A stretch of DNA of 32,000 bases, from NCBI GenBank assembly GCA_041649575.1, contig JBAZMW010000003.1, positions 60,001-92,000 of the forward strand, in the 5' to 3' direction. Source of the stretch: Patescibacteria group bacterium (GTDB lineage Bacteria; Patescibacteriota; Patescibacteriia; 2-01-FULL-39-33). The position numbers and the translations under genes were made by a program. The notes beneath the pieces were generated by a model. It was not told the DNA's origin. It saw only the letters and a list, made by a program, of their open reading frames with translations, and ran no database searches. Positions 1-32,000 of this stretch are shown one piece after another. How positions within the stretch are numbered: the first letter of the stretch is position 1; the number at the start of each line of letters is the position of its first letter.

Positions 1-1
1 T

Positions 2-754
2 TATGTTCTCGTTGATCCTGACCGAGCGCCGATTATTAAACAAATGTTTGAAAAAGTCGCCTACGAAAAATGGACTGGCAGAAAATTATACCATTGGCTG
101 AGATTTGATTTAAATTTCAGAACAGCGGCAGGCGGAAAGCATTTATCGTTGGGCAACATATACGTATTACTACAAAATCATTTTTACTACGGCGTATTTG
201 AGTACCCGAAAAAAAGTGGCAATTGGTACAATGGCAAACACACTCCAATTATCACCAAGGAGTTATATGACTTGGTTCAAGGACAAGTCAAAAGCCAAAT
301 TATGAGATCAGAGACTAAGGAGTTTGCGTTTACCAAACTTATAACCTGTGGTTTATGCGGATCAGGGATAACGGCCGATGAAAAATTTAAAAAGCAAAAA
401 GATGGCAGCGTCCACCGTCATGTTTATTATAAGTGCACAAAATCAAGAGATAAAGATTGTAAGTGCGGATTTATAAATGAGATTGAATTGTTAAAACAGT
501 TTGAAAAATTAATCAACAAAGTCAGCATAAATGAAATGGGCATGAAAGAAAAAATTAAATATGAAGTTGAAAGAATTAAAAAATTTCAACAATCCATACT
601 TGGCGTAAAGCAAGATATTAAAATAAAAGACGTAGACATCCGAGACTACGCCAAATTTATTTTAAAGGATGGATCTGTTGAAGAGAAACGAGAATTACTG
701 AGTTGTTTTAAAAGCAAAATTACTTTACAAAATAAACAAATTTCCCTTCGCTAA
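2..754 (+). CDS. Large serine recombinase, C-terminal portion (5' end left of window)
   Basis: The frame is open from nt 2 (YVLVDPDRAPIIKQ precedes the first Met at 44). A recombinase-domain-like segment (LSLGNIYVLLQNHFYYGVFEY) is followed by a Cys-rich zinc ribbon (CGLCGS...YYKCTK...CKCG) and a coiled-coil-like tail, as in large serine recombinases. Confidence 0.8.
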   Translation, partial: YVLVDPDRAPIIKQMFEKVAYEKWTGRKLYHWLRFDLNFRTAAGGKHLSLGNIYVLLQNHFYYGVFEYPKKSGNWYNGKHTPIITKELYDLVQGQVKSQIMRSETKEFAFTKLITCGLCGSGITADEKFKKQKDGSVHRHVYYKCTKSRDKDCKCGFINEIELLKQFEKLINKVSINEMGMKEKIKYEVERIKKFQQSILGVKQDIKIKDVDIRDYAKFILKDGSVEEKRELLSCFKSKITLQNKQISLR

Positions 755-790
755 ATTAATTCATATTTAAAATATAATATTTCCCACAAA

Positions 791-1312
791 TTATCGAAAT
801 GTCCACCCACGTTCTTTTGATAATCCTAATAGATCCAAACATCCAACATTATAAGATGAGTCCTTACAAATATTAGGAATGGTCCATTTTGAGGGTTTAA
901 GACTGACCGTATAGCGTTCTTCGGTAATAATTTTTAATCCTTCATGTTTTGCCTGAGCGATTAGCCAAGGATCTGCATGCACTGAACCGATCTTTGCGTT
1001 AACAAAAGATGAAAATTTTGGTGACATGGTACGTAAAATTTTACCTTCCGCAATTAAATTATAATCCTGAAAAATACTTTTATTTTTTTGTGCCCAATCA
1101 TACAATTCTATACCTTTCTTACCGTCAGTTTTTATCTCTAATAGAACTTCAACATGAGAAATAATTATTCCCTGTTTAATTAAATCTAAAACATTTGCCC
1201 AAAGTCCCGGAGTAACTTCTTTTGATGACCATCCTGTGCCATTAAAAATATCCATCAATGAACTACTATCGATGGTGTATTCAGCAGGCTTTGAAAAAAG
1301 GTCATTAATCAT
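791..1312 (-). CDS. DUF4411-like (PIN-like nuclease fold) protein
   Basis: 173-aa ORF. The N-terminus YTIDSSSLMD...TPGLWANVLDLI resembles the DUF4411 pattern (YxxDxN..., PGFWDWL). It overlaps the upstream ImmA-type gene by 8 nt, suggesting translational coupling. The family assignment is from memory of the motif, not from a search. Confidence 0.6.
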   Translation of the reverse strand: MINDLFSKPAEYTIDSSSLMDIFNGTGWSSKEVTPGLWANVLDLIKQGIIISHVEVLLEIKTDGKKGIELYDWAQKNKSIFQDYNLIAEGKILRTMSPKFSSFVNAKIGSVHADPWLIAQAKHEGLKIITEERYTVSLKPSKWTIPNICKDSSYNVGCLDLLGLSKERGWTFR

Positions 1313-2495
1313 AGGAATTTAAAACATCTCTAAATCCAGAAATATACCTTCTTTTTAAACCAAGATAATCAGAGACTGTTGAGTAAGAAATTTTATTGTG
1401 ACTATAGGCCTCAATCACTAAAGAGCTAAAAGATTTTCCATTTTTTTGAACAATTGTTTTTAATGAAAAACTGCCACCCGCTTTTCGTTTTGGCATTAAT
1501 GATTTATCCCAAGTTTCAACTTTATCTAAATATATTGATTTTTCAATCAACTTAAAAAATAACATTCTCCTCAATATAACCACTCTACTAACCTTAAAAT
1601 CTATGGCTAATTTTCTGACAATCGAATCAAGATCGTCCGAACTAATCTTATTAATATTTCGTAACAAATAATGATTTAAAAAATCATCCTCGGGAACTAA
1701 AAAATTTGCTGCGAATTTATTACAAAATATTTCGACTTTATTAACGTGACCGTCAACATCATCAAATATTTTAAAATTATTACATAATCCAGTCTCACGT
1801 AATAAAATATGTGCAAACTCATGAGCTAAAGAAAAATTTTTAGCACCCTCATAGTCTTTATTATTTATTAAAATCACATATGGCTTTAAATCAGCGAAAG
1901 AAAAAGCCCTATAGTCCTCCGTGGGGAAAGTATCGTGCAGAACCGCCTTTAAAGTGATCACTCCCGTTGCTTCAATCTTTGACCTAAGGTACTCAAAAAA
2001 ATCTTCATATTTTTTAAACTTAAATTGATCATTTGCGGAAATTGACAATTCGGATCTAATTTTATTGGCTAAGTGCTCGGGATTCTGATCAAGTGTGTAT
2101 TTCGGATATTTAAATATTGGTTTTTCTCCCAATTCTTCATAGAGGCTTACTGCTGTCTCCTGTATCTTCCTTGCTTTTCTTATAGCTAGTAAGCCTTTTG
2201 GAGAAATGTCAAAATTATCTTTCGAACCAATAGTTCTGAAATCCGGCAAACTAATCTTCTCTTCAGGTGAATGAGCAAGAAAAAAAACCGCCAATGGGCG
2301 TTTGTATATTTCAGCGAGTTTTTTAATATCTCTAAAAGTGGGCTGAGTCTCACCAGATTCCCACCTTTTTATTGTATCTACTGAGACTTCTTTCCAAGAT
2401 TTTCTAAGTTGGGTGGTCAAATTTTCTAAATTAGCACCAAAACTTATTTCTCTTGCCCACTTCAATATTTTTGGTTCAAATATTAAATTTTCCAT
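1305..2495 (-). CDS. XRE-type HTH fused to an ImmA/IrrE (COG2856, M78-like) zinc metallopeptidase
   Basis: N-terminal HTH (VDTIKRWESGETQPTFRDIKKLAEIYKRPLAVFF) and an HExxH motif in SLAHEFAHILLRE, followed by a C-terminal extension. Confidence 0.8.
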   Translation of the reverse strand: MENLIFEPKILKWAREISFGANLENLTTQLRKSWKEVSVDTIKRWESGETQPTFRDIKKLAEIYKRPLAVFFLAHSPEEKISLPDFRTIGSKDNFDISPKGLLAIRKARKIQETAVSLYEELGEKPIFKYPKYTLDQNPEHLANKIRSELSISANDQFKFKKYEDFFEYLRSKIEATGVITLKAVLHDTFPTEDYRAFSFADLKPYVILINNKDYEGAKNFSLAHEFAHILLRETGLCNNFKIFDDVDGHVNKVEIFCNKFAANFLVPEDDFLNHYLLRNINKISSDDLDSIVRKLAIDFKVSRVVILRRMLFFKLIEKSIYLDKVETWDKSLMPKRKAGGSFSLKTIVQKNGKSFSSLVIEAYSHNKISYSTVSDYLGLKRRYISGFRDVLNSYD

Positions 2496-2555
2496 ATAGA
2501 GTTACTCGAAATAATTTTTTCAGGTATTAATTATCATGTTTAATTTTTGAATAAA

Positions 2556-5500
2556 TTATTTTTCTAGATCCTTAACATAAAATTTACCACCTGAAATATC
2601 AAAAAATCTTTCAAAAAATCTGGTTAGTTTATCTAACACATTATCACGCTTCTGTGTTCTTTCGCCAGTTGGAGAAAATCGAGACACGGGTGGCAGTACT
2701 TTTGAAATTGCCGTTCCCGTTGTTGAGACGCCACCGTCCCTAAAAGCGTTCCTTACAAATGCGTACGTAGCGTCGTGATCAAGATTTTCAGTTTTAATAA
2801 TTTTTTCAAGCTCATCAATCTTTTTTTCTTCGACGAATCGTTGCCAATCTTCATCTACAATCGAGTGAACATCAAGCGACGTAATAAATTGATTAATTAG
2901 GTCTTTTTTATTACGCAGCTCAATACTAGAATCAATCGCCTTATTAATATCAATCAAAAGCTCACGATTTTTTATATGGTCTTCATGATATTTCTTAATA
3001 AGTCCTAACACATAATCGATATTTATTTCTACCTGTTTGATAAGCTCCATTTCAAAAACTACGTCGTCGTTAATGTTCTCTTTTTCTTCATCGGCAATCT
3101 TCCTAAACTCGTTATAAAGATCAATGTACATACTATGATAATCTTGCACGTCTCGCTCAGTCAAAATCTCATTACCCGCAAACTCGTCAAACGTGACAAG
3201 AATATTACGTACACGCAAAATCGCTCCATATAATTTAATGAATTCTTTTTGATTTTGTTCGCCTACAATTCTTTCTCCAACGGTAAACTTTTCCGTCAAT
3301 TCTTTTACCAGACTTTCGTATCCACGTATATCCTTATTTTCATATTTATAGCCATAGTAATAATCCTTATAGGCTTTAAGAAGGACTATTCCACTCGCCT
3401 CTTTATCACCAAAGAGTGAGATGGATTCATTTGTTGCTTTTTCTAGATTACGGAAACAAATAATATTTCCAAATGTTTTTACGCTATTTAGAATTCGGTT
3501 CGTTCTTGAATATGCTTGCAATAAACCATGCAAACGTAAATTTTTATCAACCCAAAGAGTATTAAGAGTAGTCGCATCAAATCCAGTTAAAAACATATTG
3601 ACTACAATAAGAATATCAATTTCTCGATTTTTAACTCGCTCACTTACATCTTTATAGTAATTTTGGAACTTGTCAGAAGATGTATCATAAGAGGTTCCAA
3701 ACATTGCGTTATAATCTATAATTGCACTATCTAAAAAATCTCTTGAGCTAGCGTCAAGCTCGCTTGTATCCTCAGAGTTTTCATCAATCATTCCATCTGC
3801 ATCTTCATCGTTCACTCCAAAACTATAGATAGTGGCTATCTTGAGACGCTTATCACTGGGTACCTCGGCTAACTGTTTTTTAAATTCAGCATAATATTTC
3901 TTTGCCACATCAATAGAGGAAACGGCAAAGATTGAGTTAAATCCTGCTAGCCTCCGGTCTTTAAGTTTATAGAAACTATTACGTTTTGTTTTTTGATCAA
4001 AATGATCACAAATATATCGAACAATATTCCCTATACGTTCCGGTGCGGCAAGAACTGCCTCACGATCGATATCGCTCACTTTTTTATCTTCAATATTTTC
4101 GGCTTCACGGACAGTAGATACATAGTCCACTTTGAAAGGCAAAACATTCCTATCTGCGATTGCGTCAACAATCGTGTAAGTATGTAATTTATCACCAAAA
4201 GCCTGTTCGGTTGTTTTCAAATCAGGGCGACCACCAGAAGAAGCATTTACGGCAAAAATTGGAGTGCCAGTGAACCCAAAAATGTGGTAATTATTAAATG
4301 CTTTTATAATCGCCGCATGCATGTCGCCAAATTGGGAACGGTGACATTCATCAAAAATCAATACAACGTGGCCGTCAAAAATAGTATGTTCTCCATTACG
4401 ACTAATAAATCGATCCAATTTTTGAATAGTAGTAATAATGATACGTGTATTTGGGTTTTCAAGTTGTTTTTTAAGAACAGAGGTACTCGTGTTACTGTTT
4501 GCGGCACCTTTCTCAAACTTGTCATATTCACGCATAGTCTGATAATCCAAATCTTTACGATCAACAACGAACAAAACTTTGTCTATATAAGATACTTTGC
4601 TTATGAGCTGCGCCGTTTTAAAACTCGTCAGGGTTTTCCCCGATCCTGTTGTGTGCCAAATATATCCACCCGCTTCAACCGTGCCAAGCTTTTTATAGTT
4701 TGTACTTACTTCGATTCGACTCAAAATTCTTTCCGTAGCTACTATTTGATATGGCCGCATCACAAGGAGTAAGCGGTCGGTCGTAAATACACAATACTTA
4801 GTCAGAATATTCAAAAGCGTATGCTTTGCGAAAAAGGTCTTCGCAAAATCCATAAGATCAGTAATGGGACGATTTGTTGCATCTGCCCACCAGCTGGTAA
4901 ATTCAAAACTGTTGCTTGTTCTTTTACCTTTTTTTAATCCGCCCTCGTTTGCTTCTTTAATATGTTCAGAGCGAGTTGTATTGCTGTAGTATTTAGTATG
5001 TGTTCCATTTGAAATAACAAACAGCTGTACATATTCAAAAAGACCAGAAGAAGCCCAAAAACTTTCTTTCTGGTAACGATTAATCTGATTAAAAGCCTCT
5101 TGAATCGCGACACCGCGACGTTTAAGTTCTATGTGAACAATTGGCAAACCATTTACAAGCACCGTTACGTCGTACCGGTTAGCACGCTTACCATTCTCAG
5201 TCGCATATTGATTTATAACTTGAAGATAATTGTCATGAATATTATCTTTTTTTATAAGATAAATATTCTTTGTTGACCCATCGTCACGAGTCAAATTCTT
5301 TACATGATCTTCTTGAACTGTAGCCGTCTTTTCTTCAATACTTTGATTTGGATTAGCAAGTTCACTCGCAAAAAAATGTTCCCATTCATTGTCAGTAAAA
5401 ATAAATCCATTAAGTTTTTCTAATTGTTTGCGTAAGTTGAGAATGAGATCATTTTCTGAAGTAATCGCAATGTATTCATAAGCCTGAGTTTCTAATTGTT

Positions 5501-5630
5501 TAATAAAGGCCTTTTCAAGTTCTGCCTCGCTTTGATAGTGCGCGACTCTTTTAGCATCAGGAATATACTCCGCGACAACCGTGCTTTGGGTACTCTCCGC
5601 AACTAAGTTGTATTTTTTCTTAACTAACAT
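2556..5630 (-). CDS. hsdR: Type I restriction enzyme R subunit
   Basis: 1024 aa. N-terminal nuclease motif (DVTVLVNGLPIVHIELKRRG), helicase motif I (TTGSGKT) and motif II (FDECHRSQ). It overlaps hsdS by 11 nt. Confidence 0.95.
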   Translation of the reverse strand: MLVKKKYNLVAESTQSTVVAEYIPDAKRVAHYQSEAELEKAFIKQLETQAYEYIAITSENDLILNLRKQLEKLNGFIFTDNEWEHFFASELANPNQSIEEKTATVQEDHVKNLTRDDGSTKNIYLIKKDNIHDNYLQVINQYATENGKRANRYDVTVLVNGLPIVHIELKRRGVAIQEAFNQINRYQKESFWASSGLFEYVQLFVISNGTHTKYYSNTTRSEHIKEANEGGLKKGKRTSNSFEFTSWWADATNRPITDLMDFAKTFFAKHTLLNILTKYCVFTTDRLLLVMRPYQIVATERILSRIEVSTNYKKLGTVEAGGYIWHTTGSGKTLTSFKTAQLISKVSYIDKVLFVVDRKDLDYQTMREYDKFEKGAANSNTSTSVLKKQLENPNTRIIITTIQKLDRFISRNGEHTIFDGHVVLIFDECHRSQFGDMHAAIIKAFNNYHIFGFTGTPIFAVNASSGGRPDLKTTEQAFGDKLHTYTIVDAIADRNVLPFKVDYVSTVREAENIEDKKVSDIDREAVLAAPERIGNIVRYICDHFDQKTKRNSFYKLKDRRLAGFNSIFAVSSIDVAKKYYAEFKKQLAEVPSDKRLKIATIYSFGVNDEDADGMIDENSEDTSELDASSRDFLDSAIIDYNAMFGTSYDTSSDKFQNYYKDVSERVKNREIDILIVVNMFLTGFDATTLNTLWVDKNLRLHGLLQAYSRTNRILNSVKTFGNIICFRNLEKATNESISLFGDKEASGIVLLKAYKDYYYGYKYENKDIRGYESLVKELTEKFTVGERIVGEQNQKEFIKLYGAILRVRNILVTFDEFAGNEILTERDVQDYHSMYIDLYNEFRKIADEEKENINDDVVFEMELIKQVEINIDYVLGLIKKYHEDHIKNRELLIDINKAIDSSIELRNKKDLINQFITSLDVHSIVDEDWQRFVEEKKIDELEKIIKTENLDHDATYAFVRNAFRDGGVSTTGTAISKVLPPVSRFSPTGERTQKRDNVLDKLTRFFERFFDISGGKFYVKDLEK

Positions 5631-6882
5631 ATTGATTAAAAGTTAAAAGTTTATTTCGGTAGTATTCATATTGACACCTGCGTGCAGAAAGCTCTGCAGG
5701 CAAACCGATTGATATATCGTTCAAAAGTGCGTCAAACTTATCTAAAATTTCCACGATGCGATTTTGTTCCTCAATCGGCGGGGTTGGGATTTTGAATTTT
5801 GTGAATTCCTCTTTTGTAATTGTTTTTATCGTGCTTCCACGAGCCGTTTCTTTTTCAACAGAAAATTTTCTTTCAAGCTGATATGCGAAATACTTCTTAT
5901 TGATATTTACCTTAAACCTCTCAAAAATTGCAAGGGTGCGATCAACATAACTGTCATATTGAGTGATAGCGACTCGACCGATACTTCCCTGCAAAGTTAC
6001 TATAACTGTTCCAGCAGGCACAAAAACACTTTTGGGTTGAGCTAATCTTGAAATTTTTTGTTTTGTATTTTCAACAAGTTGCATATTTTTACCAACATCT
6101 GCGACTTGAACAAATGGCATTGCGCCTTCTCCGCCATACCATCTACTTTCACCATAAGGCTGTGGAAAAGAACCGCGACGATAATCTGCTATTTCACCCA
6201 ACGTTTTCCATTGCACCTCATTGCCTTCAAATCCTAAAAGCTGATTACGATAATACCCATATTGCATCTCTCTCGCCTCCAGCTCCGCCTCCAGCTCCGC
6301 CTCCAGCTCCGTAAATCTATTAAGAATTTTAGCAATTTCTTTTTGTATTTCAAGTGGCGGAAGAGGAATTTTAAACTTTTTAAATCCACTCATATCTACA
6401 GAAGAAAAACTTGACGTTGTTGTATTATTTCGACACCACTCATCCAATAAGTAACAGTAATAGTAGACAAATCGCATGTCGAATTTATCTGCATATTCTG
6501 GCTTTAGGACAAGCGAATTAAACCTCTGATTTGCAAGATGTGGAACTGTAATTAGTGCGTGTTCACCAATAGTAGCAGACGTCGTGATAATAATAGAATT
6601 TGCGGGAAATAGTCTACCGCCTTTCACAGCAATTTCAGGAATGTGCTGAACTGAATCATCTAGTATGTGCCCATTCTCTCTAATATCTTCCATGCGGAAC
6701 CAAGGAATGTTGCCACCCGCCCAATATTCTGGTTTTGCCTTTGATGGTGTGTAGCCGTTTTTAATATCAAAAATTTCTACTAAGTCCCTAAACTCCACTC
6801 CGTTCGGGCATAACTTGGCAATTAGCTGTTCAATTTTATTTATAGGTTTAGTCATGCTATTTTTTTCTTTCAATATCGGCAA
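5620..6882 (-). CDS. hsdS: Type I R-M specificity subunit
   Basis: 420 aa with two target-recognition halves. Each half is followed by a conserved helix (LPPLEIQKEIAKILNRF... and TPPIEEQNRIVEILDKF...). The central spacer helix contains ELEAELEAELEA. It overlaps hsdM by 26 nt. Confidence 0.9.
   Translation of the reverse strand: MPILKEKNSMTKPINKIEQLIAKLCPNGVEFRDLVEIFDIKNGYTPSKAKPEYWAGGNIPWFRMEDIRENGHILDDSVQHIPEIAVKGGRLFPANSIIITTSATIGEHALITVPHLANQRFNSLVLKPEYADKFDMRFVYYYCYLLDEWCRNNTTTSSFSSVDMSGFKKFKIPLPPLEIQKEIAKILNRFTELEAELEAELEAREMQYGYYRNQLLGFEGNEVQWKTLGEIADYRRGSFPQPYGESRWYGGEGAMPFVQVADVGKNMQLVENTKQKISRLAQPKSVFVPAGTVIVTLQGSIGRVAITQYDSYVDRTLAIFERFKVNINKKYFAYQLERKFSVEKETARGSTIKTITKEEFTKFKIPTPPIEEQNRIVEILDKFDALLNDISIGLPAELSARRCQYEYYRNKLLTFNQYVS
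6275..6310. repeat. Perfect 12-bp x3 tandem repeat (gcctccagctcc) encoding (ELEA)3 in the hsdS central conserved region
   Basis: Read directly from the sequence: gcctccagctcc gcctccagctcc gcctccagctcc. Confidence 0.95.
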
Positions 6883-8446
6883 CTATTTCATCAATAGAGG
6901 CACGGAGCTCATTCTGTCTTGCGACTATTTTGGTAATCTTTTTATTAAGTTCCACAATGTCCACTACTTCGCGAGTATCTTCTCCTACAACATAGCCTGA
7001 TACAGCAATATTATAATCATTCTCTGCAATGACTTTATTATCAATGAGTTTTGCAAAATACTTCGTATCTCTACGAGCGCTGAATGCTTCTAAAATCTTT
7101 AAACGATTTGTCTCGCTTAATTTATTTTTATTGCCACCATGAACAAACTCGGCAGAGGCATCTATAAAAAGTGTTTTATTATCTTTCTTGCTCTTTTTAA
7201 GCACGATGATGCAAGTGGCAATAGATGTACCGAAAAAAAGATTGGGCGGTAATTGTATAACAGCATCAACATAATTATTATCTACAAGATATTTTCTAAT
7301 CTTCTGTTCTGCACCACTACGATAAAGAACACCAGGAAATTCAACAATCGCCGCAGTTCCATTCGTCGATAACCATGAAAGCATGTGCATAGTGAAGGCA
7401 AGATCAGCATAACTCTTTGGCGCCAATACTCCTGCCGGAGAAAAGCGCGGATCATTTATTAGGATAGGGTTTGCGTCGCCATCCCAGTGAATTGAATACG
7501 GTGGATTAGAAACAATAGCATCAAATGGCTCATCATCCCAATGCTTCGGGTCGACGAGAGTATCACCGTGTGCAATATCAAAATGATTATAATTAATATC
7601 ATGCAGGAACATGTTAATGCGACAAAGGTTGTAGATAGTAAGGTTGATTTCTTGCCCAAAAAACCCTTGCCTAACATTTTCTTTCCCTAAAACCTTAACA
7701 AATTTAAGAAGCAAAGATCCAGAACCGCAAGCAGGATCGTAAACCTTATTAACTTCCTTTTTGCCAACGGTTGTAATTTCAGCGAGAAGCTCACTGACTT
7801 CCTGTGGTGTAAAAAATTCACCACCTGATTTTCCTGCATTTGCGGCATACATAGTCATCAAAAATTCATATGCGTCACCGAAGGCATCTATAGTGTTATC
7901 GGAGTAATTTCCGAGCTTAAGATCACCGATTGATTCAAAAAGTTTTGTGAGTTTATGGTTTCTTTTTTCTACCGTGTTTCCAAGTTTATTGGAGTTTACA
8001 TCAAGATCATCAAACAAACCCTTAATGTCATCCTCACTGTTTGCGCCTTTCGCAGAATTTTCAATATTACGAAAAACGGCAGTAAGAGTTTCATTAAGGT
8101 TAGCGTCATTTCGAGCATTTTTTCTAACATTTATAAAAAGCTCACTTGGTAAGATGTAAAAACCTTTTTCTTTGACTGTATCAGCTCGACCGAATTCGGC
8201 TTCTTTATTGGAAAGTGTAGCGTAGTCAAAATCCTTATTACCAGCACGGCGTTCATCAGCATTGATATAGTTGGTAAGGTTTTCGCTAATAAAGCGATAA
8301 AAAAGTATCCCAAGCACATACTGCTTGAAATCCCAGCCATCAACACTTCCACGTAAGTCATTTGCAATCTGCCAAATAGCACGGTGCAATTCTGAACGCT
8401 CCTGTTCTTTAGTTGTGTTCAAATTTTTATCTTTGATGTTAGCCAT
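6857..8446 (-). CDS. hsdM: Type I R-M N6-adenine DNA methyltransferase subunit
   Basis: 529 aa with a SAM-binding motif (VYDPACGSGSLL) and catalytic NPPY (VSNPPYSIHW). Confidence 0.95.
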   Translation of the reverse strand: MANIKDKNLNTTKEQERSELHRAIWQIANDLRGSVDGWDFKQYVLGILFYRFISENLTNYINADERRAGNKDFDYATLSNKEAEFGRADTVKEKGFYILPSELFINVRKNARNDANLNETLTAVFRNIENSAKGANSEDDIKGLFDDLDVNSNKLGNTVEKRNHKLTKLFESIGDLKLGNYSDNTIDAFGDAYEFLMTMYAANAGKSGGEFFTPQEVSELLAEITTVGKKEVNKVYDPACGSGSLLLKFVKVLGKENVRQGFFGQEINLTIYNLCRINMFLHDINYNHFDIAHGDTLVDPKHWDDEPFDAIVSNPPYSIHWDGDANPILINDPRFSPAGVLAPKSYADLAFTMHMLSWLSTNGTAAIVEFPGVLYRSGAEQKIRKYLVDNNYVDAVIQLPPNLFFGTSIATCIIVLKKSKKDNKTLFIDASAEFVHGGNKNKLSETNRLKILEAFSARRDTKYFAKLIDNKVIAENDYNIAVSGYVVGEDTREVVDIVELNKKITKIVARQNELRASIDEIVADIERKK

Positions 8447-8450
8447 AAGA

Positions 8451-8657
8451 TTATTTTAATAATTCGTCAACTGATACGTCTAAGGCTTCAGCAATTCGTT
8501 CCATGGTCGCTAAGGTTGGATTCTTCTTACCGCTTTCAACATTACTAAGATAGGCACGATCAAGTCCCAACTTTCTGCATAAGTCGCCTTGTGTCATACC
8601 CTTTTCCTCTCTGATTCTACGGACATTAATGCCTAATTTTCTTGATGAATTTGTCAT
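8451..8657 (-). CDS. Small XRE-family HTH regulator, first gene of the R-M operon (controller-like)
   Basis: 68 aa with a classic Cro/CI-type HTH (MTQGDLCRKLGLDRAYLSNVESGKKNPTLATMERIAEAL). It ends 4 nt before hsdM. Confidence 0.85.
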   Translation of the reverse strand: MTNSSRKLGINVRRIREEKGMTQGDLCRKLGLDRAYLSNVESGKKNPTLATMERIAEALDVSVDELLK

Positions 8658-8671
8658 AATACTGCCTTACT

Positions 8672-8703
8672 ATTATATCACATTAATTGTATTTTAGTAC
8701 AAT
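8672..8703 (-). promoter_or_regulatory. Putative extended -10 promoter plus palindromic operator upstream of the XRE gene
   Basis: On the minus strand, TGATATAAT (8672-8680) lies 14 nt upstream of the ATG. The inverted repeat ATTGTA-N6-TACAAT (8686-8703) occupies the -35 region. Confidence 0.4.
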
Positions 8704-8708
8704 AGCCT

Positions 8709-8740
8709 AAAAAACACAAAACCGCCCCTTTGGACGGTTT
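8709..8740 (-). terminator. Rho-independent terminator downstream of tRNA-Trp
   Basis: Minus strand reads aaaccgtccaaaggggcggttt followed by tgtgtttttt. The stem is imperfect and is followed by a T-run. Confidence 0.55.
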
Positions 8741-8815
8741 CATGGATCGAAGCATTGTCGTATTTGAAGCACGCTTCGATAGCTTCGAAAGTAACGAAGT
8801 CGTGCTAGCACGATT

Positions 8816-8889
8816 TGGCAGGGGATGTAGGAATCGAACCCACGCATGCGGTTTTGGAGACCGCCGTACTACCACTATACGAATCCCCC
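8816..8889 (-). tRNA. tRNA-Trp (anticodon CCA), 3' CCA encoded
   Basis: Hand-folded cloverleaf. Acceptor GGGGGAT/ATCCCCT; anticodon arm GCGGT-CTCCAAA-ACCGC; T arm GTGGG-TTCGATT-CCTAC; ends GCCA. 74 nt. Confidence 0.9.
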
Positions 8890-8935
8890 AAATTAACAGT
8901 TAACTATCAATACTTAATAATTAACTGTTAAAAGA

Positions 8936-9091
8936 TTATTTAGTTTCCTTGTGTGGAGTGTGTTTCTGACAATGCCGGCAGTATTTTTTCATCTCCAATC
9001 GATTTTTGAGCAGCTTTTTGTTTTTTCTAGAAAAATAATTGACGCGTTTGCAGACAGTGCACTCCATTTTAATCATGTTGTCTTGGGACAT
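8936..9091 (-). CDS. rpmG: 50S ribosomal protein L33 (below the ORF-track size cutoff)
   Basis: Minus-strand translation gives [51 protein letters not shown]. It has the L33 CxxC...CxxC zinc ribbon and the C-terminal HKETK signature. The true start may be an internal Met. Confidence 0.85.
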
Positions 9092-9125
9092 AAAAATATC
9101 TTATTATTTTTTAACTAATTTATTT

Positions 9126-9197
9126 AGCCGGCTCTCGGATTCGAACCGAGGACCTACGGTTTACAAAACCGTTGCTCTACCACTGAGCCAAGCCGGC
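9126..9197 (-). tRNA. tRNA-Thr (anticodon UGU), no encoded CCA
   Basis: Fold: GCCGGCT TG GCTC AGTGGTA GAGC A ACGGT TTTGTAA ACCGT AGGTC CTCGG TTCGAAT CCGAG AGCCGGC T. 72 nt. Confidence 0.9.
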
Positions 9198-9211
9198 GCG
9201 TCAGGCGGGCG

Positions 9212-9248
9212 GGCGAAATCGTTGCTCTGTCAGTTGAACTACGTTGGC
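9212..9248 (-). pseudogene. tRNA-like 5' half (acceptor strand plus D arm) without a matching 3' half
   Basis: Minus strand reads GCCAACGTAGTTCAACTGACAGAGCAACGATTTCGCC. It aligns with the 5' half of the adjacent tRNA-Thr (GCCGGCTTGGCTCAGTGGTAGAGCAACGGTTTTG) and then runs into the G+C-rich tract CGCCCGCCCGCC. I could not find a T arm. Confidence 0.3.
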
Positions 9249-9387
9249 TCTAGACCAACCCTGGCTGACCCGTTAATTTAACTGGTTTATAAATCAAAAT
9301 GCGATTTTATTCTAACATAAAAAACTCGATTTTACAATAATCTTAGCTATTTACAATTTTTATCTAAAATAAGAATGTTTTTAAACC

Positions 9388-9416
9388 TTGACAAAATAAA
9401 AATTAAATTATATAAT
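9388..9416 (+). promoter_or_regulatory. Consensus sigma70-type promoter of G+C-rich cassette 1
   Basis: TTGACA (9388-9393), a 17-nt spacer, then TATAAT (9411-9416). The leader is about 80 nt. A hairpin caggctt-caaaa-aagcctg (9471-9489) abuts the GGAGG Shine-Dalgarno before the ATG at 9505. Confidence 0.6.
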
Positions 9417-9504
9417 AATATATGCTCTTTATAATTTGGATTTTGATAGTCTAATCCGAGGACAATAATTCAGGCTTCAAAAAGCCTGGGGGAGGATAAG
9501 TTAG

Positions 9505-11109
9505 ATGCAAGCAATACTGGAAGCGATCGAAACCGGCCTAGTAAGGGGCTGTGGAATATCCCTGACCGAGGCGATGAGTTCGCCACGATTCGTAAAGCTG
9601 CTGGCGAGGCAAAAGACCCTCTTTGAGCGTTACCCTAAGGACACTCACCGAGGAATCGCCCTAAGAGCCGGACATCTGGTCATGGGCCAGTTACTCAACA
9701 CCATGCCGGAATCGAAAGCTTTAGCCCAAGCTCGACGGATCAAAACACCGAAGTTCGGCTGCGGTATTGAGCTGCGCGCGCTGATCCAATTCTTTGGCGA
9801 AGCGCTAATTGTCGAAGCTGGCAAGTGCCTGCCAGACGAAGTGCTTGAATTGGCCAAGGAGTGGAGAGCGGCCACGGCGGAGAGACAGATTGAAATAGTC
9901 CGAGAACTATTCTTCATCTTTCGGTCGAAGAAACAAGGCGATGACCAAGAGATCATGACCCTCGCTCACGCTGAGCAAGATCTTATCCGTAAGGCCATGG
10001 AAAAGTGGAATCGAGGGTCTGACGCGCGAGATGTTTTACCAAGACTCTATGGCAAGTGGGACAGTAATTGTCCGGCTAACTGTCAGGGTAAGACGCAATT
10101 GCTAGTCGCCTTCGCGCACCTCGCCGGAACCAAGGCAATGGTTGTCAACGCTCTAAGCGACGGAGTACATGAGCTGTGGCGGTTAAGGGGTGAGTTGGCC
10201 GACGCCATCTCTCAAGACATCAGACGGCGCGGCCTAGGCGGAGTCAGCTCGGAATTTGATGACAGCCTGGCTGGTCATCATTTCGCCGAGATTTTCAGGG
10301 AAAAGATTCGGGACTTCCATGTCGGTACGGCTTTGAGGCTAGGCGACGGGCGCTGGATCCTAATCGACCCGCACGCTCTTGCCTGGGGAGTTTTCTCTCC
10401 GCGCTGGCAGATGAACGAAACTCACCGACTGCTCCGAAAATACGCTGAAGTTTTGCCCGGACTGACGTTAACCCGCGATGATGGCGGAGAGGTCACGGAC
10501 AAAATCAAGGCTAGGGCCGAAGTGTCTTACGACTTGATCGAGCGGTCGCGAAAGCTCGAGATTTTGCTTCGCGAACAGGTTCACTCCATGTCAGACTTCA
10601 TCGACATCGTTAAGGACTCAGAAGATTTCGATTTGCTGATGCGCCTCAACGCCGAACATGAAAGAACGACTTTTGTCCCATGGACCGATCCGAAGATAAG
10701 GTTTCTCGGCGTCGCTTCTGTGGTAGCCGGTGGAATGGACAAGCTCCATGACTTTCGGGCCATGATAGACCCAAAGTACCTAGAGCAACAAATAAAGTTG
10801 TGGCTATCATTCTACCACTGCGTGGCGGCCAATCACTTAGCGAACCAACTGGGTGACAATGGCGAGTTGGTCCATCTGGTTTGCGAGTTCAACGCCAGCC
10901 CGGAATACTATTTGGCACTGTCGGCGACCAACAGCATCATCGTGCGAGAAGATGAAGAGTCGGAATCGTTCTTCATTGATTACGGTTTCGACCAGCTCAC
11001 TCTTTATAACACGATGATCCGGCGAAAGGAAGCGGCGGTCGCGGCGGCGGAGGTCGTCAAAACTCTGCCGTTTGTGCATGAGAATATGCGCACCAGATTT
11101 GGAATCTAA
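9505..11109 (+). CDS. Hypothetical 534-aa protein with possible transglutaminase-like / papain-like Cys-His-Asp core
   Basis: Long uninterrupted ORF in G+C-rich DNA with a strong GGAGG RBS. The motifs NCQGKTQLLVAFAHLAG (Cys) and FHVGTALRLGDGRWILIDPH (His...Asp-Pro) have the spacing and hydrophobic pattern of transglutaminase-core domains. The fold assignment is by eye only. Confidence 0.75.
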   Translation: MQAILEAIETGLVRGCGISLTEAMSSPRFVKLLARQKTLFERYPKDTHRGIALRAGHLVMGQLLNTMPESKALAQARRIKTPKFGCGIELRALIQFFGEALIVEAGKCLPDEVLELAKEWRAATAERQIEIVRELFFIFRSKKQGDDQEIMTLAHAEQDLIRKAMEKWNRGSDARDVLPRLYGKWDSNCPANCQGKTQLLVAFAHLAGTKAMVVNALSDGVHELWRLRGELADAISQDIRRRGLGGVSSEFDDSLAGHHFAEIFREKIRDFHVGTALRLGDGRWILIDPHALAWGVFSPRWQMNETHRLLRKYAEVLPGLTLTRDDGGEVTDKIKARAEVSYDLIERSRKLEILLREQVHSMSDFIDIVKDSEDFDLLMRLNAEHERTTFVPWTDPKIRFLGVASVVAGGMDKLHDFRAMIDPKYLEQQIKLWLSFYHCVAANHLANQLGDNGELVHLVCEFNASPEYYLALSATNSIIVREDEESESFFIDYGFDQLTLYNTMIRRKEAAVAAAEVVKTLPFVHENMRTRFGI

Positions 11110-11151
11110 CGGCGGAAAAACAACGAGAGACGAGAGGAGGTGCAGACAGAT

Positions 11152-11442
11152 ATGATAGACACAAGGAGCTTTTCGCGAGAAGCCAAGGAATTGATGCGCC
11201 TGTGCCCTGTAAGTGAACACAGCGGGGAACCCACTGGTACGGACATCTCCACGGTAATTGCCGAACACCCCGAGCTCGTTTCAGGACTCTCCCAATATGT
11301 TTCCTGGGTCCGGGAGGTGGGCATGGCCATTGCGGAAACAACGACAACTCCGGCGATTGGCCACCCGGTTGCCAAGACTGTCCGGAAGGTACAGGCCCAC
11401 GCCAGCGACGGCGACAAACCGAAATCCGAACCCCGCACCTAG
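11152..11442 (+). CDS. Hypothetical small acidic protein (96 aa from the ATG; alternative GTG start at 11140)
   Basis: An ORF directly downstream of the 534-aa gene. AGGAGG lies at 11135-11140. No recognisable domain. The terminator follows. Confidence 0.45.
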   Translation: MIDTRSFSREAKELMRLCPVSEHSGEPTGTDISTVIAEHPELVSGLSQYVSWVREVGMAIAETTTTPAIGHPVAKTVRKVQAHASDGDKPKSEPRT

Positions 11443-11464
11443 TTGCGGGCGTACACAACACACA

Positions 11465-11505
11465 AAGCCCTGTCCGGCAGTAATGGACAGGGCTTCTTAA
11501 TTTTT
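11465..11505. terminator. Bidirectional rho-independent terminator between convergent genes
   Basis: 11-bp perfect stem aagccctgtcc / ggacagggctt with a 9-nt loop, followed by cttaattttt. It lies between the + cassette and the minus-strand AAA+ gene. Confidence 0.75.
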
Positions 11506-11532
11506 AGAAAAACAAATTTGTCAAAAACTAAC

Positions 11533-14295
11533 TTATTCCTTCTCCCCCCTTCTAACATCAACCTTGCCTTTTTCGTCAAAAACAATCACGTCCCGGCGGG
11601 ACAAACGTTTTTGTAAAATATAGTTGGCTAAAACATCATCGACTTTCTCCTGAATCACCCGGCGCAATGGTCGGGCGCCAAAAACCGGGTCGAAGCCGGC
11701 GACGGACAGCTCTTCAATAAAAGAATCCGTGGCCTCCAGACCCAAACCGCGCTCCTCCAAAGTCTTGGCCACCCTAAGCAGCATCAGCCGGGCAATGCTC
11801 TTTACTTCCTCCCTGGTTAAAGGTTTGAAGATAATAATACCGTCAAAACGGTTAAGAAATTCCGGACGAAAATAAGCCAATAATTTATCATTGACCAAAT
11901 CGTCTTTAACCGATTCCACCTCCTTGCCGGCGCGAACCTGCTCTTGAATAAAAGGAGTGCAAGCATTGGAAGTGGCGATAATAATGGTGTTGGTAAAATC
12001 AATCAGCCGGCCGCGGCCATCGGTCAAACGGCCGTCATCCATCACCTGCAAAAAAATATTTAAGATGTTAAGATCGGCTTTTTCTATCTCGTCCAACAAA
12101 ACCAGGGAAAAGGGATTTTTTCTAACCGCTTCGGTCAAATGGCCCGGAGAATCCTCGGTGCCGATCAACCGATTAAGACTGGCCGTCTCCTGGTATTCTG
12201 ACATATCCAGGCGAATCATGTTTTTCTCATTGCCGAAATAAACTTCGGCCACGGCTTTGGCCAGCTCGGTCTTGCCGACACCAGTCGGACCCAAAAACAT
12301 CAGATTGGTAATTGGGCGCTTGGTGCTTCTAAGTTCGGTACGAGCACGGCGCAAAGCGGTGGAGACCATTTTAACCGCTTCGTTCTGGCCAACAATACGC
12401 TCGTGAATACGCGCTTCCAGATTTAATAGTTTTTCGCTTTCTTCCTGGGTGACTTCGGTGGCCGGTATGTTGGTAAGCTGGGAAATTATTTCGGCCACAT
12501 CCTCGCCGGTGACCACCGTCCTCTTGCCTCTGGTTTTGCTGGCCATGGTAGCCGCTTCCTCCAAAACGCTAATCGCTTTGCTGGGCAGAAATTTGTCATG
12601 AATAAAGCGGCTGGACAAATCAACGGCTTTTTCTATAGCTTCGTAGGTCAGAAAAACCCGATTGCTGTATTCGATTATTCCTGATTTTAGTTCCAAAACT
12701 TGAATCGCGCCGTCGCGGCTGACTTCCGGCACCTTAACCAGCTTGAAAACATCGTTTAAAACATTGTTGCCTTCAATGTATCTGCCATAGTCTCCGACCG
12801 TGGCGGTGGTAAAGCACAAAAAGTTGCCATTTAGCAGATATTTGGCGAAAATTTCCGAAAGATCCAGACTCTCTTCTTCGCCGGTGGTGATGCCAATCAA
12901 TTCTCTGATATTCTCCACCACCAAAATGATATTTTTAGCGCGAATAATTTCCTCCATCACTCTGATTAACCGTTCTTGAGCCTTGTCGGGCGTGGTGCCG
13001 CCAATCAAACTGGCGATATTCAAACTCATTAAGCGCTTGTCCTGCATGCTTTGGGGCACCTCCTCGGTCACCATTTTTTGGGCGATGCCCTCTATAATCG
13101 CCGATTTACCCACCCCGGGCTCGCCAACTAAAATGACATTACGCTGGCCGCCGCTCTCAATCGCGCGAAAAATTTCTTCTAGTTCCTTATCGCGGCCAAT
13201 GCAAGGGACAAAATAGCCGTATTTGGCCAAAGTGGTCAAATTCTGGCTGAAATGATCCAAAAATGGCGTGGCCAAAGCCGTCATGGCTCGATCGATATCG
13301 CCCCTGGGCTTAAAACGCGAGGCCGACCTGAAATGCAACCAGTTTTCCATTAAAATCTGCTGGAAACCCTGCCACATGACGACATTATTGATTTTATTCA
13401 AATCGGCTTCAAAATCATACATGATATTAGAGACGGTTTCATCGAGCTGGCAAGCGACATAAAACAAATCTATTACCTCCACTCGATGACGATTTTGTAA
13501 ATAGGCATTTTGATAAGCCCCGAGTAGAATTTTTCTAATCTTTAAAGAAATACCGGTCTTTTGACCGACTGGTAACTTGGCTAAAGCTTTAGCTAGTTTT
13601 TCTTCCAGTAGTTCCCGGCTGATGCCCAGACGACCAATAATCAAGGCGACTTTAGAAAATGACAAGAGCGAGGCCAATAGGTGAACCGGCTCGATCTCAT
13701 GATGTTTTAATTTCCTGGCCAATAAATAAGAACGGTTCACGGCCAGCCAAGCATCGTGGACATAGGAAAAAGAGACGTCGATTTTTCTTTTTTTGTCTAA
13801 TTGTTTGAAAAAAGAAAAATTACCAATCCTTTCACTGGCCAATAAATTGTCATCGGCCGATTGGTATTTTTTTTCTTTGATCTTTTTCTGCCGGTCGGCC
13901 TCGCGGCTCAAACGATAAAAAAGATAGAGGTCGGTTACCAGACTTAGCCAAAAAACAGAAGCCCAAAAACCCTCCAAAAACAACAGATTGGTCTGAGGCG
14001 ACAGCGGGCTAGTTCCCCAAATCAGCCGCAGCTGCCAAATCAGAGAAATAATACCAACAGCTCCAAAAACCCAAAGCAGACTGTTTATAATTATTTTAAA
14101 AATGTTTCGGATCTGATTTTCTAAAACCGCCGAAGAGTTTATGCTTTTGCCCCAAAACAACAAAACGTCGCCCAGCCACAGGCCAAGCGAGCGTCCTTGG
14201 CAGACAGGACACGGCGCTCCGTTTACTTCTCCCCTGCCTTGGCAAGAAGAGCAAAGTAAATAATCCAATTTTTTTTCGTTTGTTTTAGCCGACAT
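11533..14295 (-). CDS. ClpB/ClpC-family double AAA+ ATPase with N-terminal DnaJ-type zinc finger and predicted transmembrane segments
   Basis: 920 aa. N-terminal CSSCQGRG...CPVCQGRS, then hydrophobic helices (LLWVFGAVGIISLIW, FWASVFWLSLVTDLYLF). Clp_N-like repeats follow. Walker A motifs are GEPGVGKSA and GPTGVGKTELAK; Walker B is LLDEIEKA. Confidence 0.9.
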   Translation of the reverse strand: MSAKTNEKKLDYLLCSSCQGRGEVNGAPCPVCQGRSLGLWLGDVLLFWGKSINSSAVLENQIRNIFKIIINSLLWVFGAVGIISLIWQLRLIWGTSPLSPQTNLLFLEGFWASVFWLSLVTDLYLFYRLSREADRQKKIKEKKYQSADDNLLASERIGNFSFFKQLDKKRKIDVSFSYVHDAWLAVNRSYLLARKLKHHEIEPVHLLASLLSFSKVALIIGRLGISRELLEEKLAKALAKLPVGQKTGISLKIRKILLGAYQNAYLQNRHRVEVIDLFYVACQLDETVSNIMYDFEADLNKINNVVMWQGFQQILMENWLHFRSASRFKPRGDIDRAMTALATPFLDHFSQNLTTLAKYGYFVPCIGRDKELEEIFRAIESGGQRNVILVGEPGVGKSAIIEGIAQKMVTEEVPQSMQDKRLMSLNIASLIGGTTPDKAQERLIRVMEEIIRAKNIILVVENIRELIGITTGEEESLDLSEIFAKYLLNGNFLCFTTATVGDYGRYIEGNNVLNDVFKLVKVPEVSRDGAIQVLELKSGIIEYSNRVFLTYEAIEKAVDLSSRFIHDKFLPSKAISVLEEAATMASKTRGKRTVVTGEDVAEIISQLTNIPATEVTQEESEKLLNLEARIHERIVGQNEAVKMVSTALRRARTELRSTKRPITNLMFLGPTGVGKTELAKAVAEVYFGNEKNMIRLDMSEYQETASLNRLIGTEDSPGHLTEAVRKNPFSLVLLDEIEKADLNILNIFLQVMDDGRLTDGRGRLIDFTNTIIIATSNACTPFIQEQVRAGKEVESVKDDLVNDKLLAYFRPEFLNRFDGIIIFKPLTREEVKSIARLMLLRVAKTLEERGLGLEATDSFIEELSVAGFDPVFGARPLRRVIQEKVDDVLANYILQKRLSRRDVIVFDEKGKVDVRRGEKE

Positions 14296-14305
14296 TTAAA
14301 ATAGC

Positions 14306-14671
14306 TTAAAATAATAAAGTTATAAATTTATAGACAACCATCAGAGGCAGGGCTAGCCAGCCCAGAAATAAACAAAAAATTAAAAGCGCCCAAATTGCCA
14401 GCGCCAGGGCGCGAAAAACAATTTGGACCAAACGCATGAAAAAACTGATTAGCCGACCCTGCCAATCGGTTTGGCTGTACATCGGCTGGAAAAGATTGAC
14501 AAGCCAAACGCGGACGCCGATAGTTCTTTCACCGTTTAAAAATTTTTGCCAGAAAAACAGACCGGTTTTTTTGGCGCCGACGGTGTACCACCAAAAAGGG
14601 AAATAAACCGCGTCCAAAAACACCTCCAGAAAAACTGATTTAATTGGGCCTAAAACAATGCCTTTGAGCAT
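14306..14671 (-). CDS. Small integral membrane protein (hypothetical)
   Basis: 121 aa with several hydrophobic helices. It lies 10 nt upstream of the AAA+ gene on the same strand. Confidence 0.6.
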   Translation of the reverse strand: MLKGIVLGPIKSVFLEVFLDAVYFPFWWYTVGAKKTGLFFWQKFLNGERTIGVRVWLVNLFQPMYSQTDWQGRLISFFMRLVQIVFRALALAIWALLIFCLFLGWLALPLMVVYKFITLLF

Positions 14672-14704
14672 ACAGATGGTTATATTATAACATTTTCGAG
14701 AGAA

Positions 14705-15724
14705 TTAAAAAACCCGTTCTAACTTATATAGCCAATAATAATTTAATAATCTCTCACGCACCTTATGACCATTGCCGTGGCTTAACAGCCCTAAATATGA
14801 TTGCAAAGTCGCGTTAGTCGGACTAATCTTAATTCTATTTATGGACTTTCTCTTGGTGGTATTCCGCAATACCCGATGGTCAGTAAAATGAACCCAACCA
14901 AGATAATCAACTCCCGAGGCCATTGTTCTTATGGATATTTTATTGGGATGAAGAGTGAGCTTTAATTCCTTAGACAAAAATTGACCTATTTCTGGTAATA
15001 TTTTTTCTAGATACTCTTTGTCGTCATTGAGAACCATAAAATCATCGGCATAGCGCAAGTAATATTTCACTTTTAATTTATGTTTTACCCATTGATCAAA
15101 ATCATTCATGTAGACATTGGCCAGTAGTTGCGAAGTGAGATTGCCAAGTGGCAGCCCGATATCCTGGCCGTAAATCTTACTATCATAACTCTCAATTACC
15201 TCGTCGAGCAGACTCATAATATCTCGGTCGGGAATATAGCGGGATAAGCTATCCATAAGGATTTTATGATCGATACTGTCAAAAAATTTCCTGATGTCAC
15301 ATTTCAAAACCCAGCAGGTGCGAGAGTGATTTTTGCTTGTTTTGTAGGCCAAAGCACGGAATCTGTTCATCGCTTTATGCATTCCCTTATCATTGCGGCA
15401 AGAGAAAGAATCGGCGATAAAAGTCCTGTCAAAAAAGGGATAAAGAATTCGATAGATAGTATGATGAATCAAGCGGTCGCGGACGCTGGCTTTGTGGATA
15501 TGCCGACGCTTAGGATCGGTTATATAGAAATCAACATAGCCGCCATGACAGTATGTTCGATTGGCCAAATCCTCGTTTAATGATAAAATATTGTCGAGCA
15601 GGTTACGAGAAAATATTTGGACGTCCAGCTTCATTTTTTTGCCAACGATAAATTCTCGCCACGCGGAAAATAAATTTTCTAAATCAATAATCGAATTATA
15701 GTTATGGCTCAGTTGGATTTTCAT
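14705..15724 (-). CDS. Diversity-generating retroelement reverse transcriptase
   Basis: RT motifs include the DGR-typical IGLPLGNLTSQ and the catalytic YADD (YLRYADDFMVL). I prefer the ATG at 15724, preceded by AAAGGA, over the track's TTG start at 15784. Confidence 0.9.
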   Translation of the reverse strand: MKIQLSHNYNSIIDLENLFSAWREFIVGKKMKLDVQIFSRNLLDNILSLNEDLANRTYCHGGYVDFYITDPKRRHIHKASVRDRLIHHTIYRILYPFFDRTFIADSFSCRNDKGMHKAMNRFRALAYKTSKNHSRTCWVLKCDIRKFFDSIDHKILMDSLSRYIPDRDIMSLLDEVIESYDSKIYGQDIGLPLGNLTSQLLANVYMNDFDQWVKHKLKVKYYLRYADDFMVLNDDKEYLEKILPEIGQFLSKELKLTLHPNKISIRTMASGVDYLGWVHFTDHRVLRNTTKRKSINRIKISPTNATLQSYLGLLSHGNGHKVRERLLNYYWLYKLERVF

Positions 15725-16096
15725 AATAATTCCTTTAAGTCCCCCCCCCCAACGGGTTTTGATAATTTTCCAATTTTGACGCAATTAAAGGAAGGGTATA
15801 AATTGTGGCACGGCTTCTTAAATCGCCTGCCTCGCACTACGCGCTATACTCTGGGGACAAAAATCGATAATATCTTTACGGATTTAATTGCCACCGCCTT
15901 AACCGCCAAGTTTGCCAGACAAGATGAAAAAATTATCAGGCTAAAACAAATCAGCGAGGGTCTTGATCATCTCAAATACTTTCTGACGATACTGTGGGAA
16001 ATAAAAGGGATAGACAGTGGCAAACTCTCCGCTTTGGGCAGTCGTCTGGCTGCCGTCGGAAAAATGGTCGGCGGATTACTCAAGTCAATTTCATAA
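15704..16096 (+). CDS. avd: Avd-like four-helix-bundle protein (23S rRNA intervening-sequence protein family), DGR accessory
   Basis: FDNFPILTQLKEGYKLWHGFLNRLPRTTRYTLGTKI...AVGKMVGGLLKS matches the four-helix-bundle/Avd pattern, including the C-terminal GKMxGG motif. ATG 15704 is the only ATG upstream of the first helix. The gene is divergent from the RT, and the two 5' ends overlap. Confidence 0.8.
   Translation: MAQLDFHNNSFKSPPPTGFDNFPILTQLKEGYKLWHGFLNRLPRTTRYTLGTKIDNIFTDLIATALTAKFARQDEKIIRLKQISEGLDHLKYFLTILWEIKGIDSGKLSALGSRLAAVGKMVGGLLKSIS
15741..15750. repeat. C10 (G10 on the minus strand) homopolymer tract
   Basis: Ten consecutive C. They lie inside codons 13-16 (SPPP) of the avd ORF and 17-26 nt upstream of the RT ATG. 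Confidence 0.95.
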
Positions 16097-16140
16097 AAAG
16101 GAAAAGAAGGTCTCAAAAACCTTCTTTTCCTTTTTATTTT
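16097..16140. terminator. Strong bidirectional hairpin terminator after avd, between TR and the RT
   Basis: Perfect 15-bp stem aaaggaaaagaaggt / accttcttttccttt (16097-16133) with loop ctcaaaa. There is a T-run on the + strand and an A/T-rich flank on the other side. Confidence 0.75.
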
Positions 16141-16148
16141 CACATCAT

Positions 16149-16256
16149 CAGGAGCACGAAGCCGATATTGTCGTTGCCATTCTCGTCCCAGTTGTTGCAG
16201 TTGAGCCCGTTGTCGTCGAAGTTGCCAGCAATGAGACGATTGCCGTCGTTCAAGGT
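16149..16256 (-). repeat. DGR template repeat (TR)
   Basis: 108 nt, identical to 16707-16814 except at 21 positions. At 20 of these, this copy has A (minus strand). It contains 7 AAC and 3 AAT codons in the VR reading frame. Confidence 0.85.
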
Positions 16257-16682
16257 CAATCAATAGTTGTGAATATTGTCTTCCAAAACACCGCCCATTG
16301 AGTTCTCTCTGGGCTGAACCGTATTTGGGGTCATGAGCCCACCAACAATAAACACGGGGTGTGAAAAATGTCCTTGGGATAATTTCCTTGCTCTGGCGCG
16401 ATCCTTAGACAACGCCATTCGGAAGAATAAATTACCTTGTTCTGCGGGCTGGCGTCCGTGGAGACCAGCTAAGTTTAACTTCGCAGTAATGGTAATTATA
16501 TCACAATCGAAAATTTTTATGAAGATAGATATCTGCATTAGCTCCTCGGCTCGAAAATTTAAAAGATTACTTTTACATTTCTCTCGCTCTACGTCGCTTA
16601 TAAAAAAGAGAGGCCTCGGTGCGATGACCAAGGTCTCAAGTGTCCAAGTGTCCAACAATCCGAGGCGAGAGCGCCAAGGATC

Positions 16683-17411
16683 CTACTTACCGAGCTTCTC
16701 CACCCCCAGGAGCACGAAGCCGATCATGCCGTCGCCACCCTCGCCCCAGTCGCGGCAGCGGAGCCCGACGCCGCCGAAGCCGCCAGCAATGAGACGACTG
16801 CCGTCGCGCAAGGTGTCAGACGCCATGTAGAGACGATTCAGCGGTACACGTTCGCCCGTACGCTTGAAATGCGCGAGGATAAGAGCGAACTGAAGCTGAA
16901 TCGAGCCGAATGTTGTGGCGTGATTACCGGGCAATTCGTAGCGCTGTTTGAGTTCGGCGCGGTGCTTTTCCATCGCTTTGATGTTCTTACCCGTGCTGTT
17001 TTCTGCCAGGCGAGGAATCCAGAACACCAAGCAATCGTCGGTGGGGTTGTCGTTGAAATTCCAGCTCTGGAGGTAGCCGAGATTCTCGTAGCAAGGACCG
17101 ACAATCGGGGCGTGCTTCTTCAACGTGAAGCCCTGCTTGATAAGCCATACAACAGGCCCCGTGTAGCCCATCAGAGCCGCCAGTTTACGCCAGGGGGCGA
17201 GACGGTCTGTGAACTGTGGGAACTGCTCCAGCATCTTACTATCGGATAAGGGAATGGCGAAAGTATTCGCGATTTCTTCTTGCACGAGTGCGGCGAGGAA
17301 CTCTTTCACCTTTCCTGGCTTATCGGCAAAAACCGACATCTCTTCATCGCTGAGGCCATTAAGTGTGGCCAATACCGATACTGCACTTGCCTTACGGTCT
17401 GTCGTCTTCAT
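16683..17411 (-). CDS. DGR target protein with C-terminal variable region (C-type-lectin-like VR pattern ...NxGF...)
   Basis: 242-aa ORF. Its last roughly 40 aa (TLRDGSRLIAGGFGGVGLRCRDWGEGGDGMIGFVLL) are encoded by the VR. No signal peptide is evident. The gene is G+C-rich and has its own consensus promoter. Confidence 0.85.
   Translation of the reverse strand: MKTTDRKASAVSVLATLNGLSDEEMSVFADKPGKVKEFLAALVQEEIANTFAIPLSDSKMLEQFPQFTDRLAPWRKLAALMGYTGPVVWLIKQGFTLKKHAPIVGPCYENLGYLQSWNFNDNPTDDCLVFWIPRLAENSTGKNIKAMEKHRAELKQRYELPGNHATTFGSIQLQFALILAHFKRTGERVPLNRLYMASDTLRDGSRLIAGGFGGVGLRCRDWGEGGDGMIGFVLLGVEKLGK
16707..16814 (-). repeat. DGR variable repeat (VR)
   Basis: Counterpart of the TR. At 20 of the 29 TR adenines it carries G, C or T. 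The 3'-terminal 16 nt (cggcttcgtgctcctg) are A-free and identical in both copies. Confidence 0.85.
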
Positions 17412-17613
17412 AACTTGCCTTTCTGCCTACCTGAGGCAGTATTCCCAACCACCATGGCCGAGAAAAAGATGGGGCATTCAGTGGTCCCAACTTTCTTTCT
17501 GCATAATTTACCCTGTAGGAATAGGCACTCAAATTCCACAGGGTTTATCTTAAATTAAACAAAAAGAAAGCTGGAACCTAAAACTTATCAATATATTAAT
17601 GAACTAATAATAT

Positions 17614-17642
17614 ATTATACGGCATATGACAAAATTTGTCAA
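17614..17642 (-). promoter_or_regulatory. Consensus promoter of the DGR target gene with a palindrome over the -35
   Basis: On the minus strand: TTGACA (17642-17637), a 17-nt spacer, then TATAAT (17619-17614). A 7-1-7 palindrome TGACAAA-T-TTTGTCA (17627-17641) overlaps the -35 and the spacer. Confidence 0.55.
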
Positions 17643-17668
17643 TCAAATAACTATCCTTAATAAATATT

Positions 17669-17750
17669 TGGGCCGGGAGGGATTCGAACCCCCGAAGGCA
17701 AAGCCAAGAGATTTACAGTCTCCCCCATTTGACCGCTTTGGTACCGACCC
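17669..17750 (-). tRNA. tRNA-Tyr (anticodon GUA), long variable arm, no encoded CCA
   Basis: GGGTCGG...GGAGA-CTGTAAA-TCTCT, variable arm TGGCTTTGCCTTCG, T arm GGGGG-TTCGAAT-CCCTC, acceptor CCGGCCC-A. 82 nt. Confidence 0.9.
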
Positions 17751-17769
17751 ATACTAACTGTTATACTTG

Positions 17770-17842
17770 AGCCGTTGATCGGATTTGAACCGATGACCTA
17801 CTCCTTACCATGGAGTTGCTCTACCAACTGAGCTACAACGGC
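17770..17842 (-). tRNA. tRNA-Thr (anticodon GGU), no encoded CCA
   Basis: GCCGTTG TA GCTC AGTTGGTA GAGC A ACTCC ATGGTAA GGAGT AGGTC ATCGG TTCAAAT CCGAT CAACGGC T. 73 nt. Confidence 0.9.
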
Positions 17843-17962
17843 ATATAGATTGTTTTGATTAATTACAGCTTACAATCAGACTGGATCCAACTGAGCTATC
17901 CGCCTCGGCTCGCCTTGCTCGCCAAGGCGAGACGGGCAACGGCTTATAGATTGTTTTTGATT
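17836..17962 (-). repeat. 25/26-nt direct repeat (tRNA-Thr first 7 nt plus upstream flank) bracketing a 76-bp G+C-rich hairpin / tRNA-like remnant
   Basis: caacggcatatagattgttttgatt (17836-17860) matches caacggcttatagattgtttttgatt (17937-17962). The insert holds a 9-bp hairpin ctcgccttg-gcgag-caaggcgag and the D-arm-like GGCGGATAGCTCAGTTGGAT (minus strand). Confidence 0.6.
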
Positions 17963-17988
17963 TAAGTTTTTTTATTCTAACAAATAAT

Positions 17989-18852
17989 TCACATTTTTTC
18001 AATAGCTTCTCTAAAATCATCTAATTTGCCGTTTTCCGAATTAATCTCGCTAAGCCGGTTGAAAGTCTTCTTGGCCAAGCTCTTCTCCCCCAACTTGATA
18101 CTTAACTCTATTAATTTATCGAGATATTTGGGGTTGTTGGGCACAATGGAAGCCGCTTTCAGATAACAATCCAATGCCTTGTCTGCTTTATCCATTATTT
18201 CATAAATTTGCCCCAAGTCATCATAATAAACAGCCAGTTGCGGTTCAATGTCTAAAGAACTCAAAAAATCCGTTTCTAATTCTTCGAGACGCTCTCCCTT
18301 GACCGCCACCGCCTGATTGAATTTTTTGTTGGCCAAGCTTAATTTCAAAAGATACTGGTAAATTTCTTCGGCTTGATTATAATCTTTACGGTAAAAATAT
18401 AACTTGCCCAACAGCTCATAGGCCTCTTTGTTCTTTTTGTCCTTGGCAATGACTTCTATCAGCCTCTTTTCGGCCAAAGAAAAATCCTCCTCGGCGACCA
18501 ATTCTTTGGCTTCGGCAATCAACTCATCGGTTGTAGGAATCTTGATCGGCTCACTGCTTTCTTTAGCCTGGTATTTATGCTCCAAATTGGAAACCCAGGC
18601 TTTTAACTTTTTGAATTGCTCGGCAGCCCTCTGTCCGCGCCCGGAAAAAACACTTCTGATCCTGATCGCCGCCTTGCTGCTATTTCTAAAAAATTTGGCC
18701 TGTAGAATCTTGGCCTTGGCCGAAGCTTGTTTTTCTTCTTTCAGGGAGTTAATATTGATATTTCTCAAGTCGGGCAGATGTTTAAATAATAAATAAAACA
18801 AGCCGGCCAAACTGGCGACGATAATAACGATTAAAATAATTACCAATAACAT
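17989..18852 (-). CDS. Membrane-anchored TPR-repeat protein
   Basis: N-terminal hydrophobic helix (MLLVIILIVIIVASLAGLFYLLF) followed by TPR-like repeats (AYELLGKLYFYRKDYNQAEEIYQYLLKL, YYDDLGQIYEIMDKADKALDCYLKA). Confidence 0.75.
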   Translation of the reverse strand: MLLVIILIVIIVASLAGLFYLLFKHLPDLRNININSLKEEKQASAKAKILQAKFFRNSSKAAIRIRSVFSGRGQRAAEQFKKLKAWVSNLEHKYQAKESSEPIKIPTTDELIAEAKELVAEEDFSLAEKRLIEVIAKDKKNKEAYELLGKLYFYRKDYNQAEEIYQYLLKLSLANKKFNQAVAVKGERLEELETDFLSSLDIEPQLAVYYDDLGQIYEIMDKADKALDCYLKAASIVPNNPKYLDKLIELSIKLGEKSLAKKTFNRLSEINSENGKLDDFREAIEKM

Positions 18853-18863
18853 TTCTTGAGTGA

Positions 18864-19730
18864 TTAATTGCCGCTACCAAAAATTTCAATCTTGGCTATA
18901 ACGTCGTCTCTTACCGCCTCGATGGAAGGAGCTAAGATTCTGCGCGGGTCATAAAACTTTTCAAATTCCTTGGCGGCAATGGTTTTTTTCAGGGTTTGCG
19001 TGAAAGCTAGGCGTAAAGTAGTATCGATGTTAATAATCCTTACGCCATTTTTTATTGCCTGCCTGATGTCGTCGGGGTTGGTGCCCGAAGCGCCGTGCAG
19101 TACCAGTGGTAATTCGACTTCTTTATTAATTTTTACCAACCTCTTTAAATCAATTATTTCCTTGCCCTCAAAAGCGCCGTGCATGGTGCCGACAGAAACC
19201 GCCAAAGTGTCAATCCCTGTCCTGGCCACAAATTCTTTCACCCGACTGGGATCGGTCATAAATTTATTGGGGTCTTTGGGCAGCTCCACTTCAGTCATGC
19301 CTTCTTTGCCAAAAATAGTCCCCAGCTCTCCCTGCGCCCAAGCGCCGAAACGATGAGCATAATCGACCGACTGCTTGGTAATGGTAATATTTTCTTCAAA
19401 GGGCAGGTCGGAGGCATCGATGTGAATGGAAGAAAACCCGGCCCTGATGCATTCTACCACCGAACGAAAACTTTTACCGTGATCCAAATGCAAAGCCACC
19501 GGAATCTCCCGGCCTTCATTGTTGGCAACCGATTCGATTAGGCTGACTATGGTCTTTAAGCCGGCATAATTAATGGTGGACTCGGAAACTTGAACAATCA
19601 TTGGCGATTTTTTGGCCAAAGCGCCACGAAAAATTCCCAAAGTCATCTCCAGATTGGAAGTGTTAAAAGCGCCCAAAGCAAACTCTCCGGCTATGGCCTT
19701 TTTTACTATCTCCTTAATGTGAATAAGCAT
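18864..19730 (-). CDS. fba: Class II fructose-bisphosphate aldolase
   Basis: GAFNTSNLE, PVALHLDHG, SIHIDAS and LVLHGASG are motifs of the class II FBA/tagatose-bisphosphate aldolase family. Confidence 0.9.
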   Translation of the reverse strand: MLIHIKEIVKKAIAGEFALGAFNTSNLEMTLGIFRGALAKKSPMIVQVSESTINYAGLKTIVSLIESVANNEGREIPVALHLDHGKSFRSVVECIRAGFSSIHIDASDLPFEENITITKQSVDYAHRFGAWAQGELGTIFGKEGMTEVELPKDPNKFMTDPSRVKEFVARTGIDTLAVSVGTMHGAFEGKEIIDLKRLVKINKEVELPLVLHGASGTNPDDIRQAIKNGVRIINIDTTLRLAFTQTLKKTIAAKEFEKFYDPRRILAPSIEAVRDDVIAKIEIFGSGN

Positions 19731-19739
19731 AAATTAAAA

Positions 19740-20549
19740 TTAAATTCTATAATTTTCCACTAATTTAATAAATTCTTCGGCGCTTAAACTGGCCTGGCCG
19801 ACCAAAAAGCCCTCTACTAATTCTTGGCTGGAAAAATCGCCAAGCAAATCGGCCTCCATACTGCCGCCATAGATCAGCCTAATATTATTGTTGATTATTG
19901 TCAACGGGAATAAATCTCTTAGGGACTGCTTGATTATGCTCAAAACCTCCCCAGTTTCTTCGGCGGTAGCGTGCGGTCCCGGGCTGATAGCCCAAACCGG
20001 CTCATAAGCGATCACCAGTTTTTCCTGCTCGACTAAATCAACTCCCGCCAGCGCTCTGGTCAGCTGCCGCAAAATTTTGTTGCCAGTTGATCCCTCTTGC
20101 CGTTCACTAAGATTCTCGCCGACGCAAAGAACGGGTGTGAGGCCATTATCCAGACAAGCTAAAACTTTTTTATTAATCATCTCGTCCGTTTCGCCCAAAT
20201 TTTGTCTTCTCTCGGAATGACCAACAATCACGTATTGGCAACCCAAATCTTTTAAATACACTGGCGAAATTTCTCCCGTAAAAGACCCGGCCGTCTCCCA
20301 AAAAACATCTTGGGCGCCCAAAACTAAATTAGTGCCTTTCAGTATTTCTCCTACCGGAAACAAGCTGGTAAAAGCCGGGCAAATGACCACTTCTTTTTCG
20401 GTCGGCATGTCTTTCAGTCGTTGTTTTAAATTTTGAGCCAATTCCAGCGACTCGCTGGAAGCTAAATTCATTTTCCAGTTGGCGATAAAAATCGGCTTTT
20501 TCGGCAAAACCGGAATCGAGGTTTCTTTTGGTTGTTGATTAAAAAACAT
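19740..20549 (-). CDS. tpiA: Triosephosphate isomerase
   Basis: Contains ANWKMN, VGHSERR, YEPVWAI and YGGS motifs. Confidence 0.9.
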   Translation of the reverse strand: MFFNQQPKETSIPVLPKKPIFIANWKMNLASSESLELAQNLKQRLKDMPTEKEVVICPAFTSLFPVGEILKGTNLVLGAQDVFWETAGSFTGEISPVYLKDLGCQYVIVGHSERRQNLGETDEMINKKVLACLDNGLTPVLCVGENLSERQEGSTGNKILRQLTRALAGVDLVEQEKLVIAYEPVWAISPGPHATAEETGEVLSIIKQSLRDLFPLTIINNNIRLIYGGSMEADLLGDFSSQELVEGFLVGQASLSAEEFIKLVENYRI

Positions 20550-20558
20550 TGGCAGATT

Positions 20559-21479
20559 TTACCATTGATAATTATTAAAAGCCCAATAAGCCAAACTTTT
20601 GGTGTCGGTAAAGCGGCTGGTAATAGTGGGGCTGCCCAAAACAGCGACCAAAACTTGACGATTTCTTTCATCGGCCACCTGACTGACAAAACAATAACCC
20701 GCTTGTTCCAAGTAACCGGTTTTACCAGCTTCGATTTTATAACGACCGTCGCCCAAGCCAAAATCTTGGCCCAATATTTTATCAGTGTTTTGCACTTTCC
20801 TGATAACGCCTTTATCGCCAACGGCAAAACTGTATTCCTTTAGGGCGGTGGCGCGCTTAATTTCCGGCTGGATAAAGGCGGCTCGGGCCAGTTTGATTAC
20901 ATCCAGGGCGCTGGCCTTATTCTTATTGTCGAGGCCGCTGGGGTCTGTAAAATTTGCCTCGGTCATCTTTAGTTCTTTGGCTTTTAAATTCATCGCCCTA
21001 GTAAATTCTTCCGCCGACAAGCCGGTAGAACGAGCCAGGGCCAAAGCTCCCTCGTTGGAAGAAGCCACTAAGGTGGAGTAAAACAGATCTTTGACTTTAA
21101 TCTTTTCGCCGGCAAAAAAATAGTTAATACCGCCGTCACGATAATCGGTTTCCGAAATCGTCACCTCTTTTTCCCAGCCGGGATTATGCTCAAGAAAAAC
21201 CAAAGCCGTCATCAACTTGGTAATACTGGCGATGGAACGAGCGGTTTGCGAACCAGATTCAAAAAGAATTTTGCCGGTAGTGGGCTCCACCACCACAAAA
21301 TTTCGCGCGCTGATTTTGACCCCCAGACTTTGGCTGGAAAAGTCACGTTGCGGCAAAACACTGGCCAGAGGTTTGTTGTCGGCAGCAGGCAAACGATTGT
21401 CGCCGGTAGGTAGTGGCGCGGCTACTTGCGCCTGAAAAAACAAACTGGCTAAAAGTAAATTAACAACCAACTCCCACAT
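20559..21479 (-). CDS. Serine-type D-Ala-D-Ala carboxypeptidase (peptidase S11, PBP5-like)
   Basis: N-terminal signal-like segment, SxxK (ASITKLM), SxN (SSNEGA) and KTG (GKTGYL). Confidence 0.85.
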   Translation of the reverse strand: MWELVVNLLLASLFFQAQVAAPLPTGDNRLPAADNKPLASVLPQRDFSSQSLGVKISARNFVVVEPTTGKILFESGSQTARSIASITKLMTALVFLEHNPGWEKEVTISETDYRDGGINYFFAGEKIKVKDLFYSTLVASSNEGALALARSTGLSAEEFTRAMNLKAKELKMTEANFTDPSGLDNKNKASALDVIKLARAAFIQPEIKRATALKEYSFAVGDKGVIRKVQNTDKILGQDFGLGDGRYKIEAGKTGYLEQAGYCFVSQVADERNRQVLVAVLGSPTITSRFTDTKSLAYWAFNNYQW

Positions 21480-21507
21480 TGTTTTAAAAATTTATTTATC
21501 TCAAAGC

Positions 21508-22053
21508 TTAACCGTTATTTTCTAGGCCGGTTAGCAATTTTCCTAAGTTATTATTACGATTTAGCTGCTCATAATCGGGCAACTCCTCCACTTTATTCAA
21601 ACCCAGATAGCTCAAAAAATTAAAAGTGATGCTATAGAGCGTGCCGCGACGGCTGTCTTCCTGGCTCTCTACCAATCCTCGCATCAATAAATTCCTTAAA
21701 ATCAAGCTGCAATTAATGCCACGAATCATTTCCAGTTCTGCTTTAGAAATCGGGCCGCGGTAAGCGACGATAGTCAGGGTTTCCAAAGACGGCCTGGTCA
21801 ATTCGCCAGTCAGCTCGCTTTTGACAAATTTTTTGACCACCTCACTGGAATCGCCGGCAGTCACCATCTGATATTTATCACCTAAAACCGATATTTTTAT
21901 GCCCCCTTGCCGCTTTTCATATTCCTGGTTCAGTTCGTTTAAAGCCGACCTGGTTTCTTCCGGGTCAGTCGCCACGAGCTTGGCCAGCTCCTTGACGCTT
22001 AGGGACTTGGCGGCGATAAACAGCAGGCTTTCGAGTTGGTTTTTTATTTTCAT
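21508..22053 (-). CDS. scpB: Segregation and condensation protein B
   Basis: 181 aa with the LESLLFIAAKSLSVKELAKL winged-helix pattern. It overlaps scpA by 4 nt. Confidence 0.85.
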   Translation of the reverse strand: MKIKNQLESLLFIAAKSLSVKELAKLVATDPEETRSALNELNQEYEKRQGGIKISVLGDKYQMVTAGDSSEVVKKFVKSELTGELTRPSLETLTIVAYRGPISKAELEMIRGINCSLILRNLLMRGLVESQEDSRRGTLYSITFNFLSYLGLNKVEELPDYEQLNRNNNLGKLLTGLENNG

Positions 22054-22748
22054 AAATTAATTCCTTCTATAATTATCTCATCAAAAACGCCTTTTTGTTT
22101 CACAGCCACTTCGCCGTTTTTTATCAACTCTAGAAGCGCAATAAAACAAATAACCGCCTCGGCGCGAGAACTGACTTTGGTCAAAATTTCCTGGAAATTA
22201 ATTTTTTTGATCCGCGCCAAGGAATTTTTGATGTTGGCTACCATTTCTCTAAGGGTCACCGTTCGTTCCAATACTTTTTGCGGCAGATTGACCACGTAGC
22301 TGATACGATTCAAAATCTCGTTAAAAACAGTGGTCAAATCCGCCAGCTTAAGCCGCGCCGGCGGGCTAAAAGTCGGCTCCGGCGACTCGGCAATCTTCTC
22401 TCTAAAAAAAGAAAAACGCTGCCGACTCAAGATGGCTTCGATGTTTTTCGAAGCCGCCAAATAATCCTTATAAATTTTTAATTGGGCTTCAAGCTGCTCG
22501 GCGCTATCTTCTTCGTCATCCGCCACCTCCGGCAAAAGCGTTTTTGATTTGATCACTAGCAGCTTGGTGGCTACCACCAAAAAATCCGCCAGTTCCAGGG
22601 CGCTAATGTCATTATTATCTAAATAGTAAAGATACTGATCGGTGACTTCGGCCAAAGCGACCTGGGAGATATCCAGTTTTTGGTCCTCGATAAGCCCCAA
22701 CAATAAATCCAAAGGGCCGCTGAATTGTTCAAGCTCGATTTGATACAT
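22050..22748 (-). CDS. scpA: Segregation and condensation protein A
   Basis: The N-terminus FSGPLDLLLGLIEDQKLDISQVALAEVTDQYLYYL is typical of ScpA. Confidence 0.85.
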   Translation of the reverse strand: MYQIELEQFSGPLDLLLGLIEDQKLDISQVALAEVTDQYLYYLDNNDISALELADFLVVATKLLVIKSKTLLPEVADDEEDSAEQLEAQLKIYKDYLAASKNIEAILSRQRFSFFREKIAESPEPTFSPPARLKLADLTTVFNEILNRISYVVNLPQKVLERTVTLREMVANIKNSLARIKKINFQEILTKVSSRAEAVICFIALLELIKNGEVAVKQKGVFDEIIIEGINL

Positions 22749-22798
22749 TAAATAAAATTTTCAAGTAATTCTTAAAGTTCCGGTTTTAGAATTAAAAA

Positions 22799-23395
22799 TT
22801 ATTTATTTCTTCTCTTGGTCGATTTTTTCTTGGCAATTTTTTTGGCTGCCTTTCTGACTGGTTTTTTCTTGGCTATCTTGGCTTTTATTTTCTTCATTTG
22901 CTTTTCAACTTTCTTGGGAATTTTATAACCGCCCTTCATGGCGATGTCGGCCAACTTGGCTTCTTCCAGCTGGACAAAATCTCTGACTTTCATTAAGACG
23001 CTGTCGGTGAAACTACCGGTAGAAAAAACGGCTTTTTTGGTTTTGAGCATGGCTTTGTCAACCAGAGTCTCAAGTTGGTGCAATTTACCGAAAGAAGAAA
23101 TCGCACCCGGCTTGATTTTCAGAATTTTGACCATGATTTGCTCTTTGGGAATAGAAACCTTTTTTACTCTTAGAGCCTTCTTTAATTTATTAAGATCGAT
23201 CTTTTTGTCCGCCGGAACAATCACCAAGACAAAAGTTTTATCGGCCTGAATTAATAAATTTTTGGCAATTTCTTTAAGCTCTTTTTTGAGCGTTTGAGCG
23301 GCATCATAGGCGGTAAAAACCGTCTTATGAGCCACCTCCTCGTAGTCGATACCGGTTTTGTCTAAATAACTTTTGATTTTTTGAGGGATAGACAT
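22799..23395 (-). CDS. YbaK/EbsC-like aminoacyl-tRNA deacylase domain protein with a Lys-rich C-terminal tail
   Basis: The first roughly 155 aa resemble the YbaK/ProX editing-domain pattern (EEVAHKTVFTAYDAAQ...KNLLIQADKTFVLVIVPADKKIDLNKLKKAL...PGAISSFG). The tail is KKVEKQMKKIKAKIAKKKPVRKAAKKIAKKKSTKRRNK. Confidence 0.6.
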   Translation of the reverse strand: MSIPQKIKSYLDKTGIDYEEVAHKTVFTAYDAAQTLKKELKEIAKNLLIQADKTFVLVIVPADKKIDLNKLKKALRVKKVSIPKEQIMVKILKIKPGAISSFGKLHQLETLVDKAMLKTKKAVFSTGSFTDSVLMKVRDFVQLEEAKLADIAMKGGYKIPKKVEKQMKKIKAKIAKKKPVRKAAKKIAKKKSTKRRNK

Positions 23396-23418
23396 ATGAT
23401 TTTTTGGTTAATTATTTT

Positions 23419-24348
23419 TTATCTGGGCACAATCGCGCCTGGCTCCCCAACTTGCAAGTTACCACCGCTTAATTTGACATTAAAACACTGATAACCGGCG
23501 CCGTGGCTGTACCATTCTTTGCCGGGAACCGGTTCGTTGGGATTGTTTGAAGCTAGAGAAAAAGTGGCGCACAGGGCATATTCGCCATCGCCAAAAACTT
23601 GATAGTCGTAGGGCTTCTTGGTTTCGGGGTCGGCCAAGGTTATATTGGCGGCGGCCAAATCACTGGGCAATTTTTTGTCTTTGATATAATAAGAGGCTAG
23701 TTGAGAACTGACAGAAGTCAAATCACTGGCTCTTTGTAAATCAAGGCTCCTCTCTCTGCTCTTTTGGGGAGAATCGATTATAAAAAAGCTGCCCAAAACC
23801 GAGGCTAAGGCGACGATAATGATCGCCACCAGAAAAGCAACCGAGACGGCACTTTTATAATTATAACTTTTTCTTTTCAGGTCATAAAAATAATAACCGA
23901 AAATACCGCCGGCGATCAGCAGAATAACAATAATCTTCAAAAAAACACTCAAGGTGTAATCTCCGTCCAGTAGCCGGAAAACCACGGCAATCAAATCACC
24001 GATGAGCACGAGCGCGGAAACAAAAAGCATCAAATAAGTCAGCCAGCGATAGATGCCGCTGGTATGGTTGAGCTCTTCTTTGCGATATTTTTTATGAAGC
24101 AAGCTGATGACCGCCAAAAAAACCGGAGTAATAATCAAGGTTGAGGCGACATTGAACTTGAGGGCGGTTTGGGAAAAGTTGCTGACGCTGGAAAAGAGCA
24201 GGTTGGGCGAAAAAAACTTATTGATGATCTGAAATAAAACCCCGCCAAGAGAAAGCGACATCCAGCCCAAGGTAACCAGACTTAGCAAATTAAGAAAAGC
24301 GTCTAAAGCGCCTTTTTCTTTGTATAAATTTTGATTGTTGCCTTCCAT
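23419..24348 (-). CDS. Multi-pass membrane protein (DUF5671-like N-terminal domain) with an extracytoplasmic C-terminal domain
   Basis: About six hydrophobic helices followed by a soluble roughly 110-aa tail. The DUF5671 call is recalled from the pattern GALDAFLNLLSLVTLGWMSLSLGGVLFQIINKFF. Confidence 0.55.
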   Translation of the reverse strand: MEGNNQNLYKEKGALDAFLNLLSLVTLGWMSLSLGGVLFQIINKFFSPNLLFSSVSNFSQTALKFNVASTLIITPVFLAVISLLHKKYRKEELNHTSGIYRWLTYLMLFVSALVLIGDLIAVVFRLLDGDYTLSVFLKIIVILLIAGGIFGYYFYDLKRKSYNYKSAVSVAFLVAIIIVALASVLGSFFIIDSPQKSRERSLDLQRASDLTSVSSQLASYYIKDKKLPSDLAAANITLADPETKKPYDYQVFGDGEYALCATFSLASNNPNEPVPGKEWYSHGAGYQCFNVKLSGGNLQVGEPGAIVPR

Positions 24349-24356
24349 ATTTTTGA

Positions 24357-24677
24357 TTATTTATTATTTTTTAATTTGTTTTTGAGAGGTAATGCTTGCT
24401 GCTCACCCAGCAGTTTCTTGGCTGTCCTTAAACCGGCAGGAGTAAGAATCACTTCTTTGATAAACCATTTTTGGGCCGTCTTAATGCCCACTCCTTTTAT
24501 CAGCCCTCGGCCAATAAGCCGCTCTACACTTTTGGTAATGACGTTTTCTTGATCAATTTTTTTGGGCGGTTGCTTTTGCGACAAATAAAAATTATTCAAA
24601 ACCGTTTTAGAAACAGCGCGCTTCTTGCTCTCCAGCCCTTGACGCAAAACATATTTTTGCAACGAAGAGAGCGCCAT
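24357..24677 (-). CDS. Hypothetical small basic protein
   Basis: 106-aa ORF in the operon on the same strand. No recognisable motif. Confidence 0.5.
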   Translation of the reverse strand: MALSSLQKYVLRQGLESKKRAVSKTVLNNFYLSQKQPPKKIDQENVITKSVERLIGRGLIKGVGIKTAQKWFIKEVILTPAGLRTAKKLLGEQQALPLKNKLKNNK

Positions 24678-24682
24678 AATCT

Positions 24683-25342
24683 TTAAGACAATTTGTAATT
24701 ATTGATCATCAGCACAAACTTATACCCGAGATACTTGGCGGCCAAACGGCAGAAAGTCATGCGGTTGATAAAAATTTCGAAATATTCTATCGGATCGGCC
24801 AACTTGGTGTCGATGTTAATTTTTAGAATTATTTCTTTTCTCTTGCTGTCGACCGACAGCTGATTGTCGGTAGCGGCCCAGTTGACCCGATCGTGGATGT
24901 CGGTTTTGATACTGCCCTTGCTTTGCACGCGGGTGCGGTGCACGTCGGATTTGTCGGCCAAGATCAAAATGGCCGAGACTTTACTAACTAACTTTAAATC
25001 GTCCTTGTCATGACTGACTATGGCCTGCATTACCGTCGACAGATCTTCAGGCGCAGCTAAACTCATGAAAACTTGCGAAAACAGCATAGCCGCCCAATAA
25101 TGATGCCAGCTGCGGCCCAAAAAATTGCCCATATCGTGACAATAGCCGCTAATTGCCGAAAGCTCCTGCTCCCTTTTGGACAAGCCGACTTTCTTGGCCA
25201 GCGACATGGCGCGGTCGGCCACAATGTTGGTGTGACGAAAGCCGTGATCGGTGTAGCCCAGGGCCTTGAGATACTTCTCTGTTTGTTTGATAAAATCATT
25301 GACAAACAAATTAGTTTTAACTTGTTTAAAGGTTAATTGCAT
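24683..25342 (-). CDS. HD-domain phosphohydrolase
   Basis: HGFRHT...YCHDMGN (H...HD). I prefer the start at ATG 25342 (MQLTFKQV), because the longer track start at 25429 would overlap the upstream lipoprotein gene. Confidence 0.7.
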   Translation of the reverse strand: MQLTFKQVKTNLFVNDFIKQTEKYLKALGYTDHGFRHTNIVADRAMSLAKKVGLSKREQELSAISGYCHDMGNFLGRSWHHYWAAMLFSQVFMSLAAPEDLSTVMQAIVSHDKDDLKLVSKVSAILILADKSDVHRTRVQSKGSIKTDIHDRVNWAATDNQLSVDSKRKEIILKINIDTKLADPIEYFEIFINRMTFCRLAAKYLGYKFVLMINNYKLS

Positions 25343-25400
25343 ATTTGTCGCCTTCTTTACCCGCCGTAACTTTATCAAAGACGGGCTAAATAGTAAAAAT

Positions 25401-26360
25401 TTATTTTGTGAATTTAAAAGTATTTGCAACTTGTTGTACTATATTTAAATCATCTCCGAAAATTCTAATTGTCCTGGTGCTTCCAAATATATCAACAATA
25501 AGATGCTCTCCACCACATTCTTCGCTTATAATATTAAATGATATGGCATTTTGATTATTTATCTTGGTTACTTTTATATTACTAACTTTATTAAGATCAC
25601 CTTCTGCCAAAGTATTATTTCTTGATAAAATCTGATAAGCTGAATTAAAATCGAAGTCTTGAATCTCATTAATCTCAATAGCCTTACAATCGCATTCACA
25701 TAAAGTCGGGGCGTTAATTTGATGAAAAGAAATCGCACTTTTTATCCAAGGAAACAAATAATTATTTATCTGATCCTGTTGTGGCGTATTGTTATTTTCA
25801 TCAATTGTTATAATCGGATCTGTATAATCATTAGGATAATTAAATTCAAACTTATATTTATCATTCTTATAAATCTTCCGGTCGGCAGTTTCTGTATTGT
25901 AACAATCACCAATCATCTCTGCCGGAAAACTATACTGTTTAACCAAAGCACAATCTATTTGGCCGTTGCCGTCGAAAACCAACTGCCAAACACCATCAAC
26001 CTTGGCAGCCAAAAATATACCGCCTTCGCCAACACCACCAACGCCAAATTTTACTTCACCACGAGCATGAGTAGCATCTTCTTGTTTGATGTGCACAGTT
26101 ACTTCATCCGGCTGTTTGTTATACTTATGAATAAACAACTGTTTGATAGCGGCAACAGTATCGACCTGCTCTGCTTTCGGGCAAGGCGTAAATTCGCAAT
26201 TGGGACCTTCGCGACCAACAGCCGAACCATCGGGACAACTTTTGGCTTCCTTGGTGCAAACGCCTGCTTCGTTGCTCGTTTTAATAAAAGAAGGAACCAT
26301 AGTGCAGCCGGCCAAAGCAACAACTGCTACTAACGACAGTAAAAGTAAAAATTTTTTCAT
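25401..26360 (-). CDS. Lipoprotein (hypothetical)
   Basis: Signal peptide with lipobox: MKKFLLLLSLVAVVALAGC. Confidence 0.7.
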   Translation of the reverse strand: MKKFLLLLSLVAVVALAGCTMVPSFIKTSNEAGVCTKEAKSCPDGSAVGREGPNCEFTPCPKAEQVDTVAAIKQLFIHKYNKQPDEVTVHIKQEDATHARGEVKFGVGGVGEGGIFLAAKVDGVWQLVFDGNGQIDCALVKQYSFPAEMIGDCYNTETADRKIYKNDKYKFEFNYPNDYTDPIITIDENNNTPQQDQINNYLFPWIKSAISFHQINAPTLCECDCKAIEINEIQDFDFNSAYQILSRNNTLAEGDLNKVSNIKVTKINNQNAISFNIISEECGGEHLIVDIFGSTRTIRIFGDDLNIVQQVANTFKFTK

Positions 26361-26376
26361 AAAGTTATTATTTTGA

Positions 26377-26480
26377 TGTCATTGCGAGCGAAGCCCAAAG
26401 GGCGCAGCGAAGCAATCCCACGGGATCGCCACGGTCGTCCAGCCGGTTGTACCGGCTGGATAGCCTTAAGAGCGATGACA
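26377..26480. repeat. G+C-rich palindromic MITE/REP-like element, copy A
   Basis: tgtcattgcgag...agcgaagcaatcccacgggatcgccacg...ccggttgtaccgg...gagcgatgaca. It shares termini and core with 30092-30176 and fills an intergenic spacer. Confidence 0.7.
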
Positions 26481-26502
26481 ACTATTAAACTTTTAACTAC
26501 CG

Positions 26503-27957
26503 TTAATCCGCCATTTCGGTTTGCTCGCCAAACAAATCAATTTTTTCTTTTTTAGCTTTGGCAATCACGCTATCGGCGATTTGGATATTAGCATCGCGCA
26601 GAGCCTTCTGGCTGGTAAAATTGGGCGCGTCCATCATCAGGTCGCGGCTATCACCGGTTTTGGGAAAAACAATCACTTCACGGATATTTGGTTCGTTCTG
26701 CAAAATAGCCACAATCCTATCAATGCCGGCGGCAATGCCTCCATGAGGCGGCGCGCCATACTCAAATGCTTCCAGCATATGACCAAAACGCGCCTTAATT
26801 TCTTGTTCACCCACACCCAATAGTTCAAAAACTTTTTTCTGAATATCGCGCCGATGAATTCTGATAGAGCCGCCATAAATTTCAAACCCGTTTAACACCA
26901 AATCATAACCATAGGCCCTCCATTTTTGCGGCTCCTCTGGATATTTTTTCATATCTTCCAGATTTGGCATGGTAAAAGGATGGTGACTGGCCACTAATTT
27001 TTTTTCAGTTTTGGAATATTTGAACATCAGAGGGTCTATCAGCCACATAAAAGCCAGTTCACTAGGATCGTGTTTGTCAACTCTTAGATCCGGCTTATCG
27101 GTGCCGTATTTTTCCATACATTCTTCGTAAGTCAGGCGCGGAAATGGCTGCGCTGAGATATTCTTTTCCGGATAAAGCGTTTCTACTAACTTAATCATCA
27201 TGGGCTCAATCAGATTAAAAACGTCTTCCTGTTCGATAAAGCTCATTTCCACGTCCAGTTGAGTGAATTCGGCTTGCCGGTCGCCTCTGGTATCTTCGTC
27301 CCTAAAACACCTGGCGATTTGAAAATATTTTTCCGCACCGGCCACCATTAAGAGTTGCTTGAACTGCTGGGGCGACTGTGGCAAGACATAAAATTTGCCC
27401 GGCCAAAGCCTAGAAGGCACTATAAATTCTCTGGCCCCTTCCGGCGTGCCTTTGGTAAGAACCGGCGTTTCGATATCCAGAAATCCCAAATCCGTCAAAT
27501 AATCCCTGATAAACTTCACCACTTTGGAGCGCATAACCATGTTTTTGGTCATCCGCTGGGTGCGTAAATCAAGATAACGGTATTTGAGACGGGTTTCTTC
27601 GTTTACCTCGGCCGTGTTCTGGTCGATGGCAAAAGGCGGCGTCTTGGCTTCGTTTAAAATTTCAAGTTTGGTCACCAATAGCTCCACCGAGCCGGTGGCA
27701 ATTTTATCATTAATCATATTGGCCGGACGCTCATTGACAGTGCCGACAATGGCCACCACATACTCACTGCGCAGTTTCTCGGCCAAAGCGTGCGTTTCCT
27801 TGTTCGAGGGAATAAACACCACCTGCAAAATGCCGCTACGATCACGGACATCAATAAAAATCAATTTGCCATGATCGCGACGAGTGTGTACCCAACCCAT
27901 GATTTTCACCTCCTGACCTATCTTGTTTGTCACCTCCAAAATCGGAGTTCTTTGCAT
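26503..27957 (-). CDS. aspS: Aspartyl-tRNA synthetase (bacterial type, lacking the large insertion domain)
   Basis: OB-fold N-terminus, motif 2 FRDEDTRGDRQAEFTQLDVEMSF, motif 3 GGIAAGIDRIVAIL. Only about 30 aa separate DKPDLR and HHPFT. Confidence 0.9.
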   Translation of the reverse strand: MQRTPILEVTNKIGQEVKIMGWVHTRRDHGKLIFIDVRDRSGILQVVFIPSNKETHALAEKLRSEYVVAIVGTVNERPANMINDKIATGSVELLVTKLEILNEAKTPPFAIDQNTAEVNEETRLKYRYLDLRTQRMTKNMVMRSKVVKFIRDYLTDLGFLDIETPVLTKGTPEGAREFIVPSRLWPGKFYVLPQSPQQFKQLLMVAGAEKYFQIARCFRDEDTRGDRQAEFTQLDVEMSFIEQEDVFNLIEPMMIKLVETLYPEKNISAQPFPRLTYEECMEKYGTDKPDLRVDKHDPSELAFMWLIDPLMFKYSKTEKKLVASHHPFTMPNLEDMKKYPEEPQKWRAYGYDLVLNGFEIYGGSIRIHRRDIQKKVFELLGVGEQEIKARFGHMLEAFEYGAPPHGGIAAGIDRIVAILQNEPNIREVIVFPKTGDSRDLMMDAPNFTSQKALRDANIQIADSVIAKAKKEKIDLFGEQTEMAD

Positions 27958-28187
27958 AGACTAAAAAAGAAAATTTGTTAAAATTTGTTAAATTAATTAT
28001 AACAAAAATCGATTTTTTGTTCAATGAAAAAAAGCCACAAATTACCAATGAATCGCGACTTTAAAAATTCTTACCCCAAAAACATAAAAATTCTTAGTTA
28101 TTATGACTTTAAATTTGTTTAATATTTTAATTTTTAATTTTTTAATTTGTTTTTTATTTAAATTTAGCCAAAATAAATAACTAACCA

Positions 28188-28216
28188 TTGACACTAATTT
28201 TCAAAAATGATAGAAT
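28188..28216 (+). promoter_or_regulatory. Near-consensus promoter of G+C-rich cassette 3
   Basis: TTGACA (28188-28193), a 17-nt spacer, then TAGAAT (28211-28216). Confidence 0.55.
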
Positions 28217-28220
28217 TTTT

Positions 28221-28622
28221 TATTGAGCGGCACAGTGCTGACTCAAAACCTCGAACATTACAAACAAGAGCGGAGGACAAATCCGTGTATATAAGGAACA
28301 TAGTTCCCGGACAGTTTGTTTAGTTCTTCTCCCAAGAAGACCCGCACGATGCGCGTAATGGCAAGAGACATCGCGTTGACAGCGTTGACGTGAGAGAGAG
28401 CACTGTGACGCTGGACGTCTCCGAAGATGACGGCTACACGACTGATTTTGAGATAGTGGATTCTGTTAGTTGCTGGAGCCAGCCGGTAGAATTGTGCAGT
28501 TTCTAGTGCAGGAAGAGAAGGCTTGTGAGCGGCGCCGATCCTGGACGCGTCATAGCTTTCGTCCCCGAACCGCCAGCCACGGCCCCGTCCGTACCGGCCA
28601 AACCATAGAAAGGGCGCGACCA
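28221..28622 (+). other. ORF-poor G+C-rich transcribed leader (candidate structured RNA or decayed gene)
   Basis: It lies downstream of a strong promoter. All three + frames carry stops. It starts with a leader hairpin shared with cassette 4. The only long ORF is antisense and has neither an ATG nor an RBS. Confidence 0.3.
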
Positions 28623-28961
28623 ATGAGATCAAGAAACGCGGTAGCACTGAAAGCGGGCCAGTTCTTGCTTTTTTCCCGAAGAATCGCTTCCGGGAAAAAG
28701 GTCATGGTAATGGGGCGTGTCAAAGAGATAAGCCCCAAAGGCGACCGTAAGCTGGACTACATCGACCTGGAACTGATGGACGAAGAAAGCCAGATCTGGC
28801 CGGACCACCGTGATTGCCATGACGGCGGCAGAGCAGCGACGCTCTCCCGGCTCCAAGAGCTCTACGGACCAGCGAGAATCACTACGCCCGAAGAAGCCGA
28901 GAGCTTCCAGATGAAAGTGCTGGCGAATCGCGTCGTTGCTATTGTCCGCTTCTTCTGGTGA
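28623..28961 (+). CDS. Hypothetical protein (113 aa from ATG 28623; the track's TTG start at 28470 is possible)
   Basis: Open frame in G+C-rich DNA with a weak GAAAGGG RBS 8 nt upstream of the ATG. No recognisable domain. Confidence 0.4.
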   Translation: MRSRNAVALKAGQFLLFSRRIASGKKVMVMGRVKEISPKGDRKLDYIDLELMDEESQIWPDHRDCHDGGRAATLSRLQELYGPARITTPEEAESFQMKVLANRVVAIVRFFW

Positions 28962-29031
28962 CAACGCTGGAGGCGACGCCACAACCGTTGATGCTCTGCC
29001 ATTGCCGCCAGGAGGAAACATGCACATAACA

Positions 29032-29074
29032 CACCCGAGGTTGCGCACGCGCGCGACCCCGGGGTGATTTTTTT
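29032..29074 (+). terminator. Possible terminator ending cassette 3
   Basis: CACCC...GGGTG pairing around a G+C-rich core (gcgcacgcgcgcgaccccgggg), followed by a run of 7 T. Confidence 0.35.
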
Positions 29075-29086
29075 ATAACAAAATTT

Positions 29087-29647
29087 CTAAAACAATCTTT
29101 CTACAAAACCGCAACCGCGAGCCGGCTTTTCTGACACCACCTCTATCAGCCGCTTGAGCTCAAAAAAAAGTTGTTTTTGGGTTTGGGCCTGAATTTTCGG
29201 CCGGTAACCCAAGTGCCTCAATAATTCGAAAAGATATTTGTTTAAAGATAATAAATTCTTGGTTTTTTCTTTTTCTTCGCTTAGAGAAAATAAGAATTTC
29301 TCAATAATTTCAAACAAAAAACCGTCAGCCGCCTCATGAATTATCAAACTATCAATCGCCGCCAAAAAATAATTGGCGATAACTATCTTATCCAGATCGG
29401 CTTTAATGGCCGAGTAATTTTTGGCAATGCCGGCGGCGGCCAGACGCTTTGACAGCTGGCCCTCGGCCAGCATTAAATCGCAAATCAAAAACGGCTCCAA
29501 ATGCGAATTGAGCTTGGAAGTGATTTTTTTGGCGCCCTTGGCAATGGCCGTCACCTTGCCAAATAAGCGGGTGTAGAGCGTGTACTGGCAATCATAGTCG
29601 CCGAGAGCGCATTTTTTGAGGACAATGGCTTGAGTGAGATAAGTCAT
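29087..29647 (-). CDS. recO: DNA repair protein RecO (short form)
   Basis: The N-terminal OB-fold pattern (QAIVLKKCALGDYDCQYTLYTRLFGKVTAIAKGAKKITSKLNSHLEPF) is typical of RecO. Confidence 0.7.
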   Translation of the reverse strand: MTYLTQAIVLKKCALGDYDCQYTLYTRLFGKVTAIAKGAKKITSKLNSHLEPFLICDLMLAEGQLSKRLAAAGIAKNYSAIKADLDKIVIANYFLAAIDSLIIHEAADGFLFEIIEKFLFSLSEEKEKTKNLLSLNKYLFELLRHLGYRPKIQAQTQKQLFFELKRLIEVVSEKPARGCGFVERLF

Positions 29648-29698
29648 CTTTGAACTAAAGATTTAAAACTAAAAAGGTACAAGAAAAAACAAAGCGGC

Positions 29699-30079
29699 TT
29701 ACTTGCTATCCAAATAACCCTGTAAGGTGAGCATAGCGGCCACATCATCGTCATGGCGGCCGGGCTTTAGCCTTTGTGCCTCCTTGCTGGTAAACCTCTC
29801 ATCATAAAAAACTAATTTTATTTTTAATTCTTGGGCCAAGCGCTCGCCGAAGTCTTTTGTCTTAAAGGTTTGCGGGGATTTTTGGGATTTTTTATTAAGC
29901 GGCAGACCGACAACCACTAGCTGTATTTTTTCCTTGTTAATTATTTCTCTAACTTCCAAGGCCAACCCATTAAAACCAGAATTTTTCAAAATTCCGTACG
30001 GCAAAGCCAGGCCGCTCTCTGTGTCGGCAATAGCCAAACCGATTTTTACTTCACCATAGTCGATGCCAAGTAGTTTCAT
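29699..30079 (-). CDS. ruvX: Holliday junction resolvase-like protein RuvX/YqgF
   Basis: MKLLGIDYGEVKIGLAIAD N-terminus; 126 aa. Confidence 0.85.
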   Translation of the reverse strand: MKLLGIDYGEVKIGLAIADTESGLALPYGILKNSGFNGLALEVREIINKEKIQLVVVGLPLNKKSQKSPQTFKTKDFGERLAQELKIKLVFYDERFTSKEAQRLKPGRHDDDVAAMLTLQGYLDSK

Positions 30080-30091
30080 GTCTGTTTACAG

Positions 30092-30176
30092 TGTCATTGC
30101 GAGGAGCGAAGCGATGTGGCAATCCCGTGGGATCCCCACGTCGCCCGGCCGAATGGCCGGACTCCTCGGGATGACA
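30092..30176. repeat. G+C-rich palindromic MITE/REP-like element, copy B
   Basis: Terminal inverted repeat tgtcattgcgaggag / ctcctcgggatgaca. The core is gcaatcccgtgggatccccacg plus the hairpin ccggccgaatggccgg. It fills essentially the whole map-ruvX spacer. Confidence 0.75.
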
Positions 30177-30177
30177 A

Positions 30178-30948
30178 TTAAATAGTAGTTATAATCTCTC
30201 CTCCCCTTTCTGTCACCGCGATCGTATGCTCAAAATGCGCCGAGAGCGAATTGTCTCTAGTGGCCACCGTCCAGCCGTCGTCCAAAGTTTCTACCGGCCA
30301 GTCGCCAAAATTAACCATTGGCTCTAGAGCCAAAGTCATACCAACCGCCAGCTTGATGTCGGCAAACCTCTTGTCCACATAATTGGGAATTTGCGGATCT
30401 TCGTGGGGAGAAAAACCGACTCCATGGCCGCACAATTGCCGCACAACACTAAAACCATTTTTTTCAACGTAATCTTGAATGGCGCGGGAAATGTCCGTCA
30501 ATTTATTGCCAGCTTTGGCCTGCCTAATGCCTTTAGACAAAGATTCTTCCGTGACGGAAATAAGTTTTCGGATTTGCCGGCCAACACTACCAACGGCGAC
30601 TGTCTTGGCCATGTCGGTAAAAAGCCCGCGATACTCCAGGCCGCAATCAATACCAACGATGTCGCCGCTTTTAATAATCCTATTGGGAACCGGCAGGCCA
30701 TGCACCACTTCGTTATTTAACGAAAGGCAAAGAGCCGAGGGATAGGCATGCTCGGCCCAAGAAGCCCGATAACCCTTAAAACTTGGCTTGCCGCCGGCTT
30801 TTTTTATTAATTCTTCGGCATAAACACTCAATTCTTCGGTGCCAACGCCGGGTTTTATTTTTTTTATTACCAAAGCCAAAACCTGGGCGAGAATTTTCCC
30901 GCCCTGACGCATGGTGGCTATTTGTTGTTTATTTTTTAATTTAACCAT
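30178..30948 (-). CDS. map: Type I methionine aminopeptidase
   Basis: Metal-ligand motifs GDIVGIDCG, GHGVG, LALEPM and EHTIAVT. Confidence 0.95.
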   Translation of the reverse strand: MVKLKNKQQIATMRQGGKILAQVLALVIKKIKPGVGTEELSVYAEELIKKAGGKPSFKGYRASWAEHAYPSALCLSLNNEVVHGLPVPNRIIKSGDIVGIDCGLEYRGLFTDMAKTVAVGSVGRQIRKLISVTEESLSKGIRQAKAGNKLTDISRAIQDYVEKNGFSVVRQLCGHGVGFSPHEDPQIPNYVDKRFADIKLAVGMTLALEPMVNFGDWPVETLDDGWTVATRDNSLSAHFEHTIAVTERGGEIITTI

Positions 30949-31033
30949 GACTTAATATTAACAAAAAAAGAATAAAATCACAAAAAGATAAACTTATTTT
31001 TGCCTAAATTTAAACAAAAAATAACATTATTTA

Positions 31034-31062
31034 TTGACATTTAATTTTGGATATGATATAAT
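31034..31062 (+). promoter_or_regulatory. Consensus promoter of G+C-rich cassette 4
   Basis: TTGACA (31034-31039), a 17-nt spacer, then TATAAT (31057-31062). Confidence 0.6.
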
Positions 31063-31127
31063 TATATATTGGGTCGGCATCGCGCTGACTCGAGATTTTG
31101 GACATTTTCAACCAAGGAGAAAGAGAA

Positions 31128-31481
31128 ATGAAACGATTTTTCAGCTTTTTGGAGCGGCTGTTCGCCGGCCTGAGTGCGATAGCTCTACTGCTCGGCCTGA
31201 TGTTTGTGGCCGGCATCTGTCTATCGCTGCCCTGGTACGGCTGGATTGCCAGCTTCCTGGCCGGCATCTTCACCGCAGGGATAAGAGTGATCCGCTGGCC
31301 GATCAAAATCGCCTTGCTGGTAATCTGGGGGCCGATGATCATGGCTTTCGGCTACTACATCGTCTTCCCGATGGTCGGGCCGGTGAGTATCGTGCAGGGA
31401 GCGATCTGCTGGGTGATATTCATCACGGCGTTTGTGATGGCTCGCTGCGCCGCCGGCATCAAGGACATGCCAACGGACTGA
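31128..31481 (+). CDS. Small polytopic membrane protein (hypothetical)
   Basis: AAGGAG lies 8 nt upstream of ATG 31128. The 117-aa product has about four hydrophobic helices (LSAIALLLGLMFVAGICL, WIASFLAGIFTAGI, IALLVIWGPMIMAFGYYIVF, AICWVIFITAFVMA). Confidence 0.7.
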   Translation: MKRFFSFLERLFAGLSAIALLLGLMFVAGICLSLPWYGWIASFLAGIFTAGIRVIRWPIKIALLVIWGPMIMAFGYYIVFPMVGPVSIVQGAICWVIFITAFVMARCAAGIKDMPTD

Positions 31482-31538
31482 AAAGGCCTATGAGCGGTGC
31501 CTTTGAAAACCGCTTAAGACAAAGAAGGAGTTGCAACC

Positions 31539-32000
31539 ATGATAGAACCTGTTGGTGTTATATTGTGCGGTATAGTGATCTTGGTCCTTGGGGTTGGGTG
31601 GAGTCTAATCTCAAGGAAGAGTCTGGAATTCTTCAGTTGCGTGACACTGGTGGTGCTGGCTGTCGGCCTGTACTTGTCAGTGTCCGATCACCAAATCCCC
31701 AAGACGTCATGGGGAGCCACCACGCCGGGCGCGATGATGCCCTACGACCAGAAACAAGCCACCGACGCGTTCGACGCATCGGCGAAGCAGGCACAAGGAG
31801 CTACAGGGTGTAGCGCCGGAGCAGAGCAAAGGACCGCTGTGACCGCACTGACCCGCGACGAAGAGACGGCGCTGGCCAGACAACGGAACGCAGCGGCCGC
31901 CCAAGAAAGCGGTGAAACAACCGCCGACAAGTGGCCGATGAAGGAGCTAGCCATCACTCCGCTGAGCAAGTGGTTTAACCAAAGGGAAAGCAAGGGGGGC
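31539..32000 (+). CDS. Membrane-anchored hypothetical protein, 3' end beyond the window (absent from the ORF track because it has no stop)
   Basis: AAGGAG RBS, ATG at 31539, and 154 codons open to the window edge. Two N-terminal hydrophobic helices (VGVILCGIVILVLGVGW, FFSCVTLVVLAVGLYL) are followed by an Ala/Gln/Thr-rich soluble region. Confidence 0.6.
   Translation, partial: MIEPVGVILCGIVILVLGVGWSLISRKSLEFFSCVTLVVLAVGLYLSVSDHQIPKTSWGATTPGAMMPYDQKQATDAFDASAKQAQGATGCSAGAEQRTAVTALTRDEETALARQRNAAAAQESGETTADKWPMKELAITPLSKWFNQRESKGG

Follow-up and report, generated by a model that had tools for sequence, protein, structure and literature searches.

A diversity-generating retroelement of a Patescibacteria genome with a predicted structured RNA leader upstream of its template repeat

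The window analyzed here, i.e. the whole stretch of 32,000 nucleotides, originates from a Patescibacteria MAG, and the target protein encoded in it is 100% identical to a protein of this MAG. It harbors a complete diversity-generating retroelement (DGR), consisting of a DGR-type reverse transcriptase (RT), an Avd, an adenine-specific pair of template repeat (TR) and variable repeat (VR), and a target gene with the VR in its C-terminal part (Table 1). An earlier note on this DNA had also described the element as complete. TR and VR are separated by 450 nt that contain a candidate promoter and an RNA leader.

Table 1. Positions of the DGR features in the window
Feature	Position	Strand	Evidence or remark
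DGR RT, 339 aa, ATG at 15724	14705..15724	-	LGNLTSQ and YADD; Pfam RVT_1 1.2e-27
avd, 130-aa ORF from ATG 15704	15704..16096	+	Pfam bAvd 8.3e-12; NCBIfam DivGenRetAVD 7.7e-15
G10 homopolymer (C10 on the avd strand)	15741..15750	-	16 nt upstream of RT ATG, just before Shine-Dalgarno AAAGGA
Perfect 19-bp hairpin, 7-nt loop	16093..16137	.	A/T runs on each side; overlaps the avd stop codon
TR	16149..16256	-	repeat alignment, pattern search, codon analysis
DGR RNA leader, about 230 nt (predicted)	16257..16488	-	kept in sequence and structure; family alignment, core alignment A3 (48 loci)
Leader core: P1, P2, P3 (predicted)	16271..16353	-	covariation; covariance model R1
S1 leader strand (UUUUCACACCCC)	16356..16367	-	proposed primer-strand analogue; pairs with TR 3' flank 16146-16137
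Candidate DGR RNA promoter, TTCATA-17-TG-n-TATAAT	16495..16523	-	10/12 match, extended -10
Target 3' UTR: TAGG, CTTGG/CTCGG repeats, terminator-like hairpin and T-run (16633-16614)	16604..16685	-	terminator scan
Target gene, 242 aa	16683..17411	-	ORF
IMH-like 3' boundary	16701..16722	-	A-free 16-nt block same in TR and VR, then VR-specific GGGGTG (TR: ATGATG)
VR	16707..16814	-	target residues 200-235; repeat alignment, codon analysis, family entropy
Target 5' UTR, conserved and structured, about 190 nt	17412..17613	-	alignment of 18 homologous upstream regions
Target promoter, TTGACA-17-TATAAT	17614..17642	-	directly after tRNA-Tyr; 12/12 consensus match

Realignment of TR and VR yielded ungapped repeats of 108 nt with 21 mismatches, 20 of which are located at TR adenines, exactly as counted in the earlier note. 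The TR contains 29 adenines, and exchanges were A>G (15), A>C (3) and A>T (2); the sole non-A mismatch, T>G at repeat position 90, adjoins an A>T exchange. The probability of at least 20 out of 21 mismatches at A is 5.9e-11 (Fisher p = 6.5e-14). As claimed before, the VR encodes the C-terminal part of the target, in frame with its ORF, and 14 of 36 codons differ between TR and VR; none of the 14 changes is synonymous. The TR is indeed rich in AAC (7) and AAT (3) codons and further contains five GAC codons, while its adenines occupy codon position 1 (13) or 2 (16) and never position 3. A pattern search tolerating A->N exchanges returned only TR and VR in the 32-kb window. In the alignment of the target protein family, columns with an A at position 1 or 2 of the TR codon had an entropy of 2.75 bits compared to 0.61 bits for the others (p 4e-7); this entropy is a between-lineage proxy for diversification, as the 90% cluster of the target holds one sequence. 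Judged by this alignment, the family varies at exactly the positions recoded in the VR. The final 16 nt of the repeats (CGGCTTCGTGCTCCTG) lack A and are identical in TR and VR, which had been seen correctly. Beyond this block, GGGGTG in the VR versus ATG(A/G)TG in the TR was kept in 11/11 loci of the target family (ATGGTT for the TR in one of them, L015), suggesting that the 3' ends carry an IMH in the VR that is distinct from the IMH* in the TR.

The RT ORF carries the motifs LPLGNLTSQ and YADD, in agreement with the earlier reading of this gene. The best match among solved structures was 8ub7, a 328-aa RT (8.7e-38, residues 11-312), whereas group II intron RTs reached 2.3e-21. The depositor's name for 8ub7 is just 'Reverse transcriptase', and we take it to be bRT of BPP-1. 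The window RT shares 31% identity with BPP-1 Brt over 310 aa (E 3e-46). Motifs, structure match and Brt identity all identify it as a DGR-type RT. Another origin of the RT (group II intron, retron or defence RT), with a coincidental repeat pair, might be read from the best NCBIfam E-value, which was obtained with a group II intron RT/maturase model (4e-45), and from the DRT-type models that PADLOC lists for this protein. However, the NCBIfam and PADLOC libraries hold no DGR RT model and all these scores are below the curated cut-offs. Also the margin of 8ub7 over the group II RTs, the full-length identity to Brt, the adjacent avd gene and the adenine-specific TR/VR pattern (p 6e-14) contradict such an origin, which is effectively refuted and to which we assign a negligible probability. 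Individually, a group II intron was rejected with 154 bits for TIGR04416 (cut-off 300) and no Rfam group II match in the window, and a retron with retron RT models far below their cut-offs and no Rfam retron RNA in the window.

The neighboring ORF on the opposite strand encodes an Avd homologue according to Pfam bAvd (PF22296; 46 bits, cut-off 40) and NCBIfam DivGenRetAVD, which covers residues 23-127 with 55 bits and is below its cut-off of 80. Since the conserved domain begins at residue 23, translation of avd might start near TTG 15776. A 21-nt overlap of the 5' ends of avd and RT exists only if avd starts at ATG 15704; this overlap is doubtful, because the Avd profile begins at residue 23 and the putative N-terminus contains a poly-C tract of variable length. 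Thus, the opposite orientation of avd proposed before was confirmed, but not the overlap. Of 80 related loci, 72 have a G8-G14 tract (mode 10) in the position of the homopolymer, between avd and RT.

The target gene has a G+C content of 56% in comparison to 42% for the window and possesses its own consensus promoter, both in line with the previous description. The promoter hexamers are kept in target homologues with as well as without a DGR. In the 5' UTR a long stem (17573-17562 / 17497-17486) and, just ahead of the ATG, two hairpins (17464-17442 and 17439-17423) are predicted; RNAalifold proposed 15 pairs, of which 10 show compensatory changes, and a search of this region against Rfam gave no match. 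Neither a Pfam, NCBIfam or PADLOC domain nor an obvious signal peptide was detected in the target protein. Its 112 homologues bear CPR names wherever the source names one, suggesting that the protein family is restricted to CPR; at 50% identity, 315 representatives were counted. The structure prediction called for in the earlier note resulted in a confident AF2 model (pLDDT 91, pTM 0.86), and Foldseek with this model gave weak matches to a viral C-type lectin (E 0.14) and to Mtd (E 2.8), so that a C-type lectin fold is only weakly suggested. Downstream of the VR, the 5-mers CTTGG, CCTTG and CCCTT are enriched 15-21x within 100 nt (52 loci). Hits of the CTTGG-type motif in these loci amounted to 3.9 per 100 nt after the VR, compared to a background of 0.57 and 0.29 after the TR.

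The gene order was compared in 10 genome loci and about 70 metagenome loci sharing the layout. The order target-TR-avd(reverse)-RT was present in the 10 genome loci of the same target family, in which 196 of 210 TR/VR mismatches are at TR adenines, and in 41/41 metagenome loci with enough flank, whose target families differ from that of the window. Wherever avd was detected in a fetched related locus, it was inverted. The order TR-(avd)-RT was described as "architecture B3" for 90% of a CPR DGR set (Wu et al., 2018, NAR 46:11). With this core order, an avd on the reverse strand and a Patescibacteria host, the element belongs to architecture B3. Clade 2 of the DGRs is confined to CPR (Roux et al., 2021, Nat Commun 12:3076), and host and relatives point to a placement of the window DGR in this clade. 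The earlier note had regarded the gene order as unusual, although it represents the CPR norm, and the small target as a departure, although small CPR targets without recognizable domains are already on record (Wu et al., 2018; Roux et al., 2021).

In most of the 11 family loci, the conserved leader is preceded by a TGnTATAAT-type promoter, with a TATAAT/TATACT-type hexamer some 14 nt ahead of the leader start. At the other end, a perfect hairpin between TR and RT had been described before as a 15-bp stem at 16097-16133; its presence was confirmed, while the extent had to be corrected to arms of 19 nt (16093-16111 / 16119-16137), starting 11 nt after the end of TR/VR homology. A hairpin follows the TR in 11/11 family loci, and of 52 related loci at least 36 have one with a U-rich tail. 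As the hairpin is usually found after the TR and mostly has such a tail, the TR is probably carried on an RNA of its own, about 400 nt long. Comparison of about 70 loci, with promoter, leader and hairpin plus U-tail, backs the previous suggestion of a separate RNA ending at the hairpin; read-through into the antisense avd is possible. The TR would be transcribed alone, from the TGnTATAAT promoter (16523-16495) to the hairpin (16137-16093), and the DGR RNA would comprise the leader, the TR, about 10 nt and the terminal hairpin. Of 278 DGRs, 207 were reported to have Avd-binding stem-loops directly after the TR (Handa et al.). We propose that the hairpin of the window terminates transcription in both directions and forms the 3' end of the DGR RNA, and it is a candidate for the stem-loop bound by Avd.

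Within the leader core, P1 (16353-16344 / 16280-16271) is predicted to enclose the hairpins P2 (16340-16337 / 16331-16328) and P3 (16314-16311 / 16296-16293), and the 3' strand of P1 stops 15 nt short of the TR. For the 20 pairs of the core, 95.9% of cells were paired versus 73.4% after shuffling (0/500) and 33-49% when slid. Compensatory changes were present in 18 of the 20 pairs (covariation score 0.742 vs 0.288), and the predicted fold is strongly supported by covariation. The covariance model R1 gave one match in the window (16267-16394, 86 bits) and matched 20 non-seed loci (E 1e-8 to 1e-29), always upstream of TR/avd/RT. Also in loci with different target families, the core is always immediately upstream of the TR.

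The leader strand S1 is proposed to pair with the 3' flank of the TR. The cognate duplex had -8.81 kcal/mol, compared to -4.89 +/- 0.35 kcal/mol for permuted combinations (z = -11.3, 0/20000 permutations). Several S1/flank pairs of unrelated sequence were compensatory (e.g. UUUUCACA/UGUGAAAA, AAAUGAAGC/GCUUCAUUU and CAUACGA/UCGUAUG); S1 and flank sequences are often shared by descent, so independent covariation events are far fewer than loci. The 3' part of S1, CACCCC, is complementary to the VR-specific GGGGTG. Where TR and VR differ shortly ahead of their terminal divergence, the reverse complement of S1 agrees with the VR at 33 sites, with the TR at 8 and with neither at 4; farther along it switches to the TR flank. 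A comparable preference is seen in BPP-1, where Sp47-56 matches the VR at 9/10 positions and the TR at 6/10. Complementarity of the primer strand to the VR has been proposed as the basis of IMH recognition (Naorem et al., 2017).

Based on this arrangement, the DGR RNA resembles a circularly permuted version of its BPP-1 counterpart, in which the priming and stop structures seem to lie upstream of the TR and not downstream as in the textbook phage element. The 'Sp' spacer elements, which follow the TR in BPP-1, would precede it here. S1 and the 3' boundary of the TR would form the template:primer duplex. P1 would link the strand directly behind S1 with the one directly ahead of the TR; with P2 and P3 enclosed, it would have the same topology as the cPRT-stop duplex and RT-binding elements of BPP-1, and the terminal hairpin would take the place of the Avd-binding stem-loop. 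Synthesis of cDNA by RT-Avd would be primed in cis at S1 and proceed along the TR, with misincorporation opposite adenines. The resulting RNA-cDNA chimera would then find the VR, since it is the VR IMH (GGGGTG), and not the TR version (ATGATG), to which S1 is complementary in its 3' part. The permutation is one of topology, with no sequence homology to the Sp of BPP-1, and R1 did not match BPP-1.

A canonical layout, in which the RNA reads through the hairpin and the Sp-like primer and RT-binding functions lie downstream in the antisense avd, appears unlikely. The leader would then have another role, e.g. as regulator of TR transcription or as target 3' UTR, and the helix of S1 with the flank would act only as a cPRT-stop-type clamp. 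[quoted passage not shown] However, the helix has its downstream strand right at the end of TR/VR homology (0 to 5 nt), and S1 follows the rule that marks the primer strand of BPP-1, i.e. complementarity to the VR IMH and not to the TR IMH*. Furthermore, avd coding on the opposite strand constrains what follows the hairpin, where the conserved part is the Avd C-terminus, and the constant position of the leader core directly upstream of the TR in spite of differing target families also speaks against a canonical layout.

The intact parts of the element suggest that this DGR in a Patescibacteria (CPR) genome is probably in a working state. It might instead be a fossil, which was formerly active and generated the A-specific TR/VR differences and no longer diversifies its target. 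Decay is common in this family: of 33 loci with a target homologue, about 20 contain neither RT nor avd nor TR within 6 kb, one locus (L017) retains only the leader and a truncated TR, a second (L031) has a TR fused to a truncated RT and a third (L033) only RT fragments. The single-sequence 90% cluster of the target and the one non-A mismatch in the VR would also fit a fossil. Against this, the RT ORF, including YADD and LGNLTSQ, and the avd ORF are intact, and the leader still scores 86 bits against the lineage model. S1, IMH, promoter and hairpin are all intact as well, the codon changes in the VR are non-synonymous in 14/14 cases, and the TR adenines are still at codon positions 1 and 2. 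We therefore regard a fossil as quite improbable. Taken together, we consider it likely that the window carries a chromosomal DGR of the Patescibacteria lineage (clade 2, architecture B3) with a TR transcribed alone and a permuted RNA.

The closest known systems are the CPR DGRs (Wu et al., 2018; Roux et al., 2021), which share the host group and an avd inverted between TR and RT; gene order is identical throughout. As in the window, their target lies upstream on the RT strand, is small, has a C-terminal VR and lacks a recognizable domain or membrane anchor. In the CPR DGR literature compared, Paul et al. 2017 aside, the leader RNA, S1, the CTTGG repeats after the VR and the poly-G tract are not described, so that these features may add to the knowledge of CPR DGRs rather than set the window apart. 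Retrons have a structured ncRNA dedicated to the system and transcribed from a promoter of its own, to which the DGR RNA of the window can be likened, and use an internal RNA strand beside the template as cis primer, resulting in an RNA-cDNA chimera; for the window this role is proposed by analogy to BPP-1. In contrast to retrons, the window contains no msr/msd inverted repeats and no match to a retron RT family above cut-off, an Avd is present, and the product is proposed to rewrite a homologous gene segment.

The prototype BPP-1 (mtd-avd-TR-brt) shares with the window the adenine-specific TR-to-VR transfer, the AAC-rich TR codons, a 3' end at which a G+C-rich block identical in both repeats gives way to the diverged IMH and IMH*, a stem-loop directly after the TR and an RNA strand that pairs with the 3' end of the TR and is more complementary to the VR IMH than to the TR IMH*. 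The window Avd matches the Avd profile, while BLAST detected no direct similarity between it and BPP-1 Avd, and in BPP-1 avd is not inverted between TR and RT. BPP-1 is phage-borne and its target is a tail fibre, whereas the window element is chromosomal with a target that is not. The G+C-rich cruciform that follows the IMH in BPP-1 is replaced by CTTGG repeats. Finally, the roughly 140-nt Sp between TR and RT of BPP-1 is absent from the window, which instead has a predicted structured RNA upstream of the TR, and the TR RNA of the window seems to start at a promoter and stop at a terminator of its own.

The template repeat (TR) and the variable repeat (VR), the latter encoding the C-terminal part of the 242-aa target, align over 108 nt without gaps and with 21 mismatches. 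Twenty of these fall on the 29 adenines of the TR (A>G 15, A>C 3, A>T 2; binomial 5.9e-11, Fisher 6.5e-14), which bears out the adenine-specific mismatches described in the earlier note. In the target frame 14 of 36 codons differ, the amino acid being altered in all 14, and the adenines of the TR codon sequence TLNDGNRLIAGNFDDNGLNCNNWDENGNDNIGFVLL are confined to codon positions 1 (13) and 2 (16). The final 16 nt of both repeats are identical and A-free. The sole non-adenine mismatch, a T>G, adjoins an A>T (AAT ATC in the TR, ATG ATC in the VR), and the two could perhaps represent one dinucleotide event in cDNA synthesis or repair and not an independent mutation. The check for further VR copies was run within the window, where a pattern allowing any base at the TR adenines matched the TR and the VR only. 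An invariant CACCCCGTG was rejected as a family-independent motif, since other target families carry UACUUGGUG there and the motif follows the VR end.

The RT (339 aa) matches Pfam RVT_1, and its best match among solved structures is 8ub7, a 328-aa RT that aligns near full length (8.7e-38), while group II intron RTs follow at 2.3e-21. It shares 31% identity over 310 aa with Brt of BPP-1, the Bordetella phage prototype DGR (mtd-avd-TR-brt), including G(L/I)P(L/I)G(N/S)LTSQL(L/F)ANVY. A group II intron, retron or defence RT could be excluded, because none of the curated NCBIfam cut-offs for group II, retron or DRT enzymes was reached, no RNA families were matched and a DGR RT gave the best match. 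Avd matched Pfam bAvd above threshold and NCBIfam DivGenRetAVD at 7.7e-15, under the cut-off of that model. With an RT of DGR type, Avd and an adenine-specific TR/VR pair, the identification as a diversity-generating retroelement was right: the locus is a real and complete DGR and a typical member of the B3 / clade-2 kind, the published architecture (Wu et al., 2018) and lineage (Roux et al., 2021) of DGRs in Patescibacteria (CPR).

The layout had been regarded as unusual, a view that fails, as the order TR-(avd)-RT, in which avd runs in reverse, is architecture B3 (Wu et al., 2018) and was also found in the relatives checked; the sense of oddity came from taking the phage textbook case as yardstick. 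In ten of 33 target-family genome loci the arrangement of target, TR, inverted avd and RT equals that of the window, and 196 of the 210 TR/VR mismatches in these ten lie on TR adenines. A profile search with the RT yielded 80 metagenome loci (55-65% identity), in which avd is inverted in every locus where it is detectable. All 41 with enough flank have the order VR, 250-540 nt spacer, TR, avd (reverse) and RT, and their target families differ from that of the window. At L062:4714-4819, in one related locus, a second VR-like copy of the TR lies ~2.6 kb downstream, past the RT, with 23 mismatches, all at TR adenines, indicating that this element has two targets.

In about 60% of the target-homologue loci (L003-L007, L011, L016, L019, L021, L022 and others) neither a TR nor avd nor an RT lies within 6 kb. 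Several of these keep CTGGGGGTGGAG, the IMH (the VR 3' boundary element), TAGG/CTTGG repeats and the terminator, and such DGR-less loci may be trans targets or relics. Decayed DGRs were found at L017:3249-3500, where the leader and a truncated TR run directly into ORFs, at L031:6001-6522, where the TR is fused to a truncated RT, and at L033:3475-4198, which retains RT fragments only. That the DGR core is a simple insertion relative to L005, the closest DGR-less relative, was unsupported, synteny being restricted to the region upstream of the target. Tandem or nearby target paralogues occur in L007, L012, L025 and L026. The records of L009, L010, L011, L013, L014, L018, L020, L024, L030 and L033-L035 bear the title 'uncultured Gammaproteobacteria bacterium' (TPA assemblies); MAGs of this kind, with a CPR-specific target and DGR, are probably mislabelled bins.

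The target matches, at 100% identity, a hypothetical protein from a MAG named 'Patescibacteria group bacterium', and it gave no match in Pfam, NCBIfam or PADLOC. Its 112 homologues come, wherever the source gives a name, from CPR groups (Buchanan-, Magasanik-, Uhrbacteria etc.), and clustering at 50% identity gives 315 representatives for the family. Across 33 aligned members conservation is high over the N-terminal ~195 residues, and the C-terminus follows the consensus ASDTLxxxGxRLIAGxFxxxGLxCxxWxxxGxxxxGFFLLGVExLG. Entropy reaches 2.75 bits in columns with an A at position 1 or 2 of the TR codon versus 0.61 bits elsewhere (p 4e-7). A confident AlphaFold2 model (pLDDT 91, pTM 0.86) retrieved no significant match with Foldseek, the best non-significant hints being C-type-lectin-like (viral C-type lectin, E 0.14; Mtd, E 2.8; DUF1566, E 4.6). 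With no known fold match, function or signal peptide, the family bears on the question of what CPR cells diversify intracellularly.

In all but a few relatives (L003-L035; for example 0.61 versus 0.34 in L019) the whole target gene, and not the VR alone, exceeds its surroundings by 10-25 points of G+C. In the window the GC3 of the target outside the VR is 0.65 and that of the immediate neighbour genes 0.42-0.52; neither the RT gene nor avd is G+C-rich. The ~190 nt target 5' UTR, which lies behind a perfect consensus promoter, is conserved and contains a long stem with covariation and, immediately ahead of the ATG, two hairpins, and it is also present in target homologues without a DGR. An Rfam search with the leader, the target 5' UTR and the hairpin gave miRNA/sRNA matches at chance level only. 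Being conserved and structured and without an Rfam match, the 5' UTR is a candidate cis-regulatory RNA. Upstream of the nearby tRNA-Thr gene, part of that gene's upstream region and 5' end is present a second time (AAAACAATCTATA-GCCGTTG); this copy is broken by a G+C-rich hairpin and followed by a D-arm-like GATAGCTCAGTTGGAT, and it appears to be a pseudo-tRNA or a rearrangement scar adjoining the DGR target.

Features of the DGR locus and its flanks (positions in the window)
Feature	Position	Strand	Remarks
Partial copy of tRNA-Thr upstream region and 5' end	17843-17957	minus	
tRNA-Thr	17842-17769		
Target 5' UTR	17412-17613	minus	
Target gene	17411-16683	minus	
VR	16814-16707	minus	
T>G/A>T dinucleotide	TR 16167-16168, VR 16725-16726	minus	
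CTTGG/CTCGG/CCCTT repeats	16604-16685	minus	after target stop
VR-TR spacer		minus	450 nt; order: target stop, CTTGG/CTCGG repeats, terminator-like hairpin, promoter, leader
Terminator-like hairpin and T-run	16633-16614	minus	
Candidate TR RNA promoter	16523-16495	minus	TTCATA-17-TGaTATAAT; promoter scan
TR leader		minus	~230 nt, conserved, reaching the TR
Leader covariance model match	16267-16394		86 bits
S1 (leader strand)	16367-16356	minus	
P1, P2, P3 (leader core helices)	16353-16271	minus	
TR	16256-16149	minus	
Perfect hairpin after the TR	16093-16111 / 16119-16137		19-nt arms
avd	15704-16096	plus	
Putative avd start after the G tract	TTG 15776	plus	
G10 tract	15750-15741	minus	
RT gene	14705-15724	minus	
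RT start codon	ATG 15724	minus	

The -10 element of the TR promoter is kept in most relatives, ~14 nt before the conserved leader start. In every locus of the window's target family a strong hairpin lies ~10 nt past the end of TR/VR homology, and of 52 loci in all, 36 were scored as having a hairpin with a U-rich tail after the TR. In the window the hairpin and the avd stop codon overlap, and A/T runs flank the hairpin on either side, so that it would be able to terminate both convergent transcripts. The conservation of promoter, leader and hairpin backs the earlier proposal of a separate TR transcript that would end in this hairpin, the arms of which are longer than the 15 bp first reported. 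Snap-back self-priming, with the 3' U-tail folding onto an A-run, was dropped as an explanation, since the A-run before the hairpin is present in much of the window's target family but missing in other families. After the VR, CTTGG-type pentamers are enriched 15-21-fold within 100 nt in 52 loci, whatever the target family, whereas after the TR of these loci no enrichment was observed. The repeats occupy the place of the G+C-rich cruciform of BPP-1 and may be a target-site mark in its stead.

The leader contains covarying helices and a strand whose reverse complement tends to match the VR. The 128 nt upstream of the TR were aligned for 48 loci, and the RNAalifold consensus comprises 20 pairs, with P1 around the hairpins P2 and P3 and compensatory double changes in 18 of the 20. 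When this structure was held fixed, 95.9% of cells were paired, versus 73.4% in column shuffles (0/500) and 33-49% with slid partners, and the covariation score was 0.742 versus 0.288. The covariance model matched the window once and recovered 20 non-seed loci (E 1e-8 to 1e-29), with every match lying upstream of TR/avd/RT, and gave no match in BPP-1.

S1, the 20 nt directly 5' of P1, pairs with the TR 3' boundary at a cognate mean of -8.81 kcal/mol, versus -4.89 +/- 0.35 kcal/mol with permuted partners (z = -11.3, 0/20000). This signal emerged only with anchoring on P1; when wide leader windows were paired with the TR flank by RNAduplex and no anchor was set, the outcome was uninformative (cognate -17.9 versus -15.6 kcal/mol). 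The pair is UUUUCACA/UGUGAAAA in the window and AUCUCAUACACC/GGUGUGUGAGAU, AAAUGAAGC/GCUUCAUUU, CAUACGA/UCGUAUG and AAAAAGAAAC/GUUUCUUUU in other lineages. Where TR and VR differ close to the boundary, the reverse complement of S1 agrees with the VR in 33 cases, with the TR in 8 and with neither in 4, and beyond these positions it changes over to the TR's own 3' flank. In the window it reads GGGGTG + TGAAAA, the VR-specific GGGGTG being followed by the TR-specific flank; a weak point is that the CCCC of S1 nearest the boundary pairs with just one of the four TR nucleotides AUGA.

A further conserved element, the G10 tract, lies 16 nt upstream of the RT ATG, directly before the RT Shine-Dalgarno, and a tract of G8-G14 (mode 10) is found at the equivalent position in 72 of 80 related DGR loci. 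On the avd strand it falls within the putative Avd N-terminus (SPPPTG), an in-frame start codon upstream of it is kept in only about a third of the loci (approximate tally), and the Avd profile match begins only at residue 23. Either avd starts after the tract, which in the window would leave no avd/RT overlap, or avd translation is phase-variable, and the 5' overlap of the two genes claimed in the earlier note is thus uncertain. Conservation of a long homopolymer that varies in length is what marks a contingency switch. We hypothesize that the tract may be a phase-variable switch of RT/avd expression, in which case a second hypermutable device would perhaps control whether hypermutation itself takes place.

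Among cellular DGRs those of CPR bacteria are the most numerous and, to our knowledge, all mechanistic work on DGRs comes from one phage element. The RNA layout of BPP-1 cannot hold for the CPR elements, since in these avd takes up the position of Sp, the RNA spacer downstream of the TR. Our joint reading, which is tentative and falls somewhat short of being the probable one, is that the CPR DGR RNA is a circular permutation of that of BPP-1, combined with a CTTGG target mark and a poly-G phase-variable switch of mutagenesis. The ~230-nt leader upstream of the TR would contain the primer strand, which would also guide to the VR IMH, together with the stop helix and the RT-binding hairpins, and the transcript would end ~10 nt past the TR in a hairpin doubling as terminator and Avd-binding stem-loop; this layout would let avd sit inverted between TR and RT. 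Lineage-wide, CTTGG repeats after every VR would replace the cruciform as target-site mark, and the hypermutable G8-G14 tract at the avd/RT junction would switch mutagenesis. The locus alone is one more example beside hundreds of published CPR DGRs and changes nothing by itself. The parts worth following are the permuted-RNA model, the IMH-guide strand, the repeats and the poly-G tract, for which no description was found in the accessible literature, which did not extend to Paul et al. (2017), the main CPR DGR paper. The CPR mechanism becomes directly testable in vitro through the RNA model backed by covariation, the covariance model that retrieves it and a specific candidate for the primer/IMH-guide strand.

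For BPP-1, recognition of the IMH by pairing with the cDNA-linked RNA primer was proposed (Naorem et al., 2017), and the S1 result carries this proposal to a distant lineage. In the published register Sp47-56:TR118-127, the reverse complement of Sp47-56, TGACCACCTA, matches VR118-127 at 9 of 10 positions and TR118-127 at 6 of 10, so that the experimentally defined BPP-1 primer strand obeys the same VR-over-TR rule as S1, a match noted for BPP-1 by Naorem et al. (2017). In the BPP-1 RNA the TR is followed by the Avd-binding stem-loop (Sp5-32), the primer strand (Sp47-56, priming at A56), the cPRT-stop strand, the thumb ring and the bRT-binding stem-loop; the partner of the cPRT-stop strand is the 20-nt stretch that immediately precedes the TR. 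By analogy, S1 would prime, P1 would stop the RT and the terminal hairpin would bind Avd. In the CPR RNA the succession is S1, the P1 5' strand, P2 and P3, the P1 3' strand, the TR, the template flank and the terminal hairpin, and it would present the same helices as the BPP-1 RNA in a circularly permuted order.

Follow-up and report, generated by a model that had tools for sequence, protein, structure and literature searches.

A repeat tract within avd as a possible phase-variable switch of a Patescibacteria DGR

Introduction

The poly-G and poly-C contingency loci of Campylobacter jejuni, Neisseria, Haemophilus, and Helicobacter carry a homopolymer of approx. 8–13 G/C in the 5' coding part of a gene, and a change in the length of this homopolymer moves the downstream open reading frame (ORF) in or out of frame. 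Their tract lengths cluster at 9–10, other non-triplet repeats can take the role of the homopolymer, and two of the hosts, Campylobacter and Helicobacter, are without MutS/MutL-type mismatch repair. The locus described here lies within a 32,000-nucleotide stretch of the genome of a Patescibacteria group bacterium (GCA_041649575.1, contig JBAZMW010000003.1, positions 60,001–92,000), hereafter the window. It resembles the contingency loci in each of these respects, including the lack of MutS/MutL in its host; however, the gene that would be gated encodes an accessory protein of a hypermutation retroelement rather than a surface or restriction-modification function, the tract is embedded in a head-to-head overlap with a reverse transcriptase (RT) gene, and the hosts are uncultured Patescibacteria.

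Beyond a few model systems, little is known of how diversity-generating retroelements (DGRs) are regulated, and a substantial part of the known elements belongs to CPR/Patescibacteria. The Bordetella DGR depends on Avd as an essential partner of its RT. In the DGR of Bordetella phage BPP-1 (mtd-avd-TR-brt), avd is co-directional, is located upstream of the template repeat (TR), and has a plain start and no known repeat. The window DGR shares with this element an RT, an Avd of the bAvd family, and a TR paired with a variable repeat (VR) through adenine-specific mismatches; nonetheless, BPP-1 regulation, unlike possibly that of the window DGR, is not known to operate by slippage. A closer match in gene order is DGR architecture B3, TR-(avd)-RT, of candidate phyla radiation bacteria (Wu et al. 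2018, NAR; PMC5758913, Figure 5 legend). As this architecture is set out in that legend, the window DGR is a member of it, with the same gene order, an inverted avd, and a target gene and VR upstream of the TR. Unlike the present account, that paper does not describe a repeat tract, an overlap of the avd and RT starts, or a split avd frame; by a term search, the word 'homopolymer' does not occur in its text, and its passages with 'poly' and 'frameshift' are unrelated to avd. Full-text searches of a paper library likewise retrieved no description of a repeat tract or a split frame in avd. What would be new here is the contingency-locus mechanism as applied to a hypermutation retroelement.

A second group of comparable systems comprises genes rescued by transcriptional slippage, e.g., the poly-A genes of Buchnera and Blochmannia, Thermus dnaX, and the transposases of insertion sequences (IS), in which a homopolymer splits an ORF between frames and the downstream part is under purifying selection, as in the locus analysed here. 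These genes contain A/T runs and, where slippage is programmed, a fixed frame relation, whereas the run in the clade of the window element consists of G/C, all three frame relations occur, and dinucleotide repeats may substitute for the homopolymer.

The DGR cassette and the avd/RT overlap

The window encodes an RT of 339 aa (14705–15724, minus strand; Pfam RVT_1, 1.2e-27), the translation of which carries the LGNLTSQ and YADD motifs and which has more than 7,000 homologues at E ≤ 1e-100, all from Patescibacteria wherever the source names the organism. The avd ORF (15704–16096, plus strand) is in frame at C10 and encodes 130 aa, with the Avd domain beginning at approx. residue 22; residues 36–128 match positions 15–106 of the bAvd profile PF22296 with 46 bits (cut-off, 40). 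The TR (16149–16256, minus strand) and the VR (16707–16814, minus strand) form a 108-nt repeat of 81% identity with 27 mismatches at TR adenines, and the few mismatches at T, G, or C lie mostly in the flanks outside the repeat. The VR constitutes the 3' end of a 242-aa target gene (16683–17411, minus strand) without a Pfam hit, so that the cassette reads target/VR - TR - (avd, opposite strand) - RT. With an RT, an Avd, and a TR/VR pair that differs at TR adenines all present, the element is a DGR. Between the avd stop and the TR, a hairpin (16100–16140) of 11 bp (GGAAAAGAAGG / CCTTCTTTTCC) with a 9-nt loop and T runs on both strands looks, by eye, like a bidirectional terminator; a terminator scan with a loop limit of 8 called none within 15400–16400. 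A promoter scan of the same interval was uninformative (five sites vs. 2.0 ± 1.6 expected).

The original prediction drew attention to ten consecutive C residues (15741–15750, plus strand; G10 on the RT strand), which form a simple-sequence repeat in the 5' part of avd and, at the same time, in the 5' leader of the RT gene. The run is contained in codons 13–16 of the avd ORF (TCC CCC CCC CCA, SPPP), as had been proposed and as is seen directly in the sequence. It is preceded by the avd leader (15704–15740, plus strand), i.e., the ATG and 12 codons (MAQLDFHNNSFK + S) that lead into the tract and that lie opposite RT codons 1–7 and the 5' leader of the RT gene. A translated linker (15751–15766, plus strand; T-G-F-D-N) connects the tract to the conserved Avd N-terminus and resembles the M-x-x-F-D-I-P-I-F of the tract-less Avd proteins of a sister clade. 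The two genes overlap head to head by 21 nt (15704–15724) in the same codon register. Four in-frame starts are available to avd (ATG 15704, TTG 15713, TTG 15776, and TTG 15803), among which that at 15704 is indeed the sole ATG. On the minus strand, the G10 run is placed 17–26 nt upstream of the RT ATG (15724..15722), with AAAGGA, a ribosome-binding-like site for the RT (15731–15736, minus strand), in between; this arrangement, too, can be read from the sequence as predicted. The original prediction further raised a possible effect of tract length on RT expression; an ATG and an AAAGGA that belong to the RT itself follow the run, and before the run the RT frame is open in only approx. half of the loci.

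The effect of tract length was followed in silico. Tracts of C7, C10, and C13 yield a product of 129–131 aa, i.e., full-length Avd, whereas C8, C9, C11, and C12 yield only 18–25 aa (24 aa for C9 and 19 aa for C11), which bears out the claim that gain or loss of a single C would break avd. In this locus, as in contingency loci, a non-triplet repeat thus lies within an ORF, and a change of one unit toggles, in silico, between a full-length and a truncated product.

Is the tract coding?

Several tests of reading frame were made among related loci. Between the tract and the conserved Avd N-terminus (L-P-I/V-L/I-Q-K), the Avd frame contained no stop in 518 codons from 105 distinct loci; stops numbered 50 in 496 codons and 8 in 454 codons in the other two frames of the same segment. 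RT codon 7 (His), which is the reverse complement of ATG 15704, is CAT in 75 of 75 loci. Since other His codons of the same RT genes are divided between 867 CAT and 620 CAC (58% CAT), the probability of such uniformity under the background usage is approx. 1e-18. Moreover, no stop interrupts the frame of this ATG before the tract in 74 of the 75 loci, whereas the other frames are open in 8 and 12 of 75. In loci without RT His7, another ATG, often within CATATG, has a frame open into the tract, and no locus with a tract lacks an ATG frame open into it. Thus, the assignment of ATG 15704 as the avd start, made originally from a single sequence, extends to the relatives, and the idea that this ATG is a chance by-product of RT coding and the tract a non-coding leader is overturned by the frame tests. 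Because the CAT codon and both open frames are conserved, avd appears to consist of an ATG leader, a repeat, and the Avd body. Judged by sequence conservation, this anatomy, including the location of the repeat inside avd and the head-to-head overlap with the RT gene, is very probably correct.

A functional start downstream of the tract, for example TTG 15803, had been named among the findings that would speak against a role of the tract in setting the frame. A start at TTG 15803 is disfavoured, since the residues encoded ahead of it (L-P-I/V-L/I-Q-K...Y-K-L-W) show conservation at the protein level, with synonymous variation, in more than 70 loci; for example, the Pro upstream of 15803 is encoded by all four synonymous codons across loci. 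In 30 of 74 loci (approx. 40%), the first conserved Avd codon is TTG, so that some internal initiation is conceivable; in 28 loci, the vicinity of the conserved N-terminus contains neither ATG nor GTG nor TTG. At the window avd locus, a gene caller reported a 97-aa ORF, and at the closest relative found, a 79-aa ORF.

The tract among relatives and in the host genome

A survey of one genome per species yielded 80 Patescibacteria loci with RTs 57–69% identical to that of the window. Wherever upstream DNA is available, avd points away from the RT gene, and a few tens of nucleotides separate its start from RT. A G run of 7–17 (mode, 9–10) is present on the RT strand of the avd/RT interval in 69 of 72 genome-derived loci, as well as in most metagenome loci at an RT identity of at least 55% and in 13 loci of the same family. 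More than 100 independent assemblies carry the tract in this position, and the G run is always on the RT-sense strand. Three loci have (GT)8–13 in place of the G run; as each of these is sister to a poly-G locus on the RT tree (supports 100/100, 99/91, and 91/93), the replacements occurred independently, three times. In one locus of the same family, (GA)8 is found instead. These dinucleotide repeats are non-triplet and, in the avd sense, stop-free; a homopolymer is kept in most loci, with (GT)n or (GA)n substituting in four. The tract has been lost from one locus (L023), whose sister carries G8, and the scaffold of another (L077) has an obvious homopolymer artefact nearby. In a distant sister group, avd and RT start back to back (CATG, CATAATATG) without a tract, and the Avd N-terminus reads M-(D/N)-x-F-D-(I/V)-P-I-F.

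Tract length, the comparison of which among related genomes had been suggested, ranges from G7 to G17 across loci; the window locus itself has G10 in both of the assemblies available. Four pairs of near-identical loci from different metagenome records showed no difference in tract length within any pair, no close orthologue was found in the same family among the 33 genomes searched (RT identity ≤63%), and an exact-flank pattern scan of metagenome contigs returned no match to the window locus.

The host genome (920 kb in 5 contigs, 44% G+C, 97.9% complete) provides further context. Its G/C runs become approx. 7-fold rarer with each added base (413 of length 5, 59 of length 6, and 8 of length 7), and only six runs of at least 8 exist in the whole genome. 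Two of these six occupy the same place in the genome's two DGRs, namely the avd/RT junctions of the window element (DGR1, C10) and of a second element (DGR2, C15 at G000:C3:189649-189663). Because such runs are so rare and two of them sit at DGR junctions, the presence of C10 in avd is not a matter of chance. The other four (C1:107004; C1:218024, G9; C4:45851, C9; and C4:55583) have no obvious 5'-coding context. No homologue of MutS or MutL was found in this 97.9%-complete genome by searches in which the positive controls worked; a gene for EF-P, a factor that counteracts ribosome stalling and slippage at polyproline, is present.

A second assembly of both elements is available from Logan contigs of SRR8542065. 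One is 100% identical to the window DGR1 over 5,494 nt, including the G10 run, and the VR is also identical between the genome and this assembly. The other matches DGR2 over 2,335 nt without a mismatch and with one 4-nt gap, which corresponds to G11 instead of G15. An error of assembly or sequencing in a long G run might account for this difference. DGR1 is in frame; DGR2, which has an in-frame TAG just upstream of its tract, is out of frame with either tract length, C15 or C11.

Frame relation and selection on Avd

When the Avd body was compared with the first open ATG in 103 loci, it was in frame in 21, +1 in 54, and +2 in 28. The window copy thus belongs to the approx. one-fifth of loci that are in frame, and a fixed frame relation, which would be expected of programmed recoding, was not found, since 0, +1, and +2 all occur. 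Among the four dinucleotide-repeat loci, three (L018, L047, and L179) are in frame and one (L082) is out of frame. Mapped onto the RT tree, the frame state requires 32 changes vs. 32.7 ± 2.2 for shuffled labels, i.e., it carries no phylogenetic signal, and tract length behaves in the same manner. Where the two parts are out of frame, the ATG frame ends at widely scattered positions, from −31 to +122 nt with respect to the Avd N-terminus, which argues against a model in which the leader acts as an upstream ORF coupled translationally to avd.

The closest relative found (L195) is a 4.4-kb JGI contig with an RT 85% identical to that of the window and with nearly identical flanks. It carries G11 and a 4-nt insertion (AGAG, RT strand), and its ATG frame ends after 26 aa. 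Nevertheless, its Avd body is 94% identical to that of the window, with 30.5 synonymous and 9.5 non-synonymous differences (dS 0.56, dN/dS 0.065), a pattern of strong purifying selection; one of the synonymous changes (AAT/AAC) falls in the linker that precedes the Avd domain. An Avd body under such selection must be expressed at least some of the time, and, to judge from this comparison, out-of-frame avd copies are maintained by selection.

Discussion

On balance, we favour the view that the C10 run is an intragenic repeat that sets the avd frame and that heritable slipped-strand phase variation at this repeat gates DGR activity. According to this model, translation of avd would start at the ATG complementary to RT codon 7 (His, CAT), and the ribosome would pass through a short leader and the repeat (Pro-Pro-Pro) before entering the four-helix-bundle body of Avd. 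Gain or loss of a repeat unit during DNA replication would place the Avd body in or out of frame with the ATG, because the repeat is non-triplet in size and prone to slippage, and such events would be expected frequently because the genome is without MutS and MutL. As Avd is required by the RT in the Bordetella DGR, a switch of Avd would also be a switch of mutagenic retrohoming, which would be heritable, reversible, and random; the requirement for Avd is carried over to the Patescibacteria clade by analogy. DGR1 of the window would then represent the ON frame at C10, and DGR2 the OFF frame at both C15 and C11. The anatomy, the conserved ATG and open frames, the diversity of frames and lengths, the independent repeat replacements, and the purifying selection on an out-of-frame copy are observed features of the loci; frequent switching in the DNA itself, with DGR activity under its control, is inferred. 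Phase variation is favoured by the occurrence of three kinds of repeat at the same site and of three frames without phylogenetic signal, and likewise by the absence of mismatch repair and by the one tract that differs between assemblies.

The principal alternative is that slippage takes place at the RNA level, either by RNA polymerase on the run or by the ribosome on CCC-C, and thereby reconciles the frame. The tract would then be a programmed recoding site that sets a low, roughly constant dose of full-length Avd at every locus, with no on/off switch. This explanation, which we regard as unlikely, accommodates well the fact that approx. three-quarters of the loci are out of frame in the DNA and that, even so, an out-of-frame copy is under purifying selection. 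It would also account for the predominance of the +1 relation (54/103), which could be corrected by a +1 slip on CCC-C or by a 1-nt deletion in the transcript, and for the in-frame state of three of the four dinucleotide loci, at which RNA slippage is not expected; these two observations fit rescue at the RNA level at least as well as they fit a switch in the DNA. Moreover, the tract lengths cluster at 9–10, near the threshold for transcriptional slippage, a threshold derived from work on A/T runs. However, all three frame relations occur, with no fixed direction as in known programmed frameshifts, the fourth dinucleotide locus is out of frame, tracts of only 7–8 exist, and the genome encodes EF-P. 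Slippage at the DNA level and slippage at the RNA level can coexist. A broader proposal, that the avd repeat stochastically picks the hypermutating cells throughout a very large Patescibacteria DGR clade, with thousands of RT homologues, by combining DNA-based ON and OFF states with a length-dependent leak through RNA slippage, is possible, though it can be put forward only tentatively.

Initiation of Avd translation beyond the tract, at TTG 15776, TTG 15803, or a non-canonical codon, is improbable. In that case, the ATG frame would be a leader or upstream ORF of its own, or would arise only from RT coding, and the tract would serve as a 5'-leader or promoter element common to both divergent and overlapping transcription units, with a length that tunes the expression of avd and/or the RT. 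Some features of the locus point in this direction: TTG is common at the first conserved Avd codon, many loci have GGA(G)-like motifs between the tract and this codon, AAGGAAGGG precedes TTG 15803 in the window, where the gene caller picked the corresponding 97-aa ORF, and DGR2 has its TAG just upstream of the tract. However, between the tract and the N-terminus stops are absent from the Avd frame only, the 28 loci without ATG, GTG, or TTG offer no such start, and the scattered stops of the ATG frame do not conform to a termination–reinitiation geometry. In addition, the residues upstream of 15803 vary synonymously, as a translated segment would, and the invariant CAT at RT His7 would be unexplained if the antisense ATG were unused.

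There is very little to recommend the view that the tract acts through G-richness or DNA structure (G-quadruplex, H-DNA, Z-DNA, or an R-loop) or is a neutral hotspot or sequencing artefact, even though the G run is always on the RT-sense strand and one scaffold (L077) has an artefact nearby: (GA)8, and (GT)8 tracts of a length insufficient for a quadruplex fold, share no structure with G10, a purely structural role does not predict the coding-frame signals, and neutrality or artefact fails to explain a tract at the same place in more than 100 assemblies and in both copies of one genome. Z-DNA is a possible form of (GT)n, as is a quadruplex of long (GU)n RNA. In view of the (GT)8 and (GA)8 replacements, the proposals of a G-quadruplex, a pUG fold, or Z-DNA are rejected. 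A Rho-loading or unstructured C-rich leader leaves the frame signals unexplained.

If phase variation at the avd repeat is indeed the mechanism, a conserved slippery repeat that sets the avd frame would be the first general control point for DGRs. Such a repeat would also account for the truncated or missing avd genes in automatic annotations of these genomes. Surveys of DGRs should treat avd ORFs that are interrupted at the tract as intact but switched, rather than as pseudogenes. Within the context of the biology of these bacteria, a true switch would mean that only sub-populations diversify their targets at any given time, and, should the broader proposal also prove correct, populations of these ultra-small symbionts would hedge their bets on when to diversify target proteins.

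A second retroelement in the same genome

The genome carries a second diversity-generating retroelement (DGR2, at L001:7495-10559, i.e., positions 188494-191558 of contig C3 of genome G000), the architecture of which matches that of the element in the window. Its reverse transcriptase (RT; minus strand, 8625..7495, 376 aa) is 57-59% identical, a C15 tract lies at 8650-8664, and the avd body extends from 8673 onward; this tract length leaves avd out of frame. Beyond avd, at least two target ORFs with a variable repeat are present (10127..9537, and from 10216 to the contig end). Neither MutS (PF00488) nor MutL (PF01119) was found in the whole genome, which is 97.9% complete. Elsewhere in the genome, there are four G/C runs of 8-9 nt (C1:107004, C1:218024, C4:45851, and C4:55583), and an ORF begins at 107051, approx. 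40 nt downstream of the first of these, a G8.

Surroundings of the tract in related loci

In the closest relative of the window element (L195:1470-1484), AGAG (CTCT in the avd sense) is inserted beside a G11 tract, and repeats of the (GA)n/(TC)n type, of which the (GA)8 of locus L179 is an example, may originate from such an insertion. In three unrelated loci (L014, L077, and the (GT)n-repeat locus L047), the G or GT tract is separated from the RT start codon by an insertion of approx. 90-120 nt, which is bounded by an inverted repeat (CCCGTTAGAAA ... TTTCTAACGGG) and could represent a small mobile or structured element. The sequence upstream of the L077 RT contains a G17 tract, then a scaffold gap of 10 N, and then a 51-nt C run that most likely arose as an artefact of assembly or scaffolding. 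The avd of another locus, L010, has its ATG in frame, and the conserved Trp of the Y-L-L-W-H motif is replaced by TGA; the TGA reflects either a defective copy or an error in sequencing.

Other features of the window

Between the avd stop codon and the template repeat (TR) lies a hairpin with an 11-bp stem (16100-16140), and both strands carry T runs there. It resembles a bidirectional terminator, at which the avd and TR transcripts alike would end, so that the TR RNA may stop short of antisense avd, without reading through into it. The avd leader (ATGGCTCAGTTGG) is similar to a tRNA D-arm and pairs with the tRNA-Thr at 17769-17842, which accounts for an inverted repeat (15686-15716 vs. 17824-17854); this pairing is probably a coincidence. 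Downstream of the RT, a ClpB-like AAA+ protein of 920 aa is encoded on the minus strand (11533-14295), and its N-terminus contains hydrophobic segments as well as a CxxC stretch rich in cysteine.

A sister clade without the tract

The tract is absent from a sister DGR clade (a subset of L125-L168, e.g., L128-L133), in which the start codons of avd and RT abut or overlap (CATG, CATAATATG) and the Avd N-terminus reads M-(D/N)-x-F-D-I-P-I-F. This tract-less clade is a natural "unswitched" comparator.

Follow-up and report, generated by a model that had tools for sequence, protein, structure and literature searches.

Cassettes 3 and 4 of a Patescibacteria genome each place a hairpin at what would be the very start of their transcript. 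Is this hairpin maintained by selection as an RNA structure and, if so, what is it for? The window examined here, i.e., the whole 32,000 nt stretch that was analysed (G000:C3:60001-92000), comes from a host genome (G000) of 920 kb with 44% GC and a completeness of 98%. The original prediction, made from the letters of the window, was that the two cassettes share a paralogous promoter and leader hairpin, selected as RNA rather than as a DNA operator and placed before unrelated genes as a portable expression module.

The housekeeping genes around the cassettes are minus-strand genes throughout: that of a class II aminoacyl-tRNA synthetase (26503–27957), recO (29087–29647), ruvX (29699–30079), map (30178–30948) and, past the window end, adk and secY. 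Both cassettes are on the plus strand. Cassette 3 (28188–29078, 0.9 kb) is inserted between the synthetase gene and recO, and cassette 4, which runs from 31034 past the window end to L001:4747 (contig position 92747; 1.7 kb), between map and adk. The GC content of the two units is 55–62%, against 44% for their neighbours.

Each unit begins with a strong promoter. In cassette 3 this is TTGACA (28188–28193), a 17 nt spacer and a TG-extended TAGAAT (28211–28216), with 11 of 12 consensus matches; in cassette 4 it is TTGACA (31034–31039), again 17 nt, and a TG-extended TATAAT (31057–31062), matching at 12 of 12 positions. From the promoter geometry, transcription is predicted to start at an A located 6 nt after the −10 box (28222 and 31068, respectively), the first base of an A-T-T that is invariant in all aligned leaders. 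Palindromic elements are found 20 nt before each −35 box (TTAAATTTAG, 28158–28167, plus strand; CTAAATTTAA, 31004–31013, plus strand). Similar elements, resembling CTAAATTTAG with at most one mismatch, occur 13–74 nt upstream of the −35 box at 28 strong promoter-like sites of the genome, i.e., cassettes 3 and 4 and 26 others, including the rRNA promoter (L058), and are also present upstream of the related cassettes in genomes G010 and G023. This could be an UP-like element or the site of a global regulator.

Downstream of its leader, cassette 3 has a ribosome binding site (RBS; GGAGG, 28272–28276) followed by a 12-codon GTG mini-ORF (28285–28323); this starting segment (28272–28323) yielded nothing homologous to the gene that comes first in cassette 4. 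Further on is an ORF of uncertain coding status (P0001, 112 aa, 28623–28961), which had no family match, and the unit closes with an intrinsic terminator, a GC hairpin followed by seven T residues (29034–29078; −26.9 kcal/mol, z = −4.9). The RBS of cassette 4 (AAGGAG, from 31114) precedes P0002 (31128–31481), which encodes a multi-pass membrane protein of 117 aa, and a gene for a membrane-anchored protein of 205 aa with a conserved C-terminal domain (from 31539 through the window end at 32000 to L001:4156). Two more small genes follow, and then a terminator of the same kind (L001:4703–4747; GC hairpin and T7; −31.0 kcal/mol, z = −6.2). The 280 nt AT-rich spacer between this terminator and adk contains two further GC hairpins (CCGCCTTCCGGGCGG and CCCCGCCTGTAAGGCGGGG, L001:4860–4935), which are probably terminators of the adk operon, no longer contiguous with map.

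Phage morons of the HK97/HK022 type are autonomous promoter–gene–terminator units found between conserved genes. Cassettes 3 and 4 resemble them in that each encloses its cargo between its own promoter and its own intrinsic terminator, has a deviating GC content, sits between conserved genes and carries variable cargo within conserved ends. Unlike morons, they do not lie in a phage or prophage genome (their neighbours are the synthetase gene, recO, ruvX, map, adk and secY) but in chromosomal housekeeping operons, antisense to them, and a search of viral contigs gave no match for the P0002 family.

The two leaders are built alike: TTGACA-N17-TAnAAT, 5 nt, the invariant A-U-U, a stem-loop of 10 bp and, 6 nt on, a G(G/A)ACAUU box. 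All of the letters that had been quoted for the two copies were found in place, with hairpin cores at 28225–28244 (cassette 3) and 31071–31091 (cassette 4). RNAfold adds two U-A/U-G pairs to each core, and the full structures, also backed by covariation in homologues, are UUGAGCGGCA, loop CAG and UGCUG(A)CUCAA in cassette 3 (28223–28246, with A28241 bulged), and UUGGGUCGGC, loop AUCGC and GCUGACUCGA in cassette 4 (31069–31093). In the alignment, the box reads GAACAUU in cassette 3 (28253–28259) and GGACAUU in cassette 4 (31100–31106). The 58 nt leader of cassette 3 folds at −14.6 kcal/mol, a stability reached by 1 of 200 shuffles, and that of cassette 4 at −16.2 kcal/mol, reached by 11 of 200. 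The last stem positions are 28246 and 31093, and the RBSs begin at 28272 and 31114. With 26–28 nt between stem and RBS, the RBS is left unsequestered, so masking of translation by the stem is unlikely.

Rfam 15, searched at the gathering score or at E values up to 10, returned only four tRNAs in the window and nothing credible within 27900–31300. The CTGACT of the 3′ arm was considered as the −35 box of a second promoter, and by eye no usable −10 box was seen at 16–18 nt. In cassette 3, the hairpin region (28226–28244) is 84% complementary over 19 nt to 28394–28412, some 150 nt downstream; this may be due to chance or point to an alternative pairing.

Aligned from the predicted start A through the last base of the box, the leaders of cassettes 3 and 4 agree at 28 of 39 positions, with one gap. 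Among 17,020 pairs of 46 nt stretches taken downstream of promoter-like sites, this pair scores 15 (z = 5.6) and is tied for ranks 3–5, the other pairs at its level being low-complexity AT runs. The combined motif GCTGACTC-N8-14-ACATT occurs in the 920 kb genome only at cassettes 3 and 4. The 'atga' before the −10 box, cited as a further sign of kinship, is indeed common to both, but it is the TG-extended −10 consensus of strong promoters throughout this genome, and the shared promoter letters are therefore uninformative on paralogy. In the same comparison, two other promoter-downstream stretches (G000:C1, near 230064 and near 5350, minus strand) scored 34 of 46 around a shared ...AATGRTTTGATGACCAGAAGGCT..., far above any other pair, which points to another set of paralogous leaders or small RNAs.

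The stems of cassettes 3 and 4 differ by two one-sided changes (G.U to A-U in both cases) and by one deleted base that leaves A28241 bulged; no double compensatory change separates them. The original prediction had argued from pairing-preserving differences between these two copies, which by themselves show no compensatory covariation. Their differences would fit a conserved structure without being diagnostic of it, and taken alone are weak evidence.

A relationship between the two units extends well beyond their leaders. Their terminators are identical at 40 of 45 positions (89% over 45 nt; BLAST E value 2e-11), and both encode the block G(R/C)VI(A/S)FVPEPPAT (VIxFVPEPPAT), with synonymous differences in the DNA. 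A frame of cassette 3 ending in ...GRVIAFVPEPPAT... matches the C-terminus of the 205 aa protein of cassette 4, ...GCVISFVPEPPAT..., a 13 aa block in cassette 3 (28543–28581) being 85% identical to it. The stretch around this block (28507–28608, plus strand), directly preceded by an in-frame TAG (28504–28506) and ending in ...GRVIAFVPEPPATAPSVPAKP*, is what is left of the gene for the C-terminal domain; the in-frame TAG and a deletion argue that the cassette 3 copy is a remnant of a cassette 4 gene. The frame that carries the VIAFVPEPPAT block (within 28390–28608) does not have the family motif RY(I/V)x(I/V)DG. Judged by these features, 28390–28608 is a decayed gene copy within a transcription unit that is apparently still complete. 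The view that the genes behind the two leaders are unrelated is thus right in so far as the cargo partly differs, whereas the terminator and the protein block are common to both. Leader, terminator and protein block taken together identify cassettes 3 and 4, on alignment evidence, as diverged duplicates of one whole cassette.

The family of the 205 aa protein is small, combines an N-terminal membrane helix with a conserved C-terminal domain, and also has members in genomes G010, G009 and G003. A large protein database contained no relatives of the 205 aa protein, and P0002 retrieved only itself. Homologues of P0002 are present in three genomes, G014, G024 and G033, and a metagenome scan with an alignment of P0002 led to three loci, namely those of the same three genomes.

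The combined motif has no third occurrence in the genome itself, and homologous leaders were recovered from its relatives. The cassette of G010, recruited through BLAST of the flanking sequences, is a one-gene unit located, like cassette 4, beside adk, with promoter, hairpin (AGCCUGAC/GUCGGACU), GGACAUU box, RBS and the same terminator tail. The leader of G014 stands ahead of a P0002 homologue (36% identity, E value 5e-8) and was recruited by a structure-blind pattern and, independently, by the homology of its first gene to P0002. Those of G032 and G030 were recruited with a structure-aware covariance model (R1). A refined model (R2), run on 34 genomes of the family, found no further strong member, returning only marginal leaders with either a hairpin or a box. 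The first gene behind the leader belongs to the P0002 family in cassette 4 and G014, to the C-terminal-domain family in G010, and is another gene in G032 and G030. To the extent that the leader precedes different first genes among relatives, the notion of a portable expression module holds in part.

In many leaders of related genomes (L030, L035, L032 and L034, of G028, G007, G014 and G002) an A/C-rich run stands directly before the RBS, e.g., CAACCAAAAAGGAG in G028 and G007. A run of this kind also precedes a housekeeping gene resembling thymidylate kinase, so the 'caacca' of cassette 4 and G010 is a general translation-start context and not specific to cassettes.

Covariation was assessed in an alignment (A6) of five homologous leaders: cassettes 3 and 4, G010, G014 and G032, the last recruited by the structure-aware model. 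Across them 47 of the 49 helix cells are paired (96%), compared with 25–49% in slid controls, and seven of the ten stem pairs have changed on both sides, a count to be read with the caveat that five related sequences are few. None of 500 shuffles matched the covariation score of these five leaders, whose kinship inflates shuffle tests. RNAalifold returned the identical helix and no other. It is therefore pairing rather than sequence that is conserved in these five leaders. The postulated selection on an RNA structure is supported by the extent of pairing, by the two-sided changes and by a better pairing of the sense strand, as well as by the position of the helix, one base past the conserved A and clear of the RBS. 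The evidence for the leader stem comes from the relatives and not from the pair of cassettes alone and, on this comparative ground, selection on RNA pairing has preserved the stem-loop.

The strand comparison also bears on whether the inverted repeat acts as DNA, either as an operator at which a dimeric regulator would sit across the start site, or through an effect of the initial transcribed sequence on promoter escape. The repeat spans +2 to +26, a common position for operators, and an invariant A-T-T lies at the start. Against this, pairing is conserved while the sequence of the half-sites is not, and 9 of the 47 paired cells are G.U, which is not palindromic in DNA. The sense strand pairs at 47 of 49 cells and the antisense strand at 40 of 49, which argues for RNA and not for a DNA palindrome, and a role at the DNA level is very unlikely.

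Could the hairpin simply have been copied along with the cassette, drifting since then without a selected function? Such an origin would fit the one-sided changes and the bulge that separate cassettes 3 and 4, and the partly decayed look of cassette 3, with its in-frame stop in the remnant and a first ORF of only 12 codons. It would also fit the cassettes of G024 and G033, which carry P0002 orthologues behind a similar promoter and a box (GAACAUU and GAACCUU, respectively) but have no local hairpin (0.0 kcal/mol), so the stem is dispensable in some relatives. Shared ancestry alone does not account for seven pairs with double changes across genomes at 96% pairing, nor for G023, whose syntenic cassette (between map and adk, and sharing a homologous terminator) has an unrelated hairpin of 6 bp in the same place. 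It also sits poorly with the enrichment of 5′-proximal hairpins at strong promoters genome-wide: a hairpin of −8 kcal/mol or lower in the first 32 nt is found at 14% of 77 strong promoter-like sites and in 3% of shuffles. Among these 77 sites the hairpin of cassette 4 is the strongest and that of cassette 3 the fifth, and many of the hairpins begin with R-U-U. Drift without function is, on balance, unlikely.

In the leaders of G024, G033 and G014 (L203, L204 and L205) the first 8–11 bases of the transcript (AUUGAUUU, AUCAAUUUG and AUCAAGUUAAU) are complementary to codons 3–8 of the first gene, and both sides of this complementarity vary in sequence among the three. Such complementarity is suggestive of long-range pairing of the 5′ end with the coding region, which could replace the local hairpin.

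The hairpin, kept by compensatory changes in relatives, is most likely an ordinary stabiliser of the mRNA 5′ end, and this is the reading we favour for cassettes 3 and 4, with a probability of roughly 0.55; both the start site and the stabilising effect are deduced rather than measured. Cassettes 3 and 4 are self-contained units, antisense among housekeeping genes, in which a strong sigma-70-type promoter and a leader precede cargo encoding small membrane proteins, with an intrinsic terminator to close the unit. Transcription would begin at the conserved A, 6 nt after the −10 box, and the nascent 5′ end would fold at once into the 10 bp stem-loop, leaving about one base unpaired. The stem-loop would then shield the mRNA from 5′-end-dependent decay, i.e., removal of pyrophosphate followed by the 5′-exonuclease activity of RNase J, and RNase Y. 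Slower decay would raise the output of the cassette units. The G(G/A)ACAUU box is a second, separately conserved element of the leader.

The geometry of the leader and the enzymes of the host are both consistent with protection of the 5′ end. An A-U-U ahead of the stem is invariant in the aligned leaders, its A lies 6 nt past the −10 box and the stem begins one base after that A, so that if this A is the start, a single 5′ base is left unpaired. The host encodes RNase J and RNase Y, whose matches of 470 and 628 bits, respectively, exceed the curated cut-offs, and its 98%-complete genome yielded no RNase E/G; its decay machinery is thus of the Bacillus type. According to a review (PMC3997798), the B. 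subtilis RppH requires two or more unpaired nt at the 5′ end, with a preference for G at position 2, and a paired 5′ end hinders RppH and thereby RNase J. Given their predicted start, the leaders of cassettes 3 and 4 would have about one unpaired nt and a U at position 2.

That a 5′ stem-loop can act as a stabiliser is well documented (Emory 1992; Bouvet and Belasco 1992; for aprE, Hambraeus 2002; all cited in the same review). Like the leaders of E. coli ompA and papA and B. subtilis aprE, those of the cassettes have a stem-loop at the (predicted) 5′ extremity, upstream of and apart from the RBS; structure is conserved rather than sequence, and the host has enzymes of 5′-end-dependent decay (here RNase J and RNase Y). 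They differ in that the start is a predicted one and we infer the effect on half-life, in the single-stranded G(G/A)ACAUU box behind the stem, and in that the element belongs to a few related accessory cassettes within a single family of Patescibacteria.

The box behaves as a constituent of its own. In the family it is kept even where the hairpin is missing (G024 and G033), at a nearly fixed +26 to +34 from the predicted start in hairpin-bearing leaders and in these two alike, and box and hairpin also occur apart: G007 has the box alone, and G014:C1 a hairpin alone. Promoter plus box gave seven matches in 6 of 11 family genomes, where a rough estimate expects about 0.8. Across the class the count was 23 matches in 401 genomes, with about 29 expected by a similarly rough estimate, and since there is no class-wide enrichment, a phylum-wide module is not claimed. 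A GTDB-wide scan for promoter, TT and GRACATT returned at least 120 matches, mostly due to chance (Clostridia and others; starts of coding regions and rRNA leaders), and the two strongest hairpins among the 120 matches listed belong to Patescibacteria.

These properties raise the possibility that hairpin and box together are the recognition site of a lineage-specific RNA-binding protein or ribonuclease, and serve as a regulatory or processing signal rather than a passive stabiliser. The box is more conserved than the sequence of the stem and outlasts the loss of the hairpin, its distance from the predicted start is almost fixed, and its matches behind promoters in the family exceed the expectation. 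Yet the binding protein has no known candidate, the class as a whole has no enrichment, and hairpin and box are separable, as G007 and G014:C1 attest. CsrA was tried as the reader and rejected: no CsrA (PF02599) was found in the 98%-complete genome, and the box of cassette 3 reads GAA instead of GGA. A specific protein site is a minor, if tangible, possibility. Somewhat more doubtful is a broader proposal, in which the 5′ hairpin and G(G/A)ACAUU would form a lineage-specific cis-acting RNA signal, read by some factor, that places the GC-rich accessory cassettes of this Patescibacteria family under a common regime of expression or processing, a 'cassette leader' that moves with shuffled cargo.

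The cryIIIA leader of Bacillus has, close to its 5′ end, a short conserved element (STAB-SD) that pairs with the 3′ end of 16S rRNA and is thought to block 5′-to-3′ decay. The box of cassettes 3 and 4 is likewise a short conserved element near the 5′ end. It differs from STAB-SD in that GGACAUU has no complement in the 16S rRNA of this genome, even with G.U allowed, and pairing of the box with 16S rRNA, be it of the STAB-SD kind or epsilon-like, was rejected.

A variable hairpin and then, still close to the 5′ end, a short single-stranded box that is conserved: this order is also that of boxB–boxA in rRNA operon leaders. The cassette leaders might accordingly be read as an antitermination signal, with a boxB-type hairpin and a boxA-like G(G/A)AC(A/U)UU..CAAC on which NusB/NusE would be loaded. 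NusB is present in the genome, and the boxes of two relatives (G028, UGAACUUUAACAAC; G030, UGGACUUUGAAAAA) are boxA-like when set against the boxA consensus. However, the rRNA leader of the organism itself carries a canonical-looking UUUCUUUGAACAA, which does not match GGACAUU or GAACAUU, and the 98%-complete genome yielded no Rho, removing the main need for antitermination. The units to be transcribed, moreover, measure merely 0.9 and 1.7 kb. The box was rejected as a boxA of the rRNA type, and antitermination is a highly improbable role for the leader.

The feature is real, the original prediction was largely right on its structure, and the element is of a kind to be expected; because the hairpin is an expected kind of device, its general significance is modest. 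In the 98%-complete genome, neither Rho nor RNase E/G nor CsrA was detected; RNase J, RNase Y and NusB were. If the hairpin of cassettes 3 and 4 is indeed a 5′-end stabiliser, strongly expressed accessory units would start with a paired 5′ end against a background of RNase J and RNase Y, with no detectable RNase E or Rho. This would be among the first comparative hints on how the life span of mRNA is controlled in the ultra-small, uncultured Patescibacteria. That entire units were duplicated and diverged, their ends conserved while the cargo changed, bears in turn on how such cassettes spread within these genomes.
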